Assembly: GCA_963716395.1 (NCBI GenBank) | Contig: OY970309.1 | Span: forward strand, 2,720,001 to 2,784,000 | DNA: 64,000 nt | Direction of reading: 5' to 3' | Source: an uncultured Fibrobacteria bacterium | Lineage (GTDB): Bacteria; Fibrobacterota; Fibrobacteria; UBA11236 | Shown: piece after piece, positions 1-64,000 of the stretch | Numbering within the stretch: the stretch's first letter is position 1 | How the letters are laid out: each line of letters opens with the position of its first letter | The notes under the pieces: model-generated | Seen by the model: only the letters and a program-made list of their open reading frames with translations | Database searches by the model: none | Told to the model about the DNA's origin: nothing | Position numbers and translations under genes: made by a program

Positions 1-465
1 GCGGCCGGGGGTACACTGGCGACTTCGGGCCTGGGCGACTTCACCGCGGCCGGAGGCCTGGATCTTTTCGGGCTCGACGTCGGCGTGTTGGTGCCCGCGG
101 CTTTGGGCCAGGCGCTGCATGCCGGCAACATGCGCGCGGTGCGGGCGCGTTATATCGTCGAAGGCGCCAACGCGCCGCTCACGCCTGAAGCGGACGCGCA
201 TCTGCACGCGCAGGGCGTGGTCATCGTGCCCGACATTCTCGCCAATGCCGGCGGCGTGATCGGGTCGTACTTCGAGTGGGCCCAGAACATCCAGGTGCAT
301 CCCTGGAAAGACACCGAAACCAGGGTTGAACTCGAACGCTTCCTCACCGCGGCCCTGCAAGCGGTGGTGGCCGCGGCCCGCCGCTATGGAATCTCCTACC
401 GCGACGCCGCCTTTTCGGTAGGCGTCGAGCGCGTGTACCAGGCCGCGCTGGCGCGCGGGCATTGA
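1..465 (+). CDS. Glu/Leu/Phe/Val dehydrogenase, C-terminal part (5' end outside window)
   Basis: Frame is open from base 1; motifs EGANAP and PDILANAGGVIGSYFEW are typical of glutamate dehydrogenase. Confidence 0.85.
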   Translation, partial: AAGGTLATSGLGDFTAAGGLDLFGLDVGVLVPAALGQALHAGNMRAVRARYIVEGANAPLTPEADAHLHAQGVVIVPDILANAGGVIGSYFEWAQNIQVHPWKDTETRVELERFLTAALQAVVAAARRYGISYRDAAFSVGVERVYQAALARGH

Positions 466-487
466 ACCGTATCCTTGCAGTGACGGG

Positions 488-1066
488 TTACAGCAGGTAG
501 AACAGCGAGAGCGAAGCGGTGATCAGTTCGGATTGATGGTAGCCGGGCGGATGCCCGGTGAAGTAGTGTCCCAAGGTCAAATTGGCGTCGAACCCCCAGG
601 GACCGGCCGGGGCTGGCATCCAGTATTTGCCCAAAGCCATCCGCACTTGCGGGCGCAATCCGGTGCGCGGTTCGGACTCTCCGAACAGCACCTGTTCGAA
701 GGAGAGAAATTCGTAGCTGGGAAAGGCCCCGATTCCCACGTCGACGTATTCGGAATTGCGGGTCGATAGGTGGTCTTCGGAGGCCAGCCACAGCTTGCGT
801 ATATGGGCGTCGAACTCGGGAATGGCGTCATAGGCGACGTTGCCGTTCCAATACCAACTGCGGATTTCGAATCCCGCCTGCCACGAGCGCCGGAACTCGC
901 GATACAGAGCGAGTTGCGGGCAAAGATACCAGGTCAGTCCCGCCGAAGCCAAGGTTTGGGGATGAAACTGGAAGTCGGGCGGCGGGGCGTCGAGATAACC
1001 GCCGGCCGAAGCACCCAGCGCGACGGCCGCCAGCCACGCGGCGGCCCGCCGCAGCGCCGAACTCAG
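488..1066 (-). CDS. Hypothetical exported, possibly outer-membrane, protein
   Basis: ORF 488-952 stays open upstream into a signal-peptide-like stretch (LSSALRRAAAWLAAVALGASAG); a CTG at 1066 overlaps the pyrD stop; aromatic alternating C-terminus. Start uncertain. Confidence 0.5.
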   Translation of the reverse strand: MSSALRRAAAWLAAVALGASAGGYLDAPPPDFQFHPQTLASAGLTWYLCPQLALYREFRRSWQAGFEIRSWYWNGNVAYDAIPEFDAHIRKLWLASEDHLSTRNSEYVDVGIGAFPSYEFLSFEQVLFGESEPRTGLRPQVRMALGKYWMPAPAGPWGFDANLTLGHYFTGHPPGYHQSELITASLSLFYLL

Positions 1067-2289
1067 GAAATTTTCCAGGGCGCGTACCCGTCGAGCGCGG
1101 GCACGCCATGCGCTTTCATGGCCGCCAGCAGTTCGCAGTTCATCTTCGCCGCCGCGCTCCAGCGATAGGCCAGCACGGTATACGCCTGCACGGCATCAGC
1201 GCCGGCCGCCAGCAGGTCGAATACCTTGGCGCCATGATCGATGCCGCCGCAGGCGAACAGGGCCAGGTGGGGCAATTGCCGGCGGATGAAGCGCACGGCC
1301 GGCAAGGTGTTCTGGTAGAGAATGCGGCCCGAGATGCCACCCAAGGCGCCGTCGGCCGCCAACGGTTTGAGCTCGTCCGTCGGCGTGGCCATGCGCAGAA
1401 ACTTGCTGCGGCTGCCGGGAAAGGTGTTGAACAGCACCAAACCCGACACACCCGCGTCGGCGACGGTTTGCAAAACCGCATCCAGCGACTTGGCGCTGAG
1501 ATCCGGAGACAGTTTGACGAGTACGGCTTTGCGCGGCACCAGATTGCGCCGCACCTCCATGACATGTGCGAGAATGCGGCCGAGCAGCCCGACGTCGGTG
1601 TCGAGGCGCGCGCTCCCGGTGTTGGGGCAGCTCAAATTGATTTCCACATAATCGGCGGCGCCGTATGCGTGGCGGAAAACGGTTTCGACCTCGGTGAGAA
1701 TTTGCTCTTCGTCCTCCACGCCCGGGGTGTCGGCCACGCTGATGCCCAGCGCAAGCTTGCGGCGGTGGCACGCGCCCAGGGCCCGGTCGACTTCGCGGGC
1801 GATGTGTTCGATGCCGGGATTGTTGAGACCCAGCGAATTCTGCATGGCCCGATCACGCGGCAAGAGCCGCAGCCGCGGCCGAAAGGGATTGCCCGCCCAA
1901 GGCTGCACGGTGGCCGAACCCACGGTGATGCCCCCGAAGCCGAGATCGGCGAAGGCCGGCAGATTCTCGGCGCTTTTGTTGCCGCCGGCGGCCAGGAAGA
2001 TTGGGTTGGCCGCTATCAGCGGCACGCTGCGATCGTGGAAGCGAATGGTTTTTTCCAACGCCGGCGATACGGCCGTATGCGGCGGCACCCGGGAACGCGC
2101 CCGGGCGTAACGCGCCAGCCAATGGTGGCGGGCCTCGGCGTTGGGTACCAGCCATTTGACCAGATCGAGGAAGCGATCCCCGACCGTGGTTTGGTAGTCG
2201 TGGGATTGGATGGAATCGGCTTCGGGGCGGGTGAATTCGGTCATCGATTCCGAAACCGAGGAAGCCGGGGTAAACGGGGCCACGGCCAT
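1063..2289 (-). CDS. pyrD: Dihydroorotate dehydrogenase
   Basis: NPIFLAAG, GFGGITVGS, NSLGLNNPG, EINLSCPNT, VKLSPDL, GGISG motifs. Confidence 0.8.
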   Translation of the reverse strand: MAVAPFTPASSVSESMTEFTRPEADSIQSHDYQTTVGDRFLDLVKWLVPNAEARHHWLARYARARSRVPPHTAVSPALEKTIRFHDRSVPLIAANPIFLAAGGNKSAENLPAFADLGFGGITVGSATVQPWAGNPFRPRLRLLPRDRAMQNSLGLNNPGIEHIAREVDRALGACHRRKLALGISVADTPGVEDEEQILTEVETVFRHAYGAADYVEINLSCPNTGSARLDTDVGLLGRILAHVMEVRRNLVPRKAVLVKLSPDLSAKSLDAVLQTVADAGVSGLVLFNTFPGSRSKFLRMATPTDELKPLAADGALGGISGRILYQNTLPAVRFIRRQLPHLALFACGGIDHGAKVFDLLAAGADAVQAYTVLAYRWSAAAKMNCELLAAMKAHGVPALDGYAPWKIS

Positions 2290-2360
2290 AAGTTAACAAA
2301 CCCCCAGGTAACCAACGCGGAACCCCCTCGCGGCGGGAGGGCGCTGGTTTTACCCGTTCT

Positions 2361-4625
2361 TCACGCCTCTTTGTCCCCTTCGCCTTCCATAAGATTCAAG
2401 GCGCTGCCGGCTTTGAACCATTCGATTTGTTCGGCATTGAAGGTGTGGCTGACCGCGAAGGTTTCCACGGAGCCGTCGGCATGGCGCAACGCGACGGTGA
2501 GGTTTTTGCCGGGCGCAAAGGCCGCGAGGCCGGTGATGTCGACCACGTCGTCTTCGCGCACCTTGTCGTAGTCGGCGGGATCGGTGAAACGCAGCGGCAA
2601 GAGTCCCTGCTTTTTGAGATTGGTTTCGTGGATGCGCGCCAAGCTTTTGGCGATCACGGCCTTGCATCCCAGCCAGCGCGGCGACATGGCCGCGTGCTCG
2701 CGGCTCGACCCTTCGCCGTAATTCTCTTCGCCGAACGCCACCCAGCCGATGCCCCGGGCTTTGTAATCGCGGGCGATGGCCGCGAAGGGTTGATCCGCGG
2801 CGCCGCTGGCGGCGTTTTTGCCGGTGCCGATGGCGCCGCCAAAGGCGTTGGTGGCGCCCAGAAACATGTTGTCGGATATTTTGTCGAGGTGGCCGCGGAA
2901 GGTCAGCCATTTCCCGGCGGGTGAAATGTGATCGGTGGTGCACTTTCCTTGCGCTTTGACGAGCACGCGGCACCCGGTGAAGTCCCGACCGTCCCAGGCG
3001 GCGAAGGGTTGCAGCAATTGCAGGCGCGGGCTGTGCGGGTCGACCCGCACTTCGACGCCGGCGCCGTCTGCGGCGGGCGGGACAAAGCCGGAGTCGTTGA
3101 AGGCGAAGCCTAGGGGCGGCAGGGCGGCGCCCTCGGGCGGAGTCAATTTGTACGCGGCGCCGTCGGCTCCGGCCAAGGTGTCGGTGAGCGGGTTGAACTT
3201 GAGCGTGCCGGCCAGCGCCAGGGCTGTGACCAGTTCGGGCGAGGCGATGAAGGCCAGGGTTTCGGCGTTGCCGTCGTTGCGGCCGCGAAAGTTGCGGTTG
3301 AACGAAGTGAGAATGGAGTTGCGGGTTCCGGCGGTCGCATCGGTGCGATGCCATTGCCCGATGCAGGGGCCGCAGGCGTTGGCCATCACCGTGGCGCCCA
3401 GCGCGTCCAGCGCGGCCAGGTAACCGTCGCGCTTCGCCGTGTCGAACACCTGTTCCGATCCCGGGCTGACGAAGAAGGGCGTGCGCGCCCGCGCGCCGTG
3501 ATCCAAGGCCTGGCGGGCCACCGATGCCGCGCGGCCCACGTCTTCGTAGGAAGAGTTGGTGCACGAGCCGATGAGGGCGGCCGACAGTTCGGCCGGATAG
3601 CCTTCGCGCTCGATTTCCTCTTTAAAGTGGGAGATGGGGCGCGCCTTGTCGGGCGAGTGCGGGCCGACCACATAAGGCTCCAGGGCGTCGAGATCGATGT
3701 CGATCACCTCGTCGAAATACTTGGCCGGTTCTTTTTCGATTTCGGGGTCGGGGCGCAGAAACGCGGCGTAGCGGTCGGCGAGATCGGCGGTATCGGCGCG
3801 GCGCGTGGCGCGCAGATACGCGCCCATGCCCGCGTGGTAGGGGAACAGCGAACAGGTGGCCCCCAATTCGGCGCCCATGTTGGCGATGGTGGCCTGGGCC
3901 GTGCACGACAGGCTTTCGACGCCGGGCCCGAAGTACTCGATGATTTTATTGGTGCCGCCTTTGACGGTCAGGATTTCCAGCAGTTTCAGGATGATGTCTT
4001 TGCCCGCGGTCCAGCCGCCGAGTTGGCCGGTGAGCCGCACCCCGGCGACCTTGGGATACAGCACTTCCCACGGCATGCCCACCATCACGTCGACGGCGTC
4101 GGAACCGCCCACGCCGATGGCCGCCATGCCCAGTCCGCCGGCATTGGGCGTATGCGAATCGGTGCCGATCATCAGGCCGCCGGGAAAGGCGTAATTCTCC
4201 AGCACCACCTGGTGGATGATGCCCGATCCGGGCTTCCAGAAGCCCATGCCGTATTTGCGCGCCGCCGAACTCAGGAAAGCGAAGACCTCTTGGTTGGCGT
4301 GGCCCGCGGTTTCCAGATCGCGCGCCGCGCCGTCTTGCGCGAGGATGAGGTGATCGCAATGCACGGTGGTGGGCACGGCTACATGCGCCTTGCCGGCCTG
4401 CATGAATTGCAGAATGGCCATTTGTGCGGTGGCGTCTTGCATGGCCACGCGGTCGGGATGGAGTAGGGCAAAGGATTTGCCGCGTTCCAGGCGCCCCTGG
4501 CGCGGGTCGTGTAGATGCGACCAGAGAATTTTCTCGGCCAGGGTCAGCGGGCGCCCCAAAACGCGGCGGGCATAGGCGTGTTTTTCCGCCAATCCCGGAT
4601 AGAAGGTTGCGACATCGATGCCCAT
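2361..4625 (-). CDS. acnA: Aconitate hydratase (mitochondrial/Bacteroidetes type)
   Basis: [57 protein letters not shown]; 754 aa. Confidence 0.95.
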
Positions 4626-4675
4626 GGTGTCCGCCTCTCGTAGGCTCCAAGCCTAGCTTTTTGCCCGCGCTCCCA

Positions 4676-6538
4676 TCAACGCGGCGATGCCGCCGGAGAG
4701 TCGACCCAGTGCGCGAAGCGCGCGGCCAGATCTTCGAACGAAGCTCCCGACCCGGTGTCGGCGATGGTTTCGGCGCCGTGCGCGATGCGAATCCGGGCGT
4801 CCAAATCCACCGCGCCGGAAAAGCCCCGCGATCCGCCGGCACGCTCCACGGCCCGCTGCGCCTCGGCCTCGGCTTCGGCCAAAGGCTGTCCGACTTCGGC
4901 GGCCGTGGCTTCGGCCGAAAACGGCGCGCCGGTCAGGCCTTCGATCAAGGCAAAAAAAGTTTGGGAATTTCCCGGTTGCCAATAATGCGCGCACAAGTCC
5001 CGGCCCACCGCGGGGTTGTCGGCGATGGCGCCGTCGCGCCGGAGAAAAAAGCGCCGCGTCTGGTTCACGGCCATTTCGGCCAGCACGTAACCGTGGTAAT
5101 ACGCCGACGATTCCCAGGCCAGAAGATGGGGCACGCTCAGCACGGGCCGCACGCCGGTTTCCAAAAACTGGAGTTGCCGTTCGACATCGGCGCAGGCGCG
5201 CCGCGCGTTTTCCGGCGTCAAGGAATGGTCGGGCAATTCGTACAGGGCGCGTTCGGCGAAGGGCACGGTGAGCAGGGCGCGCAGGTGAAACGCACGCAAG
5301 GGATGTTTCAGGCGCAGGCTCTCCAGCATCAATGCGGCCGGCAGGGGCTGGCCCGCGGCGTCGAGGGCGTAACGGACCAGCCACTCGGGCGATTCGACCA
5401 AGCGATCCAGGAACATGCTCTGGGTTTCGGCGAAGGCCACCGAAGTGGGCGCATATTCCTGCCCGAAGCAGGGCGCGGGCATGGCGACATTGCTGAAATG
5501 CGCCGCGTGCCCGCCTTCGTGAAACAAGGTTTCGGTGGCGCGCTGCCCCGATCCGATTTGTCCGGGAATGGCGTTGGCGGTGAACCGGATTTGGGCGGGA
5601 TGGAAGCGCCCGTTTTCGACCCAGGCCGGAACCGGGCCGTGCATGAAGCCGTTTTCGTATTTGCCCCGGCGGTCGAGCAAATCCAGCGTCAAGCCGGCGC
5701 CGCGGTAACGGATGCCTAGGGCGGCAAAGCTGCGGCCCCAGCGCAAGAGGGAAGAGCCGAAGTCGAAATACGGATCGAGCTTGTGCGTGACATCGCCCGC
5801 GGCCAAGTACATGAAGTTGTGCCCCTGGCGCGCGGCCGCACCGTAGCGCGCTTCCAGGTCGGCCACGGCCTTTTGCGCCGGGGCGCGCGTGCTGCGTTCG
5901 AGATCTTCCAGCACGGAAAAAAGTTTGCGTTTGGAATAGCCTTCCTGGCGCGATACCTTGAAGTCGTAATAGTCCTCGTACCCCAAGAGTCGGGCCAGAC
6001 GGTTGCGGCCGCGCACGAGTTCGAGAAAGCCGTGTTCCAGCACATGCCCTTCGATGCTTTTCAACCCTTGATACGCGGCGCGGCGCAAGGCTTCGTCGGG
6101 CGCCGTGCGCACCAGCAGGCCCAGTTTCACCGAGCTGGCACGGGTAAAGGCGCCGGCGGCGGGATCGCGGTAACCCAATTCCATGGCGCTGCGCGCCGCC
6201 TGCAAACGAGTTTCCTGATCCACCATGCTTTGATGCAAGGCCCGGGCTTCGAGGTTCTCCATGGCATGGGCCGCGAAAAAACGCATCCATCCCTGCAAGG
6301 CCAGGGTCGTGTCGGCGTCAAGACCTGGGTCGGCGGCCGCGCGCCGCAACAGAGGCAATGAATCCGCGTCGGCGGCGAAGGCGTGCCAGGCTTTTTCTTG
6401 GGCGGGAAAGGCCGCAGGGTCGACGCCGGGCAGGCCCATTTTGGCGGCCCAAAAGGCGTCTTCTTTTTCCCGGTGCACGCGGAGAAAGCGCTCGTTGAGA
6501 TCGCGCAGCAAGGTCCGCGCGGGCAGAGGATGGGACAT
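4676..6538 (-). CDS. M3-family zinc metallopeptidase
   Basis: TLFHEGGHAAH zinc motif, downstream AETQSMF, YYHGYVLAE; start at 6538 or 6571. Confidence 0.85.
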   Translation of the reverse strand: MSHPLPARTLLRDLNERFLRVHREKEDAFWAAKMGLPGVDPAAFPAQEKAWHAFAADADSLPLLRRAAADPGLDADTTLALQGWMRFFAAHAMENLEARALHQSMVDQETRLQAARSAMELGYRDPAAGAFTRASSVKLGLLVRTAPDEALRRAAYQGLKSIEGHVLEHGFLELVRGRNRLARLLGYEDYYDFKVSRQEGYSKRKLFSVLEDLERSTRAPAQKAVADLEARYGAAARQGHNFMYLAAGDVTHKLDPYFDFGSSLLRWGRSFAALGIRYRGAGLTLDLLDRRGKYENGFMHGPVPAWVENGRFHPAQIRFTANAIPGQIGSGQRATETLFHEGGHAAHFSNVAMPAPCFGQEYAPTSVAFAETQSMFLDRLVESPEWLVRYALDAAGQPLPAALMLESLRLKHPLRAFHLRALLTVPFAERALYELPDHSLTPENARRACADVERQLQFLETGVRPVLSVPHLLAWESSAYYHGYVLAEMAVNQTRRFFLRRDGAIADNPAVGRDLCAHYWQPGNSQTFFALIEGLTGAPFSAEATAAEVGQPLAEAEAEAQRAVERAGGSRGFSGAVDLDARIRIAHGAETIADTGSGASFEDLAARFAHWVDSPAASPR

Positions 6539-6592
6539 GGAGGGAAAATAACCGCTTGCAGGATTTTGCACCCGGCATCGCCGGGGCGGCGG

Positions 6593-6955
6593 TCAGCGGG
6601 AAATTTCGAGTGCCGCCGAAGCGTGCGCAGCTTGCAGGGGTGCCGTCAGGGCCGTGCCAGCGAACCACGATTGCAGGGCTGCGGGCAGGTTGACCACCAC
6701 CATGCGCTTCCCCAGCGCTTCGATTTGCCTTTGCAGGTGTAACAGCATGCCGACGGCCTGGGCGTCGAGGCTGCGGCAGCCTTCCAAGCTGAGTTCCAGC
6801 TTACTGTGCAGGTCGGACAAGGCCTGGGTGAAAAGCCGGCCGAGCTTGGCCGCATTGGCGCCCGCCCAATGCCCGCTCAAATGCAGCACGGCGCCGCGCG
6901 CGTCGAGGTCGAGCACGCAATGGGTATCGCCCAGGTTTACGTCGATGGCCGCCAT
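6593..6955 (-). CDS. STAS-domain (anti-anti-sigma-like) protein, 120 aa
   Basis: C-terminal part of ORF 6593-8269 from the ATG at 6955; LSLEGCRSLDAQAVGMLL STAS pattern. Confidence 0.7.
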   Translation of the reverse strand: MAAIDVNLGDTHCVLDLDARGAVLHLSGHWAGANAAKLGRLFTQALSDLHSKLELSLEGCRSLDAQAVGMLLHLQRQIEALGKRMVVVNLPAALQSWFAGTALTAPLQAAHASAALEISR

Positions 6956-6970
6956 ATCCCGATCGTAAAA

Positions 6971-7113
6971 CCCGGCGGCCCCGGCGCGCAATCCTAATGG
7001 TACTGGGTAAGAGGTACCGGGCAAGACGGGGCGCCTCGCGCGCCTCCCGCCATCCACCCGCTCCGGAGACGGCGTCGGTTCTACCTTTGTGACCCGCTTC
7101 GAACCACCGTGGG
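6971..7113 (-). ncRNA. ssrS: Probable 6S RNA
   Basis: On the minus strand the ends pair (CCC..GGUGGUUC / GGGCCGCC-GGG, with G-U pairs possible only on this strand) around a central bubble. The 5' arm GUUCGAAGCGGGUCA...GAACCGAC resembles E. coli 6S GUUCGCAAGCGGGCCA...GAGCCGAU as recalled. No covariance model was run. Confidence 0.55.
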
Positions 7114-7126
7114 CGCGGGAGAATAC

Positions 7127-7816
7127 ATGCAGCCTGACAAAATCGAGTTCATCCGCTTCATGCTCGCCTGCGGGGCCTTGAAATTCGGGGACTTCACCAC
7201 CAAAAGCGGGCGGCAAACGCCCTATTTCATCAATACCGGCGCCTACCAGCGCGCCTCGCAGCTCGAACGGCTGGGCGAATTCTATGCCGGTGCGCTGTGC
7301 GCCGCACAGGGCCGCGAGGTCGACAACCTGTTCGGACCGGCGTATAAAGGCATTCCCCTGGCGGTGGCCACGGCCCTGGCTTTGCGTCGGAACTTCGACC
7401 TGGATGTCACCTATACCTTCAACCGCAAAGAGGCCAAGGATCACGGCGAAGGCGGCCGGCTGATCGGTTTCGAGTACGCACAGTGGCAGGGCGCGAAGCC
7501 GTGCCGGGTGATGTTGATCGAAGACGTGACCACGGCCGGCACCTCGGTGCGCGAGTCGCTGCCCGGGATCGAAGGCGGCGGCCGGGCCGAGGTGGTGGGC
7601 CTGGTGGTCTCGGTGGACCGCATGGAGCGCGGCCGCGGAACCCGTTCGGCGCTGGCCGAGATCCGCGAGGAATTCGGCATCGCCACCACGGCCATCGCCG
7701 CCTTTTCGGATTTGCTCGCCTTTCTGCAGAGCTCCGAGGGCGCGGCCTACGCCGAGGCCGATCCCCGCCTGGTCGCGCGCATGCGCGCGTATCACGAACG
7801 TTACGGGGCGGCGTGA
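7127..7816 (+). CDS. pyrE: Orotate phosphoribosyltransferase
   Basis: FGDFTTKSGR, FGPAYKGIP, FNRKEAKDHGEGG, IEDVTTAGTS; GGGAGA RBS. Confidence 0.95.
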   Translation: MQPDKIEFIRFMLACGALKFGDFTTKSGRQTPYFINTGAYQRASQLERLGEFYAGALCAAQGREVDNLFGPAYKGIPLAVATALALRRNFDLDVTYTFNRKEAKDHGEGGRLIGFEYAQWQGAKPCRVMLIEDVTTAGTSVRESLPGIEGGGRAEVVGLVVSVDRMERGRGTRSALAEIREEFGIATTAIAAFSDLLAFLQSSEGAAYAEADPRLVARMRAYHERYGAA

Positions 7817-7827
7817 GGGGGAGCCCT

Positions 7828-8730
7828 TCACCCTCTCCACCCCAGCAGCACCACGCCCGCCAGCGCCGCGACCCCGCCCCCCAGTGCGCGGGCCGGAAGC
7901 CGCGTGCCGTAGCGCCAGGCCCCGAGCGGCAGCACCAGGAGGGGCGTCATGAAAATTATCGTCGTCACGATTCCCGCCGGGGTATCGCGCAGCGCGATGA
8001 CGAAGCATAGCATGCCGCCCACGGGCCCGAAAGCAACGCCGGCCGCCAGCCGGGACATCGTCCCGGGCGTGCGTGCACGGCGCAGGATGGCCCCGAGCTT
8101 GCCGCTCAAAGCGGCCGCGAGCGTCACGACCACGGCTGCGGTCACGATGCGCAGAGCGGCCGCGGTCAAAGGCGGAAAATCGTTTGCGCGCAAAAAAGCC
8201 TCCCGGGCCAGCACCGCACCCACGCCCTGGCATACCGCAGCGATGACGCCGTTGCCCGCCCCGGTCCACAATCGGGCGCCTTTTTTCCGCTGTGCCGGCC
8301 AGGCGGCCAGGGCCACGCCACCGAGCACCAACGCCATGCCTCCGAGTTGCCCCGGCGACAGGCGTTCGCGCAAAAAAATCCAGGCCATGAACGCGGTGCA
8401 GGCCGGAGCCAGCGACAGGACCAGCGAGGTGCGTTCCGGTCCCGCGGTGGACAGCGCGCGATAAAAGAAATAGTCGCCGAGCGCCAGGCCCGCCACGCCC
8501 GACGCCGCCAGCAGCAACGCGGGTTCAAGCCGGGGTAGGGCCGCGGGCCGCAGCCACCATTGCAGCGCGCACAGGACGAGGTAAATCGACGAAGCCAGCA
8601 GCAGCCGCCAGACGTTGTTGGCAAAGGGACCGATGCGGCGGCTCGAGGCGGCGAAGAAGAACGGGGGAAAAGACCACAGCCCCATCGTCGCCAGGGCGAA
8701 GAAAATTCCGCGGTGAAATTCCACCATCAT
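7828..8730 (-). CDS. DMT/EamA-family transporter
   Basis: About 10 hydrophobic helices; FLRERL..G motif; two-repeat layout. Confidence 0.85.
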   Translation of the reverse strand: MMVEFHRGIFFALATMGLWSFPPFFFAASSRRIGPFANNVWRLLLASSIYLVLCALQWWLRPAALPRLEPALLLAASGVAGLALGDYFFYRALSTAGPERTSLVLSLAPACTAFMAWIFLRERLSPGQLGGMALVLGGVALAAWPAQRKKGARLWTGAGNGVIAAVCQGVGAVLAREAFLRANDFPPLTAAALRIVTAAVVVTLAAALSGKLGAILRRARTPGTMSRLAAGVAFGPVGGMLCFVIALRDTPAGIVTTIIFMTPLLVLPLGAWRYGTRLPARALGGGVAALAGVVLLGWRG

Positions 8731-8955
8731 CGATGGTTTCTATTTCCGAGACAGCGGTATGGGCGATTCTGGCCGAATCGGGCCCAACGATCGCGGACGG
8801 AGTGGCGGACCATTGGGAAAATGTGTTTAAATTGCGGTGGCGCAAAGGGGAGTTCCCGCAGCCGCCGGCTTCGATCGGCATGTGGCGGTCGGGATGAATA
8901 TGATTTCGGCGCACGCGCTTTTTCGCTTGCGCTCACACCGAGGCGCGAACGGGAA

Positions 8956-10830
8956 TCAACCCAGCACGGCGGCGAGAAGGCCGTTGACCTTGGCCACGTA
9001 ACCCGCGGGATCGGTGATGGCCGAACCTTCGGCCAGCAGGGCCTGATCCACCAGCACCCCGTACCAATCGGGCAGTTTGGCGTTCTGGGGATCGGCTTCG
9101 AACAGCGCGTGCAGCTTGTGGATGATGGGATGCTCGGGATTGATTTCGAGCACGCGTTTGCTTTCCTTCACCTTCTGGTTGGCCGCTTTGAGAATGCGTT
9201 CGAGGTTGGCGCCGAGGTCGCCCTCGTCGGCCACCAGGCAGCACGGACTTTCGCTCAACCGCGTGGTGACCCGCACTTCCTTGAGCAGGCCCGACATTTT
9301 TTCTTCGAAGTCCTGCATGAATTTCTTGTACTGGCTTTGCGCCTCCTTGCGCTGCTGCTTTTCGTCTTTGGACAAATCGCCCAAATCGAGATCGCCCTTG
9401 GCCGCGCTCACCAGTTTCTTGCCGTCGAATTCGGTGAGGCTTTGCACCACCCATTCGTCGATGGGATCGATCAAGTACAGCACTTCAAGGTCTTTTTTGC
9501 GGAACACTTCGAGGTGCGGGCTGCTTTCGGCGCCCTTGCGGTTTTCGGCCGTGATGTAATAGATGTCTTTCTGGCCGCTTTTCATGCCCAGCACATAATC
9601 CTGCAAACCCGTCACGCCGTCGTCCTGGGTCTTGCTGGAGGTGAAGCGCACGAGTTGCTTCAGGGTGTCGAGATTGTCGAAGTTCATGTGAAAACCTTCT
9701 TTCATCACGTTGCCGAATTCTTTCCAGAAGGTTGTGTACTTATCGGGTTCGGATTTGGCCATGGTTTCGAGCAGGTTCAACACTTTCTTGGTCGTGGCCT
9801 GTTCGATTTTCCGGATCACCGCGTTTTTCTGCAGCATCTCGCGCGACACGTTGAGCGGCAAATCTTCGGAGTCGACGATGCCGCGCACGAAGCGTAGGTA
9901 CGCCGGCAAAAGCTCTTTGCAGTCGTTCAGAATGAAGACGCGCCGCACATACAGCGACAGCCCGTTGCGCTGTTCGGGAAAGTACAGATCGAACGGAGCT
10001 TTGGCGGGAATGTACACCAGCGAGATGTACTCCAAGGCGCCTTCGACCTGGCTGTGGGCAAAGGCCAGCGGGTCGCCCTCTTCGTGCGTCAGGTGGCGGT
10101 AGAATTCGTCGTATTGCTCCTTGGTGATCTCGGCCTTGGGCCGGCGCCACAGCGGGGGCTTGGTGTTGAGCACCTCTTCTTTGCCGTCTTTGTCGAGCAG
10201 GGCGATGGGGTGCGCGAGGTACTCGCTGTATTTGCGCACCACGCTGCGGATTTTCCAGTCTTCCAGAAATTCGAGATGCTCTTCCTTGAGGTGGATTTCG
10301 AGATCGGTGCCGCGCCCCGGCTTGTCGGACTCTTCCAGGGTGTAGGTGCCGTCGCCGGTCGATTCCCAGCGCAGGGCGGGGGCCGCGTCGCCGAGGCGGC
10401 GCGTAGTCAAGGTGACCCGGTCGGCCACCATGAACACCGAGTAGAATCCCACGCCGAACTGTCCGATGAGACTCATGTCTTTTTTCTGATCGCCGGTGAG
10501 GTGCTCCAAAAATTTCTTGGTGCCCGAAGAGGCGATGGTGCCGATGTTCTGGATCAGCTCTTCGCGGCTCATGCCGATGCCGTTGTCGGAGAGGCGCAGG
10601 ATTTTCGCGTCTTTGTCGGCCGCGATGCGGATTTTGAAGGTCGGGTCGTCGCCCAGAATCTCGACCTGGGTCAGCGATTCGAAACGCGCCTTGTCGATGG
10701 CGTCCGAAGCGTTGGAAATCAATTCGCGCAGAAAAACCTCGGGATGCGAATACAGAGAATGAATCATGAGGTTCAGCAATTGCTTGACCTCGGCTTGGAA
10801 TTCCATCTTTTGCGGGGCTTCGGTGGTCAT
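8956..10830 (-). CDS. htpG: Chaperone HtpG (Hsp90)
   Basis: FLRELISNASDA, DNGIGM, IGQFGVGFYS, DSEDLPLNVSRE, LEINPEHP. Confidence 0.97.
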   Translation of the reverse strand: MTTEAPQKMEFQAEVKQLLNLMIHSLYSHPEVFLRELISNASDAIDKARFESLTQVEILGDDPTFKIRIAADKDAKILRLSDNGIGMSREELIQNIGTIASSGTKKFLEHLTGDQKKDMSLIGQFGVGFYSVFMVADRVTLTTRRLGDAAPALRWESTGDGTYTLEESDKPGRGTDLEIHLKEEHLEFLEDWKIRSVVRKYSEYLAHPIALLDKDGKEEVLNTKPPLWRRPKAEITKEQYDEFYRHLTHEEGDPLAFAHSQVEGALEYISLVYIPAKAPFDLYFPEQRNGLSLYVRRVFILNDCKELLPAYLRFVRGIVDSEDLPLNVSREMLQKNAVIRKIEQATTKKVLNLLETMAKSEPDKYTTFWKEFGNVMKEGFHMNFDNLDTLKQLVRFTSSKTQDDGVTGLQDYVLGMKSGQKDIYYITAENRKGAESSPHLEVFRKKDLEVLYLIDPIDEWVVQSLTEFDGKKLVSAAKGDLDLGDLSKDEKQQRKEAQSQYKKFMQDFEEKMSGLLKEVRVTTRLSESPCCLVADEGDLGANLERILKAANQKVKESKRVLEINPEHPIIHKLHALFEADPQNAKLPDWYGVLVDQALLAEGSAITDPAGYVAKVNGLLAAVLG

Positions 10831-10900
10831 GGTTCTCTCCTGGCTTCAATGCTTCGGGGCTGAAAAATTAGGTACCCCGGACCCCGGACCCAAGGCTGTT

Positions 10901-10932
10901 TCAAGCTGCGACAAGATCAAGCTGCGACAAGA
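10901..10932. repeat. Perfect 16-bp tandem repeat (TCAAGCTGCGACAAGA x2) upstream of htpG
   Basis: Read directly from the sequence. Confidence 0.9.
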
Positions 10933-10972
10933 TAAAGGGTAGGCGCCAGCCCTTCGATACCCCTCCCTAAGC

Positions 10973-11647
10973 TCAGGAAGCAAGCTTTGGGAGGGTGGGT
11001 AAGCCCTTCGAACCCGCCGCCGGAGCCGTTCCCAGCAATTCGGCGGCCGCCGCGACCGCCGCGCGCAACGCCTGGATTTTATCGCGCGCCGGTTGCGGCA
11101 GGTTTTTTTCGCGCAATATTTCTTCGGCCAGCAAATCCAAGCCGTTGAAACGCTGTCGCAATCGCGGCCACGGCGTTTCGGCTTCGGGGTGCGCGGCGGT
11201 TTGGGTTACGCGCAATTCGAGGTCGAAGCCGGCCGGATCCGAACCCGCGGGCCGGGAAAAAGCCAGCGGCTGCATGGCATACGCCGACAGCAATCCCGCG
11301 TGGTAGAGTTCCCAGGCCGCTTCGCGGAACGGATTCAGCGTCTTGCGCTGCAACAGCACTTCGCCACCCACAAACGGCAGCTTGAAAGCCCCGGGAAAAG
11401 CGACTTCGAGTTCGAAGGAGTACGCCAGGCTGCGGATGAATTCCTGCAAATCGGCCGAGAGAAAACCCTGGGCCTTCAGGTATAGGCCCTGCAAATATCC
11501 GCCGCCCCGGAGGATGGACGGAAATGGATCGGGCAAAGCGGCGCCGCTTTCGTCCAGGGCCAAATCCAGGGCAGAGTTCATTTCCTCGAGATGGGCCAGA
11601 AGCTGGCCGACCTGACGCTGGGCGTCGGCGAACAAATCCGAATCCAT
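10973..11647 (-). CDS. Hypothetical protein
   Basis: 224-aa ORF with host-like codon use; fills the gap between htpG and queE. Confidence 0.7.
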   Translation of the reverse strand: MDSDLFADAQRQVGQLLAHLEEMNSALDLALDESGAALPDPFPSILRGGGYLQGLYLKAQGFLSADLQEFIRSLAYSFELEVAFPGAFKLPFVGGEVLLQRKTLNPFREAAWELYHAGLLSAYAMQPLAFSRPAGSDPAGFDLELRVTQTAAHPEAETPWPRLRQRFNGLDLLAEEILREKNLPQPARDKIQALRAAVAAAAELLGTAPAAGSKGLPTLPKLAS

Positions 11648-11721
11648 GGCGGCAAAGGTAGAACCCGCTTCCGCTCGTAGGCGCCGCTTACACCGGTCGG
11701 TACCGAATTATCTTGACCCGC

Positions 11722-12339
11722 ATGGAAGAAGCACGCTTGCGGCTCACCGAGATTTTTTACTCGCTGCAAGGCGAAGGCTTTCACGCCGGCACCCCGGCGG
11801 TGTTCGTGCGCGGCGCCGGCTGCAATCTGGCCTGCGTTTTCTGCGATACCGATTTCTCCTTGCAAGAACGCCTGGCCGCCGAAGCCGTAGCGGAGCGGGT
11901 GGCGGAGTATCCGGCGCGTTTCGTGGTGTTGACCGGCGGCGAACCCACGGCTCAGGCCCCCGCCTTCCGGCGGCTGGTGGAATTGCTGCATGCCCGCGGT
12001 TGCTTCGTCGCTTTGGAAACCAACGGCACTTCCCAAGACACCTTGGGCGCCGACTGGGTTACGGTCAGCCCCAAGCTGAGCCAGGGCGGCGAATGGAAGC
12101 TGCGCCGGGGCGACGAACTCAAGCTGCTGTACGAAGGCCAGGATTTGGCCGACTTCGAGCAAGCCGAATTCGACCATTATTTTCTCCAACCCAAGGAAAT
12201 CCGCACCGGGGCTTTCGGCGCCGGCGCGCGCGACGTCGCAGCCACCCGGCGCGAGTGGGAGCGCACCGTGGCCGCCGCGCTGGCGCGTCCGCGCTGGCGC
12301 CTGTCATTTCAACTGCACAAGGAGTTGGGATTGCGGTGA
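11722..12339 (+). CDS. queE: 7-carboxy-7-deazaguanine synthase (radical SAM)
   Basis: EIFYSLQGEG, CNLACVFCDT, TGGEP, ETNG, VTVSPK, QLHK. Confidence 0.93.
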   Translation: MEEARLRLTEIFYSLQGEGFHAGTPAVFVRGAGCNLACVFCDTDFSLQERLAAEAVAERVAEYPARFVVLTGGEPTAQAPAFRRLVELLHARGCFVALETNGTSQDTLGADWVTVSPKLSQGGEWKLRRGDELKLLYEGQDLADFEQAEFDHYFLQPKEIRTGAFGAGARDVAATRREWERTVAAALARPRWRLSFQLHKELGLR

Positions 12340-12490
12340 AAATTTCCAAGTGCCGTCCGCGAATTTCCAATTTCAAAATGAAGGCCGTTCCCCGTGAAGA
12401 TGGCGATGGATGGCGCGCCGGAACCATGTCGGGCAGCGCGGCCGATTTTCATTTGCAATGTCACAACGGCAATTTGCACTTTGCAAGACG

Positions 12491-13237
12491 ATGCCAGCGA
12501 AATTGAACCGCGCCTGTCTGGTGGTGTTTTCCGGCGGGCAGGATTCCACCACCTGCCTGTATTGGGCGCGGCGCGCCTTCGCAGCCGTGGAAGCGGTCTT
12601 CTTCGATTACGGCCAGCGCCATCGCTCCGAACTTCTGGCCGCGCAAATCATTGCTTGGAAGGCGCAGGTGCCGCTGCGCCTCTTCCGCCTCGATTTTTTT
12701 CGCGAGCTCAAGGGCAACGCCTTGACCGATGCGTCCTTGGCTTTGGATTCGACCCCGGAGACCGGCGACTTGCCCAACACCTTCGTGCCGGGCCGCAACC
12801 TGCTCTTCCTGACCCAGGCCGCGGCCTATGCGTATACGCAAGGCATTCACGATCTTGTCACCGGCATCTGCCAAACCGATTACAGCGGCTATCCCGATTG
12901 CCGCGAAGAAACCCGGCGCGCCTTGCAGCGGGCCCTGCACCTGGGGCTTGACTGGCAGGCGCGCCGCAAAACCTTGCGCCTGCACGCGCCGCTCATGTTC
13001 AAGACCAAGGCCGAGAGCATTGTGCGGGCGCGGGAATGGGGCGCTTTGGAAATGCTGGCTTTCACCCACACCTGTTATGCGGGCACGTATCCGCCCTGCG
13101 GCCGCTGTGCCGCCTGTCGGTTGCGCGCCAAAGGGTTCGCCGAAGCCGGAGTGGACGATCCGCTCTTGGCCAGAGTAGAATCGGAAAACGGGCGGGCACC
13201 GCAAGCGCCGACCGAATCAAAACAAGAATGGAGTTGA
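12491..13237 (+). CDS. queC: 7-cyano-7-deazaguanine synthase
   Basis: FSGGQDSTT, DYGQRH, TFVPGRN, YPDCR, C-x8-CxxCxxC. Confidence 0.95.
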   Translation: MPAKLNRACLVVFSGGQDSTTCLYWARRAFAAVEAVFFDYGQRHRSELLAAQIIAWKAQVPLRLFRLDFFRELKGNALTDASLALDSTPETGDLPNTFVPGRNLLFLTQAAAYAYTQGIHDLVTGICQTDYSGYPDCREETRRALQRALHLGLDWQARRKTLRLHAPLMFKTKAESIVRAREWGALEMLAFTHTCYAGTYPPCGRCAACRLRAKGFAEAGVDDPLLARVESENGRAPQAPTESKQEWS

Positions 13238-13241
13238 TGAT

Positions 13242-14741
13242 ATGGATAAGTACGATGTTGGCGTCATTGGCTGCGGACCCGGAGGGTTTGCGGCCGCCAT
13301 GCGCGCCCTGGATTTCGGCAAGCACGTTTGCCTGATCGAAGGCGGCAATATCGGGGGCGCGGGCATCATGCACGGGGCCATGACCTCGAAGACGCTGTGG
13401 GAGCTGGCCAAAGATTACGCCATCGCCGCCGCCGTGGATCGCGGTTACCGGGTGGCCGGGCTCATGGTCGATTACCAGGCCGTGCGCGACACCGTGATCC
13501 AGGCCGCCAAGGAAAAGCAATATCAGATCCTGTCGCAGCTCGAAACCTTTTCCCCGGCGCGCTGGAAAGGTCCGGGCTCCATCACGCTTAAGCGCGGCTT
13601 CGCCCGCTTCAACGACATGAATTCGGTCAACGTGTCGCTGCACGGGGGCAGCGAAGAGGCGGTGACCGCCGAACACTTCGTGATCGCCACCGGTTCCAAG
13701 CCGCGGGATTTTCCCGGCATCGTGGTGGACCACGAGCGCATCATCAACTCCGACGGCATTCTCGGATTTCACGCCTTTCCCAAGCGTCTGCTCATCATCG
13801 GCGCGGGCATCATCGGCTGCGAATACGCCAGCATTTTTTCCAACTTCGGCCAGACCAAGGTGCATTTGCTCGATCGCCAGCCCCGCGTCGTGCCCTTCGA
13901 AGACGAGGACATCAGCGCCTTCGTGAGCATGAACCTGGAACAAAAAGGCGTGACCATCCACCACAACGCCATCTTGCGCGCCATCCATAAGCGACCCGAA
14001 TTTCTCGAAGTCGTGGTCGATTACGAAGAGGGCCGCAGCCAGGTGCTCGAAGTCGACGCGGCCCTGGTGTCGGTGGGCCGCACCCCCAGCCTCAGCCTGC
14101 TGGCCCTGGATCGCATCGGCATCACACCCAATGCGCGCGGGGCACTCGACACCGACCCCAATTGCCGCGTGCGCGAAAACATCTACGCCGCAGGCGACGT
14201 AACCCAGCATTCGGCGCTGTACAACGTGGCCGAAATGGAGGGCCGCTACGCCGTCAAGGCTATGTACAGCAAGAACAAGTATCCGCTGCGATACCACAAC
14301 ATGTCGACCATCATGTTCTTCACCCCCGAGGTGGCGGTGGTGGGGTTGAACGAGCAGCAATGCCAGGCCCAGAAAATATCCTACCGCGTGGGAACGTATT
14401 CCAACGCCCTGGTGAACCGCGCGATCGCCATGCGCCGCACCGACGGCTTCGTGAAAATTCTCATCTCCGATGACGGGCAGAACCGCATTCTGGGCATGCG
14501 CGCCGCCGGCCCCCAGGCGTCGAGCACCATCATGGTCATCGCCCAGCTCATGGATCAGGACAAAGGCGTGGAAGAGATCATGAAATCCATCCACCCGCAT
14601 CCGTCCATCACCGAAGGCATTCAGGAATGCCTGCGGCTGCTGACGAGCAAATCGGTGTACAAGCCGCTGGCCTTTCCCGATTACATGCGCGTCCGCGCCT
14701 GGAACCCGGACAAAGGGTATTCCACGGTCAAGATGACCTGA
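13242..14741 (+). CDS. Pyridine nucleotide-disulfide oxidoreductase family flavoprotein (Lpd/SthA-like, lacking the redox cysteines)
   Basis: GCGPGG FAD motif, IATGS, GAGIIGCE, YAAGDV, HPHPSITE; GGAGIMHGAMTSK stands where CxxxxC normally is. Confidence 0.85.
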   Translation: MDKYDVGVIGCGPGGFAAAMRALDFGKHVCLIEGGNIGGAGIMHGAMTSKTLWELAKDYAIAAAVDRGYRVAGLMVDYQAVRDTVIQAAKEKQYQILSQLETFSPARWKGPGSITLKRGFARFNDMNSVNVSLHGGSEEAVTAEHFVIATGSKPRDFPGIVVDHERIINSDGILGFHAFPKRLLIIGAGIIGCEYASIFSNFGQTKVHLLDRQPRVVPFEDEDISAFVSMNLEQKGVTIHHNAILRAIHKRPEFLEVVVDYEEGRSQVLEVDAALVSVGRTPSLSLLALDRIGITPNARGALDTDPNCRVRENIYAAGDVTQHSALYNVAEMEGRYAVKAMYSKNKYPLRYHNMSTIMFFTPEVAVVGLNEQQCQAQKISYRVGTYSNALVNRAIAMRRTDGFVKILISDDGQNRILGMRAAGPQASSTIMVIAQLMDQDKGVEEIMKSIHPHPSITEGIQECLRLLTSKSVYKPLAFPDYMRVRAWNPDKGYSTVKMT

Positions 14742-14750
14742 GCCCGAAAA

Positions 14751-15421
14751 TTAAAATCGAGCCGTGGCGCGTAATCCGAAAGTGGGTTGCCGGTCTTGGT
14801 ACAAACTCAGTTGCGGGAGCAGGGTCAAGGAAGGCGCCGAAGCCGTTTGCGTTGTCTTATGGATGTCGATCAGACTATAAATGAAACCCGCAGAATAAAG
14901 TCCGAGCCCTCCGAGCATCATCACCGTGCCGAGAACTTCGCTGCCTCCGGAAGATTGTGCGCAAGAGGTTGAGCCGTCGCAATCGCTCTCTGCAAATGCG
15001 CTGGAGATACCGCTGCTATGTCAATGACAAATCCCAGTGCCACTAAGCCTCCTCCGCCAAGACGCAGGGTGCTGGCCAATATTCCATCTTCGATGGATCC
15101 GGCATAGAATTGCCCCAGTGAAGGCCCGAAAAGCAAGGTCGAGACGATCAAAACACCTCCGATCGCGCCTTGGCTGTGGGAGGCGAGGTAAAGACCCGCT
15201 CCCATCTCCAACGCCGTGCCTCCCAAACTCAAGACATAGGCCAATCCTTCGGAGTGCGCGTGGGGGCCATCCTCCGCCAGCGGCGTCTCCTCCGAAGGGA
15301 ACGAATCTGCGTAGGTCAAAAAACCGCTCTCGGGCAACATCCCGGAGTCAGCTCGAGACACCGTTTTTGTCTCTCCCGCCGTAGCGGAATCTCTGTCTGC
15401 GGGAAGCAAAGTCTTTTGCAT
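14751..15421 (-). pseudogene. Membrane/exported hypothetical protein with a frameshift near 15000 (or a sequencing indel); true start uncertain
   Basis: The 5' frame encodes TM helices (LLFGPSLGQFYAG). A shifted frame continues AFAESDCDGSTSCAQ...VLGTVMMLGGLGLYSAGFIYSLIDI...FGLRATARF to TAA at 14751. Confidence 0.6.
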
Positions 15422-15694
15422 CGGGGGAATTCCCCCTACCAGCGCGGTGGACCAGGTCAAAATCAAGGCGGCGGGTCGCAGCGTACCGATTGGACGGCCG
15501 CCGGTTTTTGCCGGTAACCGCTTCTGCGGCAAACGTCGCGGATCCTCGGCCGCAGCTGCGCAAATGCACCGGGCGAAATAAAGATGACCGAATGTCACGA
15601 ACGGATCATTTAGCATGGCAAGTTTTATATTGTGAGTTCTGCTTCGGCCCGGCAGCCTGTGAAACCGGGGGCCCGAGCCCAGTGAGGAAGTCCC

Positions 15695-17035
<1,341 letters not shown>

Positions 17036-17060
17036 CCCCGCATCGCAGCGAAGGAAAGAT

Positions 17061-18224
17061 ATGGCCGGCGACGAAGTCCTTTTCACCATCACACGCGATC
17101 ATCTCGACACGGGCCTGCGCGGCTTTCCGGTGGGCACCTGCCCCATCAGCCACGTCGACCCGAATAAGGGCCTGAGTTACGGCGGCTATCCCATCGCGGC
17201 ATTGGCCGAACGCGAACCCGAAGCCGTGATCCATTTGTTGCTGCGCAAAGAGCTGCCGACGCCCCAGCAATTGCAAGCCTTCAAAGCCGAATTGGCGGGC
17301 CACGGAGCCTTGCCGGCCGGCGTGCTGAACCTGTTGCATCAATTCCCGCGGCAGGGGCATCCCATGAAATGGCTGATCGGCGGCCTGGTGGCCATGGGCA
17401 TGTACGAAGGCAAGAATGATTACCGTCACGATTGTCTGAATATGGTGGCGCATTTGCCCGAATTGGCAGCGGCCATTATCCGCTTGCGCTCGGGTTGGGG
17501 CGAACCCATCGCGTCGCGCCCCGAACTGGGGTGGGTGGAAAATTTCACCCACATGCTGGGCGCGCCCGGTTCCAAGCCCGAACTGACGCACTTGCTGCGC
17601 ACTTTCTGCATCCTGCATTTCGATCACGGCGGCGGCAATCTGTCGACCTTCGTGGGCAAGGCCATCGCCTCGGGGCATGAAGACCTTTACGGCGCCCTGG
17701 CCGGCGCCATGGCGGGTTTGGCCGGGCCGTTGCACGGCATGGCGAACCAGGAATGCCTGCGCTTTCTCAAAGAGGTGGCCCGGGCCGTGCCTGACCCCGG
17801 CGACGAGAAGGCGCTGCGCGACTACGTCGAGAACCGTCTCCGTTCCGGCGGCGTGCTGTACGGATTCGGACACGCCGTATTGCGCGTCGAAGATCCGCGC
17901 GCCACGGTGCAATACGCCCTGGGCGAAAAGATTGCGCCCCAGGATCCGCTCTTTCGTCTGGCGGCGTCCTTGCGCAAAGTGGGCAGCGAGGCGCTGAAAA
18001 AGCAAGGGAAGGTTCAGGACCCGTATCCCAATGTCGACGCCGTGTCGGGCTGTTTGCTCAATGCCTGCGGCCTCGGCGACGAAGACTATTACACAGTGCT
18101 GTTCGGCCTGGCGCGCTGTGTGGGCATCGCTGCGCAAATCGTATGGGAGCGCACCGAAGCACGTAACGGCAAAGGCACCCCCATCGTGCGGCCTTCTTAT
18201 TTATATACCGGCCCCAAGCGCTGA
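17061..18224 (+). CDS. gltA: Citrate synthase
   Basis: HFDHGGGNLS, GLAGPLHGMANQE, GFGHAVLRVEDPR, YPNVD. Confidence 0.93.
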   Translation: MAGDEVLFTITRDHLDTGLRGFPVGTCPISHVDPNKGLSYGGYPIAALAEREPEAVIHLLLRKELPTPQQLQAFKAELAGHGALPAGVLNLLHQFPRQGHPMKWLIGGLVAMGMYEGKNDYRHDCLNMVAHLPELAAAIIRLRSGWGEPIASRPELGWVENFTHMLGAPGSKPELTHLLRTFCILHFDHGGGNLSTFVGKAIASGHEDLYGALAGAMAGLAGPLHGMANQECLRFLKEVARAVPDPGDEKALRDYVENRLRSGGVLYGFGHAVLRVEDPRATVQYALGEKIAPQDPLFRLAASLRKVGSEALKKQGKVQDPYPNVDAVSGCLLNACGLGDEDYYTVLFGLARCVGIAAQIVWERTEARNGKGTPIVRPSYLYTGPKR

Positions 18225-18246
18225 CGGTCGGTTCGACACCCCTCGA

Positions 18247-18334
18247 CCGGTTCGACAAGCTCACCGGCCGCTGGTAACAGTACGAAGCTTTGCAAGATTC
18301 AACGCGGCGCGCCCTGAGCCCGTCGAAGGGCGCG
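18247..18334. repeat. REP-like palindrome pair (GGTTCGACAAGCTCACC / CCCTGAGCCCGTCGAAGGG)
   Basis: Two oppositely oriented units of the TTCGAC..GCTCA motif, each closed by its own stem; related units at 10950-10977 and 29978-30058. Confidence 0.7.
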
Positions 18335-18344
18335 TAGTCAGGTT

Positions 18345-18448
18345 GCCACGGCCAGGCACACGAATCCGCCGCCCCATTCCAGTGACGCATAGCGAAAGGT
18401 TGTAATCATCGTTCCGTCGGTATATTTCGCCGCCCCCGACCCGGCATG
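18345..18448 (-). repeat. 104-bp direct repeat, left copy: displaced 3' end of the PPTase gene
   Basis: Identical to 24809-24912. Confidence 0.95.
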
Positions 18449-18813
18449 CTTTTCACGATGGCGGCGATCTTGAAGTCGAATACGGGGTGAAGTCCGGAGC
18501 TAAATGGTCGGCGCTTGCGGTGTCGGCCGACGCGCATGCACGGCCCATGCCGCCGAACTCGGAAGCCGAATTCCTCTTTGAACATTATTGGGGCTACACC
18601 AAGGTTGATTCGGAAACAACCTGTGAATACGCCGTGCGGCACCCGCGCTGGCGGCTGCACGCGGTGAAGCGTTATCGGATCGACTTCGATTTTGGGCGCA
18701 TCTTCGGATCGGAGTTCGCATTCCTGCAAAACCGAAAACCCGACTCGGTATTCATGGCTGAAGGTTCGCCAATTTCAGTTTCAGACAAGAAGAAGATCAC
18801 CCGGCTAAAGTAG
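18449..18813 (+). pseudogene. 5'-truncated DUF2071/YqjF-family gene
   Basis: EFLFEHYWGY, EYAVRHPRW, PDSVFMAEGS match the C-terminal half of the family as recalled; the coding-like frame begins at the repeat boundary. Confidence 0.7.
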
Positions 18814-19313
18814 TGTCTGTATTGAGATCCTAAAAAAGCCCTCCCGCCCCACTTTGGCCGAGGGCAAGATTTCGCGAATAGTTTAAAAACGCACGTCATG
18901 TTCAGCGTCTGGACTATTGATACGTGACGCACTCTCATTCAATAGTAAGGCGTAATCTGCGCGATCCGCGCAATATCACTTTTCTAAAAACGAAAAACGA
19001 ATTTTGGCCATTTTTCATACTTTTGTAGGCTGCTGAATCCCCCTCCTGATTTCGAAAATCCATTTCGAGTCATTACTGATTTGAGTGACGATTGTTCTAT
19101 CCGTAACTTCCTCGTTTCCCGTTTTTTCGCGTCCCCCCTCGCTTTTCAGTCAAATACGCAAGAAAATATTTTTTCCTAATTCCCCTTTTTCCCATCCACT
19201 TCGATTCCTAGACTTTTAATACGCGTTTTGCATTAATGATTGATGAAAGGATGTCACGAGATGTCTTTTCGAAAAACACCCGGCAATACCGCCGGATAAC
19301 CAGGGAGGAGCCG

Positions 19314-19972
19314 ATGCGTTTATCATTCATCGCCTTGATTCTGGGCTTGGCAGCCATGGGGCATAGCCAGGCCAGGGATTGGGGGTTTTCACTTGATACC
19401 ATCCATGAATGGGATGGGGTTACTTATGACGGATCTCATCCTCCTCACCCATTGGAGGATACCATGATATCCGGAATACGGGTGCCGATTCCATTTGGTT
19501 CGACACCGCATGGGTTGAGATTCTTAGTCCTGATTCATCTTATTTTACAAACTTTTATGTCAGTTTTGTTACCATCGGAACTACCAGTTTTCCTGGACCT
19601 TCTTATTGGCCATCACCATCGCCTCGTTTATGGTTCGACCCCAATCGCGATGTTAAGATAATGGTTGCTCGTTTCTTCGGCAGCCTGAAGTCGCAGGATG
19701 TAAAGCCTGATTCGACCACGGCAATTTTGCGCGCCATTTATCAAACGCAAAATCGGGGTCAAGATACAGTGATTGTAATCGGCGATTATCTCAACGAAGA
19801 CTCAGGAATTGTTTCGATTAACCCTCGCGGAGGTCCCGGCAATTCCAAGCAGCCGAACCGTGACGCCATAGGGGTTAACGCCCAAGGCCGCAAGAACACC
19901 CGGGAAAATTCCCAAACCAATCCCGAAACCATTCTTATTCCCCGCGATGCCCGCGGAAAAGGGGATCGGTAA
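19314..19972 (+). pseudogene. Secreted hypothetical protein, copy 1, frameshifted at ~19466
   Basis: ACCATG-ATAT versus ACCATGTATAT in copy 2; otherwise collinear. Confidence 0.8.
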
Positions 19973-20140
19973 ATGAAAACCTTCCACAAAATATTATTGC
20001 TGAGTGTTTTTGTTTCGACAGCAATTTCTTACAGTAACTCTATTGTTACCCACCCCGTCCGCTTCTAAATAGTCCACATTTCGCACGGCCCGACTCCGCC
20101 GAAAAACCTCTCGCGCTCTACAATGCCCTGGGTTCGCGGT
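19973..20140 (+). pseudogene. Truncated 5' fragment of the S8 peptidase gene (signal-peptide region)
   Basis: MKTFHKILLLSVFVSTAISYSNSIVT aligns with the sequence from 21024; homology is lost after ~170 bp. Confidence 0.75.
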
Positions 20141-20363
20141 TGATTCAGCCCCGGTTCAATCCCAATTTTACGACTCGCTTTTTCAAATGGCACTTTTCAC
20201 ACAAATTAGCCGGGTAGATTTCGACAACTTTCCCCTTTTTTTCATCCACTTCGATTCTTAACCTTTTAGCACGCGTTTTGCACTAATCATGGATGGAAGG
20301 ATGTCGCGAGATGTCTTTTCTAAAAACACCCGGCAATACCGCCGGACAACCAAGGAGGAACCG

Positions 20364-21023
20364 ATGCGTTTATCATTCATCGCCTTGATTCTGGGCTTGG
20401 CAGCCTTTGGGCAAAGCCAGGCCAGGGATTGGGGGTTTTCACTTGATACCATCCATGAATGGGATGGGGTTACTTATGACGGATCTCATCCTCCTCACCC
20501 ATTGGAGGATACCATGTATATCCGGAATACGGGTGCCGATTCCATTTGGTTCGACACCGCATGGGTTGAGATTCTTAGTCCTGATTCATCTTTTTTCACA
20601 AACTTTTATGTCCGCTTTATTACCGTCGGAACCACCAGTTTTCCTGGACCTTCTCCATGGCCATCACCATCGCCTCGATTATGGTTCGATCCCAATCGGG
20701 ATGTTAAGATAATGGTTGATCATTTCATCGGCAGCCTGAAGTCGCAGGATGTAAAGCCTGATTCGACCACGGCAATTTTGCGCGCCATTTATCAAACGCA
20801 AAATCGGGGTCAAGATACAGTGATTGTAATCGGCGATTATCTCAACGAAGACTCAGGAATTGTTTCGATTAACCCTCGCGGAGGTCCCGGCAATTCCAAG
20901 CAGCCGAACCGTGACGCCATAGGGGTTAACGCCCAAGGCCGCAAGAACACCCGGGAAAATTCCCAAACCAATCCCGAAACCATTCTTATTCCCCGCGATG
21001 CCCGCGGAAAAGGGGATCAGTAA
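20364..21023 (+). CDS. Secreted hypothetical protein, copy 2 (intact, 219 aa)
   Basis: AAGGAGG RBS; signal peptide MRLSFIALILGLAAFGQSQA; its stop directly abuts the next ATG. Confidence 0.8.
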   Translation: MRLSFIALILGLAAFGQSQARDWGFSLDTIHEWDGVTYDGSHPPHPLEDTMYIRNTGADSIWFDTAWVEILSPDSSFFTNFYVRFITVGTTSFPGPSPWPSPSPRLWFDPNRDVKIMVDHFIGSLKSQDVKPDSTTAILRAIYQTQNRGQDTVIVIGDYLNEDSGIVSINPRGGPGNSKQPNRDAIGVNAQGRKNTRENSQTNPETILIPRDARGKGDQ

Positions 21024-24000
21024 ATGAAAAACTTCAACAGAATAATTCTGCTTAGCGTTTTTGTTGCGGCGGCCGTTTCTTACGGTAACTCTATAGTTAC
21101 CCCCCCCCCGTCCGCTTTTAAATAGCCCGCATTTCGCCCGGCCCGACTCCGCCGAAAAACCCCTGGTTCTTTACAATGCGATTGGTTCGCAGTCGATACC
21201 GCCATTTAAAAACAGCCCGGCCAAAGCGGCGCAATCGGCGATTCGCTCCCGTTATGCCCATTTGCTTTTAAGGCCTTTGCCCGATTCGCTTACCTATGAT
21301 TCCTTGTTGCGACTCACTGGGGTGAAACCCTTAAGCCGGGTTTTTCTCCAACGCCATGGTTTGGTCTATGAAGAATGGACGGTGAACACCGGGGTATACG
21401 GCTTCCATGGCGCCGCCACCCGATTGGCGACCTTGTTCCCGCGGTACTTCTTCAATCTGGTCCCCTTTACCTCCGAGGACAAGCAAACGCCGAAAATCCG
21501 GGGATTGAAGGCGTTCGAAGCTGCGGAGAAAAATTCCGCCACGGGCGAGGTATTCGGCGAGGTGCGCTTTTTCAACGACGTGCCGCAAAGCCGACGTGAC
21601 GGCATTTTGAACGCCTTCCTGAAACCGCATGACATTTGGGGCATAAGGTATTGGTCGGGTTCATTGGGCGCTTGGCAAAATCTGGCCGAACTGGACGAAG
21701 TGCAAATGGTCCGCGAAACCGACACCTTACTTAAAATCACCAACGACAAGGTGCGTAACTTGACTCAGGTCAGTGCCATTCAATCGGTGCCGGCCGATGT
21801 CACCGCTCCCCAAACCAATTGGCTGGATACGGGAATTTATGCGGGCCAATATTATGGCAGGGGAATTACCGTGGGTGTTTATGATACTGGAATTGATTCG
21901 ACAGGAGATACCACCACTTCCTTTGTGGGGGATTTTTGGGAAAAAGACGCCACCAATAAGGCCCGATTAAGGCGAGCCGCACCCTCAATTCCTTGGGAAA
22001 CTTACAATCCAAAAGGCTATTACCCTGGCTGGAGTGATGAGGATGCTGTTCATGGTACACACGTCGCGGGAATTATCGGCGGCAATGGCTGGAATAGTTT
22101 GGGCAGTGGCGCGCCTTCGAGATATTTTTGGCGCGGCATAGCGCCAAAGGTCACGTTTATTTCCGGTATAACTTCGCCAACCGGATTTGACGGGGATGTG
22201 AATAACCATTCCCATATCATCGGTGCTACCGCCCCGGGAGATTATGAGGGCGCTGATGTGGATGCGTTGATTCATGATCATTCCATCACGCATACCATGG
22301 TATACGCCGCGGCGAACAATGGACTGCAGAGCGGGGACTATGGTGGCGAAGGATATGGCCATCAACGCGGATACTACTCCATATTGGCGGATTCGAAAAA
22401 CGCCATCGTGGTGGGCGCGACCTATAGCGATACGGCTTTGCGCGCTTATTTCAGTTCCATGGGTCCCACGCGCGATGGCCGCATCAAACCCGATGTCATG
22501 GCGCCGGGAGCTTCTTTTCAATGGCCGGATCGATCCGTTACCCCCATGGTGGTGGAGTTGGATTCCTTATACTTCAAGCGCTCGACCGGGGCCATTGCCC
22601 GGCTGCTGAACTTCACCAACTCTGCGGAAGGGTGGCAGGATGGAGGATACACGTCGAATTTCGTGTATACCGGAACTACTCTGAAATTCAATGCCAATTG
22701 GGTCGGCAACTGGATTTATAATAATAACGTGGCGAGTTTCACCACCGATCCCGACGACAGCCTGATTATCCGCTACCGCATCTCCCATCCGCAAATCCCC
22801 GCCAAGATGACCAAGCTTCGCTGCGGCCTGCAGTGGGGGAATCATGGTACTGGGATCGATAGTCTGCAATTCGGCTTGCCGACCCCCGATACCACCGGTT
22901 TTCAAACCGTTCGCTTCCAGTTGAAAAGCCTGAGGGGCCGTAAATATGATGGCGATTTGAGTTTGGGCAAAGCGCGATGGCCACAAACCATTCCGGGCGT
23001 CGACATTACCAAACTCAGGCTTGCCTTTTGGTCTGACACCACCGATGCCATATTGTCCGCCGATATCCTCGACCCGGCCTATCCCCGCTACGCGCAAATT
23101 CAAGGAACTTCCATGGCGGCGCCGGTGGTCACCGGGATCGTGGCTTTAATGCTGGAGAAATACCGGAAATGCTTCAATCCCACCGCCGATATGGATACGC
23201 AGGGCCCTTGGAATTCGACTATGAAAGCCCTGTTGGTGCATACCGCCACCGATATGGTGAAAACCGTTCCCACTTGGAGGGAAAAGGGTTCCGGTGGACC
23301 GGGGAATCCGGTAAACGTGGACGGAGTCGTCAACGTGAACCCCGACCTTTGTGGTTATATGGCCGATACCATCAGCGATTCGGCTGGAAATGTTATTGGC
23401 TGGAAAAACCAACGTTGCACCCGCCATCCCGCTGATTCGAGTTTTGTCAGATATGGAAAAGGCCCTGATTACGCTACGGGCTACGGGCTGGTAAATGCTC
23501 AAAAAGCCATGGGCATGATCGACAGCACCAGGCGTAATTTGATCCGCCAGGACAATATCGCCCAAGGCGAAGCGAAAACCTTTACCATTGATGTTCCCAG
23601 TGGTACGACAAAGTTTCGCGTGACCACGGCATGGGATGATGTCGCCGGGTCCGATATGGATCCCATCGGCTATTCAAGACTGGTGAATGATTTGGATTTA
23701 CTGGTACGCGCTCCCGATGGTACGCTTTATTTTCCCTACCAGCTTGAACCATTGCCGTCAGCGAGCACCGAGAACGGCGGTCATCTGCCCGACGACGGCA
23801 TCGATCCCATCGACCCCTCCTCAATTCCCGATTCGGCGTCGCATGATGCACCCAATCATTATGATAACGTCGAGGTCGTGGATGTGGCGAACGCGGGGGC
23901 GGCATTGCCCACCGGCACCTGGACCATCATCGTGCAAGCGTATCGTGTTTTATCGGGCACCCGGCAAGATTTTTCCCTGGTATCCGATTTCGGAATGACG

Positions 24001-24489
24001 CCGCAAACCAATAATATTGGTTGGCAGCAAACATCCGGATTCGAAATACCCGCGGATTGGACTCCCAGTTCGGGCCAAGTGTCTCTGAATACGGTGAGTT
24101 ATACCCAAGGGCAGGCGTCCCTGGAAGTACCAGGGTCCGGCTATTTGACGCTGCTGAGCGCGCCGATCGCCACGAATACGATGCCCCAGTCCGGATCGAC
24201 CATGGCGTTTGATTTGTGGATCGGTTCGCAGCAGCCCAACCCTTACTGGATTGGCCAGGCCCAACTAGTGGCGAGTTGCCCCTCTGCGGGGATGTACAAC
24301 GTCTATATGGGTGCCGTCGAGCTTACGGGTTTGCCGTTTAACCAGTTCTCGACCTTGAGTTTCAGCCTTCCGGCCATGGTGCAACAAGTAATTTCGGAAC
24401 AGCATTCGGATTTCCAACTCACGCTAGTTCTGAATACCAATTCCGGTTCGGGACCATATTTATTGGACAACCTGAGAAGGCTGAATTGA
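21024..24489 (+). CDS. Secreted S8 (subtilisin-like) serine peptidase; frameshift at the C10 tract 21100-21109
   Basis: Catalytic VYDTG, HGTHVAG, GTSMAAP; GPTRDGRIKPD; the signal peptide at 21024 joins ORF 21262-24489 if the tract is C9 or C12. Confidence 0.9.
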
Positions 24490-24642
24490 CTCAAATGGTT
24501 CGCAAATTCTAAGAACAGTGTTTTTCCATCGAAGTGGTGGGCCCGCCGCGGCAGGTCCACCACCTCCCCCTCGTCTGACGATTCCGCGACATCAGTGGCC
24601 CGTGGCTTTTTCACTTCGCCACCCCCAGGGTATTCGCGCTTA

Positions 24643-24801
24643 GGCGTCGTCAAGAAATAAACTATACGCACCGAGGGCGAAACAGCGCTCGCTCCCGCAA
24701 GGCGCGAGGAGCGCGCATACCGGGAGTATGTAAGCGACGAGCAACGAAGCGGGGCGAGATGATGTTTCGGTCGAATGCATAGGTTATTTCTTGACGACGC
24801 C
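24643..24801. mobile_element. 159-bp MITE
   Basis: 18-bp perfect terminal inverted repeats GGCGTCGTCAAGAAATAA; TTA duplicated on both flanks (24640-24642, 24802-24804); no ORF. Confidence 0.85.
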
Positions 24802-25452
24802 TTACTCCGCCACGGCCAGGCACACGAATCCGCCGCCCCATTCCAGTGACGCATAGCGAAAGGTTGTAATCATCGTTCCGTCGGTATATTTCGCCGCCCC
24901 CGACCCGGCATGGGGATTCTCCAGTCGATAATGCCGCAGCCCGCGCCGCGCATTGTCAAGATCGGCTTTGAACAAGGCCTCCTTCACCACCCATAAGCGC
25001 AACAAAGCGGTGGGCGTCACCGGCGGCGTCAAAGATTTTTGTTCCGCGTCTTGCAGAAAAAAGCGCATCGATTCCAGACGCATGGGGCGCAACGCTTCGT
25101 AGTCGATTCCCAGGCCGCGCATTTGTGGATTATGCGCCGCCGCGGCCAAGGCCAGGCCCGCCGCATGCGTCAGCGAAAGGGTTGGGTGGGGAAAACGGAT
25201 CCGGGAGGTATCGGGATCGGCATGACGAAGTTGCAGCAGCGCCTTCAAGGCATGGCGGCCGCGCAGCCATTCTTCGCGCCGCGCGGCATGGGTGAAAGCC
25301 TCAAAACGCAGGCGCTCGCCCTGCGTCAAATCCCGCGGATCCAGGGGTTGGCGGCGCACGGCGATTGCGAAGTCGCCGCCCAATGCCGCCCCGAATTCCC
25401 GCGCGAGGTGTTCTCCTTCTGTGTGCAGGTTCTGTATTTCGCGCAACGCCAT
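24802..25452 (-). CDS. 4'-phosphopantetheinyl transferase superfamily (Sfp-like)
   Basis: LSLTH, GLGIDYE, LWVVKEALFKA. Confidence 0.85.
   Translation of the reverse strand: MALREIQNLHTEGEHLAREFGAALGGDFAIAVRRQPLDPRDLTQGERLRFEAFTHAARREEWLRGRHALKALLQLRHADPDTSRIRFPHPTLSLTHAAGLALAAAAHNPQMRGLGIDYEALRPMRLESMRFFLQDAEQKSLTPPVTPTALLRLWVVKEALFKADLDNARRGLRHYRLENPHAGSGAAKYTDGTMITTFRYASLEWGGGFVCLAVAE
24809..24912 (-). repeat. 104-bp direct repeat, right copy (inside the PPTase 3' end)
   Basis: Identical to 18345-18448. Confidence 0.95.
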
Positions 25453-25490
25453 CGGCCCGGAAGTTTAACTTTACCGCGGGACTGCCTGCG

Positions 25491-25967
25491 ATGAAAATCC
25501 GTTTGCTGGCCGTGGGCAAGATGAAGAACCAGCCCTTGCGGCTTCTGGCCGAAGACTATGCCGATCGCGTGCGGCGATTCGCGCGCCTGGAACTGGTGGA
25601 AATTCCCGACGGCCGCGCCCGCGATCCCGCCGCCCGCTTGCGTGAGGAAGGGCAAGCCCTAGCCCGCATCTTGGGTCGCGCCGAAGACAAGAAGTTTTCT
25701 CATGCGGTCCTCTGGGACGAGCGCGGCGACGAAATGGACACGGCCGTCTTTTCCAAATGGCTCGAGCAGGCCTTGCGCCGCAGCCCGGTGCTCGACTTCG
25801 TCATCGGCTCGTCGCATGGGGTCGATGCGGGTTTGCAAAACCGCATTCCGCAGCGCCTGCGGCTCAGCGCCTTTACCTTGACCCATGAATGGGCGCGCGC
25901 CCTGGCGCTGGAGCAGATCTATCGCGCCTTTTGCGTCCAGCGCGGGCTGCCCTACCACCAAGGCTGA
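25491..25967 (+). CDS. rlmH: 23S rRNA pseudouridine-1915 N3-methyltransferase
   Basis: MKIRLLAVGK, DERG, FVIGSSHG, LSAFTLTH, EQIYRA..G.PYH. Confidence 0.92.
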   Translation: MKIRLLAVGKMKNQPLRLLAEDYADRVRRFARLELVEIPDGRARDPAARLREEGQALARILGRAEDKKFSHAVLWDERGDEMDTAVFSKWLEQALRRSPVLDFVIGSSHGVDAGLQNRIPQRLRLSAFTLTHEWARALALEQIYRAFCVQRGLPYHQG

Positions 25968-26021
25968 CCCGCTCCGCCGGAGGACTGTCGCGAAAAGCTG
26001 GAAATTCGGGGGCGTTGTCCC

Positions 26022-26055
26022 TTGACGTCGCGGGGTAAACAGTTTATACTGTAAC
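26022..26055 (+). promoter_or_regulatory. Sigma70-type promoter with overlapping palindrome (probable MarR operator)
   Basis: TTGACG-17nt-TATACT; palindrome TAAACAGTTTA at 26036-26046; a related 20-mer (15/20 identical) at 26519-26538 upstream of doxX. Confidence 0.65.
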
Positions 26056-26058
26056 GGT

Positions 26059-26508
26059 ATGAATAAGAACGGTAAGGTTGCGGCGCCGGGCGCGCTTCCC
26101 GGATTGGGATGCTGGCTGCAAATGATCCGCACTTACGACTATCTGCACGCCCAGGTGGCGCAATTGTTGCAAAAGCACGGGCTCAGCGTGCCGCAATTCG
26201 AAATGCTGTCGACCTTGGCCGAGTCCGACTGCGACAACCAGCAGGAGTTGGCCGACCGGCTGCGCGTCACCAAGGGCAACCTGGTGGGGCTCATCGACCG
26301 CCTGGCCGAAAAGGGTTGGGTCGAGCGCGCGCAGGTGCCGGGCGACCGGCGCGTGAACCGCGTGCGCATCACCGAGGCGGGCAGGAAATGGGTGCGCAAA
26401 GCCGTGCCCGAGCAGGCCGCTATCGTAGCCGCCATGATGTCGCGGCTGAACGACAAGGAGCGGGTGCAGTTGCACGGCTTGTTGCAAAAGCTGGAAGGAA
26501 GGACTTAA
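26059..26508 (+). CDS. MarR-family regulator
   Basis: GLSVPQFEML, QQELADRL, LIDRLAEKGWVER, DRR..ITEAG. Confidence 0.92.
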   Translation: MNKNGKVAAPGALPGLGCWLQMIRTYDYLHAQVAQLLQKHGLSVPQFEMLSTLAESDCDNQQELADRLRVTKGNLVGLIDRLAEKGWVERAQVPGDRRVNRVRITEAGRKWVRKAVPEQAAIVAAMMSRLNDKERVQLHGLLQKLEGRT

Positions 26509-26621
26509 AAAAATTTACTAAAATGTTTATATAATAACTATAGTAATGGAAACAATGCTGTATGAAACCATCTAATAATAAACTAGCGTTATCACAACCA
26601 TACCTTCACCAGGAGTTCGTT

Positions 26622-27152
26622 ATGAGTTCCGAAAATGCTTCACTGACCGCCGCGTCCGCACGGCCCGCCACGGTTTCATCCGAAGCGGCCGGCGCCGTCG
26701 ACGCCCCGGCGTTTTCCACCAATCTCTCGGCCTTGATCGCGCGCCTGGGTTTGGCGCTGGTCATCTTTCCCCACGGCGCGCAAAAAGTGCTGGGCTGGTT
26801 CGGCGGCTGGGGGTTCTCCGCCACCTTCCATGCCTTCACGCAGCAAATGCACATTCCCGCGCCCTTAGCGCTGCTGGCCATCGCTTCGGAATTTTTGGGA
26901 TCGCTGGGCCTGGCGACGGGCCTGCTGACCCGGCTGTCGGCCTTCGGCATCGGTGTGACCATGACCGTGGCGGCCCTGACCGTGCACATCCACAACGGAT
27001 ATTTCATGAACTGGACCGGGCAGCAAAAAGGTGAGGGCGTCGAGTTCTTTGTACTCGCGATCGCGCTGGCTTTGGTGCTGCTGATTCGGGGCGGGGGACG
27101 CTGGTCGCTCGACACCCTGGTTGCGAAAAAGCTGGGATGGAACCAAAAGTAA
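26622..27152 (+). CDS. DoxX-family membrane protein
   Basis: HGAQKVLGWFGG, EFLGSL, G.EF, GGGRWSLD; AGGAG RBS. Confidence 0.9.
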   Translation: MSSENASLTAASARPATVSSEAAGAVDAPAFSTNLSALIARLGLALVIFPHGAQKVLGWFGGWGFSATFHAFTQQMHIPAPLALLAIASEFLGSLGLATGLLTRLSAFGIGVTMTVAALTVHIHNGYFMNWTGQQKGEGVEFFVLAIALALVLLIRGGGRWSLDTLVAKKLGWNQK

Positions 27153-27183
27153 ATCTCCCCAAACGGAGCGGAAAGGAAATGTC

Positions 27184-27855
27184 ATGAACACCTTGCTACA
27201 CCTTGACTCCAGCATCAATGCGCGGCGATCGCTGTCGCGCCAATTGACGGCTGAATTCGTTGCGGACTGGCGGCGCGATCATCCCGAAGGAACGGTGCTG
27301 CGCCGCGATCTCGCCGCCGCGCCGGTTCCCCCCTTGAACGAGCATTGGCTCGAAGTGCTGGCCGCGCCACCCGGCGCTAAGCTGTCGCCGGCGGCGCAAG
27401 CGGCGCGGGCGGTTTCCGACACCTTGATCGACGAATTGCTCGCGGCCGACGCTTTCGTTTTCGGCGTGCCCATGTACAATTTTTCCGTGCCCGGAGCGTT
27501 CAAGAACTATCAAGATCAAATTGCGCGCGTGGGGCGAACCTTGCGGCGCGGTCCCAAAGGGTTGGAAGGACAATTGCGGGGCAAAAAACTGCTTATCGTT
27601 TCGACCCGATCCGGCGATTACCGGCCCGGCGGCCCGCGCGACGGGTTCGATTTTCACGAGCCGTATTTACGCAAGTTCTTCGGACCCAATTTTTTGGGTA
27701 TCGAAGACATCGCCTATGTGCCGGTGATGAACAACCCCCTGCACCACGACGCCGAGACCCAAGCGGCCTTGCTCGCCGCAGCCCGCGCGCAACTGCGGCA
27801 AACCGCCGAACGCTGGAAAGAGTGGGAGGAAATTCCCTTACAACGAATGGCCTGA
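27184..27855 (+). CDS. azoR: FMN-dependent NADH-azoreductase
   Basis: LHLDSS..S.SRQL, RRDL, PMYNFSVP, EPYLR. Confidence 0.88.
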   Translation: MNTLLHLDSSINARRSLSRQLTAEFVADWRRDHPEGTVLRRDLAAAPVPPLNEHWLEVLAAPPGAKLSPAAQAARAVSDTLIDELLAADAFVFGVPMYNFSVPGAFKNYQDQIARVGRTLRRGPKGLEGQLRGKKLLIVSTRSGDYRPGGPRDGFDFHEPYLRKFFGPNFLGIEDIAYVPVMNNPLHHDAETQAALLAAARAQLRQTAERWKEWEEIPLQRMA

Positions 27856-27883
27856 ACTGCCATCACCCAATCCCGGAGGAACT

Positions 27884-28318
27884 ATGAAAAAATTGTATAC
27901 GGCTGTCGCCACTTCTGCGGGAGGCCGCGAAGGGCATGTGCGATCGGCCGACGGTATCGTCGATCTGGATTTACGCGTGCCCCAGGAAATGGGCGGACCC
28001 GGCGGAGCGGCCACCAATCCCGAGCAGCTTTTTGCCGCCGGATATTCGGCCTGCTTTGAGAGCGCCTTGCGCGCATCGGTGCGCACCCAGCGCCTCACGG
28101 CGCGCGTACTGGGCGTGATCGCGCACGTGGGTTTCAACCTGACCGAAGATAGACAGGCGTTTCTCAACGTCGATTTGATCGGCCGCTTTGCCGGCGCCAC
28201 CCGGGAGGAGGCCACGGCCTTGATGGAGGCTGCGCATGCCATCTGCCCGTATTCCAAAGCCACGCGCGGCAATATCGAAGTTCATCTGTCCACCGAGATT
28301 GAAAGTGCGGGCGCCTGA
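27884..28318 (+). CDS. ohr: Organic hydroperoxide resistance protein
   Basis: GGREG, TNPEQLFAAGYSACF, CPYSKATRGNI. Confidence 0.93.
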   Translation: MKKLYTAVATSAGGREGHVRSADGIVDLDLRVPQEMGGPGGAATNPEQLFAAGYSACFESALRASVRTQRLTARVLGVIAHVGFNLTEDRQAFLNVDLIGRFAGATREEATALMEAAHAICPYSKATRGNIEVHLSTEIESAGA

Positions 28319-29007
28319 TGCGCGTGGAAATCTGGTCCGACATGGTTTGTCCCTGGTGCTTTATCGGCAAGCGGCGTTTCGCCGCGGCCCTGTCGCGCTT
28401 CGAACACCGCGAGGCGGTGGCCGTGGAATGGCGCAGTTTCGAACTCGACCCGCAGGCCGCGCGCGGTAGCGATGAAAGTTTGGAGGTTTTGCTCGCGCGC
28501 AAATACGGCGTGAGCCTCGATCGCGCCCGGGCCATGAACGCACGGGTCACGGCGCTGGCGGCGCAGGCAGGGCTGGAGTTCCGTCTCGATCGGGCGCATC
28601 CGGCCAACACCTTCGACGCGCACCGTCTCGCGCATTTCGCCGGCACGCAAGGCCGCCGCGCCCAAATGACCGAGCGCCTGTTCCGCGCCTATTTCCAGGA
28701 AGGCGAAGATCTCGGCGATCGCGAAGTCCTGCTGCGCCTGGCGCGCGAAATGGATCTGGACGCCGAGGCCGCGCACACGGCTTTGGGCGGCGAAACCTTT
28801 GCTGATGCCGTGCGCGACGAAGAGCGGCGGGCCGCCGAATTCGGCATTCAGGGCGTGCCGTATTTCGCCCTCGATGAACATTTCGGCATCTCGGGCGCGC
28901 AGCCCGCCGACCAGTTTCTCGCCGTGTTGCGCGAGGCGTGGAAACACTCCTCGCATCCGGAATCGGCATTGGAATCGGAATTGAAATCAAAATTGGAGGA
29001 GAAATGA
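28318..29007 (+). CDS. DsbA/FrnE-family oxidoreductase
   Basis: WSDMVCPWCFIGKRR, FELDP, NTFDAHRL, GVPYF, SGAQ. Confidence 0.92.
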   Translation: MRVEIWSDMVCPWCFIGKRRFAAALSRFEHREAVAVEWRSFELDPQAARGSDESLEVLLARKYGVSLDRARAMNARVTALAAQAGLEFRLDRAHPANTFDAHRLAHFAGTQGRRAQMTERLFRAYFQEGEDLGDREVLLRLAREMDLDAEAAHTALGGETFADAVRDEERRAAEFGIQGVPYFALDEHFGISGAQPADQFLAVLREAWKHSSHPESALESELKSKLEEK

Positions 29008-29951
29008 TGTCTGCAATCGGAACACCGGAGTTGGACGCGGTCGCGCGCGAAGTGGAGGGTAAAATGGAACACATTCGTCCGGAAAAGAAAATCGACAGCG
29101 TGTTACGGGGCCCGGGATTTCACATGGTGGGCGACGGTTTTCGCGTGCAGAATTACCTCGCCCCCGGCAGCGCCCTGAACCGGAAAACCAGCCCGTTCCT
29201 GTTGCTCGACTCTATGCCCCCGACGATGTTGCCGCCCACGGAAGGCCACATCCGCGGCGTAGGGCCGCATCCGCATCGCGGCTTCGAAACCGTGAGCCTG
29301 GCCTTTGCCGGCAGCGTGGAACATCACGACAGTTTCGGGCATTCCGGCGTGATCGGCCCGGGCGACGTGCAATGGATGACGGCCGGATCCGGAATTTTGC
29401 ATCGCGAGTATCACGAAAAGAATTTTGCCCGCACCGGCGGTCTGATGCATTTCATGCAGATTTGGGTGAATCTTCCCCAGGCCGAGAAAATGCACAAGCC
29501 GCGCTATCAGGCTTTGACCGCCGGGCAAATGGGCCGCGTCGCTTTACCGCATGGCGCCGGGGAAGTCCGCGTGATCGCCGGGCAATACGGCGAAGCCCGA
29601 GGACCGGCGCAAACCTTCACGCCGATCCAGATGTTCGACATCCGCTTGAATGCCGGCGGTGCGGCGGCCTTTTCGCTTCCCGAAAAAGAGAATGTCTTGC
29701 TGATGACCATGCTTGGTGAAGCGGCGGTGAACGGCCGCGAGACCCAGGCCATGGATTTAACCTTGTTCGCCCACACAGGTGAATCCCTGCGCGTCGAGGC
29801 CCGCTCCGATGCGCATCTGGTGCTGCTGGCCGGCGAGCCCATCGACGAACCCATCGCGGCCTATGGTCCGTTCGTGATGAACACCGACACCGAAGTATTG
29901 CAAGCCATGGCCGATTTCCGGCGCGGCCGTTTCGGGTATCTCGAAGCCTAG
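29004..29951 (+). CDS. Pirin-family protein
   Basis: PFLLLD, HPHRGFETV, VQWMTAGSGILHRE, GPFVMN. Confidence 0.93.
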   Translation: MMSAIGTPELDAVAREVEGKMEHIRPEKKIDSVLRGPGFHMVGDGFRVQNYLAPGSALNRKTSPFLLLDSMPPTMLPPTEGHIRGVGPHPHRGFETVSLAFAGSVEHHDSFGHSGVIGPGDVQWMTAGSGILHREYHEKNFARTGGLMHFMQIWVNLPQAEKMHKPRYQALTAGQMGRVALPHGAGEVRVIAGQYGEARGPAQTFTPIQMFDIRLNAGGAAAFSLPEKENVLLMTMLGEAAVNGRETQAMDLTLFAHTGESLRVEARSDAHLVLLAGEPIDEPIAAYGPFVMNTDTEVLQAMADFRRGRFGYLEA

Positions 29952-29977
29952 CCCCATGGTTCGGACGGAGCCTGGTG

Positions 29978-30058
29978 GCGGGTTCGACGGGCTCACCCGC
30001 CGAAGCTACCACCGGCTGAAAGCCGTGCCCTGAGTCTGGTTCCTGGGGTTGTCGAGGG
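29978..30058. repeat. REP-like palindromes of the same family as 18247-18334
   Basis: GCGGGTTCGACGGGCTCACCCGC followed by CCCTGAG...GTCGAGGG. Confidence 0.6.
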
Positions 30059-30139
30059 TAGCGAACCCGCCGCGTCCTGAACCCGTTGCTAAGCCGGCGG
30101 TCCCGTAAGGATATAAGCGATTGGTTCTAACTTTGGGCC

Positions 30140-31795
30140 ATGCCGTCGACGCCGCGCAAAGGCAAGTCTCGCACAGCGGCCGACGCGGACCCTGCCATCG
30201 TCGCTAACCCGTCCGCAGCCAGCTGGTATGTGGCGCGCGAAATCGCCTTGCCGACCGACGTCCCCGAAAGCCACCTGACGAGGGTATTGGCGCGCAGCCT
30301 GCGCGTGCCCGAGCGTTCCCTTGCGGGGCTGCGGGTGTTGCGCAAGTCGCTCGACGCACGGAAACGGCGCCCGGTGTGGCGCTACGCTTTGGAGTTTTCC
30401 TGCGCGGTGCCGGTGCGCCACCCGCTGGTGACGGCCGGTCCGCAGGCGCCGACTCGCGAAGCGGACGCGGCCGAACGGCCCTGGCCCGGACCCAAGGTGG
30501 CCGTGGTGGGCTGCGGTCCGGCGGGCCTGGCCGCGGCGCTGGGTCTGAGCCGCAAAGGCTATGCGGTCACGGTGTTCGAACAGGGCCGGCCCGTGGCCGA
30601 ACGCTTTCGTGATATTCGTCTTTTTATCAAACAAAATCAGTTCCACCCCCGATCCAATATTCTCTTCGGCGAAGGCGGGGCGGGCACTTTCAGCGACGGC
30701 AAGCTGACGGCCCGCTCGCGCAACCGTTATACCGACGCTTTCTTGCGCGAACTGGTGGCCTGTGGCGCCGATGCCGGCATTCTCACCTTTCACCATCCAC
30801 ATCTGGGAACCGACCGCCTGCAATTCGTGATCGACGCCTTCCGCCGGCGCTGCGAAGTGGCCGGCGCGGTGTTCCGCTTCGACACCGAAGTCACCGCTGT
30901 GCTGCTCGACGCGGGGCGTTGCGTCGGGGTCGCGGCCGGAAACAAGGAAGATCTCTTCGACGCCGTAGTGCTGGCGCCGGGTCTGTCGGCGCATTCTCTC
31001 TACCGCGCTTTGGCTGGAGCCGGCGTCGCCCTGGAGCGCAAAGGGTTCGCGGTGGGCGCGCGCGTGGAGCATCCGCAGGACTTCATCAACCACCGCCAAT
31101 TTGGAGATATCGATTCCAAAAATACAGGTGCGGCCGAATACTTTTTGACCTGGAAGGACGCCGATGCCGCGGCCTACTCCTTTTGCATGTGTCCGGGCGG
31201 CGTGGTCATTCCCTGCGCCGACGAACCCGAAGGCATCAGCACCAACGGGATGAGTTACTCCAACCGCGCGAGCGCCTTCGCCAACGCCGCCGTGGTCGTA
31301 CCCGTGCCGCCGGAGGCGCTGCCCGGCGGAGTGCTGGCGGGGCTCGATTACCAGCGCGATCTCGAACACCGGGCCTTTCGCCTGGCCGGCGGGAATTTTT
31401 CCTTTCCGGCGCAAACCGTGGCGGCTTTTGTCGACGGCCGCCGCGACACCGATCCCCTGCCGCGCACTTCGTTCCAAAAACCGCTGGCGCCCTGCGATTT
31501 GCGGTTGCTGTTCGACGCGCGGGTGACGCAAGCGCTGGTTCAGGCCTTTCGTGCTTTTGATCGCAAAATACCCGGATGGATTCGTCACGGCCTGCTCATC
31601 GCGCCCGAATCGCGCACCTCCGCGCCGGTGCGCCTGATGCGCCGGCCCGACACTTTGGAATCGGCCAACACCCCGGGGCTTTATCCCATCGGCGAAGGCG
31701 CGGGCTATGCCGGCGGCATCGTGTCTTCGGGGGCCGACGGCCTGCGCTTGGCCGCGCATGCGACAGCACGCGCGGCGACCGCCCATGCTGCTTGA
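30140..31795 (+). CDS. Uncharacterised FAD-dependent dehydrogenase (COG2509-like)
   Basis: GCGPAG, FGEGGAGTFSDGKL, SFCMCPGG, TNGMS, GEGAGYAGGIVSS. Confidence 0.88.
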   Translation: MPSTPRKGKSRTAADADPAIVANPSAASWYVAREIALPTDVPESHLTRVLARSLRVPERSLAGLRVLRKSLDARKRRPVWRYALEFSCAVPVRHPLVTAGPQAPTREADAAERPWPGPKVAVVGCGPAGLAAALGLSRKGYAVTVFEQGRPVAERFRDIRLFIKQNQFHPRSNILFGEGGAGTFSDGKLTARSRNRYTDAFLRELVACGADAGILTFHHPHLGTDRLQFVIDAFRRRCEVAGAVFRFDTEVTAVLLDAGRCVGVAAGNKEDLFDAVVLAPGLSAHSLYRALAGAGVALERKGFAVGARVEHPQDFINHRQFGDIDSKNTGAAEYFLTWKDADAAAYSFCMCPGGVVIPCADEPEGISTNGMSYSNRASAFANAAVVVPVPPEALPGGVLAGLDYQRDLEHRAFRLAGGNFSFPAQTVAAFVDGRRDTDPLPRTSFQKPLAPCDLRLLFDARVTQALVQAFRAFDRKIPGWIRHGLLIAPESRTSAPVRLMRRPDTLESANTPGLYPIGEGAGYAGGIVSSGADGLRLAAHATARAATAHAA

Positions 31796-32762
31796 AATCA
31801 CGATCGCGCCCAACGATGCGGGCCAACGCGTCGAACGGTTCCTGCGGCGTTACCTCTCCCACGTGGGATTGAGCCGATTGCAAGCGCTGTTCCGCCGCCG
31901 CGAAATCAAAATCGCCCGCCGGCCCGTGGAGCGGGGACGCATTGTGCAGGCCGGCGAGGTGCTGCAAGTTTATGGCCTGCGTCCGGAAGAAGCCGCAGGT
32001 CCGCCGCGCGAAAGTCCGGTTGCCCCGGTGCCGGTTCGGTTACCCATCGTGTTTGAAGACGAAGAGTTGCTGGTGATCGACAAACCGGCCGGCTGGGCCG
32101 CGCATCCCGGCACCGGCATCGCTCCGGGAGAATCGCTGATCGAGCGTGTGCAGGCCTATCTTGGCACGGATGCCAACCGGGGCGAATTGTTCCGCCCCGC
32201 ACTGGTGCATCGCCTCGACCGGGAAACTTCGGGCGTGATTCTGGTCGCCAAAACCGGGGTCGCCTTGCGGCGGCTGCACGCCGCGCTGCGGGAGGGGAAA
32301 ATCCGCAAACGGTATCTGGCTCTGGTGGCCGGGCATCCGCATCCTGAAGCCGGTGTGATCGACGATCCCCTGGAGCGCGTCGACAGCGCCGCGGGCGCGA
32401 AGTCGCGCATCGCCGTCGCCGATGACGAAAACAGCAAGACCGCCGTGACGCATTACCGCGTGGTGAAAAAGGCCGGAACCTATGCGTTACTCCAGGTTAT
32501 AATTGCAACCGGACGTATGCATCAAATCCGCGCGCATCTCGCGCATCGCGGCCATCCCGTGGCCGGCGACACGCGCTACGAACGCCCCGCGGCGGCACGC
32601 GCGCGCCGGCAGGCGTTGCGGTTGCCGCGTGTGTTTCTGCACGCCGAGGAAATCTCCTGGCGCGAAACCCAAGGCCGGCGCGTCTTTCGCGCCCCCCTGC
32701 CCGCGGACTTGCAGGCGGTGGTGCGCTGGTTGGAAAATGCCGCGGAGGCCGGGGCCGCATGA
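31785..32762 (+). CDS. RluA/RluC-family pseudouridine synthase
   Basis: N-terminal S4 domain, DKPAG, VHRLDRETSG, TGRMHQIRAHL, GD..Y, FLHA. Confidence 0.93.
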   Translation: MLLEITIAPNDAGQRVERFLRRYLSHVGLSRLQALFRRREIKIARRPVERGRIVQAGEVLQVYGLRPEEAAGPPRESPVAPVPVRLPIVFEDEELLVIDKPAGWAAHPGTGIAPGESLIERVQAYLGTDANRGELFRPALVHRLDRETSGVILVAKTGVALRRLHAALREGKIRKRYLALVAGHPHPEAGVIDDPLERVDSAAGAKSRIAVADDENSKTAVTHYRVVKKAGTYALLQVIIATGRMHQIRAHLAHRGHPVAGDTRYERPAAARARRQALRLPRVFLHAEEISWRETQGRRVFRAPLPADLQAVVRWLENAAEAGAA

Positions 32763-35497
32763 GCGAAACCAATCCGTTGCTGCCGCCTTCGTCGCGCTTC
32801 GAGCCCGGTGCGCGGCTGGGCAAATACATCATCTTGAACGAGATCGGGCACGGCGGCATGGCCGTGGTGTACAAGGCGCATCAATCCGACCTCGATCGCG
32901 TGGTGGCGGTCAAGGTGTTGTTCGGCACCATGCTGCAGCAGCGTTTCATCGACCGCTTCCAGGCCGAGGCGCGCGCCCTGGCCAAGATGAACCACCCCAA
33001 CGTCATCCGCATTTTCGAAGTGGGCGAGCAGAACGGGGTCTTCTATCTGGTGATGGAATACATCGCCGGCCAGGACCTGCTGCAATACCTGCACCAGCAC
33101 AAACCCAGCTTCGACGAGGTCATGGACATCGCCCTGCAACTCGCCGAAGCCCTGGCCTATTGCCACAAGCAGGGCGTGCTGCACCGCGATCTCAAACCCA
33201 CCAACATCCTCATGCATGAGCGCACCCCGGTGCTGATCGACTTCGGCCTGGCCAAATCCGTCGACCCGGATTTCGACGTCACCCTGACCCTGTCGGGCGA
33301 AGTGGTGGGTTCGCCGGCCTACATGTCGCCCGAGCAAGCGATGGGTCAGGCCGTGGGCGTGCTCTCTGACGTGTGCGCCTTGGGCATCATCCTGTACGAA
33401 TTGATCTCGTTCATCAATCCCTATCTCGACCCGCGTTCGCTGCATCAGACCGCCCTCAACGCCATCCGTTCCGAACCCGTGCCGCTGCGCTATCTCTGCC
33501 CGTGGGTCGACGCGGATTTCGCCGCCATCGTGGCCAAGGCCATGGTCAAGGAAACCGCCGATCGCTATCAGGATATGGATCAATTGCTCGGGGATTTGCA
33601 GGCCTTTCGCCTGGGGCAGCCCATTCTCGCCAAGCCACCGGGATGGTTGAAGACGGCGTGGCGCTTTATCCGCGCGAGCCCGGTGCTGTATCTCGGCGTC
33701 GCCTTCTTGCTGGCGCTGGGCGCGGTGGCAGGCGCTTTTCTGGTGCTCGAGAAAAAGAATCAGGAGGCGCCCTTCGGCCTGGTTTTCAGCCCGGCGTTTT
33801 CGCAGCCCGATTCCGGCGAGGAATTTCAATCCTTTGACTACAACGGCCGCTCCTGGATGCCTTCCTCCTCCTGGCGCGTGCGCAACGGACGGCTGGAAGG
33901 AACGTGCCGCGGACTGTGTTCGGCCGTCACGGATCAGGATTTTTTCGGCGACCTGCGCGTGGAGTTCACGGTGCAAGGCCTGCACGGTACGCGCGGAGAC
34001 TTCGACGCCTTTCTGCTCGGGCCCGACCCCGAAGATGCTTTTCGCTTCACTTTGGGCGAATGGGGCAGTTTGCGCGCCGGCATTGAGTTCGGTTCCTGGT
34101 CGCGTTTTCCCCATGGCGGCGCTTTGCTCAAGCTCAGTCCGGAAACGCCGTATCGCGTGACGCTGGAAAAGAGCGGCAACTATCTGCGTCTCTACGTCGA
34201 CGATACCTTGCGGGTGGAAAAGTTCTATTCCCTGCCGGTGAAAATCGAGCGCAACAGCAAAATCGGCTTCTATACCTGGAACGGCGAGGTGGCCGTATCC
34301 GGCCTGCGCGTCTATAAAAAAGCGGTGGCGCTGGCGGCCGGCCCCACGGTGGTGGCCGACGCCTACCAGGACGAAGGCTCGCTGCTCCACAGCATTCCCG
34401 CCTACCAGCATGTGATTGAGACCTATCCCGACCAGCCCGTGCGTTTCGAGGCCCATCTGAAAATGGGGAAGAGTTACATGGTGTTGGGCGACTTCGCCCG
34501 TGCGGAGCGGCAACTGACGATGGCGGCGGGCTCCACCGACCCGCAGCTTTTGCCCGAGGTGATTTTTCAGATGGCCGAATGCGACTTCAAAACCGGACAG
34601 GCTGCCGAAGGGTATGAGCGGCTGCGCCTTTTGCATTCCACGTATCCCGAATCCGACTTCAACCGCGGCGTCGTGGAATACCGGGTGCAGGCCGTGTACG
34701 ATTGTCTTGAGCATGCGGTCCGGCCCGCCGAATGCGTGCCGGGCTTCGAAGACGAGTTCCGCTTTTTGATCCGGAACGAAGATGCCTACCGCGCCCAATT
34801 CGGAACAGCCCATGCCGCCCTGCTCGACTTGTTCCGCCGCCTGGGCGTAGACGAAGCCTTGCAGAATGCGCCCGGCTTGCTGGCCTATTACGCGGGGATT
34901 CCCGAGGTATGCGCCTCACTGCGCCGCACCTTGGTACGCCGGGATATCGGGATGGGGAATCTTGCCGGTGCGCACTTGCTGCTCGACAGTGCTTCCCAGG
35001 ATGGGCCTGTCAGTCCCGCGGCTCTGGCCCGGAATGCTCTGCTCGCCGGCGAATTGCAGGTGCTGCAAGGCCGCGTCCACGAAGCGGGGCAAACCTTTTC
35101 GCGTTTGGGAGCCGAATTCGCCTCGGTGCCGGACATTCCTTTTGGCAGTTTGATCCAGGCCCAGGTCGCCCAAGCGCAAGCCGGCGAAACGCCTGCCTTG
35201 ATCGATAGCCGGTTGCTGGAAAACGATGCGGTATCCCGGCGCGAAGGCTGGTGGCTGGATTATTTGGATCACCGTATGTCTTCCGACAGTCTGCACGCTT
35301 TGTTGATCACCGCACCGGCCTCCGCTCCCGATTTGGAAGAAGTCCTGGCCGAGTACCTGCATCGCGGAGGCCCGGGCCCCGCGGGGCGGCAATATTTGCA
35401 ATCCATTCGGGCGTTGTTTCCGCCGCAGACGTTGGAAGCGGAGTATCTCGACTCTCTCCTGACCCACGGGCCGCAGCCCGCCGTTGAGGCGCCCTAA
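32759..35497 (+). CDS. Hanks-type Ser/Thr kinase with TM helix, beta-sandwich domain and TPR-like region
   Basis: GHGGMAVV, VAVK, HRDLKPTN, DFG, YMSPEQ; TM helix at ~aa 310-330; helical repeats C-terminally. Confidence 0.92.
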   Translation: MSETNPLLPPSSRFEPGARLGKYIILNEIGHGGMAVVYKAHQSDLDRVVAVKVLFGTMLQQRFIDRFQAEARALAKMNHPNVIRIFEVGEQNGVFYLVMEYIAGQDLLQYLHQHKPSFDEVMDIALQLAEALAYCHKQGVLHRDLKPTNILMHERTPVLIDFGLAKSVDPDFDVTLTLSGEVVGSPAYMSPEQAMGQAVGVLSDVCALGIILYELISFINPYLDPRSLHQTALNAIRSEPVPLRYLCPWVDADFAAIVAKAMVKETADRYQDMDQLLGDLQAFRLGQPILAKPPGWLKTAWRFIRASPVLYLGVAFLLALGAVAGAFLVLEKKNQEAPFGLVFSPAFSQPDSGEEFQSFDYNGRSWMPSSSWRVRNGRLEGTCRGLCSAVTDQDFFGDLRVEFTVQGLHGTRGDFDAFLLGPDPEDAFRFTLGEWGSLRAGIEFGSWSRFPHGGALLKLSPETPYRVTLEKSGNYLRLYVDDTLRVEKFYSLPVKIERNSKIGFYTWNGEVAVSGLRVYKKAVALAAGPTVVADAYQDEGSLLHSIPAYQHVIETYPDQPVRFEAHLKMGKSYMVLGDFARAERQLTMAAGSTDPQLLPEVIFQMAECDFKTGQAAEGYERLRLLHSTYPESDFNRGVVEYRVQAVYDCLEHAVRPAECVPGFEDEFRFLIRNEDAYRAQFGTAHAALLDLFRRLGVDEALQNAPGLLAYYAGIPEVCASLRRTLVRRDIGMGNLAGAHLLLDSASQDGPVSPAALARNALLAGELQVLQGRVHEAGQTFSRLGAEFASVPDIPFGSLIQAQVAQAQAGETPALIDSRLLENDAVSRREGWWLDYLDHRMSSDSLHALLITAPASAPDLEEVLAEYLHRGGPGPAGRQYLQSIRALFPPQTLEAEYLDSLLTHGPQPAVEAP

Positions 35498-35499
35498 AC

Positions 35500-36297
35500 A
35501 TGCGTGTTACGATGGGAGCCTGGGGAACCTGGGTGGCCGTATTGGGGGTCGCGGCCTGTCACGTCGAACCACCCGTGGCCGCGTACCAACTGTCCCGCCC
35601 CGTGCGCGGCCGCTTGGCCATCGATTTCTCGGCCGCGCGCGCCGCAGGAGACAGCACCGCCTACCATGCGCGTACCGAAGCCTGGGTGCGACTCCGGCGC
35701 ATCGATACCGCCGGTCCGTTGGCGGTGGAGTTGGAGGTGGATTCCGCGACCTGCGTCAGCCCGGGACGCAGCCCGGCCGAGATCGCTTTTGTGCGCGCGG
35801 GCTTGGCCCATTATCACGCCACCTGGAGCATGGGTCGGCAAGGGCATGTGCTCGATTTGAGTGAAACGCCGGCCTTTCCGCCCGGCGAGTTTGGATTTCG
35901 CCTAGCGCCGCTGCTCACCGCGACCTTGCCGGTGTTTTTCCCGGCTTCCGCGCCGGATAGCGCGGCGATCGATTCGCAATCGCTGTTCGACCCGGCTTCA
36001 CAGCGCACTGCACGCGTACAAAGCGCGGCCGGGCCTGATCGCCGCATGCGTACCGGCGGCGTTGCGGGCGCCCGGCATGTGGTTCTGCGGTTGGCCGACA
36101 CCGGCAGCCAGGCCATCGAATTTACCGGCGACGAGCGCTTTCAATTCGACACCGCCGTGGGTTTCCCCACCCGGATGTCCTGCGATTTGAGTGGAACTTT
36201 GCCACCGGACTCGGCTTCGCACCTCGGATTGCGCATGGATTTGCAGATCGACTTTGAAGCGCTTGAGCCTGCCCCGTCTCGCGTCGAAGACCAATGA
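35500..36297 (+). CDS. Hypothetical lipoprotein
   Basis: Lipobox-like LGVAAC; starts 2 nt after the kinase stop. Confidence 0.65.
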   Translation: MRVTMGAWGTWVAVLGVAACHVEPPVAAYQLSRPVRGRLAIDFSAARAAGDSTAYHARTEAWVRLRRIDTAGPLAVELEVDSATCVSPGRSPAEIAFVRAGLAHYHATWSMGRQGHVLDLSETPAFPPGEFGFRLAPLLTATLPVFFPASAPDSAAIDSQSLFDPASQRTARVQSAAGPDRRMRTGGVAGARHVVLRLADTGSQAIEFTGDERFQFDTAVGFPTRMSCDLSGTLPPDSASHLGLRMDLQIDFEALEPAPSRVEDQ

Positions 36298-36388
36298 GGT
36301 GAAGAGCCCTTAAAATTCCGGCGTTCAAGCCGGCGGCGGGATCTCCTATATTTGCGCGGCGACCATCGCCACGGGGAGAACTTCAGCA

Positions 36389-37222
36389 TTGCCGACTTGG
36401 GAAAAAAGCGCGCAGACCTTCGCGATGCGGGGCCCCCCTTCGCCTGCGCCGGCGGAAAATCTTTTGGAAACGTTGTCCGGCTGGATGGAACCGCGCCACA
36501 CCTTGCTGCTGCGCGCGCTGGCCGAGGGTATGACCCAGCCTCCGCGCTTGCCCGGCGATGCCGTGCTGCTCTTGCAGTCGGGCAGCCAGTTCGCCGCCCT
36601 GCGCCGAGAAGTCAGCCTGCGTTTCGCCGAGTTTCGCGGCAAATGGAGCCCGCGCCTCGAAACCGCCGCGTTGTTGCCGTTGCTTCAGCGTAATCAATGG
36701 ATCGTGGCGTATGCGCAAGGGGGCGTGATGCTGGCCGGCAAAGGCGGCCGCAAAGAGGCCAGACTGTTGTATCTGCAAACCCTGCACGACATGGTTTCGG
36801 ACTGCGCCCGGCAATGGAGCGGCCTGGCGGGGCGATTGCACGCCAGCCAAGAGGCGTTGGCGCGCGCCTGGCAAGCACGGACGGCGTCCGGCAACGAAAC
36901 GCGCATGTTACCGGCGTTGGAGGCGACCCTGCACCACGCCGAGTATGAAGCCTGGAAGTCGGTTCGCCTGTCTTTGGGCCACCTCGCCGAAACCGCCTTC
37001 GTGGACGCCGTCAGCCCCTGGGAAGGGCGTGCCTTTGCGCGCCCGGAAACCCTGGTGCGCGATTTGCCTGCGCCCTGGCGTCGTTTCGACGGCGCCGCGA
37101 ACGGATTCATGGGCTTCATGCGCGCCGTGTCGCAACTATCCGAGGCTTTCGTTTCCGCCCTGATCGATCATTACGACGGCAAATGGGAGCTTTACCTCCG
37201 CGGTTTCGCGGAATCCACTTGA
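36389..37222 (+). CDS. Hypothetical helical protein, DUF3348-like (Zorya III accessory-like)
   Basis: Size, position and helical pattern (…LHASQEALARA…LPALEATL…AF) resemble the recalled DUF3348 consensus; start uncertain. Confidence 0.5.
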   Translation: MPTWEKSAQTFAMRGPPSPAPAENLLETLSGWMEPRHTLLLRALAEGMTQPPRLPGDAVLLLQSGSQFAALRREVSLRFAEFRGKWSPRLETAALLPLLQRNQWIVAYAQGGVMLAGKGGRKEARLLYLQTLHDMVSDCARQWSGLAGRLHASQEALARAWQARTASGNETRMLPALEATLHHAEYEAWKSVRLSLGHLAETAFVDAVSPWEGRAFARPETLVRDLPAPWRRFDGAANGFMGFMRAVSQLSEAFVSALIDHYDGKWELYLRGFAEST

Positions 37223-37240
37223 ACCACTTTCGGGGAACGC

Positions 37241-38635
37241 ATGGAATCATCGACTTCGCACGCGCCGGAGCGCAACCCTTTCGGAATCGGCATGGCCGGG
37301 GGCCTGGTTTTCAGCCTGGCCTGCTTTATTCTGGCGGCGCTGCGCCGGCCGCCGGATCTCTATTTGTTTGGGGGCGGCGCCGGATTGGTGGCCGCCGCCG
37401 TGTTGTGGTCCTGGCGCGGGGCTTTGGCACAGTTCCGCCAGGGTTGGGAAGACATGCGCTCCACCTTGGCGCGCCTCGAAGCGCCGGCCGCGGCTCCGGT
37501 CGTGGAGGCAACGCCGTCCGAGAATGCTGACGCCGAACAGCGCCACCGCGAGGCCTTCGAAAGCCGAACCCGGCAGTTGCGGCGTGCCCTGGAAGAAGGC
37601 TTGCAGGCCGGATTCGCGGCCCTGACGCCCGGTTTGTCACAAGGTTTGGAAACCGCCACCGCGCGCCTGGACGACGGCTTGAGAACGGAGCGCGAAGATC
37701 GCGCCCGGGAGATGCGCGAACTGCAAACAACCCTTGCGCAAAGTCAGGAAGCCTGGGCGCACTTGCAAGCCGCGCAGCGCGAGGCGCATCAGCACCTGTC
37801 CGAAACCCTCCAGACGGCGCTGGCGGGTCTGCAAACTTCGCAACGCGAAGCCGCGCAGGCGGCGGTCCGCGCCTGGGAAGAGTGGCGCGCGCAGGCGGCG
37901 GCCATCGGTCAGCCGATGGCAGAGCACGCCGTGCAATGGCAAGCCGCCGCCGATCGGGTGGATGCCGCCGTGGCCGCCTTGCCCGCGGCCGTGGCCGAGT
38001 TGTCCCGGGCTTTCCGACGCGAAGCCGATGCCGAATGGAACGCCCAGTTGCGCGGATTGGCCGAAGCTTGGGACAAGATGCTGCAGGCGGCGGAGGCGCA
38101 AAGCGAACGCAGCGCCGCGTCTATGACGGTCAGGATGGAAGCGCTCGCGGCGCAAAGCGAAACCGCGCCGGCGGCGGCGGCCGAACACTTGCGGGCGGCG
38201 GCGGAGCAGGCCCAAGCCTGGCTGGGCAGCCTGCAAGCGGCCGGGCAAAAACTGGAAGGCGCCTTTGCCGGCGCGCAGCGCTTCGGCGAGGAGGCGGCCG
38301 CACATCAAGCCGACCTCAAGGCGGTGGTGGAAATGTTGGAGCGCGGCATGACCGGCGTACTCGATCGCCTGCAAGCCTTGGGCTCCCTGGGTGAAGGCCA
38401 TGCGGCGCTGCTGGAAAAAATGCACGCCTCGGTGCGCCGCTTCGAGGAACGGGCCGCGGAATTGCTCGAGGAAAATTCCTTGAAAGCCCAAGAGGCCCTG
38501 CTCGAGGTGTTGGAACGAACCGCTCCGGCCCCCGCCGAAGATGCGCCCAACGGCGATCCGGATCTCCTCGGCGCCGCCGAAGACGAGGCGCGAGCAGGCG
38601 AAGCGGTCAAAAAGGCCGAAGCGCGTGGAGACTGA
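37241..38635 (+). CDS. Membrane-anchored coiled-coil protein, ZorA/DUF802-like
   Basis: Two N-terminal TM helices and a ~400-aa Ala/Gln/Glu helical tail; C-terminus FEERAAELLEENSLKAQEALLEVL resembles recalled type III ZorA YVAQAREVIDLS..SQKQI.E.L. Confidence 0.6.
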   Translation: MESSTSHAPERNPFGIGMAGGLVFSLACFILAALRRPPDLYLFGGGAGLVAAAVLWSWRGALAQFRQGWEDMRSTLARLEAPAAAPVVEATPSENADAEQRHREAFESRTRQLRRALEEGLQAGFAALTPGLSQGLETATARLDDGLRTEREDRAREMRELQTTLAQSQEAWAHLQAAQREAHQHLSETLQTALAGLQTSQREAAQAAVRAWEEWRAQAAAIGQPMAEHAVQWQAAADRVDAAVAALPAAVAELSRAFRREADAEWNAQLRGLAEAWDKMLQAAEAQSERSAASMTVRMEALAAQSETAPAAAAEHLRAAAEQAQAWLGSLQAAGQKLEGAFAGAQRFGEEAAAHQADLKAVVEMLERGMTGVLDRLQALGSLGEGHAALLEKMHASVRRFEERAAELLEENSLKAQEALLEVLERTAPAPAEDAPNGDPDLLGAAEDEARAGEAVKKAEARGD

Positions 38636-39239
38636 TTGGACCGCGTTGCGCGCATGCGTGCAGGCCGCGCCGGCCGACCTGCATCGACGCGTTTTCTTCG
38701 ATGCCTTGCTCCGTCGCGGAGAAGCCGCCCAAGCCGCCCAGCCCGCCGTGGCCCGGCATTGCCGCGACCGGGTCGAAGCTTTTTTGCAGCATACGGCCGG
38801 AACCTCGACAGCCCCGGCGGTCGCGGAACCCGGGGTAACCTCGCCGCTCGAAGGGTTGAAAAGCCGTTGGGAAGAGGCGTCCCGCCGCCGGGCCGTCGCG
38901 TTGCTGGACCGCCTGGGTCGACATTTGACTCCGGCGGAGCGCGCCGCCTACACGACCAGGGTGGCCGAAGCCCCGGCCCCCGCGCTGGCGCCGCTGCGGC
39001 GTCATCTCCAGGATCGACTGCTGCGCATTCTGGCCCGCCGGCGCGCCGGAAACCGCGAAGTTACCGGGTCGGTCGAAATCGAAGCCGGGGCGGGCCCTTA
39101 CAATGCCCGGGCCACGCTGGCGGCGGTCTGGAACCGGGTAGTCGCCGCCGATGCGGAGTGGTTGCGCGAGTGGGTGGCGCTATATGCGCGCATGCAGAAA
39201 ACTCTGCGGACCTTCGGCGCTTTGCGGCCCGAAGGGTAG
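38625..39239 (+). CDS. DUF2894-like protein
   Basis: GTG start overlaps the previous stop; SPLEGL and AGPYN...WL..W...Y..M motifs resemble recalled DUF2894 AGPLNS...YL..F..Y..TL. Confidence 0.6.
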   Translation: METDWTALRACVQAAPADLHRRVFFDALLRRGEAAQAAQPAVARHCRDRVEAFLQHTAGTSTAPAVAEPGVTSPLEGLKSRWEEASRRRAVALLDRLGRHLTPAERAAYTTRVAEAPAPALAPLRRHLQDRLLRILARRRAGNREVTGSVEIEAGAGPYNARATLAAVWNRVVAADAEWLREWVALYARMQKTLRTFGALRPEG

Positions 39240-39244
39240 ACGAA

Positions 39245-39994
39245 TTATCGGCTTTTGGCGGTGGGGATTCCCGAGCCGAGAAAAATGCCCGCGATGCCCT
39301 GGAATTTGCCGCCGAGGGTGAGGCCGCCCGGTCCGATGGCGTATTCCACGATATCTTTGTCGTGATCGCTGCCGCGCATTTTCAGAATCATCAGGCAGCG
39401 TTTGATCTCGGATTCCATTTCCAGGTAGCGCAGCAGAAAATAAGCGTCGACGATAAAGGGAATTTTGTTGGCGGCGGAGTTCCATTTGCCCAGGATGTTG
39501 GCATTCTCCTTGAGCAGAAGGCAGGTGGCCTCTTCGCGTTTTAACCCGTTCACCACCTCGGTTTCGATGGAGCGCAAATCGCCGACGTCGCGCGCCAGGC
39601 TTTCGAAATGCGTGATGCTGTCGACCACCACCCGGCGCGTGTTGTGCTCGCGCAGCAGCGACGCGATTTTGCCGTCGGCGTCTTCCAGGTCTTCCACGAA
39701 GTTTTCCGGTGAGGTGAACACCACCAGCAGCTTGCCTTCTTTCTGCAGTTGGCGCAAATCCCAGCCCAATTCGGCGGCGCAGTCGTAATACTGTTCGGGA
39801 AATTGCTCGAAGGCGAAAAGCATACCATGCTCGCCTTCGGCCACGCCTTGCAGGATGAATTGCAGCGCCAAGGTGGTCTTGCCGGTGCCGGCCGCGCCTT
39901 CGACGAGCACCGCCGATCCCGGCAGCAGTCCGCCGCGCAGCATGGCATCGAGACCGGCGCATCCGGTTTTCACGCGTTTGGTTTTGGTTTCCAC
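39245..39994 (-). CDS. Single-domain KaiC-like RecA-superfamily ATPase (COG0467-like)
   Basis: TGCAGLDAMLRGGL, GAAGTGKT, VVVDSIT, ILKMRGS. Confidence 0.88.
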   Translation of the reverse strand: METKTKRVKTGCAGLDAMLRGGLLPGSAVLVEGAAGTGKTTLALQFILQGVAEGEHGMLFAFEQFPEQYYDCAAELGWDLRQLQKEGKLLVVFTSPENFVEDLEDADGKIASLLREHNTRRVVVDSITHFESLARDVGDLRSIETEVVNGLKREEATCLLLKENANILGKWNSAANKIPFIVDAYFLLRYLEMESEIKRCLMILKMRGSDHDKDIVEYAIGPGGLTLGGKFQGIAGIFLGSGIPTAKSR

Positions 39995-40022
39995 GGATTT
40001 CCTTTCGGAGAAAAATGCGTGA

Positions 40023-40976
40023 TCACAGCATGGCCGCCAAGGCCATTTCGATTTCGAAGCGGTGAAGATAGCGCCCCTGCTTCATTTCCCACTCCAAGCG
40101 GGCCAATCGGGCCAGCAAAAGTTTCCAGCGTGCCAGCGAGCGGGAGCGCGCCTGATCCAGGTATTTCTCCTTCACGATGTGCAGAAATTGATTCAGGCGG
40201 CAGGCTTCGACGATTTCGTGTTCGCCCGCGCCTTGATCGAGCAGGGTGCGGATTTTGGCCAAGGTCAAAAAGTGGGCGAACAGGCGCAGCACCACTTGAA
40301 AACCTTCGGTGCCGTTTTCGAGCAGGTTGCGCAGGGCCGGTAGAAAATCACGCGAGCGCCGCAGTCCCATGGCTTTCTGGAATTCGAAGATGGCGTAAAC
40401 CTTAAGCGGGCTGACCAGGCTTTCTATGGCTTCGGCGGTAATGGCTTCGCCTTTCGGCAAAAAAGTGTCGAGCTTTTCCAGTTCCCGATCCAATTCGGCG
40501 GTTTCTCCGCCCACGATGTCTTGCAAAAGCCGCGCTTCGGCGGCTCCCAAGCCGCGGCCATAGCGCTGGCGCGCGCGCTCCTGTAGCCAGGCGGGAATTT
40601 TGTTGTCGTAGGGCAGCTTGAATTCAAACCAGCGACCCGCGCGTTCCAGGCTTTTGGCCAAGGTGGATCGGCCGTCGATTTTTTCCGCGCTGAGAAAGAC
40701 CGCCACCTGGGGGTTGTCGTCGAGCCAGGCTTTTTCCAATACCTTCTGGCCCGCCGCAGAAACCTTGTCGTAATTGCGCAGGATCACGGCTTTGCGCGGT
40801 GCGAACAAATCGGCGCCTTGATAGGCTTCGGCGACTTGGGCCGCGTTCAGCTCTTCGCCGAAATGGGTTTCACGCACCACCGCACCGGTCTCCGAGGACT
40901 CCCAGCGGTGCAGTTCGGTGTCGAGGGCCTCGTGTCTGCGCAACTCATCGTTCCCGGCAAAAGCGAAGACGGGCAT
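40023..40976 (-). CDS. holA: DNA polymerase III delta subunit
   Basis: DLFAPRKAVIL, KIDGRS, LDRELEKL, IFEF; 317 aa. Confidence 0.85.
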   Translation of the reverse strand: MPVFAFAGNDELRRHEALDTELHRWESSETGAVVRETHFGEELNAAQVAEAYQGADLFAPRKAVILRNYDKVSAAGQKVLEKAWLDDNPQVAVFLSAEKIDGRSTLAKSLERAGRWFEFKLPYDNKIPAWLQERARQRYGRGLGAAEARLLQDIVGGETAELDRELEKLDTFLPKGEAITAEAIESLVSPLKVYAIFEFQKAMGLRRSRDFLPALRNLLENGTEGFQVVLRLFAHFLTLAKIRTLLDQGAGEHEIVEACRLNQFLHIVKEKYLDQARSRSLARWKLLLARLARLEWEMKQGRYLHRFEIEMALAAML

Positions 40977-40990
40977 GGTGCTTCTGCGGT

Positions 40991-41464
40991 TCAGCGGTAA
41001 TTCAAAATTTCGAGCTTCAACTTGCCCTTGGGAATTTGCACTTCGACCACGTCACCGGGCTTGCGCCCCATCAGGCTTTTGCCGATGGGCGAAGCGCTGG
41101 AAATTTTTCCCAGGTTGACGTCTACTTCTTCGGAACCCACCAGGGTGTATTCCACCACATTGTTGTTGCCCAGGTTTTTCACCGACACCACCGCCCCGAA
41201 AATGATGCGGTCGCTGCCGCCCGGGTTCGCGGTGACGATTTCGGCACGCGCGATTTTGTCTTCCAGCTCCTGGATTTTGTCTTCAATCATGCCCTGTTTT
41301 TCTTTGGCCGCATGATACTCCGCATTTTCGGACAAATCCCCCTGCTGGCGCGCCGCGGCGATCTCCGCGATGATTTGCGGCCGGTCATTCTTCTTGAGAA
41401 ATTCCAATTCCTGCATCAGCTTTTCATAAGCCGGTTGGCTCATTGGCAGTCTGCCGTCTGACAT
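40991..41464 (-). CDS. greA: Transcription elongation factor GreA
   Basis: GDLSENAEYHAAK, ISSASPIGKSL. Confidence 0.96.
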   Translation of the reverse strand: MSDGRLPMSQPAYEKLMQELEFLKKNDRPQIIAEIAAARQQGDLSENAEYHAAKEKQGMIEDKIQELEDKIARAEIVTANPGGSDRIIFGAVVSVKNLGNNNVVEYTLVGSEEVDVNLGKISSASPIGKSLMGRKPGDVVEVQIPKGKLKLEILNYR

Positions 41465-41687
41465 AGAAAACTCCCAGGCGAAAGCCCTAACAACGAACAC
41501 GGGCCTTGCGGCCCGCATTCAAACGGATTTAAACCTCTCCGTAGCTTGTCTAGAAAATAAACCCCTTTCCGCCTTATGGCCATCGGTTTTGTCCGGGAAG
41601 TGTGTAATTGTTCATTTCTGCAGGCCGGTTGTTATTTTCCCGCCCCAAAACACAGTTCGTTTTTCCGAAAACTTCGAAAGTGAAATT

Positions 41688-42863
41688 ATGCATGACGTAT
41701 CCTTTCCGCTGGGATTCAAGGCTGGCGGCACGGCTTGCGGGATTAAGAAAAACGGCCGACCCGATCTCGGCTGGATTGTCAGTGATCCTCCAGCGACGGC
41801 TTTGGGCGCGTTGACGCAAAACACCGCGGCGGCCGCGCCGGTGCGGTATTGCCGCCAGGTCTTGGCTTCGGGAGCCAAGGTTTCGCATGTGGTGGTGAAC
41901 AGCGGTAACGCCAATGCAGCCACCGGACCGCAAGGCGATGAAAACGTGTCGGCCACGGCGTCACATTTGCGGTCGGTCGCCGCAGTCCCGGGCGCGGTGT
42001 TGATTTGCTCCACCGGCGTGATCGGCGAGCCTTTGCCCATGGAATCGCTGCGGCGCGGCATCTTGGCTTTAAGTGCGGCAGCCACGGCCGATTTCGTGAC
42101 GGCCATCATGACCACCGACACTTTTCCCAAAACCGCGCAGACCTCCCTGAGGTTCGGCGATCGTGAAGTGCGTCTTGGCGGCGCGGCCAAAGGCGCGGGC
42201 ATGATATGCCCCAACATGGCCACCATGCTCGGCTTCGTCACCACCGATCTCGAATTGGATGCGGATTACCGGCCCCGGTTCCTGCACGTCGTGGATCGCA
42301 GTTTTAATTCCATCACGGTCGATGGCGATACCAGCACCAACGACACCGTCTTGTTATTGGCCAACGGCGCGTCCGGAATCCGCTATGTGGATCTTTCCGC
42401 GGCCGATCGCGATTTGTTCGACGGTGCCTTGTTGCAGCTCATGCGTCAGTTGGCTCAGGCCATTGTGCGCGACGGCGAAGGCGCCACGCATTTCATTTCC
42501 GTCGCCGTGCGGGGCGCGGCTTCGGAGGCCGACGCCAAGGCCGCGGCGCGGGCGGTGTCGAATTCCCCCCTCGTCAAGACCGCCTTCTTCGGCGGCGACG
42601 CCAACTGGGGGCGTGTGCTGGCGGCGGCCGGATATTCCGGCGCCGCGTTGGACCTGAACCGACTTTCGCTGGAGTTCTGCGGCGTCAAGGTGTTTGCAAA
42701 CGGCGCGCCCCTGCCGCGCGATGAAGAGGACCTGGCCCGCCGCATGCAGGCCAAAGACGTTTCCGTGAAGCTGGATTTGGGTCGGGGCGAGGCCGAATGG
42801 GTTTATTGGACTTGTGATTTCAGTTACGACTACGTGAAGATCAACGGCAGCTATCGGAGTTAA
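41688..42863 (+). CDS. argJ: Glutamate/ornithine acetyltransferase
   Basis: NSGNANAATG, STGVIG, KGAGMICPNMATML, DGDTSTNDT, DGEGAT. Confidence 0.96.
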   Translation: MHDVSFPLGFKAGGTACGIKKNGRPDLGWIVSDPPATALGALTQNTAAAAPVRYCRQVLASGAKVSHVVVNSGNANAATGPQGDENVSATASHLRSVAAVPGAVLICSTGVIGEPLPMESLRRGILALSAAATADFVTAIMTTDTFPKTAQTSLRFGDREVRLGGAAKGAGMICPNMATMLGFVTTDLELDADYRPRFLHVVDRSFNSITVDGDTSTNDTVLLLANGASGIRYVDLSAADRDLFDGALLQLMRQLAQAIVRDGEGATHFISVAVRGAASEADAKAAARAVSNSPLVKTAFFGGDANWGRVLAAAGYSGAALDLNRLSLEFCGVKVFANGAPLPRDEEDLARRMQAKDVSVKLDLGRGEAEWVYWTCDFSYDYVKINGSYRS

Positions 42864-43255
42864 GACACGAGCTGGCGCAGGCGGGCGGTGGTTTGCTCGC
42901 GGTCCAGCCGCGAGGCCGCGACGTCGAGCACGAGGTATTCCCACGCGTTCACCTGCAAGGTTTCTGGGGAGAGAAGATCGTTCTGTTCCAGAAAAACCAG
43001 GCAGACGGCCAAAGCCACGCGCTTATTTCCATCCAGGAAAGGATGGTTGCGGCACAGATAGAAGAGGTACGCAGCCGCGATTTCAATGCCATCGCTGAAA
43101 ACAGGCTCGCCAAAGGCGGTGGCTTGGGTGGCGGCCACACCGGATTCCAGTAAGGCGTCGTCACGAATACCTGACAACCCGCCATGGGCGGCAATCACTT
43201 CACGGTGGATCGCTTTTACGGCCGCCGGAGTCAGATGGACCCAGGGGTGGTTCAT
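42860..43255 (-). CDS. doc: Doc/Fic-family toxin
   Basis: HPFLDGNKR Fic motif; HGG..GIRD..LLES. Confidence 0.9.
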   Translation of the reverse strand: MNHPWVHLTPAAVKAIHREVIAAHGGLSGIRDDALLESGVAATQATAFGEPVFSDGIEIAAAYLFYLCRNHPFLDGNKRVALAVCLVFLEQNDLLSPETLQVNAWEYLVLDVAASRLDREQTTARLRQLVS

Positions 43256-43482
43256 TGAGAAAGGCGGCGGAATAATTCTTCGTTCTTGGCGATCCAATTC
43301 TTCGCGGAGCGAGCACCCTCATCTGGAGTTATCACGGGCCGAGTGGGAGTAAGTACGATGGTGCCGCCCTCGTGGACGGAAATGTTTATCTCATCACCCA
43401 CCTTGAGCCGGGCCAAATCCATCAGCGCGGCGTCGAGAATGATGCCTTGCGAGTTCCCGATTTTGGCGATGGTCTTGAGCAT
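43252..43482 (-). CDS. AbrB/MazE-family antitoxin
   Basis: KIGNSQGIIL; ELFRRLS C-terminus; 4-nt overlap with the toxin gene. Confidence 0.88.
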   Translation of the reverse strand: MLKTIAKIGNSQGIILDAALMDLARLKVGDEINISVHEGGTIVLTPTRPVITPDEGARSAKNWIAKNEELFRRLSQ

Positions 43483-43517
43483 AACGTAATACTATGTTTT
43501 ACCTCGTCGAAAGTCAA
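43483..43517 (-). promoter_or_regulatory. Promoter and probable operator of the TA operon
   Basis: TTGACT-17nt-TAGTAT, ATG 6 nt downstream; imperfect palindrome AACGTAATACTATGTT over the -10 box. Confidence 0.6.
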
Positions 43518-43603
43518 GCAACTAAGCCCGCTTCCGGGTTTCATCGATTTTCCGCCGCAGGCCGCCCGACTTCGCTAAATTTTAGGCCCCCGAAAGGAAA
43601 CCC

Positions 43604-44851
43604 ATGTCTGCTTTGACCGCACTTTTGTCCCAAACCGATCCCGAAGTCGCGGCCCTCGTCGCCCAGGAAGGACGTCGCCAGGAAGAAGGCATCGAACTCA
43701 TCGCTTCGGAAAACTACGTGAGTCGGGCCGTGCTCGACGCCATGGGGTCGGTATTCACCAACAAGTATTCCGAAGGTTATGCGGGCAAACGGTATTACGG
43801 CGGCAACGAAGTCGTCGACGCCATGGAATCGCTGGCCGTGGCGCGCGCCAAAGAGTTATTCGGGGCCGAACACGTCAACGTGCAGCCCCTGTCGGGTTCA
43901 CCGGCCAACTTGGCGGTGTACATGGCCGTGGCCAAACCCGGCGACAAAGTGCTGGGCCTCAAACTGGATCACGGCGGCCATCTTTCCCATGGCCATCCGG
44001 TGAATTTTTCCGGCCTCAATTACAACTTCGCGCAATACGAAGTCGACGAAAAGACCGGACGCATCGACATGAACCGCGTGCGCGACATCGCCTTGCGCGA
44101 AAAGCCGCGCCTGATCATCGCGGGCTTTTCCGCCTATTCGCGCGACATCGACTGGAAGGCGTTCAAAAGCATCGCCGACGAAGTCGGGGCCGTGACCTTC
44201 GCCGACATCGCCCACATCGCGGGCCTTATCGCCGGCAAGGTGCTGGAAAACCCGGTGCCGATTTTCGACATCGTCACGACCACCACGCATAAAACTTTGC
44301 GCGGGCCGCGTGGCGCCGTCATTCTGTGCAAGGCCGCCTTCCAGAAAGACATCGACCGCACCGTGTTCCCCGGCATTCAGGGCGGGCCGCATGATCACAT
44401 CAATGCCGCCAAAGCCGTATGCTTTCGCGAAGCCTTGCAGCCGTCGTTCCAAAACTACGCGCGGCAAGTCATCCGCAACGCGCAAGCCATGGCCGCCGAG
44501 CTGATGAACCGCGGCTACCGCATTCTCTCCGGCGGCACCGACAACCATCTCATGGTGGTCGATTTGCGCAGCCAGGATTTGGCGGGCAAGGCCGCCGAGG
44601 TGGCGCTCGACAAGGTCGGCATTTCGTGCAGCCGCAGCACCATTCCCTTCGACACGCGCAAGGCCTTGGATCCGTCGGGCATCCGCCTGGGAACTCCGGC
44701 CATGACCACGCGCGGCATGGGCGAGGCCGAAGCCCGGCTCATTGCGGGCTGGGTCGACGCCGCCGTTCACCACGCCGGCGACGAAACCGCGCTGGCCAAG
44801 ATTCATAACGAAGTGCGGGAACTATGCCGACGCTTTCCCCTGTACGCGTAA
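43604..44851 (+). CDS. glyA: Serine hydroxymethyltransferase
   Basis: ELIASEN, NKYSEGY, GGHLSHG, TTTTHKTLRGPRG. Confidence 0.97.
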   Translation: MSALTALLSQTDPEVAALVAQEGRRQEEGIELIASENYVSRAVLDAMGSVFTNKYSEGYAGKRYYGGNEVVDAMESLAVARAKELFGAEHVNVQPLSGSPANLAVYMAVAKPGDKVLGLKLDHGGHLSHGHPVNFSGLNYNFAQYEVDEKTGRIDMNRVRDIALREKPRLIIAGFSAYSRDIDWKAFKSIADEVGAVTFADIAHIAGLIAGKVLENPVPIFDIVTTTTHKTLRGPRGAVILCKAAFQKDIDRTVFPGIQGGPHDHINAAKAVCFREALQPSFQNYARQVIRNAQAMAAELMNRGYRILSGGTDNHLMVVDLRSQDLAGKAAEVALDKVGISCSRSTIPFDTRKALDPSGIRLGTPAMTTRGMGEAEARLIAGWVDAAVHHAGDETALAKIHNEVRELCRRFPLYA

Positions 44852-45960
44852 TCCCCGGGGCCGAAGCCCTGGCGGCGCGGGCCGCGCAGGTGCGCCGGGA
44901 ATTTTTTATCGGGAATCGGCGGATTTACCCCAACGCCTATTTGGCGCCCATGTCGGGCGTCACCGACATTTGCTTTCGACGGCTGGTGTCGCGCATCGCG
45001 AGCGGACGCACGGGCATGTTGATTTCGGAATTCATCTCGGTCGAGGGACTGACGCGCGACAACCCCAAGTCGATGCGGCAGATGGCTTTTGCCGAAGAGG
45101 AGCGCCCGTTCTCGCTGCAAATCTTCGGCGGGGAAGCGGCGCGCATGGCCTGGGGCGCGAAAATCGCCGAAGACACCGGCGCGGATTTCGTCGAGATCAA
45201 TTGCGGCTGCCCGGCCCCCAAGGTCGTCAACAAAGGCGGCGGATCGGGGCTGCTCAAAGACCTGCCCAACCTGGCGCTCATCCTGCGGGCGGTGAAAGCC
45301 GCGGTCTCGGTTCCCGTCACGCTCAAAGTGCGCATCGGCTGGAACGACGATCTCATCACCTTGTTCGAGACCCTGAACATCGCCGAGGGTGAAGGCGCGG
45401 CGGCCTTCGTCATCCACGGCCGCACGCGCGCGCAAGGTTATCGCGGCCTGGCGAACTGGGACCTGATCGGCCAGGCCAAGGCGCGCGCGCATATTCCCGT
45501 GGTGGGCAACGGCGACATCGTGCGCGTGGATCACATTCTCGATCGCCTGGAAACCTACGGCGTCGACGGCGTGGCCGTGGGCCGGGGAGCCATGCACAAT
45601 CCCTGGATCTTCGCCCACATCGCCGACCTCTACGACGGCAAGGTTCCCGTGGAACCGAATCGCGAAAATTACCTCTGGCTGTTCGACACCTACCGCGATC
45701 TTCTGCGCGAAGAAATGGATCTCGAAGTGCGCGTGCTGGGCAAGCTCAAGCAAATGGCCGCGCGCGTCTTGAAAGGCTTACGCGGCGCTTCGCTGGCGCG
45801 GCTGTCATTGCTGCGGTCGCAATCCGAAACCGAATTTTTCGACCTGCTGCAAGCCTATTTCGCGTCGCTCGAAGACCTCACCCCGCAGCTCGACGCCCTG
45901 GAAGATCTGAATGGCGGCGAAGTCAACGCGGTCGAATTCGGCAACGCGTATAAGAATTAG
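44824..45960 (+). CDS. tRNA dihydrouridine synthase (DusB-like)
   Basis: LAPMSGVTD, QIFG, INCGCP, KVRIGW, HGRTR, GNGDI, GRGA..NPWIF. Confidence 0.92.
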   Translation: MPTLSPVRVIPGAEALAARAAQVRREFFIGNRRIYPNAYLAPMSGVTDICFRRLVSRIASGRTGMLISEFISVEGLTRDNPKSMRQMAFAEEERPFSLQIFGGEAARMAWGAKIAEDTGADFVEINCGCPAPKVVNKGGGSGLLKDLPNLALILRAVKAAVSVPVTLKVRIGWNDDLITLFETLNIAEGEGAAAFVIHGRTRAQGYRGLANWDLIGQAKARAHIPVVGNGDIVRVDHILDRLETYGVDGVAVGRGAMHNPWIFAHIADLYDGKVPVEPNRENYLWLFDTYRDLLREEMDLEVRVLGKLKQMAARVLKGLRGASLARLSLLRSQSETEFFDLLQAYFASLEDLTPQLDALEDLNGGEVNAVEFGNAYKN

Positions 45961-46157
45961 GCGGCGGATCTGTTTCCGTGGATCCAAGCGGTCTTTATTC
46001 TTCGCGAGCGAGTTTCGCAGGGCCAAAGGCCCAAGGACGTGTTTGAGCGTGCAAAGAAAAAGGTTTCCCGGCTCCATGCGTCGCACCGAGGAGGCGTCTC
46101 AACGGCTATTCCACTAGGGCAATGGTTGGAAACACCTCCGACAAGACCCGGCGCGGG

Positions 46158-47522
46158 TCACGTCTCTTCGGAAATCAATTCGGTGTCGGCCGGGGGCAGC
46201 AAACCCTTTTCACGGTAGATGGGGCGCATCAACGCCCGGATTTTGGGCAGTTCCCAGGTGAAGATGGCCGCACCCAGCAGACAGCATGCGCCGGTGGCCA
46301 TGACGGTGCGGGGCGCGCCGATGCGATGCGCCAGCGCGCCGGCCATGAGGCTGCCGAACGGGGCCGCGCCGAAAAAGGCCATGGTGTAATAACTCATCAC
46401 GCGGCCGCGCATGTTTTCGCTGACCAGCGACTGGATGACGGTGTTGGTGGCGGCCGCGCCTTGCATGAGGCCGAAGCCGGTGAATGCCAAGAGCAGCAGC
46501 GACAGCCACAGATGCCGCGACAGGCCGAACAGCACCAACGACGCGCCCAGCGTGGCGGACGCGATTTGAATCATGCGCGTCAACCCGAGCACCGATTTGC
46601 GCAGCATCAGGGAAAAACCCGAAACCAACGCACCCACGCCCGATGCGCCGGTGAGCCAGCCCAACGTATGCGCGCCGCCATGCAGCACCTGGCCCGCGAA
46701 AATCGGGAGCAGCACTCCGTATGGATAGCCCATCAGGCCGGTGAGCGCAAAGAGCAGCAGCAAGGTACGGATGGGCCGGAAACTGCGGACGTAATTCCAG
46801 CCCTCGCGCATTTGTTCGAACAGGGTGCGGGCCTGGTGGGAAAGCGTTCCCGGCGCGACGCGCATGCGCAGCAGCGAAGCGATGACGGCGAAGTAGCTGA
46901 GGCCGTCGATGAGAAAACACCAGCCTTCGCTGAACGCGGCAATCAATGCGCCGGCAATGGCCGGGCCGATCAGGCGCGCGCCGTTGGCCATGGAAGAATT
47001 GATGGCGATGGCCGAGCCTAGGTCGGCGCGATCGTCGACCATGTGCACGAGAAACGATTGGCGTCCGGGCATATCGAACGCGTTGATGGCGCCTTGCAGC
47101 AGGCTGAGCGCGATGATTTCGTCGATGGTGATGGTATGCGCCAGGGTCAAGGCGGCCAGGGCCAGCGATTGCAGGGCCGCGCCGGCTTGCGTCCAGAGGA
47201 GCAATTTGCGGCGGTTGAGGCGCTCAACCCACACGCCGGCAAAGGGTCCGAACACGAAGGCAAGGATTTGTCCGGAAAAGCTGACGACGCCGAGCAGCAA
47301 CGCCGAATGCGTCAGACGATACACCAGCCAGCCCGTAGCCAGTCGCGTCATCCAGTTGCCGATGAGGGAAACGCTTTGGCCAAAAACGAAAAGGCGAAAG
47401 TTGCGGTGCCGCAGGGCTTTCCACGCATGGGGCATGGGCGGCCGCCGGAAAAACTTTTTGACGGCAGGCGCGCCGTGAACAGGCGTGTTACCGTGCTGCG
47501 TATGGTTGCGGGCCGGACTCAT
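46158..47522 (-). CDS. MFS transporter
   Basis: ALRHRNFRLF, DMPGRQS, ARLIGPA, RGRVMS; about 12 TM; ATGA overlap with marR. Confidence 0.92.
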   Translation of the reverse strand: MSPARNHTQHGNTPVHGAPAVKKFFRRPPMPHAWKALRHRNFRLFVFGQSVSLIGNWMTRLATGWLVYRLTHSALLLGVVSFSGQILAFVFGPFAGVWVERLNRRKLLLWTQAGAALQSLALAALTLAHTITIDEIIALSLLQGAINAFDMPGRQSFLVHMVDDRADLGSAIAINSSMANGARLIGPAIAGALIAAFSEGWCFLIDGLSYFAVIASLLRMRVAPGTLSHQARTLFEQMREGWNYVRSFRPIRTLLLLFALTGLMGYPYGVLLPIFAGQVLHGGAHTLGWLTGASGVGALVSGFSLMLRKSVLGLTRMIQIASATLGASLVLFGLSRHLWLSLLLLAFTGFGLMQGAAATNTVIQSLVSENMRGRVMSYYTMAFFGAAPFGSLMAGALAHRIGAPRTVMATGACCLLGAAIFTWELPKIRALMRPIYREKGLLPPADTELISEET

Positions 47523-47947
47523 GATTCCGCCAGGCGTTTGAGAATGGCGCCGGAGGCGAACAGGGTTGCGCGATCTTGGGCGTCGAGCCCGGCCAGGGCT
47601 TGGGCCAGCCAGGTTCGCCGGGCGAGGCGTACGCTTTTCCGCAGGGCGACGCCTTGGGCGGTCAGTATGAGATTCACCTGACGGCCGTCGGAGGGATGCG
47701 GCTTGCGCGCGACCAAGCCCCGCGCTTCAAGGGCCGCGAGCGTGGCTCCCATCGACTGCGGCTTCACGCCTTCGGCGCGCGCCAATTCCGCCGTGGTCGC
47801 CGGCCCGTCCGTGGCGATGCGCCGCAGCGTCGAAGACTCGGTCCAAGAAAGCCCATGCGCCGCCGCGGCGGCGCGCAGGCGGCGGGCCAGAAGTCCGATG
47901 GCATGGCTGAAATCGGCGACGGCGGCTTCAGGAATCTTGCGCGGCAT
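47519..47947 (-). CDS. MarR-family regulator
   Basis: ELARAEGVKPQSM, LEARGLV, PHPSDGR, LT..G. Confidence 0.9.
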   Translation of the reverse strand: MPRKIPEAAVADFSHAIGLLARRLRAAAAAHGLSWTESSTLRRIATDGPATTAELARAEGVKPQSMGATLAALEARGLVARKPHPSDGRQVNLILTAQGVALRKSVRLARRTWLAQALAGLDAQDRATLFASGAILKRLAES

Positions 47948-47956
47948 TCCGAACGC

Positions 47957-48009
47957 AGGATACCAAAAAACAGGTAAACTGACAAGTTAAACTTGCAAGT
48001 TTACCTGTT
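47957..48009 (-). promoter_or_regulatory. Promoter and inverted-repeat operator of marR-MFS
   Basis: TTGTCA-17nt-TATCCT on the minus strand; perfect 12-bp inverted repeat AACAGGTAAACT (47969-47980) / AGTTTACCTGTT (47998-48009). Confidence 0.75.
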
Positions 48010-48071
48010 GATCGCGGCGCTTTCACGCCGGCACGAATCTTGGGCCGCGGGATGGGATGTGGGAAGATTAA

Positions 48072-48130
48072 AGGGTACCTCTAGTAATCGGTCCGCCGTA
48101 GGCGGAGAATGCGATTAGTAGAGGCACCCT
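48072..48130. repeat. 59-bp palindromic mini-element (MITE remnant or REP)
   Basis: AGGGTACCTCTA.TAATCG / CGATTA.TAGAGGCACCCT arms around an inner TCCGCCGTAGGCGGA hairpin. Confidence 0.6.
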
Positions 48131-48239
48131 AAAGATTTCCGGGATCCGAACGCCTCGATTTGAATATCGGGAAAGAAACTGGGCGGGCGTGGTTTTATTC
48201 GACCGTTCTCATCGGACGAAGCTCATCCTGAGCCGGAGT

Positions 48240-49610
48240 TCAGTGGCTCGTGCCGATGGTAAGGTGGCCGAACTCCCGGAGCTTGGACAGCACTTCGTCC
48301 TGGATTTGATCGCAACGCGCTTGCGTTTTGCCTTCAAAGCGCGTCACCAGGCTGGGCTGGGTATTGGAGGCCCGCACCAAACCCCAGCCGCCCTCGAAGA
48401 GAATGCGCACGCCGTCGATGTCGATCACCGGGTATTTCGCCGTGAAATAAGCTGCCGCCGCCTGCGCGATGCGGAATTTTTCCGCGTCGTTTTCGCAGCC
48501 GCAGCGGATTTCCGGTGTGTTGAAATACAGGGGCACGCCCGCCAAAAGCTGTGACGGCGTCTGGCCGGTTTTGTCGAGGATTTCCAGCAGGCGGCAGCCG
48601 GCGTAGATGGCGTCGTCGTAACCGAAGTAGCGGTCGGCGAAAAACATGTGTCCGCTGACTTCGCCGGCCAAGGGCGCGTTCTCCTCGGACATTTTTTTCT
48701 TGAGCAGCGAATGCCCGACCTTCCAGAGAATGGGCCGGCCGCCGGCGCGGGTGATTTCCTCTTCCAGCGCCATGGAAGATTTGACTTCGAAAATGATTTT
48801 GGCGCCGGGCTGATCGCGCAGAATGTCTTTGGCGAAAATCAAAGTCAGAAGGTCGCCGGCAATGAGTTTGCCGTTCTCGTCGATGACGCCGATGCGATCC
48901 GCGTCGCCATCGAGCCCGATGCCGACGCGGCTGCCTGTTGATTTCACTTTGGCCGACAGGTCTTGGACGTTTTCCCAGATGGTGGGATCGGGGTGGTGGT
49001 TGGGAAAATTGCCGTCCACCGTATCGTAAATCGAAATCACTTCGGCCCCGATGCGCTCGTAGATGCGCTTCGCGAACAGCGCGCCTGCGGCGTTGGCCGG
49101 GTCAAGCACCATCTTGATCTTGGCTTTCAAATGGAAGCGCGCGGCCAGGTAGTCGCTATAATCTTCGGTGATGTCTTGCCTGCGGGTATGGCCCGTTCCC
49201 GTCGCGAAGGTTCCGGCTTCGGCCAGGTCGCGGATGGCCGTGATGTCTTCGCCGAACAAGGTGGTTTTGCCCACGCCGAGTTTGATGCCGTTGTACTCCT
49301 TGGGATTGTGGCTGGCCGTGATCATGGCGAAACCGTCGACGGGCAGGCGAAAGGCGCTGAAGTAACACAGGGGAGACGTCACGGCGCCGAGATCGATGAC
49401 GTCGAGGCCGGTGGCGTTGGCGGCCGCGATGAAGGCGTCCATCAGCCCGCGGGTATGGGTGCGCACGTCACCGCCCACGGAAATGGTCTTGGCGCCGCGC
49501 CGGCGCAATTGGGTGCCGAAGGCCTTGGCGATGCGGGTTACGGCGTCGGCGTTCAGGTCTTGCGGCACGCGTCCGCGAATGTCGTATTCACGAAAGATGG
49601 ATGGGTTCAT
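48240..49610 (-). CDS. Phosphomannomutase/phosphoglucomutase (AlgC-like)
   Basis: IFREYDIRG, ITASHNP, DGDADR, GEVSGH, RASNTQP. Confidence 0.95.
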   Translation of the reverse strand: MNPSIFREYDIRGRVPQDLNADAVTRIAKAFGTQLRRRGAKTISVGGDVRTHTRGLMDAFIAAANATGLDVIDLGAVTSPLCYFSAFRLPVDGFAMITASHNPKEYNGIKLGVGKTTLFGEDITAIRDLAEAGTFATGTGHTRRQDITEDYSDYLAARFHLKAKIKMVLDPANAAGALFAKRIYERIGAEVISIYDTVDGNFPNHHPDPTIWENVQDLSAKVKSTGSRVGIGLDGDADRIGVIDENGKLIAGDLLTLIFAKDILRDQPGAKIIFEVKSSMALEEEITRAGGRPILWKVGHSLLKKKMSEENAPLAGEVSGHMFFADRYFGYDDAIYAGCRLLEILDKTGQTPSQLLAGVPLYFNTPEIRCGCENDAEKFRIAQAAAAYFTAKYPVIDIDGVRILFEGGWGLVRASNTQPSLVTRFEGKTQARCDQIQDEVLSKLREFGHLTIGTSH

Positions 49611-49733
49611 GCTGTTCCCGGGGTACGGTTTTGAAATCAAAATGCAAAGTGCAAATTGCAAAAATCAAGCTTTTTTTCCGAACAATTTTCGCTTTGCGGT
49701 TGGATCTTGGCCGCTTGAACCTGGCCTACCCAA

Positions 49734-50969
49734 TCACCCTTCGATCACCGTGTTTTTCGAGATGACCACGATGCCGGTGTCGCTGATGTGAAAGCGCCGG
49801 CGATCCTGCTCTGGGTCCATGCCCACCTGAAAGCCGGGCGGAATGCGGACGCCTTTTTCCACGATGGCCCGATGCACCCGGGCGCCGCGGCCCACGTCGA
49901 CATCGGGGAACAAGATGCTGTCGGTGACCAGCGAATGGCTGTGCAGATAATCTCCGGGCGAGAGAATGGAGCGCACCGCGCGGCCGCCGGACAAAATGCA
50001 GCCTTCGCTCACGATGGCGTCTTCGGCCGTGCCGCGCCGGTTCTCGGGATCGTTTTCGCCGAATACGAATTTGGCCGGCGGCAGGTTCCAATTCACGGTG
50101 CGTAGCGGCCATTTCGGATTGTACAGGTTGAAGATCGGCGAGATGGCGCGGCAATCCATATTGGCTTCGTAGAAAGCCTCCAAAGTGCCGATGTCGCGCC
50201 AGTAGCTGTGCGAAGTCTCGGTTTCGCCGCGGATATGGTTGGTGTAGAAATCGTACACATAAACCGGATGTCGGTTGTAAATGGCGGGCAGGATGTCACG
50301 GCCGAAGTCATGGTGCGAATTCGCCAATTCGCTGTCCGACAACAGCTCGCGTACCAGGAATTTGGAATGGAAGAGATAATTGCCCATGGAAGCCAGCGCC
50401 CAGCCCGGGCGGCCGGGAATGCTTTTGGGCTGCTCGGGTTTTTCTTCGAAACCGATCATCCGCCCTTCGGCATCGACGGCCAACACGCCGAAGGCCGAGG
50501 CGTCTTTGACCGGCACGGGGATGGCCGCGATGGTGGCCACCGCGGATTTCTGCAGGTGGTACGCCAGCATTTGGTTGATGTCCATTTTATAGACGTGATC
50601 GCCACCGAACACGGCCACCACGTCGGGCCGTACATCCCGGATGAGGTTGACGTTCTGGTAAATCGCGTCCGCGGTGCCCGTGTACCAATTCATGCCCATG
50701 CGCATCTGCGCCGGAACCAAGTCGACATATTGATCCAGATTGCGGTTCATGTCCCAGGCCGCGGCGACGTGGCGGTTCAGTGAGTCGGACTTGAATTGGG
50801 TCAACACCTTGATGCGGTAAAAGCCGGAATTGACGAAATTGTTGAGAACGAAATCGATCACGCGGTATTTGCCCGCGAAGTGGACGGCGGGTTTGGCCCG
50901 ATCCTGGGTCAGCGGTTGCAACCGAGAACCTTGGCCACCGGCCAAAATCATTGCCAGCAAATTTTCCAT
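49734..50969 (-). CDS. glgC: Glucose-1-phosphate adenylyltransferase
   Basis: [45 protein letters not shown]. Confidence 0.96.
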
Positions 50970-51136
50970 GGGAGTTTCGGCGAAAAAAATGGAAGAATTG
51001 AGTTCAAAAGCAGGTCAAGTTGGCGACGGAATGGGGCGTTCATCAACACAAGTAAACCTAAAAAACGCAGCCAAGTACAGCATAATCCGTTATGGATTTG
51101 GCATATTTTGATGGCAGGGAGGAGAAGGTGAAACGA

Positions 51137-51211
51137 TGGTAGTGCGTAGGGGAGTTGAACCCCTGCTTCCGCCGTGAGAGGGCAGCGTCCTAACCACTAG
51201 ACGAACACACC
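51137..51211 (-). tRNA. tRNA-Glu (anticodon CTC)
   Basis: Cloverleaf GGTGTGTTCGTCTAGTGGTTAGGAC-GCTGCC-CTCTCAC-GGCGG...GGTTCAACTCC...ACCA with encoded CCA. Confidence 0.95.
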
Positions 51212-51226
51212 AAACCCATGCGACTT

Positions 51227-51262
51227 AAACTGTGAAACACAATCAAACTGTGAAACACAATC
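51227..51262. repeat. Perfect 18-bp tandem repeat (AAACTGTGAAACACAATC x2)
   Basis: Read directly; lies between the tRNA 5' end and the giant gene. Confidence 0.9.
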
Positions 51263-51421
51263 CGTACATGCCAATTTTAGCAATAATGTTAGATTCCCCA
51301 ACGATGTCTCGGTTACTTCCGCTTCGGACCGGCCTGAAGTCGAAGAAACCATGGCTTTTCCCGACCAGCTTTTCCTGTTCCCGAGGTCGCAAAGGCCCCA
51401 AGGAGATTGGGTGACGCATCT

Positions 51422-54400
51422 ATGAAAATATGGATGGTGGGCCTGGCCCTTTCTCTTTTCGCCCTGCAAGGGGCTTTGGCCTGTGGAACCAACGGCGACA
51501 CGGTGATCAACGTTCTGGCACTCGCCGGTTATGTCAGTGGAACCAATTCCGGAACCCTGAACCCGGCCACGGCCTTGAACTCCCTCTTATCGACGTCGGG
51601 TTGCACCGACACCTCGTTGACGATCCATTTGCGTTCTACGGTCGACACCCTCAAGTTACACGGTCCCATCATGGTGGCCCGCACCAACGGCAATGGGCGC
51701 ATCACCAGTTTTGTGGGCGAAGTGGGATTGGCTTCTCCGTATCGCTCACTAATTATTGTGGAAGACAGTTCGACGGCACCCACCGCCAATGGCGGACAGG
51801 GCTATTTATTCGATGCCACCAGCCCGGTGCAATTATCCGGATTCACGGTGCTGCGCATGGTGAACAGCCCCACGCTGAGACTACCCGCCATCATGTTGCG
51901 AGGCGGCAAGGGATCGATGGTTTCGGGTTGCCAATTCTGGTTGCAAGACGTCACGACCGCGAGTTACCCTCCGCCGTCATTGATCGAAATCAAATCCGAC
52001 AGCGTTTTGATCGAGCGCAGCCTGTTTCGTTCTCCGGCCGGCGGCACGGGGTATGGAACCGCCATTTTCGACTCCAGCAGCGGGACCAAGGTCGAAATTC
52101 GCGCCGACGTCTTCAACAATACCGGTGTGGTCGTGGGGGCCGGTCAATTCCACCTCTACGCCAACACCTTCGTGGGCACGCGCGATCGATATTCTCCGGT
52201 GGTCGTCTTTGACGCCACGGTCCCCAACGCCGATTCGGCCAATATTCAGCACAATCTGTTCGCGGTGCAGAACGACACCTTGCCCCCCATCGATTTTCGC
52301 GGAACTCCGGTGCCCTCCTCGGCGCCGAATGTGATATACAATGCTTGGACAAGTTCCCGCGACTCTTTGGAGTTGACGATGAGTGGGGCCGGGCCTTATA
52401 GCGAGGTTACATCCAGCCTGATTAACAACATTTTGATGCCCAAAGGCTTTTCCAATTACGGCGCCGCCGTGGCGGTGAAAGATTATCCCTTGGTAGAGTT
52501 ATCCAGCAATCCCACTTTGTCGCCTTCAGACCCGACCTTCGGAGAGTTGGCGAAAATTTACGCCGGGTATCCACATTCTTTATCCCACGGCCAGGCTTTC
52601 CCCGAAATCGATTCGGATTTGACGGCCGCTAAATTGTTTTTCCCCAACAACTTTCAACCCTACGTCTCCACCCCCACCTGGGGTGACAATGACATCAAGG
52701 TCGGTGCCTTCAGCGCGGTCGATGCTAACGATCCGCGGCCCAGCCCTATCAATCTACGGGCCCACAACCCCTCCGAGGCCACAAGCCTGCACTTCGCACC
52801 CCTGTCCGGTGACCCGACCAAGATCAGCCAAATCACACGCGTCTTCGATACCAGTTATTACGGAGCGTTTTTCGCGCCCAATCTTCGACTCTATTTTTTC
52901 AGCCCCACCCGCACCGACTTGAACGCCGCCGACTCCACTTCGCTGAAAACCGCCACCTCCAACGATTATACCGGCATCACCGGCGGATGCTGCGCTTCGC
53001 CCGATACCGTGAGTGTACCCCGGCAGGCGCGCGTGGCCGTGGCGCCCGGGCAAACCGAAACCCTGTATCTCAAGCTGTTGCACTACAACGGCACGGGTCA
53101 GGCGGTGATTGAAGACCCCAACGCCGTGGTGGACACCGTAACCGCGGTGCCGGCCTACCCGTTCAATGATTTGACCCTGAGCTATCTCGACACTACCGGC
53201 TTGGCCTCGGGGCAGGTGACTCTAAACGTCGCGCTGGGGAAAGAAGCGCCGGATTCGATTCGCGTCTATGAATTGGATGCCTCCAATGCGGTGGTCGACT
53301 CTTCGGTGCCGGCCCATGCCGTAACCGGGTCAAAGACCTTCGCCTTCAACAATGTGCCGGCTGGTCTGTATCATTTCGCTGCCGTGCCCATCGGCCTGGG
53401 CCGCCTCGGCGTGAAAACCGCCGGCGCCATCACGGCGGCCAAATTCTTCCGGCAAATCACCGGCGATACCGTGTATGTGAGCATTCCGGCGGGCACCTGT
53501 CCAACTGGCGCCAATGGTTCGGCCCAGTCGCCGTATTGCACCCTGGCCGCCGGGCTGAGTTATTTGCAAAGTCTTTCCCAAGGCGTATTGATCATCGATG
53601 CGGCCAGCCAGCCCATTCAAGACGCCGTCATTGCCACGGGAAGCGGCCCCAGCGGCAGTCTGACCATTACCTCGATGGTGGATACCTCCGGCAAATTCCC
53701 TCTGAACCGGCCGATTTTCTCCGACAGTACCGGCGGCGTGGCTTCGGCTTTGACCATCAGCCGTTCCAACGTGACTATTCAAGGCGTCGTTTTCCAAATG
53801 CCGCCTGCGACGAAGCAAGCCGCGGTGTCGGTTCAAACCGGAGGCACGGGCGTCGTGCTCGAAAGCAATTTGTTCCGTTCTACGTCGCGTTCCGGTTTGG
53901 TGGGCACCGCGCTCAGCCTGGGAGCGGCTTCGGGTCATGTTTCCAATAACGTATTCTGGGGCTTTTCCAAGGCCATCAATATCGCCAATGCTTCGCCGTC
54001 GTTCTGGATTACCGAAAACACCTTTCTCAATGATTCGGCCTTCACCGGTTTCGCCCAGGCTGCGGCCATCTCGGCCTCGGTTTCTGCCGTCGGCACCCGT
54101 ATCTTCCACAATTTTTTCGCCGATTACACCGCGCCCTTTGACGCTTCTTTCAAAGGGGGCACCGATACCCTGGCCGGCAATGTGTATACCGCCCCGGCCG
54201 ACGCCAATCTGCTGCAAGGGCATGTCGAGATTCGTCTTATGGCGACGGCCAATCCCATCCCGATCAAGGATCTCAGCGCCGCGAATTACGGCAAGAGCCT
54301 GAGCGATTCGGTGTTTTTACCCCTGGAAAATTGCAATCAACTCGTAGAATGCTCTCCCCTCTACGCCGGTGCCAATCCGGGCGCGTATGAATCCTCTTTG

Positions 54401-57205
54401 GGCTATACCGCGCCGGCCATCGACTTTTTCGGTAACTCGCGCCTGAGCGCCGGGCGCCCGGAAATCGGGGCGTATGAATTCCAGAACAAGGCCCATTCCG
54501 TACTCGGGCGATTGCAATTCACGGTGGGATTCGGCAATTCCTTTTCTCAGGCGAATGTGAATCTCTCTTCCATGAACATCGATTCCCTGGACGCCGATTC
54601 GGTGTCGGTATGGTGGTCGACGAATAAGTCCGACGTGTATTCCGCGGTGCCCAAGGCCAATCAATTGAGTTACCGCGTTGCCACCCTTGAAATAGGGGAC
54701 ACCATCCAAGGCAAGGCCTCTAATCTTTTGCCCAACGTGACCTATTGGTTCCACAGCCAACTCCTGAAGGTGGGTGCGGCCAGCGCCGGGTACATTTACA
54801 CCCAGTCGTTCCAAAGCGATTCGCTACTCACCTCGTCTTCCTGCGACTTGGCGACGACCAAGGGAGTTTGCCCTTCCGAGGCCGGAACCGAAGGGTATTT
54901 CATCGATACCACCAGCGGCCCCTTCAAAGGCTTGTACCGGACTCGCATCGTATTCAATACCGCGACTCCCGGCAACGGCACCGTACAGGCACCCATATTC
55001 TTGGTGCCCGATAGCAGCCGCTTACATGGGCTGACGGCGGCCGCCAATGCCCCCATGATTCGACTTCAGGTGCAAACGACCGGGAATATGGGGCAACCGC
55101 AGAGCAATGAGGGCTATCAGGTGACCGTGGTCGGGCTCTCGTCCCTATCCTCGACCTTGGCCGCCAACGACCTTTATTTACTGCCCTCGGCTTCGGGGGG
55201 ATTGCCGACCTATCTCAGCGATTGGTCGTTCGATACTACGGGAAACCTGACCATCCAACTGCACAGCCAGGGCACCTTGGATTTGGTGTTCGGGAAATTT
55301 CCGTCCACTGGCGGGGGAACCGTGGGGCCCGCCTCCACCAACCTTCAGACCTACGACTATGACGGCGTGGCCGCGCAAACCTTTAAATGGCCTTTGCAGG
55401 GCACTTCGTTCCGCACCGCAAATCCTCTGATTCTGGCCACGCCTGTGCCATGTGGGGGCGTGACCGGCAAAAGCGTGATTTCCAGTGCCTATCCCGTGCA
55501 GAGCGACCTGTTGTCTTCGGGCCTCATCGCGTCGGTGGGCGACAGTCTGAAATATGCGACCGCCCTTGCCTATTACCGCCGCGTCGTTTCCGCCGATTCC
55601 ACCGCGGCCTTTTTCGCCCATCAGAACAGGGCGTTTCACTTGAATGCCGTGGCCAGCGCGTCGGATCTTCAGGCGGCCGTGCAGGTGGACAGCCTGTCGA
55701 TGGACAATTCGGGAAACGCTTCACCCACGATGCAATTGACATTCGGAAAAACCTGGAAGTCGGTATCGGATCAGGCCACGCGCGGCGTCGAAGTGATTCT
55801 CACCGTCTTCGACGGGGGCGCCGTAAGCTATGGCCACGTCTTCTTGCAGACCAAGTTCAGTCAAGCGGATCTCGGGCCGCAGGATCAAACCGTTCAATAC
55901 CCTGTCCACCTATGGAATTTGTATACCTATCCCTGGCAGGAAGCGCCGGGCGGCGACATCTCCCGCGTGGTCGGTTCGAATTCGTTTAACCCTCCGAATC
56001 AAAAAGTGCTGAGCTATAAGGGTACGGGCGAAGGCCAAGACGCCTACACGGTTATCAACGCCACGACTTTTTCTTCCCTGACCATTGATTCCGGCCGCGC
56101 CTTCTGGAGCGGCAACGGCGACGCGCCTTACAAACCCAATACCGCCGGTGGATTTTCCCTGGACAACGGCGACTTTAGCCTGTCGCTGACCGCGGGGCAG
56201 TACAACGATTTCGGAACGCCTTTCAATTTTTCCGTGAAACTCCAGGATGTGCTCGACACCTCGGGCCTCGGGGCCGGCAACTTGGCCATTTACCGACTGG
56301 ACTATACCGGGGACAAGGCCGGATGGACGCGGATGGATGCGACGAAAAGTTCCTTGGGGGTCTTAAGCCCTTGGGTGGGATATACCGTCAAACCGGCCGC
56401 CGCCGTGAGTTTGAAATTCCCCTTGATCGACACGGCGCGGTCGACCACGCCGTTGGCCAAAAAAGCCGGGACAAATGCCGTGGCCTGGCAGGCTGATATC
56501 CAGGCGTCCGACGCGGCAGCCATCGCCACCTTGAGCTTGTCCAAAGGCGCGCGCGCGCAACAATACGGCGAAGCGCCGCAAGTTCCCGGCCAGACCTTTC
56601 GCATCGGTTTTGCTGCCGGGGGTGGCGATTCGCTGGCGAGCGAAATCGAAGATCCGGCCGCGGCCGGATTGCAAGGACATTGGCCGTTGGAGATCAAACC
56701 GCAAGACGGCTTTACGGGATTGGATTTGCAATTGCATCAAAGCACGGGCAAGACAGCGCTGTTTTTGGTGGAAACCATGAGCCGTCAGATCACGCCCTTG
56801 ACGGATTCGACCTTGCATCTCACCCCCGCCGACGTGTCGGGAGGGGACTACAACGTCGTGGCCGGTACGGCGCAATATGCCCAGGACTTCCTGAATTCGG
56901 TTCTAGGGGCTTACGATTTACGGCTGGTGAATTTTCCCAACCCGTTTACGGGTTCGACTTCGATTCGTTTCTCCTTGCCGTCGACCGTCGCGACGGTGGC
57001 GTACCGCCTGCGGGTGTTCGATTTCCAGGGGCGCCTGGTGTGGGAGAAGACTTGGAACGGCGGAGCCTCGTTGAATACGACCTGGGATGGCCGTAACCGG
57101 TTGGGCGAGATGGTTCCGGCCGGACAATACCATTTGCTGTTGGACGCCCAGCCCGAGGGTAAGCCGGCTTTCGAAGCCCGCCGCAAACTCATCAAGCTGG
57201 ATTGA
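51422..57205 (+). CDS. Giant secreted protein (~1930 aa): beta-helix regions, Ig/FN3-like modules, C-terminal FlgD-Ig-like domain
   Basis: Signal peptide; NNxF/HNLF/ENTF beta-helix ladders; DFFGNSR..GRPEIGAYEF; NFPNPF...FDFQGRLV...WDGRN..G..VPAGQY; alternative TTG start at 51407. Confidence 0.85.
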   Translation: MKIWMVGLALSLFALQGALACGTNGDTVINVLALAGYVSGTNSGTLNPATALNSLLSTSGCTDTSLTIHLRSTVDTLKLHGPIMVARTNGNGRITSFVGEVGLASPYRSLIIVEDSSTAPTANGGQGYLFDATSPVQLSGFTVLRMVNSPTLRLPAIMLRGGKGSMVSGCQFWLQDVTTASYPPPSLIEIKSDSVLIERSLFRSPAGGTGYGTAIFDSSSGTKVEIRADVFNNTGVVVGAGQFHLYANTFVGTRDRYSPVVVFDATVPNADSANIQHNLFAVQNDTLPPIDFRGTPVPSSAPNVIYNAWTSSRDSLELTMSGAGPYSEVTSSLINNILMPKGFSNYGAAVAVKDYPLVELSSNPTLSPSDPTFGELAKIYAGYPHSLSHGQAFPEIDSDLTAAKLFFPNNFQPYVSTPTWGDNDIKVGAFSAVDANDPRPSPINLRAHNPSEATSLHFAPLSGDPTKISQITRVFDTSYYGAFFAPNLRLYFFSPTRTDLNAADSTSLKTATSNDYTGITGGCCASPDTVSVPRQARVAVAPGQTETLYLKLLHYNGTGQAVIEDPNAVVDTVTAVPAYPFNDLTLSYLDTTGLASGQVTLNVALGKEAPDSIRVYELDASNAVVDSSVPAHAVTGSKTFAFNNVPAGLYHFAAVPIGLGRLGVKTAGAITAAKFFRQITGDTVYVSIPAGTCPTGANGSAQSPYCTLAAGLSYLQSLSQGVLIIDAASQPIQDAVIATGSGPSGSLTITSMVDTSGKFPLNRPIFSDSTGGVASALTISRSNVTIQGVVFQMPPATKQAAVSVQTGGTGVVLESNLFRSTSRSGLVGTALSLGAASGHVSNNVFWGFSKAINIANASPSFWITENTFLNDSAFTGFAQAAAISASVSAVGTRIFHNFFADYTAPFDASFKGGTDTLAGNVYTAPADANLLQGHVEIRLMATANPIPIKDLSAANYGKSLSDSVFLPLENCNQLVECSPLYAGANPGAYESSLGYTAPAIDFFGNSRLSAGRPEIGAYEFQNKAHSVLGRLQFTVGFGNSFSQANVNLSSMNIDSLDADSVSVWWSTNKSDVYSAVPKANQLSYRVATLEIGDTIQGKASNLLPNVTYWFHSQLLKVGAASAGYIYTQSFQSDSLLTSSSCDLATTKGVCPSEAGTEGYFIDTTSGPFKGLYRTRIVFNTATPGNGTVQAPIFLVPDSSRLHGLTAAANAPMIRLQVQTTGNMGQPQSNEGYQVTVVGLSSLSSTLAANDLYLLPSASGGLPTYLSDWSFDTTGNLTIQLHSQGTLDLVFGKFPSTGGGTVGPASTNLQTYDYDGVAAQTFKWPLQGTSFRTANPLILATPVPCGGVTGKSVISSAYPVQSDLLSSGLIASVGDSLKYATALAYYRRVVSADSTAAFFAHQNRAFHLNAVASASDLQAAVQVDSLSMDNSGNASPTMQLTFGKTWKSVSDQATRGVEVILTVFDGGAVSYGHVFLQTKFSQADLGPQDQTVQYPVHLWNLYTYPWQEAPGGDISRVVGSNSFNPPNQKVLSYKGTGEGQDAYTVINATTFSSLTIDSGRAFWSGNGDAPYKPNTAGGFSLDNGDFSLSLTAGQYNDFGTPFNFSVKLQDVLDTSGLGAGNLAIYRLDYTGDKAGWTRMDATKSSLGVLSPWVGYTVKPAAAVSLKFPLIDTARSTTPLAKKAGTNAVAWQADIQASDAAAIATLSLSKGARAQQYGEAPQVPGQTFRIGFAAGGGDSLASEIEDPAAAGLQGHWPLEIKPQDGFTGLDLQLHQSTGKTALFLVETMSRQITPLTDSTLHLTPADVSGGDYNVVAGTAQYAQDFLNSVLGAYDLRLVNFPNPFTGSTSIRFSLPSTVATVAYRLRVFDFQGRLVWEKTWNGGASLNTTWDGRNRLGEMVPAGQYHLLLDAQPEGKPAFEARRKLIKLD

Positions 57206-57227
57206 ACGCAGGGAGGACGCGGGGCCG

Positions 57228-58292
57228 TCAGACCTCGGCGTACTCCTGAAATACCGCTACGAATTCCCGAAAACGCGTGTTGAAGGCATCGACCAGATCG
57301 GGGTCGAAATGCTTACCGCTGCTTTGATTGATGATATTGGCCGAGGTTTCCAAGGTAAAGGCGGGCTTGTAACACCGTTTCATGGTCAGGGCGTCGAACA
57401 CGTCGGCCACGGCGGCGATGCGTCCGATGATGGGAATCTCCTCGCCGCGCAGGTGGTCCGGGTATCCGCTGCCGTCCCATTTTTCGTGATGGGTGCGGGC
57501 CACGGTTTCGGCCATCTGCAGCACTTTGGAGTTCGCGTCTTTCAGAATCGATGACCCGATGCGCGTATGGCGCTTCATGATTTCGAATTCCTCGGCCGTC
57601 AGTTTCCCCGGCTTCAGCAGAATGTGATCCGGAATCCCGATTTTGCCGATGTCGTGCAACGGGCTGGCCTTGTGCAGCAGGGAGATCTCCTCCGGCGGCA
57701 GTCCGGATGCGCGGGCCAGGATTTCGCAGTACTTGCCGATGCGCAGCACATGGTTGCCGGTTTCATCGTCGCGGTATTCGGCTGCATGGCACAGGCATTG
57801 GAGGGTGTCGAAATGCGAACGCTCCAGGGCGTGCATCGCCTCCTGAATTTGTGACGTGCGTTCTTCGACCAGGTTTTCCAAACGTTGCTGATAGGTTTGC
57901 AATTCCGATTTCAAGCGTTTTTTTTCCAGCGCCTGATCGAGGCAATGCAACAACTGGTTCAATTGCACGGGCTTGATCAAAAAATCCGAGGCGCCGGCCC
58001 GCATGGCTTCGACCGCAGTATGCACGGCGGCTTGGGCTGTGATCAGTATGAATCCGATTTCCGGCCAGGTGCGGCGCACCTCATGCAACAAATCCAGGCC
58101 CGATCGTCCGGGCATGTTCATGTCGGAGAGCACGCAGTCGAAATCCGCTTTCCATAGGCATTCCAAAGCCGACTCGGCATCGCCGGCCGAGACGGTTTCG
58201 TATTCGTGGAATCCGAGATAATTGGAAACCACGCTGCAAATCGACGGCTCATCGTCGACGATGAGAATGCGGCCTTGCTTTTTTTCTTCCAT
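57228..58292 (-). CDS. Response regulator with HD-GYP phosphodiesterase domain (RpfG-like)
   Basis: ILIVDDE, SDMNMP, KP; ETGNHVLR, LHDIGKIG, HHEKWDGSGYP, ADVFDAL. Confidence 0.95.
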   Translation of the reverse strand: MEEKKQGRILIVDDEPSICSVVSNYLGFHEYETVSAGDAESALECLWKADFDCVLSDMNMPGRSGLDLLHEVRRTWPEIGFILITAQAAVHTAVEAMRAGASDFLIKPVQLNQLLHCLDQALEKKRLKSELQTYQQRLENLVEERTSQIQEAMHALERSHFDTLQCLCHAAEYRDDETGNHVLRIGKYCEILARASGLPPEEISLLHKASPLHDIGKIGIPDHILLKPGKLTAEEFEIMKRHTRIGSSILKDANSKVLQMAETVARTHHEKWDGSGYPDHLRGEEIPIIGRIAAVADVFDALTMKRCYKPAFTLETSANIINQSSGKHFDPDLVDAFNTRFREFVAVFQEYAEV

Positions 58293-58459
58293 AATTTTCC
58301 AGACGATTATCGGGCGACTGATTGTAGGGGATGCAACGGAGAATTCCCAGGAAAAAAAGGAAATCCGATCCGTCTCTTCTAAAAATCCAAAGTTCTTCGG
58401 CCGGTGGCGCCGACGTTCGTTCGTCCCGCGGCGCCTTTGCGACAAAAAATGCCAAGAGA

Positions 58460-58594
58460 TTAGTGAAAGAGTTCTTGAAAACTTTCCCAATCGCGTAATG
58501 AAAGCTTCTCGTCTGCCGTGGATTTTTTGAGGGTCAGCAGACGTAACCCCAGGCAGATGATTCCAACCATGGCCAATAGCACGGCCTTGCGCAT
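58460..58594 (-). CDS. Small single-TM protein (44 aa), absent from the ORF track
   Basis: MRKAVLLAMVGIICLGLRLLTLKKSTADEKLSLRDWESFQELFH; may extend to the ATG at 58664 through a frameshift. Confidence 0.45.
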   Translation of the reverse strand: MRKAVLLAMVGIICLGLRLLTLKKSTADEKLSLRDWESFQELFH

Positions 58595-58678
58595 ATCCCT
58601 AACGTATGCGGAGCGGAGAGCGCGGACCGGAGGAATCTTGAGGCGGTTCGGGTTCCGGATGCATGCGCTTGAAAATCC

Positions 58679-60532
58679 TCAATTCCGATAGACGAGATCC
58701 AGTTGGTTCTCGACCTTGGCCGCCTGGGGCAAATCGGTCAGCCATTGCTGGTATAAAGCCTTGAGCAGGTAGCCGTCGCCGAGCGCCACATTGGCGCGCG
58801 CTTTTTGCGCCAACGCGGCCGAATCGAGGTTTTGGGTTTGCAGGAGTTGGGCGATCACCGCGCCATGCTCGGCGTCGCGCACCGGCCCCCAAGCATCCGG
58901 CGGCTGCCGGAAACAGCGCAAAAGTTCCGGGCTGCTGTAACCGAAGACGGGTACATAGCCGTCGGAGGCCATCAAAACGGTACTGTCGAGTACGGCCATG
59001 CCGAGGCGAGGCGCAAAAGCGGTGGTTTGCGCCACGATTTGGGGGCGAAGGCTTTCCAAAGCCTGATGGCAGCGTTCGCGCTTTTTCGTACGCGCGAGAT
59101 CCGCCGCAATGGCCGCCTTGGCGCGTTCGAAATTCCGGCCGGCGGGGTATTGCGTGCCGCGGGCAAAGATGTAAATGCCTTCGTTGTTCTGCAGCACGTC
59201 GGAAACTTTTTCCTTGCGTTCATGCGGGCTGAAGGCGAACGACTCCACCCCTTGCAGATAATGCGTTCCCAGCGGGACCAAGTTGCCCTTGGCGAAGATG
59301 GGCGTAGTGTCCACCGCCAGACCGTGCTCTTTGGCCATGGCGTCGAGACCGTTTTTCTCGGCCTCGGCTTGCAGGCTTTGGGCGTAGTCGGTGAGGCTGT
59401 CGATGGTTTCGGTGCCGGCGGTGATCTTCAGTAGAATGTGGCTGACGTCGGCCTGCGGCACCGAGTCGACCAGACGCAGGGCGTTCAGTTTGATCACGTG
59501 GTAACCAAACCGGGTCAGCACGGGATCGGAAATCTCCCCGGGTTTCAGTTTGAAAACCGCGTCGGAGAAGGCCGGCACCCAGGTGCCGCGGGGTTGGAAT
59601 CCGCCCAGACGGCCGCCGCTGTCGGCGCTGGCCGAATCGTTGGAATAGCTTTTGGCCAGTTCGGCGAAACTCTCTCCGCCCAGGGCCCGCTGCTTCAACT
59701 CTTTGGCGAAGTTGAACATCAATTCGGTGTCTTGGATCGTGGGGCGGATGGGGATGCGCACATAGGGGAGTCGGGCTGCTTCATCGGGGAAATAAAAGCT
59801 GTCGGGACTGGCGTCGTAATGCGCCTTGAGCTCGGCATCGGAGAACTGATCCACCGCCACGGGGAATGAGTCGGCCGACACGGCGTAATAGCGGATGCGT
59901 CCCAGGTCTTCGCGGGTTTCCACGGTGAAGGCCTCTTCCAAATCCGTGCGGTGCAGTTGGGAGCGCAGCAGTTGCTGCAACTGCAATTGCGGCACGGTGG
60001 ACGACTTAAGCTGCTCTTCCATGGCCCGCATGCCGAGCCGGTCGTAGATCGAGTCTTGCGACAGCCAATTGCGATAGCGCAAAGTATCCAGGGTCGAATC
60101 GCGCAGGAACACGGGAACACGATCCGGGCCTTCATAGCGCGCGATGGCCTCGCCCACGTCCAGCGGATGCGTGAGCAGATATTCCTGCATTTCCTGCACC
60201 GAGGCGACGAGCCGGTAGGCGCTGAAAATCCGCTGGATCAGCAGCGACTTCACCTGGAACTGAAACAGGTTTTCCCGCAATTGGGCGAGTTCCACGCCTT
60301 CCGGGGCCTTGCCGGTCTGCATTTCCTGGGCGTTCATGTAATTGGTGAGTTCCTGCTGAAAGGATCCAGTGGAGATTTCTTCGCCGTCCACGCTGCCGAC
60401 GTAATCGCCGTGCACCCCGTAACCTTGGCGCGACGCGCCCACGCGGTCCATGAAGACGAGACCGAGCGCGACCAGGATGGTGGCCGCAATGACGACCCAC
60501 TTGGCGTGATTTTTCATCCACATGATGCTCAT
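58679..60532 (-). CDS. PpiD/SurA-family parvulin PPIase chaperone
   Basis: N-terminal membrane anchor, VDGEEIS, FAELAKSYSND..GGRLG, TRFGYHVIK. Confidence 0.88.
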   Translation of the reverse strand: MSIMWMKNHAKWVVIAATILVALGLVFMDRVGASRQGYGVHGDYVGSVDGEEISTGSFQQELTNYMNAQEMQTGKAPEGVELAQLRENLFQFQVKSLLIQRIFSAYRLVASVQEMQEYLLTHPLDVGEAIARYEGPDRVPVFLRDSTLDTLRYRNWLSQDSIYDRLGMRAMEEQLKSSTVPQLQLQQLLRSQLHRTDLEEAFTVETREDLGRIRYYAVSADSFPVAVDQFSDAELKAHYDASPDSFYFPDEAARLPYVRIPIRPTIQDTELMFNFAKELKQRALGGESFAELAKSYSNDSASADSGGRLGGFQPRGTWVPAFSDAVFKLKPGEISDPVLTRFGYHVIKLNALRLVDSVPQADVSHILLKITAGTETIDSLTDYAQSLQAEAEKNGLDAMAKEHGLAVDTTPIFAKGNLVPLGTHYLQGVESFAFSPHERKEKVSDVLQNNEGIYIFARGTQYPAGRNFERAKAAIAADLARTKKRERCHQALESLRPQIVAQTTAFAPRLGMAVLDSTVLMASDGYVPVFGYSSPELLRCFRQPPDAWGPVRDAEHGAVIAQLLQTQNLDSAALAQKARANVALGDGYLLKALYQQWLTDLPQAAKVENQLDLVYRN

Positions 60533-60677
60533 GAGAACTCCGAAAGACCGCCTTTTCCAGCCCGGCGGCAGGGAAGTAAAGCTAATACCCGAAGCCGGGG
60601 CGGGGAAGTCCGGACCTGCCTGCGGCCGTTGGGCGCCGATGGAATCCTCGCGCCAGCGCGCTTTGCTAAATTCTTGC

Positions 60678-60842
60678 GAACCCATCTCGAAAGTCCGCGA
60701 AGGACAAAACCGTTGCGAGACCGGGGGTTCGGCTTGAAGCCGTCCCTTCACCGGCGGGCGCGTGCTGAACCTGTCCGCAGAAGTGTTCGCCCCGAAGGAT
60801 CGACTTCGAGCGGGCTTTCGGGGGGCCTTCTTTCGGGGGGCC
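60678..60842 (+). ncRNA. Candidate structured leader RNA upstream of nadB
   Basis: Several long helices with G-U pairs favouring the + strand, in two mutually exclusive sets (see findings). Confidence 0.35.
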
Positions 60843-60868
60843 TTAAACCCAGGAGGGTCGTTCGTCCC

Positions 60869-62493
60869 ATGTACGATTTCATCGTGGTGGGTTCCGGCGT
60901 CGCGGGGCTGTCCTTCGCCCTGCGGGCCGCGCGTTACGGCAAAGTCCTGGTACTCACCAAGCAATTGAGCGGAGCGGGATCGACCCATCTGGCCCAGGGG
61001 GGATCGCCTCGGTCATGGATCCCGCCGATTCGATGGAGCAGCACGCGCAGGACACCTTGACCGCGGGCGCGGGCCTGTGCCGCCGCGAGCGCGTGGAGAT
61101 CCTGGTGTCGCACGGGCCGCAGGCGGTGCGCGATCTGGCGGATTGGGGGGTGCGCTTCACGCGCGCCAGCGCGCGGGTGCGGGCCCGTGGCGTGCCGTAC
61201 GATCTGGCCCGCGAGGGTGGGCATTCCAGTTCGCGCATCGTCCACGCCGAAGACATCACCGGTTTCGAGATCCAGCGCGCCCTGAACGCGGCCGTGCGTC
61301 GTAACTCCAATGTGACGGTGCGCGAGAACGCCTTGGCCATCGATCTCGTGACCCCCAAGCACCTGCGCCCCGGCGAACGCGCAGCGGGCCCGCGCCGCGT
61401 CTACGGGGTGTATGCCCTGGACGCGCACCGCAACCGCATCGAGATGCATCTCGGGGCCGCCACGATTTTATGCACGGGCGGCGTGGGCCAGGTCTACAGC
61501 CACACCACCAACGACTCCGTGTCGACCGGCGACGGCATCGCCATGGCCTACCGCGCCGGCGCCGCGGTGGAAGATTTGGAGTTCATGCAATTCCATCCCA
61601 CCTCGTTCTATAATCCCGGGCAGCCCACCTATCTCATCTCCGAAGCCTTGCGCGGGCACGGCGGCGTGCTGCGCAACCATCAGGGAGCGGCCTTCATGGA
61701 CAAGGTGCATCCCATGAAATCCCTGGCGCCGCGCGACATCGTGGCGCGGGCCATCGACTTGGAAATGAAGCGTACGGGCCGTCCCTGTGTGTTCCTCGAC
61801 ATGACCCGGTTGCCGCGCGCCGAATTGCGGCGCCGCTTTCCCAACATCGATCGCCATTGCCGCGAACGCGGCATCGACATGGCGCGCGCCTGGATTCCCG
61901 TGGTCCCGGCCGCGCATTTCATGTGCGGCGGGGTGAAGGTCGACGCCGACTCGGCCACCGAGATGCTCAACCTGTACGCCGTGGGCGAGACGGCCTGCAC
62001 GGGCGTGCATGGCGCCAACCGGCTCGCGAGCAATTCGCTGCTCGAAGGCGTGGTGTTTTCCGAACGGGCCTTGGAACGCATTCTGGTCACGGCCCCGGCC
62101 CGGCCGCTGCGCCGCCATTTTCGCGAATGGGACAGCCTGCGCCTGAAGCCGGCGCCGGAAACCATCATTTATTCCCACGCCCTGCAAACCATCCGCTCCA
62201 CCATGTGGCATTACGTCGGCATCGTGCGCAGCAATTTCCGGCTGGCGCGCGCGGCCGAGTTTCTGCATGTGATCAGCCGTCACATCCACGCCGACTATTG
62301 GTCTTTTTCCATCGAGCCCAATCTCATCGAGCTCCGCAACCTGACCTTGTGCGCCGAACTCATTGTGCGCAGCGCCCAGCGGCGGCGGGAATCGCGCGGG
62401 CTGCATTACAATCTCGATGATCCCGAAACCCGGCCGGTGGCGCGGCATACGGTGCTGCGGCCGGCGCGGGAACGGCCGGGGCCGCGTCCCTGA
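60869..62493 (+). CDS. nadB: L-aspartate oxidase; 1-nt frameshift at the G6 run 60997-61002 (probable sequencing error)
   Basis: GSGVAGL...AQGG|IASV, REGGHS, QFHPT, LISEALRG, LAPRDIVAR, HGANRLASNSLLE, ESRGLH. Confidence 0.93.
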
Positions 62494-62511
62494 ACGGCGC
62501 GAACGGTTTGC

Positions 62512-64000
62512 ATGCCGGTTTTTTCCTCCGCCCCGTGGCAGTTCCTGGCTCTGGCCGCCGCGGGCCTGGGCCTCACCTGGATGTTGTATCGCCGGCGCAG
62601 CACTCCTCTGCGCACGGGTCCACGGCGGGTTTTGACCGTCTTGTCCGCCGTGGCCTGGCTCGGGTTGGCGGGGTTGTTGGCGCAGCCGATATGGGAGAAT
62701 ACGCAGGTGACCTACCATCCGCCCACGGCGGTGTTGGCCGTGGATCGCAGCGGCAGTTTCGCGGGCGGGACCGCGCTGGGAGCGGAAGCGGCCGTGCGCC
62801 GCAGCCTGGCCGCGGTGCGCGGGCACTACGCCCGCCTGGGATTTCACATCCGCGAGTTGGATTTCGCCGAAACCGCGGCGCCGGCGGGTGGCGGTCGGCA
62901 CCTGGGTGTTCTCTCCGACCTGGGGTCGCTGCGGCGTTACCTCGACTCGGCCGATATCGCCAATCTGCAGGGCGTTTTCCTCTGGTCCGACGGCCGGTTC
63001 AACCTGGACACGGAATCGGACTTGGAGGCCTCCTGGCCCGCGCCGGTGTTTCCGGTGGCGATGGCGCCGGCCTCGGCCGAAGTGCAGGGCGAACGCGTCG
63101 AACTGGATTGGGATACGCCCGACTCGGGAGCGGTGGGAACGGTGGCGTGGCGGCCGGCGGGGCGGGCCGCCGGAAAGGCGGAATTGGAATTGAAAGCGGG
63201 CGAACGCGTCGTTTGGAGGGAAACCCTACCGCATCCCGACGTCTACACCGGCGCCGCCGTGCAGCGGGAATTCCATCTCCCGGCGGCGGCGGCCCGTCAG
63301 GCCGCGGCGGCCGCCTCGCTGCAAGCCCTGGTTCGCCCCGAGCGTGAATCCGACAACGTCACGGCCGCCAACGACACCGTACCGTTGCTCGAGAGGGGGC
63401 GGGCGGCCGGCCATTTTTGGTTTGTGCGCCCGCTGCAATCCCTGGAAGAGCGCGGCTTGATCGACGCCCTGTTCGCCACGGAAACCATGCCGGTGGCCAC
63501 CCTCGCTCCCGATTCACTGGCCGCCCGGTCTTGGAATGAGAGCGACATGCTGTGGGTGCGCGCCGGCGCCGCCGCCGAAACCGCGGCGTTACGGGCGGCG
63601 GTTGCGGCGGCCATTCCGGCCGTGGTCTACACGCTGCCCGGCACCAAAGCCCCCGGCGCCGCAGTATTTTCCGGCGATGCGCGCGTGGTGTGGAGCGAAG
63701 CCGCCACCGGAATCCTGCCCGCCGGCGTGGTGCGTCTGGCCGATCTCGGAAGCGGAGATTGGGACCTCGCTACCGGCGATGCCGCCGTAACCCCCATCGC
63801 CTGGGCCGAGGAACACGGTCGCCGCGGACTGCTCTTCGCAGTAGATACTGCGGTGGATACCGCGGCGGAAACGGCGGTCGATGGCCAAGCCGCCGCCCCG
63901 GTGTTTCGCCTGGCCGATCCGCCGCTGTGGAGCGTCTCCTTTCGCGATCAACCCGACCCGCGCGTCGCTTCCTTGCAGCGGCAATGGGTGGCGGGGGTGA
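62512..64000 (+). CDS. Double-TM vWA-domain membrane protein (runs off the window end)
   Basis: Own translation MPVFSSAPWQFLALAAAG...LLAQP...VLAVDRSGSF (MIDAS DxSxS), later WSDG; the frame appears open to 64000. Confidence 0.75.
   Translation, partial: MPVFSSAPWQFLALAAAGLGLTWMLYRRRSTPLRTGPRRVLTVLSAVAWLGLAGLLAQPIWENTQVTYHPPTAVLAVDRSGSFAGGTALGAEAAVRRSLAAVRGHYARLGFHIRELDFAETAAPAGGGRHLGVLSDLGSLRRYLDSADIANLQGVFLWSDGRFNLDTESDLEASWPAPVFPVAMAPASAEVQGERVELDWDTPDSGAVGTVAWRPAGRAAGKAELELKAGERVVWRETLPHPDVYTGAAVQREFHLPAAAARQAAAAASLQALVRPERESDNVTAANDTVPLLERGRAAGHFWFVRPLQSLEERGLIDALFATETMPVATLAPDSLAARSWNESDMLWVRAGAAAETAALRAAVAAAIPAVVYTLPGTKAPGAAVFSGDARVVWSEAATGILPAGVVRLADLGSGDWDLATGDAAVTPIAWAEEHGRRGLLFAVDTAVDTAAETAVDGQAAAPVFRLADPPLWSVSFRDQPDPRVASLQRQWVAGV

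Follow-up and report, generated by a model that had tools for sequence, protein, structure and literature searches.

The 64,000-nt stretch of DNA analyzed here (C1:2720001-2784000, contig OY970309.1 of an uncultured member of the class Fibrobacteria; hereafter the window) contains three tightly linked genes that a first-pass annotation described as a Zorya type III-like operon lacking ZorB. This raises the question of whether the cluster is related to Zorya and, if it is, what the proteins that remain could do. Zorya type III is described as zorAB with a DUF3348 gene on one side and a DUF2894 gene on the other, and in its canonical form it protects E. coli against phage (Payne et al., 2021, PMC8565338).

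Open reading frames and their translations confirmed the sizes and the spacing that had been given for the three genes, which we designate A, B, and C. Their positions and main features are as follows.

36389..37222, forward strand: gene A (open reading frame and translation), TTG start, 277 aa; soluble helical protein in the position of the DUF3348 gene of Zorya type III.
37241..38635, forward strand: gene B (open reading frame and translation), ATG start, 464 aa; ZorA3-type derivative composed of a membrane anchor at the N-terminus, a long Ala/Glu-rich spacer, and a C-terminal tip that is conserved.
37286..37414, forward strand: membrane anchor of B, residues ~16-58, from Kyte-Doolittle scans.
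38273..38545, forward strand: tail tip of B, residues 345-435, from class-wide alignments.
38541..39239, forward strand: longer reading frame of gene C, ATG start, 232 aa.
38625..39239, forward strand: gene C, GTG start, 204 aa, with an N-terminus that aligns with homologues from the GTG; all-helical protein that occupies the place of the Zorya type III DUF2894 gene and is weakly similar to it.
39093..39104, forward strand: residues 157-160 of C, the GPYN motif, aligned in register with the GPLN of DUF2894.

Genes A and B are separated by 18 nt, the stop codon of B and the GTG start of C overlap by 11 nt, and a purine-rich stretch lies upstream of each of the three starts. The third-position GC content of the trio (0.76-0.77) equals that of its neighbors (0.72-0.77), in agreement with the host-like composition that had been noted. 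The neighbors are housekeeping genes, as claimed, and encode a pseudouridine synthase, a TPR Ser/Thr kinase, and a KaiC-like ATPase along with holA, greA, argJ, and glyA. The upstream kinase and a 265-aa gene were considered as additional parts of the system and rejected as a fixed link; genus relatives carry an SPFH/NfeD pair at this place. A, B, and C are real genes, since their order is kept in 30 loci and their dN/dS values are well below 1.

At the same locus, other Fibrobacteria families carry four genes in the order A-B-X-C; the examples that we examined are L020, L021, L025, L055, and L083-L097. The X proteins of L020, L021, and L025 match nearly the whole PADLOC ZorB3 model (PDLC00651) with E-values of 1e-41 to 1e-44, X aligns with betaproteobacterial ZorB3 in hhalign at E 7.5e-43, and the invariant transmembrane Asp is kept. 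B of L021 matches ZorA3 at E 6e-15 over residues 13-543. Type III ZorB3 and ZorA3 are the best models for X and B among those of PADLOC and Pfam; within Pfam, X matches OmpA and B of L025 matches MotA_ExbB weakly. In L055, from a relative of the same order, the genes that come after A-B-ZorB3-C are KaiC, holA, and greA on the opposite strand, which is also the arrangement of the window. Lineage profiles, whose training alignments include the window, match its A, B, and C at E 4e-113, 8e-118, and 4e-61, and tblastn gave independent matches of the window genes to relatives. The window trio is the orthologue of this Fibrobacteria cluster of A, a ZorA3-type protein, a ZorB3-type protein, and C. 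It is this orthology, and not direct profile similarity, that supports the link to Zorya III and bears out the reading of the trio as a Zorya III-like operon minus ZorB.

Direct comparison with Zorya models gave no match above noise for A, B, or C of the window. The PADLOC check that accompanied the first-pass annotation failed in this respect: nothing was returned for A and C, and the weak match of B to ZorA3 (E ~0.004) is compositional, with the ZorB-less B profile matching DUF802 at P 1.4e-4 versus P 2.3e-4 for reversed DUF802. We rejected the weak ZorA3, JetC, BrxC, and SpiroCoCo matches of B as coiled-coil noise. The window's B has no DUF802 match in Pfam; hhalign with all B proteins aligned them with DUF802 at E 1.2e-8 and a probability of 95.6. 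Fibrobacteria A and C do not match the PADLOC Zorya III accessory models (0/9), which canonical DUF3348 and DUF2894 proteins match at E 1e-90 and 4e-77. Because homology of A to DUF3348 lacks support and the likeness of B to DUF802 is inseparable from composition, even the four-gene ancestor is only Zorya III-like.

Gene A is present in 149 of the 151 Fibrobacteria class genomes, with one match each, and in none of 63 genomes from other classes of the phylum. The family has only 69 representatives among 1.84 billion proteins. The position and size of A fit the upstream DUF3348 protein of Zorya type III; hhalign against DUF3348 gave P 0.059 (controls 0.12-0.9), and DUF3348 matches none of 32 family representatives. 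The AlphaFold model of A (pLDDT 90.3, pTM 0.84) is a long antiparallel helical bundle, for which Foldseek returned nothing at E 0.001 or better (best E 0.15). The top VIA rows for A are stalks of the dynamin family (Drp1, dynamin, MxB, and LeoA; Z 8.2-10.1, rmsd 4.1-6.2, 168-192 residues aligned), a likeness that lies below the chance level for helical bundles and may serve only as a lead.

Gene C contains the GPYN core of the AGPYN motif that had been pointed out, and G157, Y159, and N160 are invariant in 40 homologues. The register shared with DUF2894 extends to later P, aromatic, and F-L positions, and hhalign gave P 5e-4 over 75 columns (controls 0.12-0.9), which makes C look weakly but specifically DUF2894-like. 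Its structural model (pLDDT 85.8) found nothing in Foldseek at E 0.001 or better (best E 1.4), and its VIA rows are generic three-helix bundles (Z at most 8.4) that leave the motif region uncovered. A word-index search with the C profile returned three proteins including the window's own. For both A and C, Pfam, NCBIfam, and PADLOC held no match, the ESM Atlas held no usable match, and PDB sequence searches with the profiles gave chance-level rows only; family and fold searches recognized no nuclease or other effector domain in either protein. The claim that order and motifs correspond to genes 1, 2, and 4 of Zorya III thus stands for B by way of its ZorA3 orthologues and, weakly, for C; for A it extends to position and size.

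The anchor of B consists of a strong hydrophobic segment at about residues 16-34 and a weaker second one at about residues 40-58, so that the two transmembrane helices ascribed to B are supported, the second less strongly. The loop between them is positively charged in alignments of genus relatives. About 400 residues follow, rich in Ala, Glu, Leu, Arg, and Gln (24.6% Ala). This tail is homologous to the ZorA3-type tail of relatives (E 4.6e-12 to G035, plus alignment) and is presumably helical and cytoplasmic. B proteins linked to ZorB have three or four hydrophobic segments, whereas ZorB-less ones have two (26/31) or one (5/31) in Kyte-Doolittle scans. A profile of the MotA-like hairpin matches 16 of 16 full-length ZorB-linked B proteins (by construction) versus 0 of 28 ZorB-less ones (best E 0.2), and it found no match in five further ZorB-less loci. 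The window's B itself matches neither Pfam MotA_ExbB nor the lineage-specific hairpin profile. The membrane head of B is therefore reduced, as had been suspected. Because the N-terminal hairpin of ZorB-less B has no significant similarity to either hairpin of ZorB-linked B (best E 0.039, to the first), the helices that were probably lost are assigned from their position in the alignment.

Across the class, no part of B is better conserved than the tail tip. Its invariant residues are K415 and E418 in an alignment of 18 sequences and Q356, F401, E411, E418, and L424 in one of 12. The tip is retained even in B proteins shrunk to 170-235 aa and is a candidate docking site for A and/or C. Structure prediction for a complex of A, C, and B residues 335-440 gave scores of 0.30, 0.37, and 0.18 against a mark of 0.32, in runs without controls, and weighs neither for nor against such docking. 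At longer lengths, the tail-tip profile matched 606 proteins; all named ones among the best 120 are Fibrobacter-type, and DUF802 is absent from these 120. Outside the tip, searches with B were uninformative, with a single relative in the word-index homologue search and chance-level rows only in the PDB sequence search with a full-length B.

Both zorB and the channel hairpin of B are absent in the window's family and in three other groups (30 loci). All 16 loci with zorB have the order A-B-X-C, and the 30 loci without it have A-B-C. In 25 measured ZorB-less loci, at most 31 nt separate the stop of B from the start of C, and in the window the overlap leaves no room for ZorB, as had been recognized. 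Among 151 class genomes, full-length ZorB3 was found in 0 of 31 from the window's family, 0 of 6 from f2, and 0 of 12 from f4, versus 89 of 95 from f5 and all those from f3 (1/1), f6 (2/2), f7 (1/1), and f8 (2/2). No relative at the genus or family level has zorB at this place, so that the refuting outcome named in the first-pass annotation, an intact zorB in close relatives, did not occur. Genus g24, which lies within a zorB-bearing clade, also has A-B-C, with a B protein of 225-235 aa. Well-supported branches of the A tree require at least two changes, and the AU test rejects a single ZorB-less clade (p 3.7e-5). There have been at least two independent losses of zorB. In one reduced genome, G025, the system may have been cut down to one 419-aa protein, a putative fusion of A and C without any membrane subunit; if its C-terminal third does fold like C, this would argue that A and C act together.

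The missing subunit is not encoded at a distance. The window has no OmpA domain, in line with the first-pass annotation, and all nine OmpA matches of the complete, one-contig 3.75-Mb genome lie outside it. Searches of this genome with the X protein and the ZorB3 model matched nothing but OmpA domains and detected no cognate zorB; the top match belongs to a 292-aa MotB beside its own 270-aa MotA.

All three frames are open in the 30 loci from four taxonomic groups, and the trio is under purifying selection, with dN/dS values of 0.02-0.28. By gene, ZorB-less pairs whose dS is below 1.1 give 0.02-0.13 (A), 0.07-0.25 (B), and 0.16-0.28 (C). Of the three, B evolves fastest and varies most in length (170-679 aa as the longest reading frame in ZorB-less loci), and one lineage carries a foreign gene between A and B. 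The A-B-(ZorB3)-C cluster is a single-copy core feature of the class Fibrobacteria, and its synteny with housekeeping genes is conserved. Zorya systems are reported to be distributed differentially among strains (PMC11890865); a patchy, strain-variable, defense-island pattern of this kind was not found for the cluster, with A present once in nearly every genome and host-like GC content. Its distribution is unlike that of a patchy defense system.

We consider it likely that the trio is the remnant of a Fibrobacteria Zorya III-like motor without the motor, in which a membrane tether and its partners serve a resident function; the remaining parts, A, the tail of B, and C, probably work without a motor. 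In solved ZorAB, TM2 and TM3 of ZorA are reported to line ZorB, with the hairpin forming the ion path, Asp26 of ZorB is essential, and tail truncations abolish defense (PMC11946911); the effector is reported to be recruited by ZorAB (PMC11890865). In the lineage of the window, zorB, encoding the peptidoglycan-binding subunit with the proton-accepting Asp, and the MotA/ExbB hairpin segment of ZorA were removed together. Because both are gone, the remaining trio cannot be an ion-driven rotary motor. B would instead be a membrane-anchored helical tether, with its C-terminal tip keeping A and/or C on the inner side of the cytoplasmic membrane. The output of the system would come from the module of A, tip, and C, with no need for ion flow or peptidoglycan sensing. 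The oligomeric state, the topology, the binding of A or C at the tip, and the role in the cell are inferred parts of this proposal. Vertical inheritance and near universality in the class make strain-variable phage defense a less likely output than a resident function in the envelope or linked to the membrane. More tentatively, A, the tail tip, and C might be a working core with a resident, non-defense membrane function, and the ZorAB motor a dispensable regulator or localizer that was discarded at least twice; we regard this as possible rather than probable.

The trio could still be anti-phage, with the membrane-anchored tail sensing infection in another way and activating A and C as effectors. 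The closest characterized relative, the Zorya type III system of Stenotrophomonas nitritireducens, lowers plaquing in E. coli (PMC8565338), the tail and partner proteins of types I and II are reported to talk to effectors (PMC11946911, PMC11890865), and the purifying selection on A, B, and C is consistent with such a role. However, the motor, peptidoglycan binding by ZorB, and ion flow are all reported to be indispensable in types I and II (PMC11946911, PMC11890865), and the trio allows none of them. Across the class, nearly every genome has the cluster as a single copy, in conserved synteny and by vertical inheritance, whereas Zorya elsewhere is reported to vary among strains (PMC11890865), and neither A nor C contains a visible nuclease or other effector domain. 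We therefore regard a defense role as unlikely.

The whole cluster, with or without zorB, might also be a separate envelope machine that has no more than a MotAB-type stator in common with Zorya III; A and C would then have no relation to DUF3348 and DUF2894. That A and C match no Zorya III model, the P-value of A against DUF3348, the absence of DUF802 from the best 120 of the 606 tail-tip matches, and the core-gene distribution all speak for it. Yet X and B match type III ZorB3 and ZorA3 best among PADLOC and Pfam models, the order, sizes, and short overlaps of the genes mirror five canonical loci, and the GP[YL]N of C sits in the DUF2894 register with a P-value well apart from those of the controls, which makes this reading rather improbable. 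It is very improbable that B still works in a stator-like way with a partner of the MotB, ExbD, or TolR type from another locus. The genome does hold nine OmpA-domain and seven MotA_ExbB genes, and MotB-like paralogues in several class genomes cover most of the ZorB3 model (E ~1e-17). However, B is without the channel hairpin that contacts the partner helix, the best ZorB3 matches of the window genome cover the OmpA domain only, the top one beside its own MotA, and MotB-like paralogues occur in genomes with and without a cognate zorB. Functionless decay of a broken Zorya-like operon, suggested by the loss of two parts required in solved Zorya systems, the fast evolution and variable length of B, and the foreign gene in one lineage, is scarcely credible and already largely refuted by open frames in 30 loci of four groups, low dN/dS, class-wide conservation of A, C, and the B tip, and the origin of the same reduced form at least twice.

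The remnant without a motor, which we favor, amounts to a natural deletion experiment that has been repeated: the anchor subunit and the ion channel are gone, and the tail tip and both accessory proteins have been maintained by selection over a long time. We know of no role for the two accessory proteins of type III Zorya. That the tail tip, A, and C were kept under selection after motor loss argues that the accessory module can act without rotation, and it leads one to ask whether defense is the primary role of type III-like systems at all. With its four-gene, three-gene, and short-tether forms and a possible fusion, the cluster offers a natural series for dissecting the functions of the parts. 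Automatic annotation likely leaves such loci unlabeled, since the PADLOC Zorya III accessory models miss A and C.

Zorya type III is the nearest known relative of the Fibrobacteria cluster, and we compared the trio with canonical Zorya III loci of Variovorax, Aquabacterium, Azoarcus, Ralstonia, and Caballeronia. As in these, a small helical protein, a tailed membrane protein, and a small helical GP[YL]N protein follow one another in order, gene sizes are similar, neighboring genes overlap by a few bases, and orthologues of the window genes in other families have ZorA3/ZorB3-type genes at the matching positions. Unlike Zorya III, the trio has no zorB, its ZorA-like protein has no MotA/ExbB channel hairpin, and its A and C are missed by the DUF3348 and DUF2894 models. 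The tail is also shorter, with 464 aa for B compared to 720-885 aa for DUF802 proteins, and the Fibrobacteria cluster, instead of being patchy, is a single-copy, syntenic core feature throughout the class. Type I ZorA5B2 of E. coli likewise has a membrane protein whose long helical cytoplasmic tail is reported to be needed toward soluble partners (PMC11946911). That tail is described as driven by a peptidoglycan-anchored 5:2 proton motor, whereas the window trio has none, and its partners as a DNA-binding protein and a nuclease (PMC11946911), whereas no nuclease is recognizable in the trio. The four-gene loci of the Fibrobacteria differ from the window trio in that they have retained zorB, including its transmembrane Asp, and the channel hairpin of B. 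With the cluster of Fibrobacter and related families, the trio shares orthologous A, B tail and tip, and C, and in one relative of the same order also the chromosomal context.

Gene calling in the 3.75-Mb, one-contig genome (99% complete; window at C1:2720001-2784000) reproduced the trio geometry described in the first-pass annotation, with proteins of 277, 464, and 204 aa, an 18-nt gap between genes A and B, and an 11-nt overlap between the start of C and the stop of B. The trio and its neighbours are:

5' neighbours, same strand as the trio: FAD-dependent protein, pseudouridine synthase, 912-aa Ser/Thr kinase with TPR repeats, then the 265-aa gene
35500-36297 (+): 265-aa gene without known family, between the TPR Ser/Thr kinase and A
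36389-37222 (+): gene A, TTG start, 277 aa
37241-38635 (+): gene B, ATG start, 464 aa
38625-39239 (+): gene C, GTG start, 204 aa; a longer frame runs from 38541
39245-39994 (-): single-domain KaiC-like ATPase, 249 aa, convergent to C
further 3' neighbours, opposite strand to the trio: holA, greA, then argJ, glyA

A purine-rich stretch lies a few bases 5' of each of the three starts, and the GTG start of C is the point from which its homologues align. The host-like composition and housekeeping surroundings claimed for the locus were confirmed, as third-position GC is 0.76-0.77 in the trio vs. 0.72-0.77 in its neighbours and argJ, glyA, holA, and greA lie nearby. The N-terminus of the 265-aa protein resembles a lipoprotein signal, with a hydrophobic stretch and a Cys at its end; weak homologues occupy this position in several family-level relatives and an SPFH/NfeD pair replaces it in genus relatives. 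Family and order relatives retain the KaiC-like ATPase beside the cluster, but three genus-level loci (L017, L018, and L019) lack it.

Searches of Pfam, NCBIfam, and PADLOC returned no match for A and C and only weak coiled-coil-type matches for B (ZorA3 at E ~0.004, JetC, BrxC). The ZorA3 matches mean little because a profile of 31 ZorB-less B proteins scored about alike against canonical DUF802 (P 1.4e-4) and against the same alignment reversed (P 2.3e-4). The PADLOC DUF3348 and DUF2894 models matched canonical proteins, our positive control, at E 1.6e-90 and 4.1e-77, respectively, and none of nine Fibrobacteria A and C proteins. In PADLOC-DB (PDLC00652-00658), the DUF3348 models are named ZorG3 and the DUF2894 models ZorF3, opposite to the naming by Payne et al. 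(2021). Among 1.84 billion representatives, the A profile found just 69 proteins, and DUF3348 occurred in none of 32 full-length proteins scanned from these matches.

It was synteny that bore out the proposal of a Zorya III-like cluster lacking ZorB. B was matched in 32 of 41 related genomes, and tblastn showed the same A, B, C order and housekeeping context in genus, family, and order relatives. Class-level relatives carry an additional gene, X, between B and C, which encodes a 212-216-aa OmpA-domain protein that matches PADLOC ZorB3 over nearly its full length (E 1e-41 to 1e-44) and retains the invariant transmembrane Asp of MotB/ZorB proteins. The B proteins adjoining X (547-597 aa) match ZorA3 models (best E 6e-15, residues 13-543). 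Locus L055, from another family of the window's own order and apparently the same as contig G026:C493 (the coordinates match), shows the window's locus in its four-gene form: A, a 622-aa B, ZorB3, and C precede KaiC, holA, and greA, which lie on the opposite strand. These comparisons show a cluster containing ZorAB to be the ancestor of the trio.

In one genus-level relative, a 730-aa AMP-binding enzyme gene (L033 8903-11095, -) is inserted between A and B, so these two genes need not be co-transcribed. Fibrobacter-type genomes have two tightly packed genes 5' of A (L020 6306-7855, +; L021 11626-13283, -; L025 12518-14112, -), encoding a DUF6263 protein and a small beta-helix (NosD-like) protein in L020 and L021, with the beta-helix match alone in L025. 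Two contigs, L032 and L036, are titled 'uncultured Bifidobacterium sp.' and are probably mislabelled bins: the genes of L032 are those of Fibrobacteria, among which the A tree also places it, and L036 matches A at 51% identity.

Alignment revealed what B has lost. An N-terminal hydrophobic hairpin and a well-conserved C-terminal stretch of ~90 residues, the tip, are common to all B forms and enclose a variable helical middle. Solely the forms adjoining zorB have a further 130-190 residues with a second hairpin of MotA/ExbB signature. A profile of this channel hairpin matched 16/16 full-length ZorB-linked B proteins, by construction since they formed the training set, 0/28 ZorB-less ones (best E 0.2), and nothing in five further ZorB-less loci. 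Together with 1-2 hydrophobic segments per ZorB-less B vs. 3-4 per ZorB-linked B, this substantiates the reduced membrane head noted for the ZorA-like protein. No significant sequence similarity linked the retained hairpin to the first hairpin of ZorB-linked B (best E 0.039), from which it may descend. In the EcZorAB structure (PMC11946911), the last two TM helices of ZorA line those of ZorB and touch the essential Asp, so the segment lost from B corresponds to the part that forms the ion path and holds ZorB. The length of B varies widely: the protein of the window's nearest named relative has just 170 aa, with a single helix, a short coil, and the tip, and those of genus g24 have 225-235 aa; the tip is kept in all length variants. 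In one g24 protein (L100 7783-8460, +; 225 aa), Pro/Lys-rich five-residue repeats replace the coiled coil between a single membrane helix and the tip.

The genome-wide search for an orphan zorB found no cognate gene. X and the ZorB3 model matched OmpA domains only (model positions 75-202 at best), and the best hit was a 292-aa MotB adjoining its own 270-aa MotA. This MotA/MotB pair and two neighbouring MotA_ExbB frames of unusual length (506 and 426 aa), at C1:1560606-1561858 and C1:786754-787712, show no linkage to the trio. A survey of 151 class genomes for full-length ZorB3 (matching frames of 195-236 aa, E 7.6e-31 or better) gave the counts below.

Genomes with full-length ZorB3, by family
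f1 (the window's family): 0/31
f2: 0/6
f4: 0/12
f5: 89/95, in all genera but g24
f3, f6, f7, f8: 1/1, 2/2, 1/1, 2/2

The window's close relatives, which might have carried an intact zorB here, thus have none; the f1 tallies include one unpublished genome (G067), without which they are 0/30 for ZorB3 and 29/30 for A. Weaker MotB-like matches (E ~1e-17) are paralogues, since they occur in genomes with and without cognate zorB. In 25 ZorB-less loci, the B stop and the longest-frame C start lie no more than 31 nt apart. Homology searches thus show that the trio has lost the channel hairpin as well as the subunit that carries the proton and binds peptidoglycan.

The ZorB-less trio is not decaying and is maintained by selection: in pairs with unsaturated dS (<1.1), dN/dS was 0.02-0.13 for A, 0.07-0.25 for B, and 0.16-0.28 for C. 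A-B-C without X likewise occurs in f4 (L098, L099) and in g24 within f5 (L100, L101). Maximum-likelihood analysis of A (46 rows, loci with a readable B-C junction) nests g24 in the zorB-bearing clade and places the zorB-carrying L055 among ZorB-less lineages. The well-supported branches require two or more changes. An AU test rejected a single ZorB-less clade (p 3.7e-5), on a gene tree with long branches and for a group named after the tree was seen.

The only trace of the cluster in G025, a 1.6-Mb, 32% GC genome of family f2, is a 419-aa protein (L102 6608-7867, -) with no adjoining B gene. Its first 285 residues correspond to A (hhalign E 4e-13) and its last 135 align to the C profile, motif included (domain i-Evalue 0.0013; 1/2000 shuffles score as high; hhalign P 0.0037 vs. 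0.27-0.54 for controls). This is suggestive of an A-C fusion, a possible end point of reduction, which, if real, points to A and C acting together. The confident model of A (pLDDT 90.3, pTM 0.84) is a long bundle of antiparallel helices plus a small hairpin; that of C (pLDDT 85.8, pTM 0.51) consists of two three-helix bundles and then the helices on either side of the motif. Neither had an informative match among solved structures. Matches of A to dynamin stalks (Z ~10) lie in the chance range for helical bundles.

We propose that B would serve as a helical tether anchored in the membrane, probably as an oligomer in the manner of ZorA. Its conserved tip may hold A and/or C there, and the module of tip, A, and C would work without ion flow. 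A is present in one copy in 149/151 class genomes (111/112 of the high-quality ones) and, in a phylum sample, in 58/58 class members and 0/63 genomes of other classes. Because of this core-gene distribution, we moderately favour a resident function in the membrane or envelope rather than defence. Full-text literature searches returned no substantive paper on Zorya in Fibrobacter, with one match that uses either word a single time, or on a ZorB-less ZorA, where the one match concerned in-vitro expression.

In Zorya type III, a DUF3348 gene and a DUF2894 gene lie on either side of zorAB (PMC8565338; PMC11890865), and the Stenotrophomonas nitritireducens system is reported to protect E. coli (PMC8565338). 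Five canonical loci on betaproteobacterial replicons encode, in this order and with short overlaps, DUF3348 (~250 aa), DUF802 (720-885 aa), OmpA (212-224 aa), and DUF2894 (196-236 aa) proteins. In profile-profile comparisons, X matched canonical ZorB3 at E 7.5e-43 and all B proteins together matched DUF802 at E 1.2e-8 (probability 95.6); six mismatched control pairs gave P 0.12-0.91. The claimed match to Zorya III held for gene order, and protein sizes agree as well; A is the positional counterpart of the DUF3348 gene and at most a candidate homologue (profile-profile P 0.059). C aligned with DUF2894 over 75 columns (P 5e-4), with GPYN over GPLN at the centre and later Pro, aromatic, and Phe-Leu positions in the same register, and is probably a diverged DUF2894 protein. 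In its motor pair, gene order, and protein sizes, the ancestral cluster thus resembles Zorya III.
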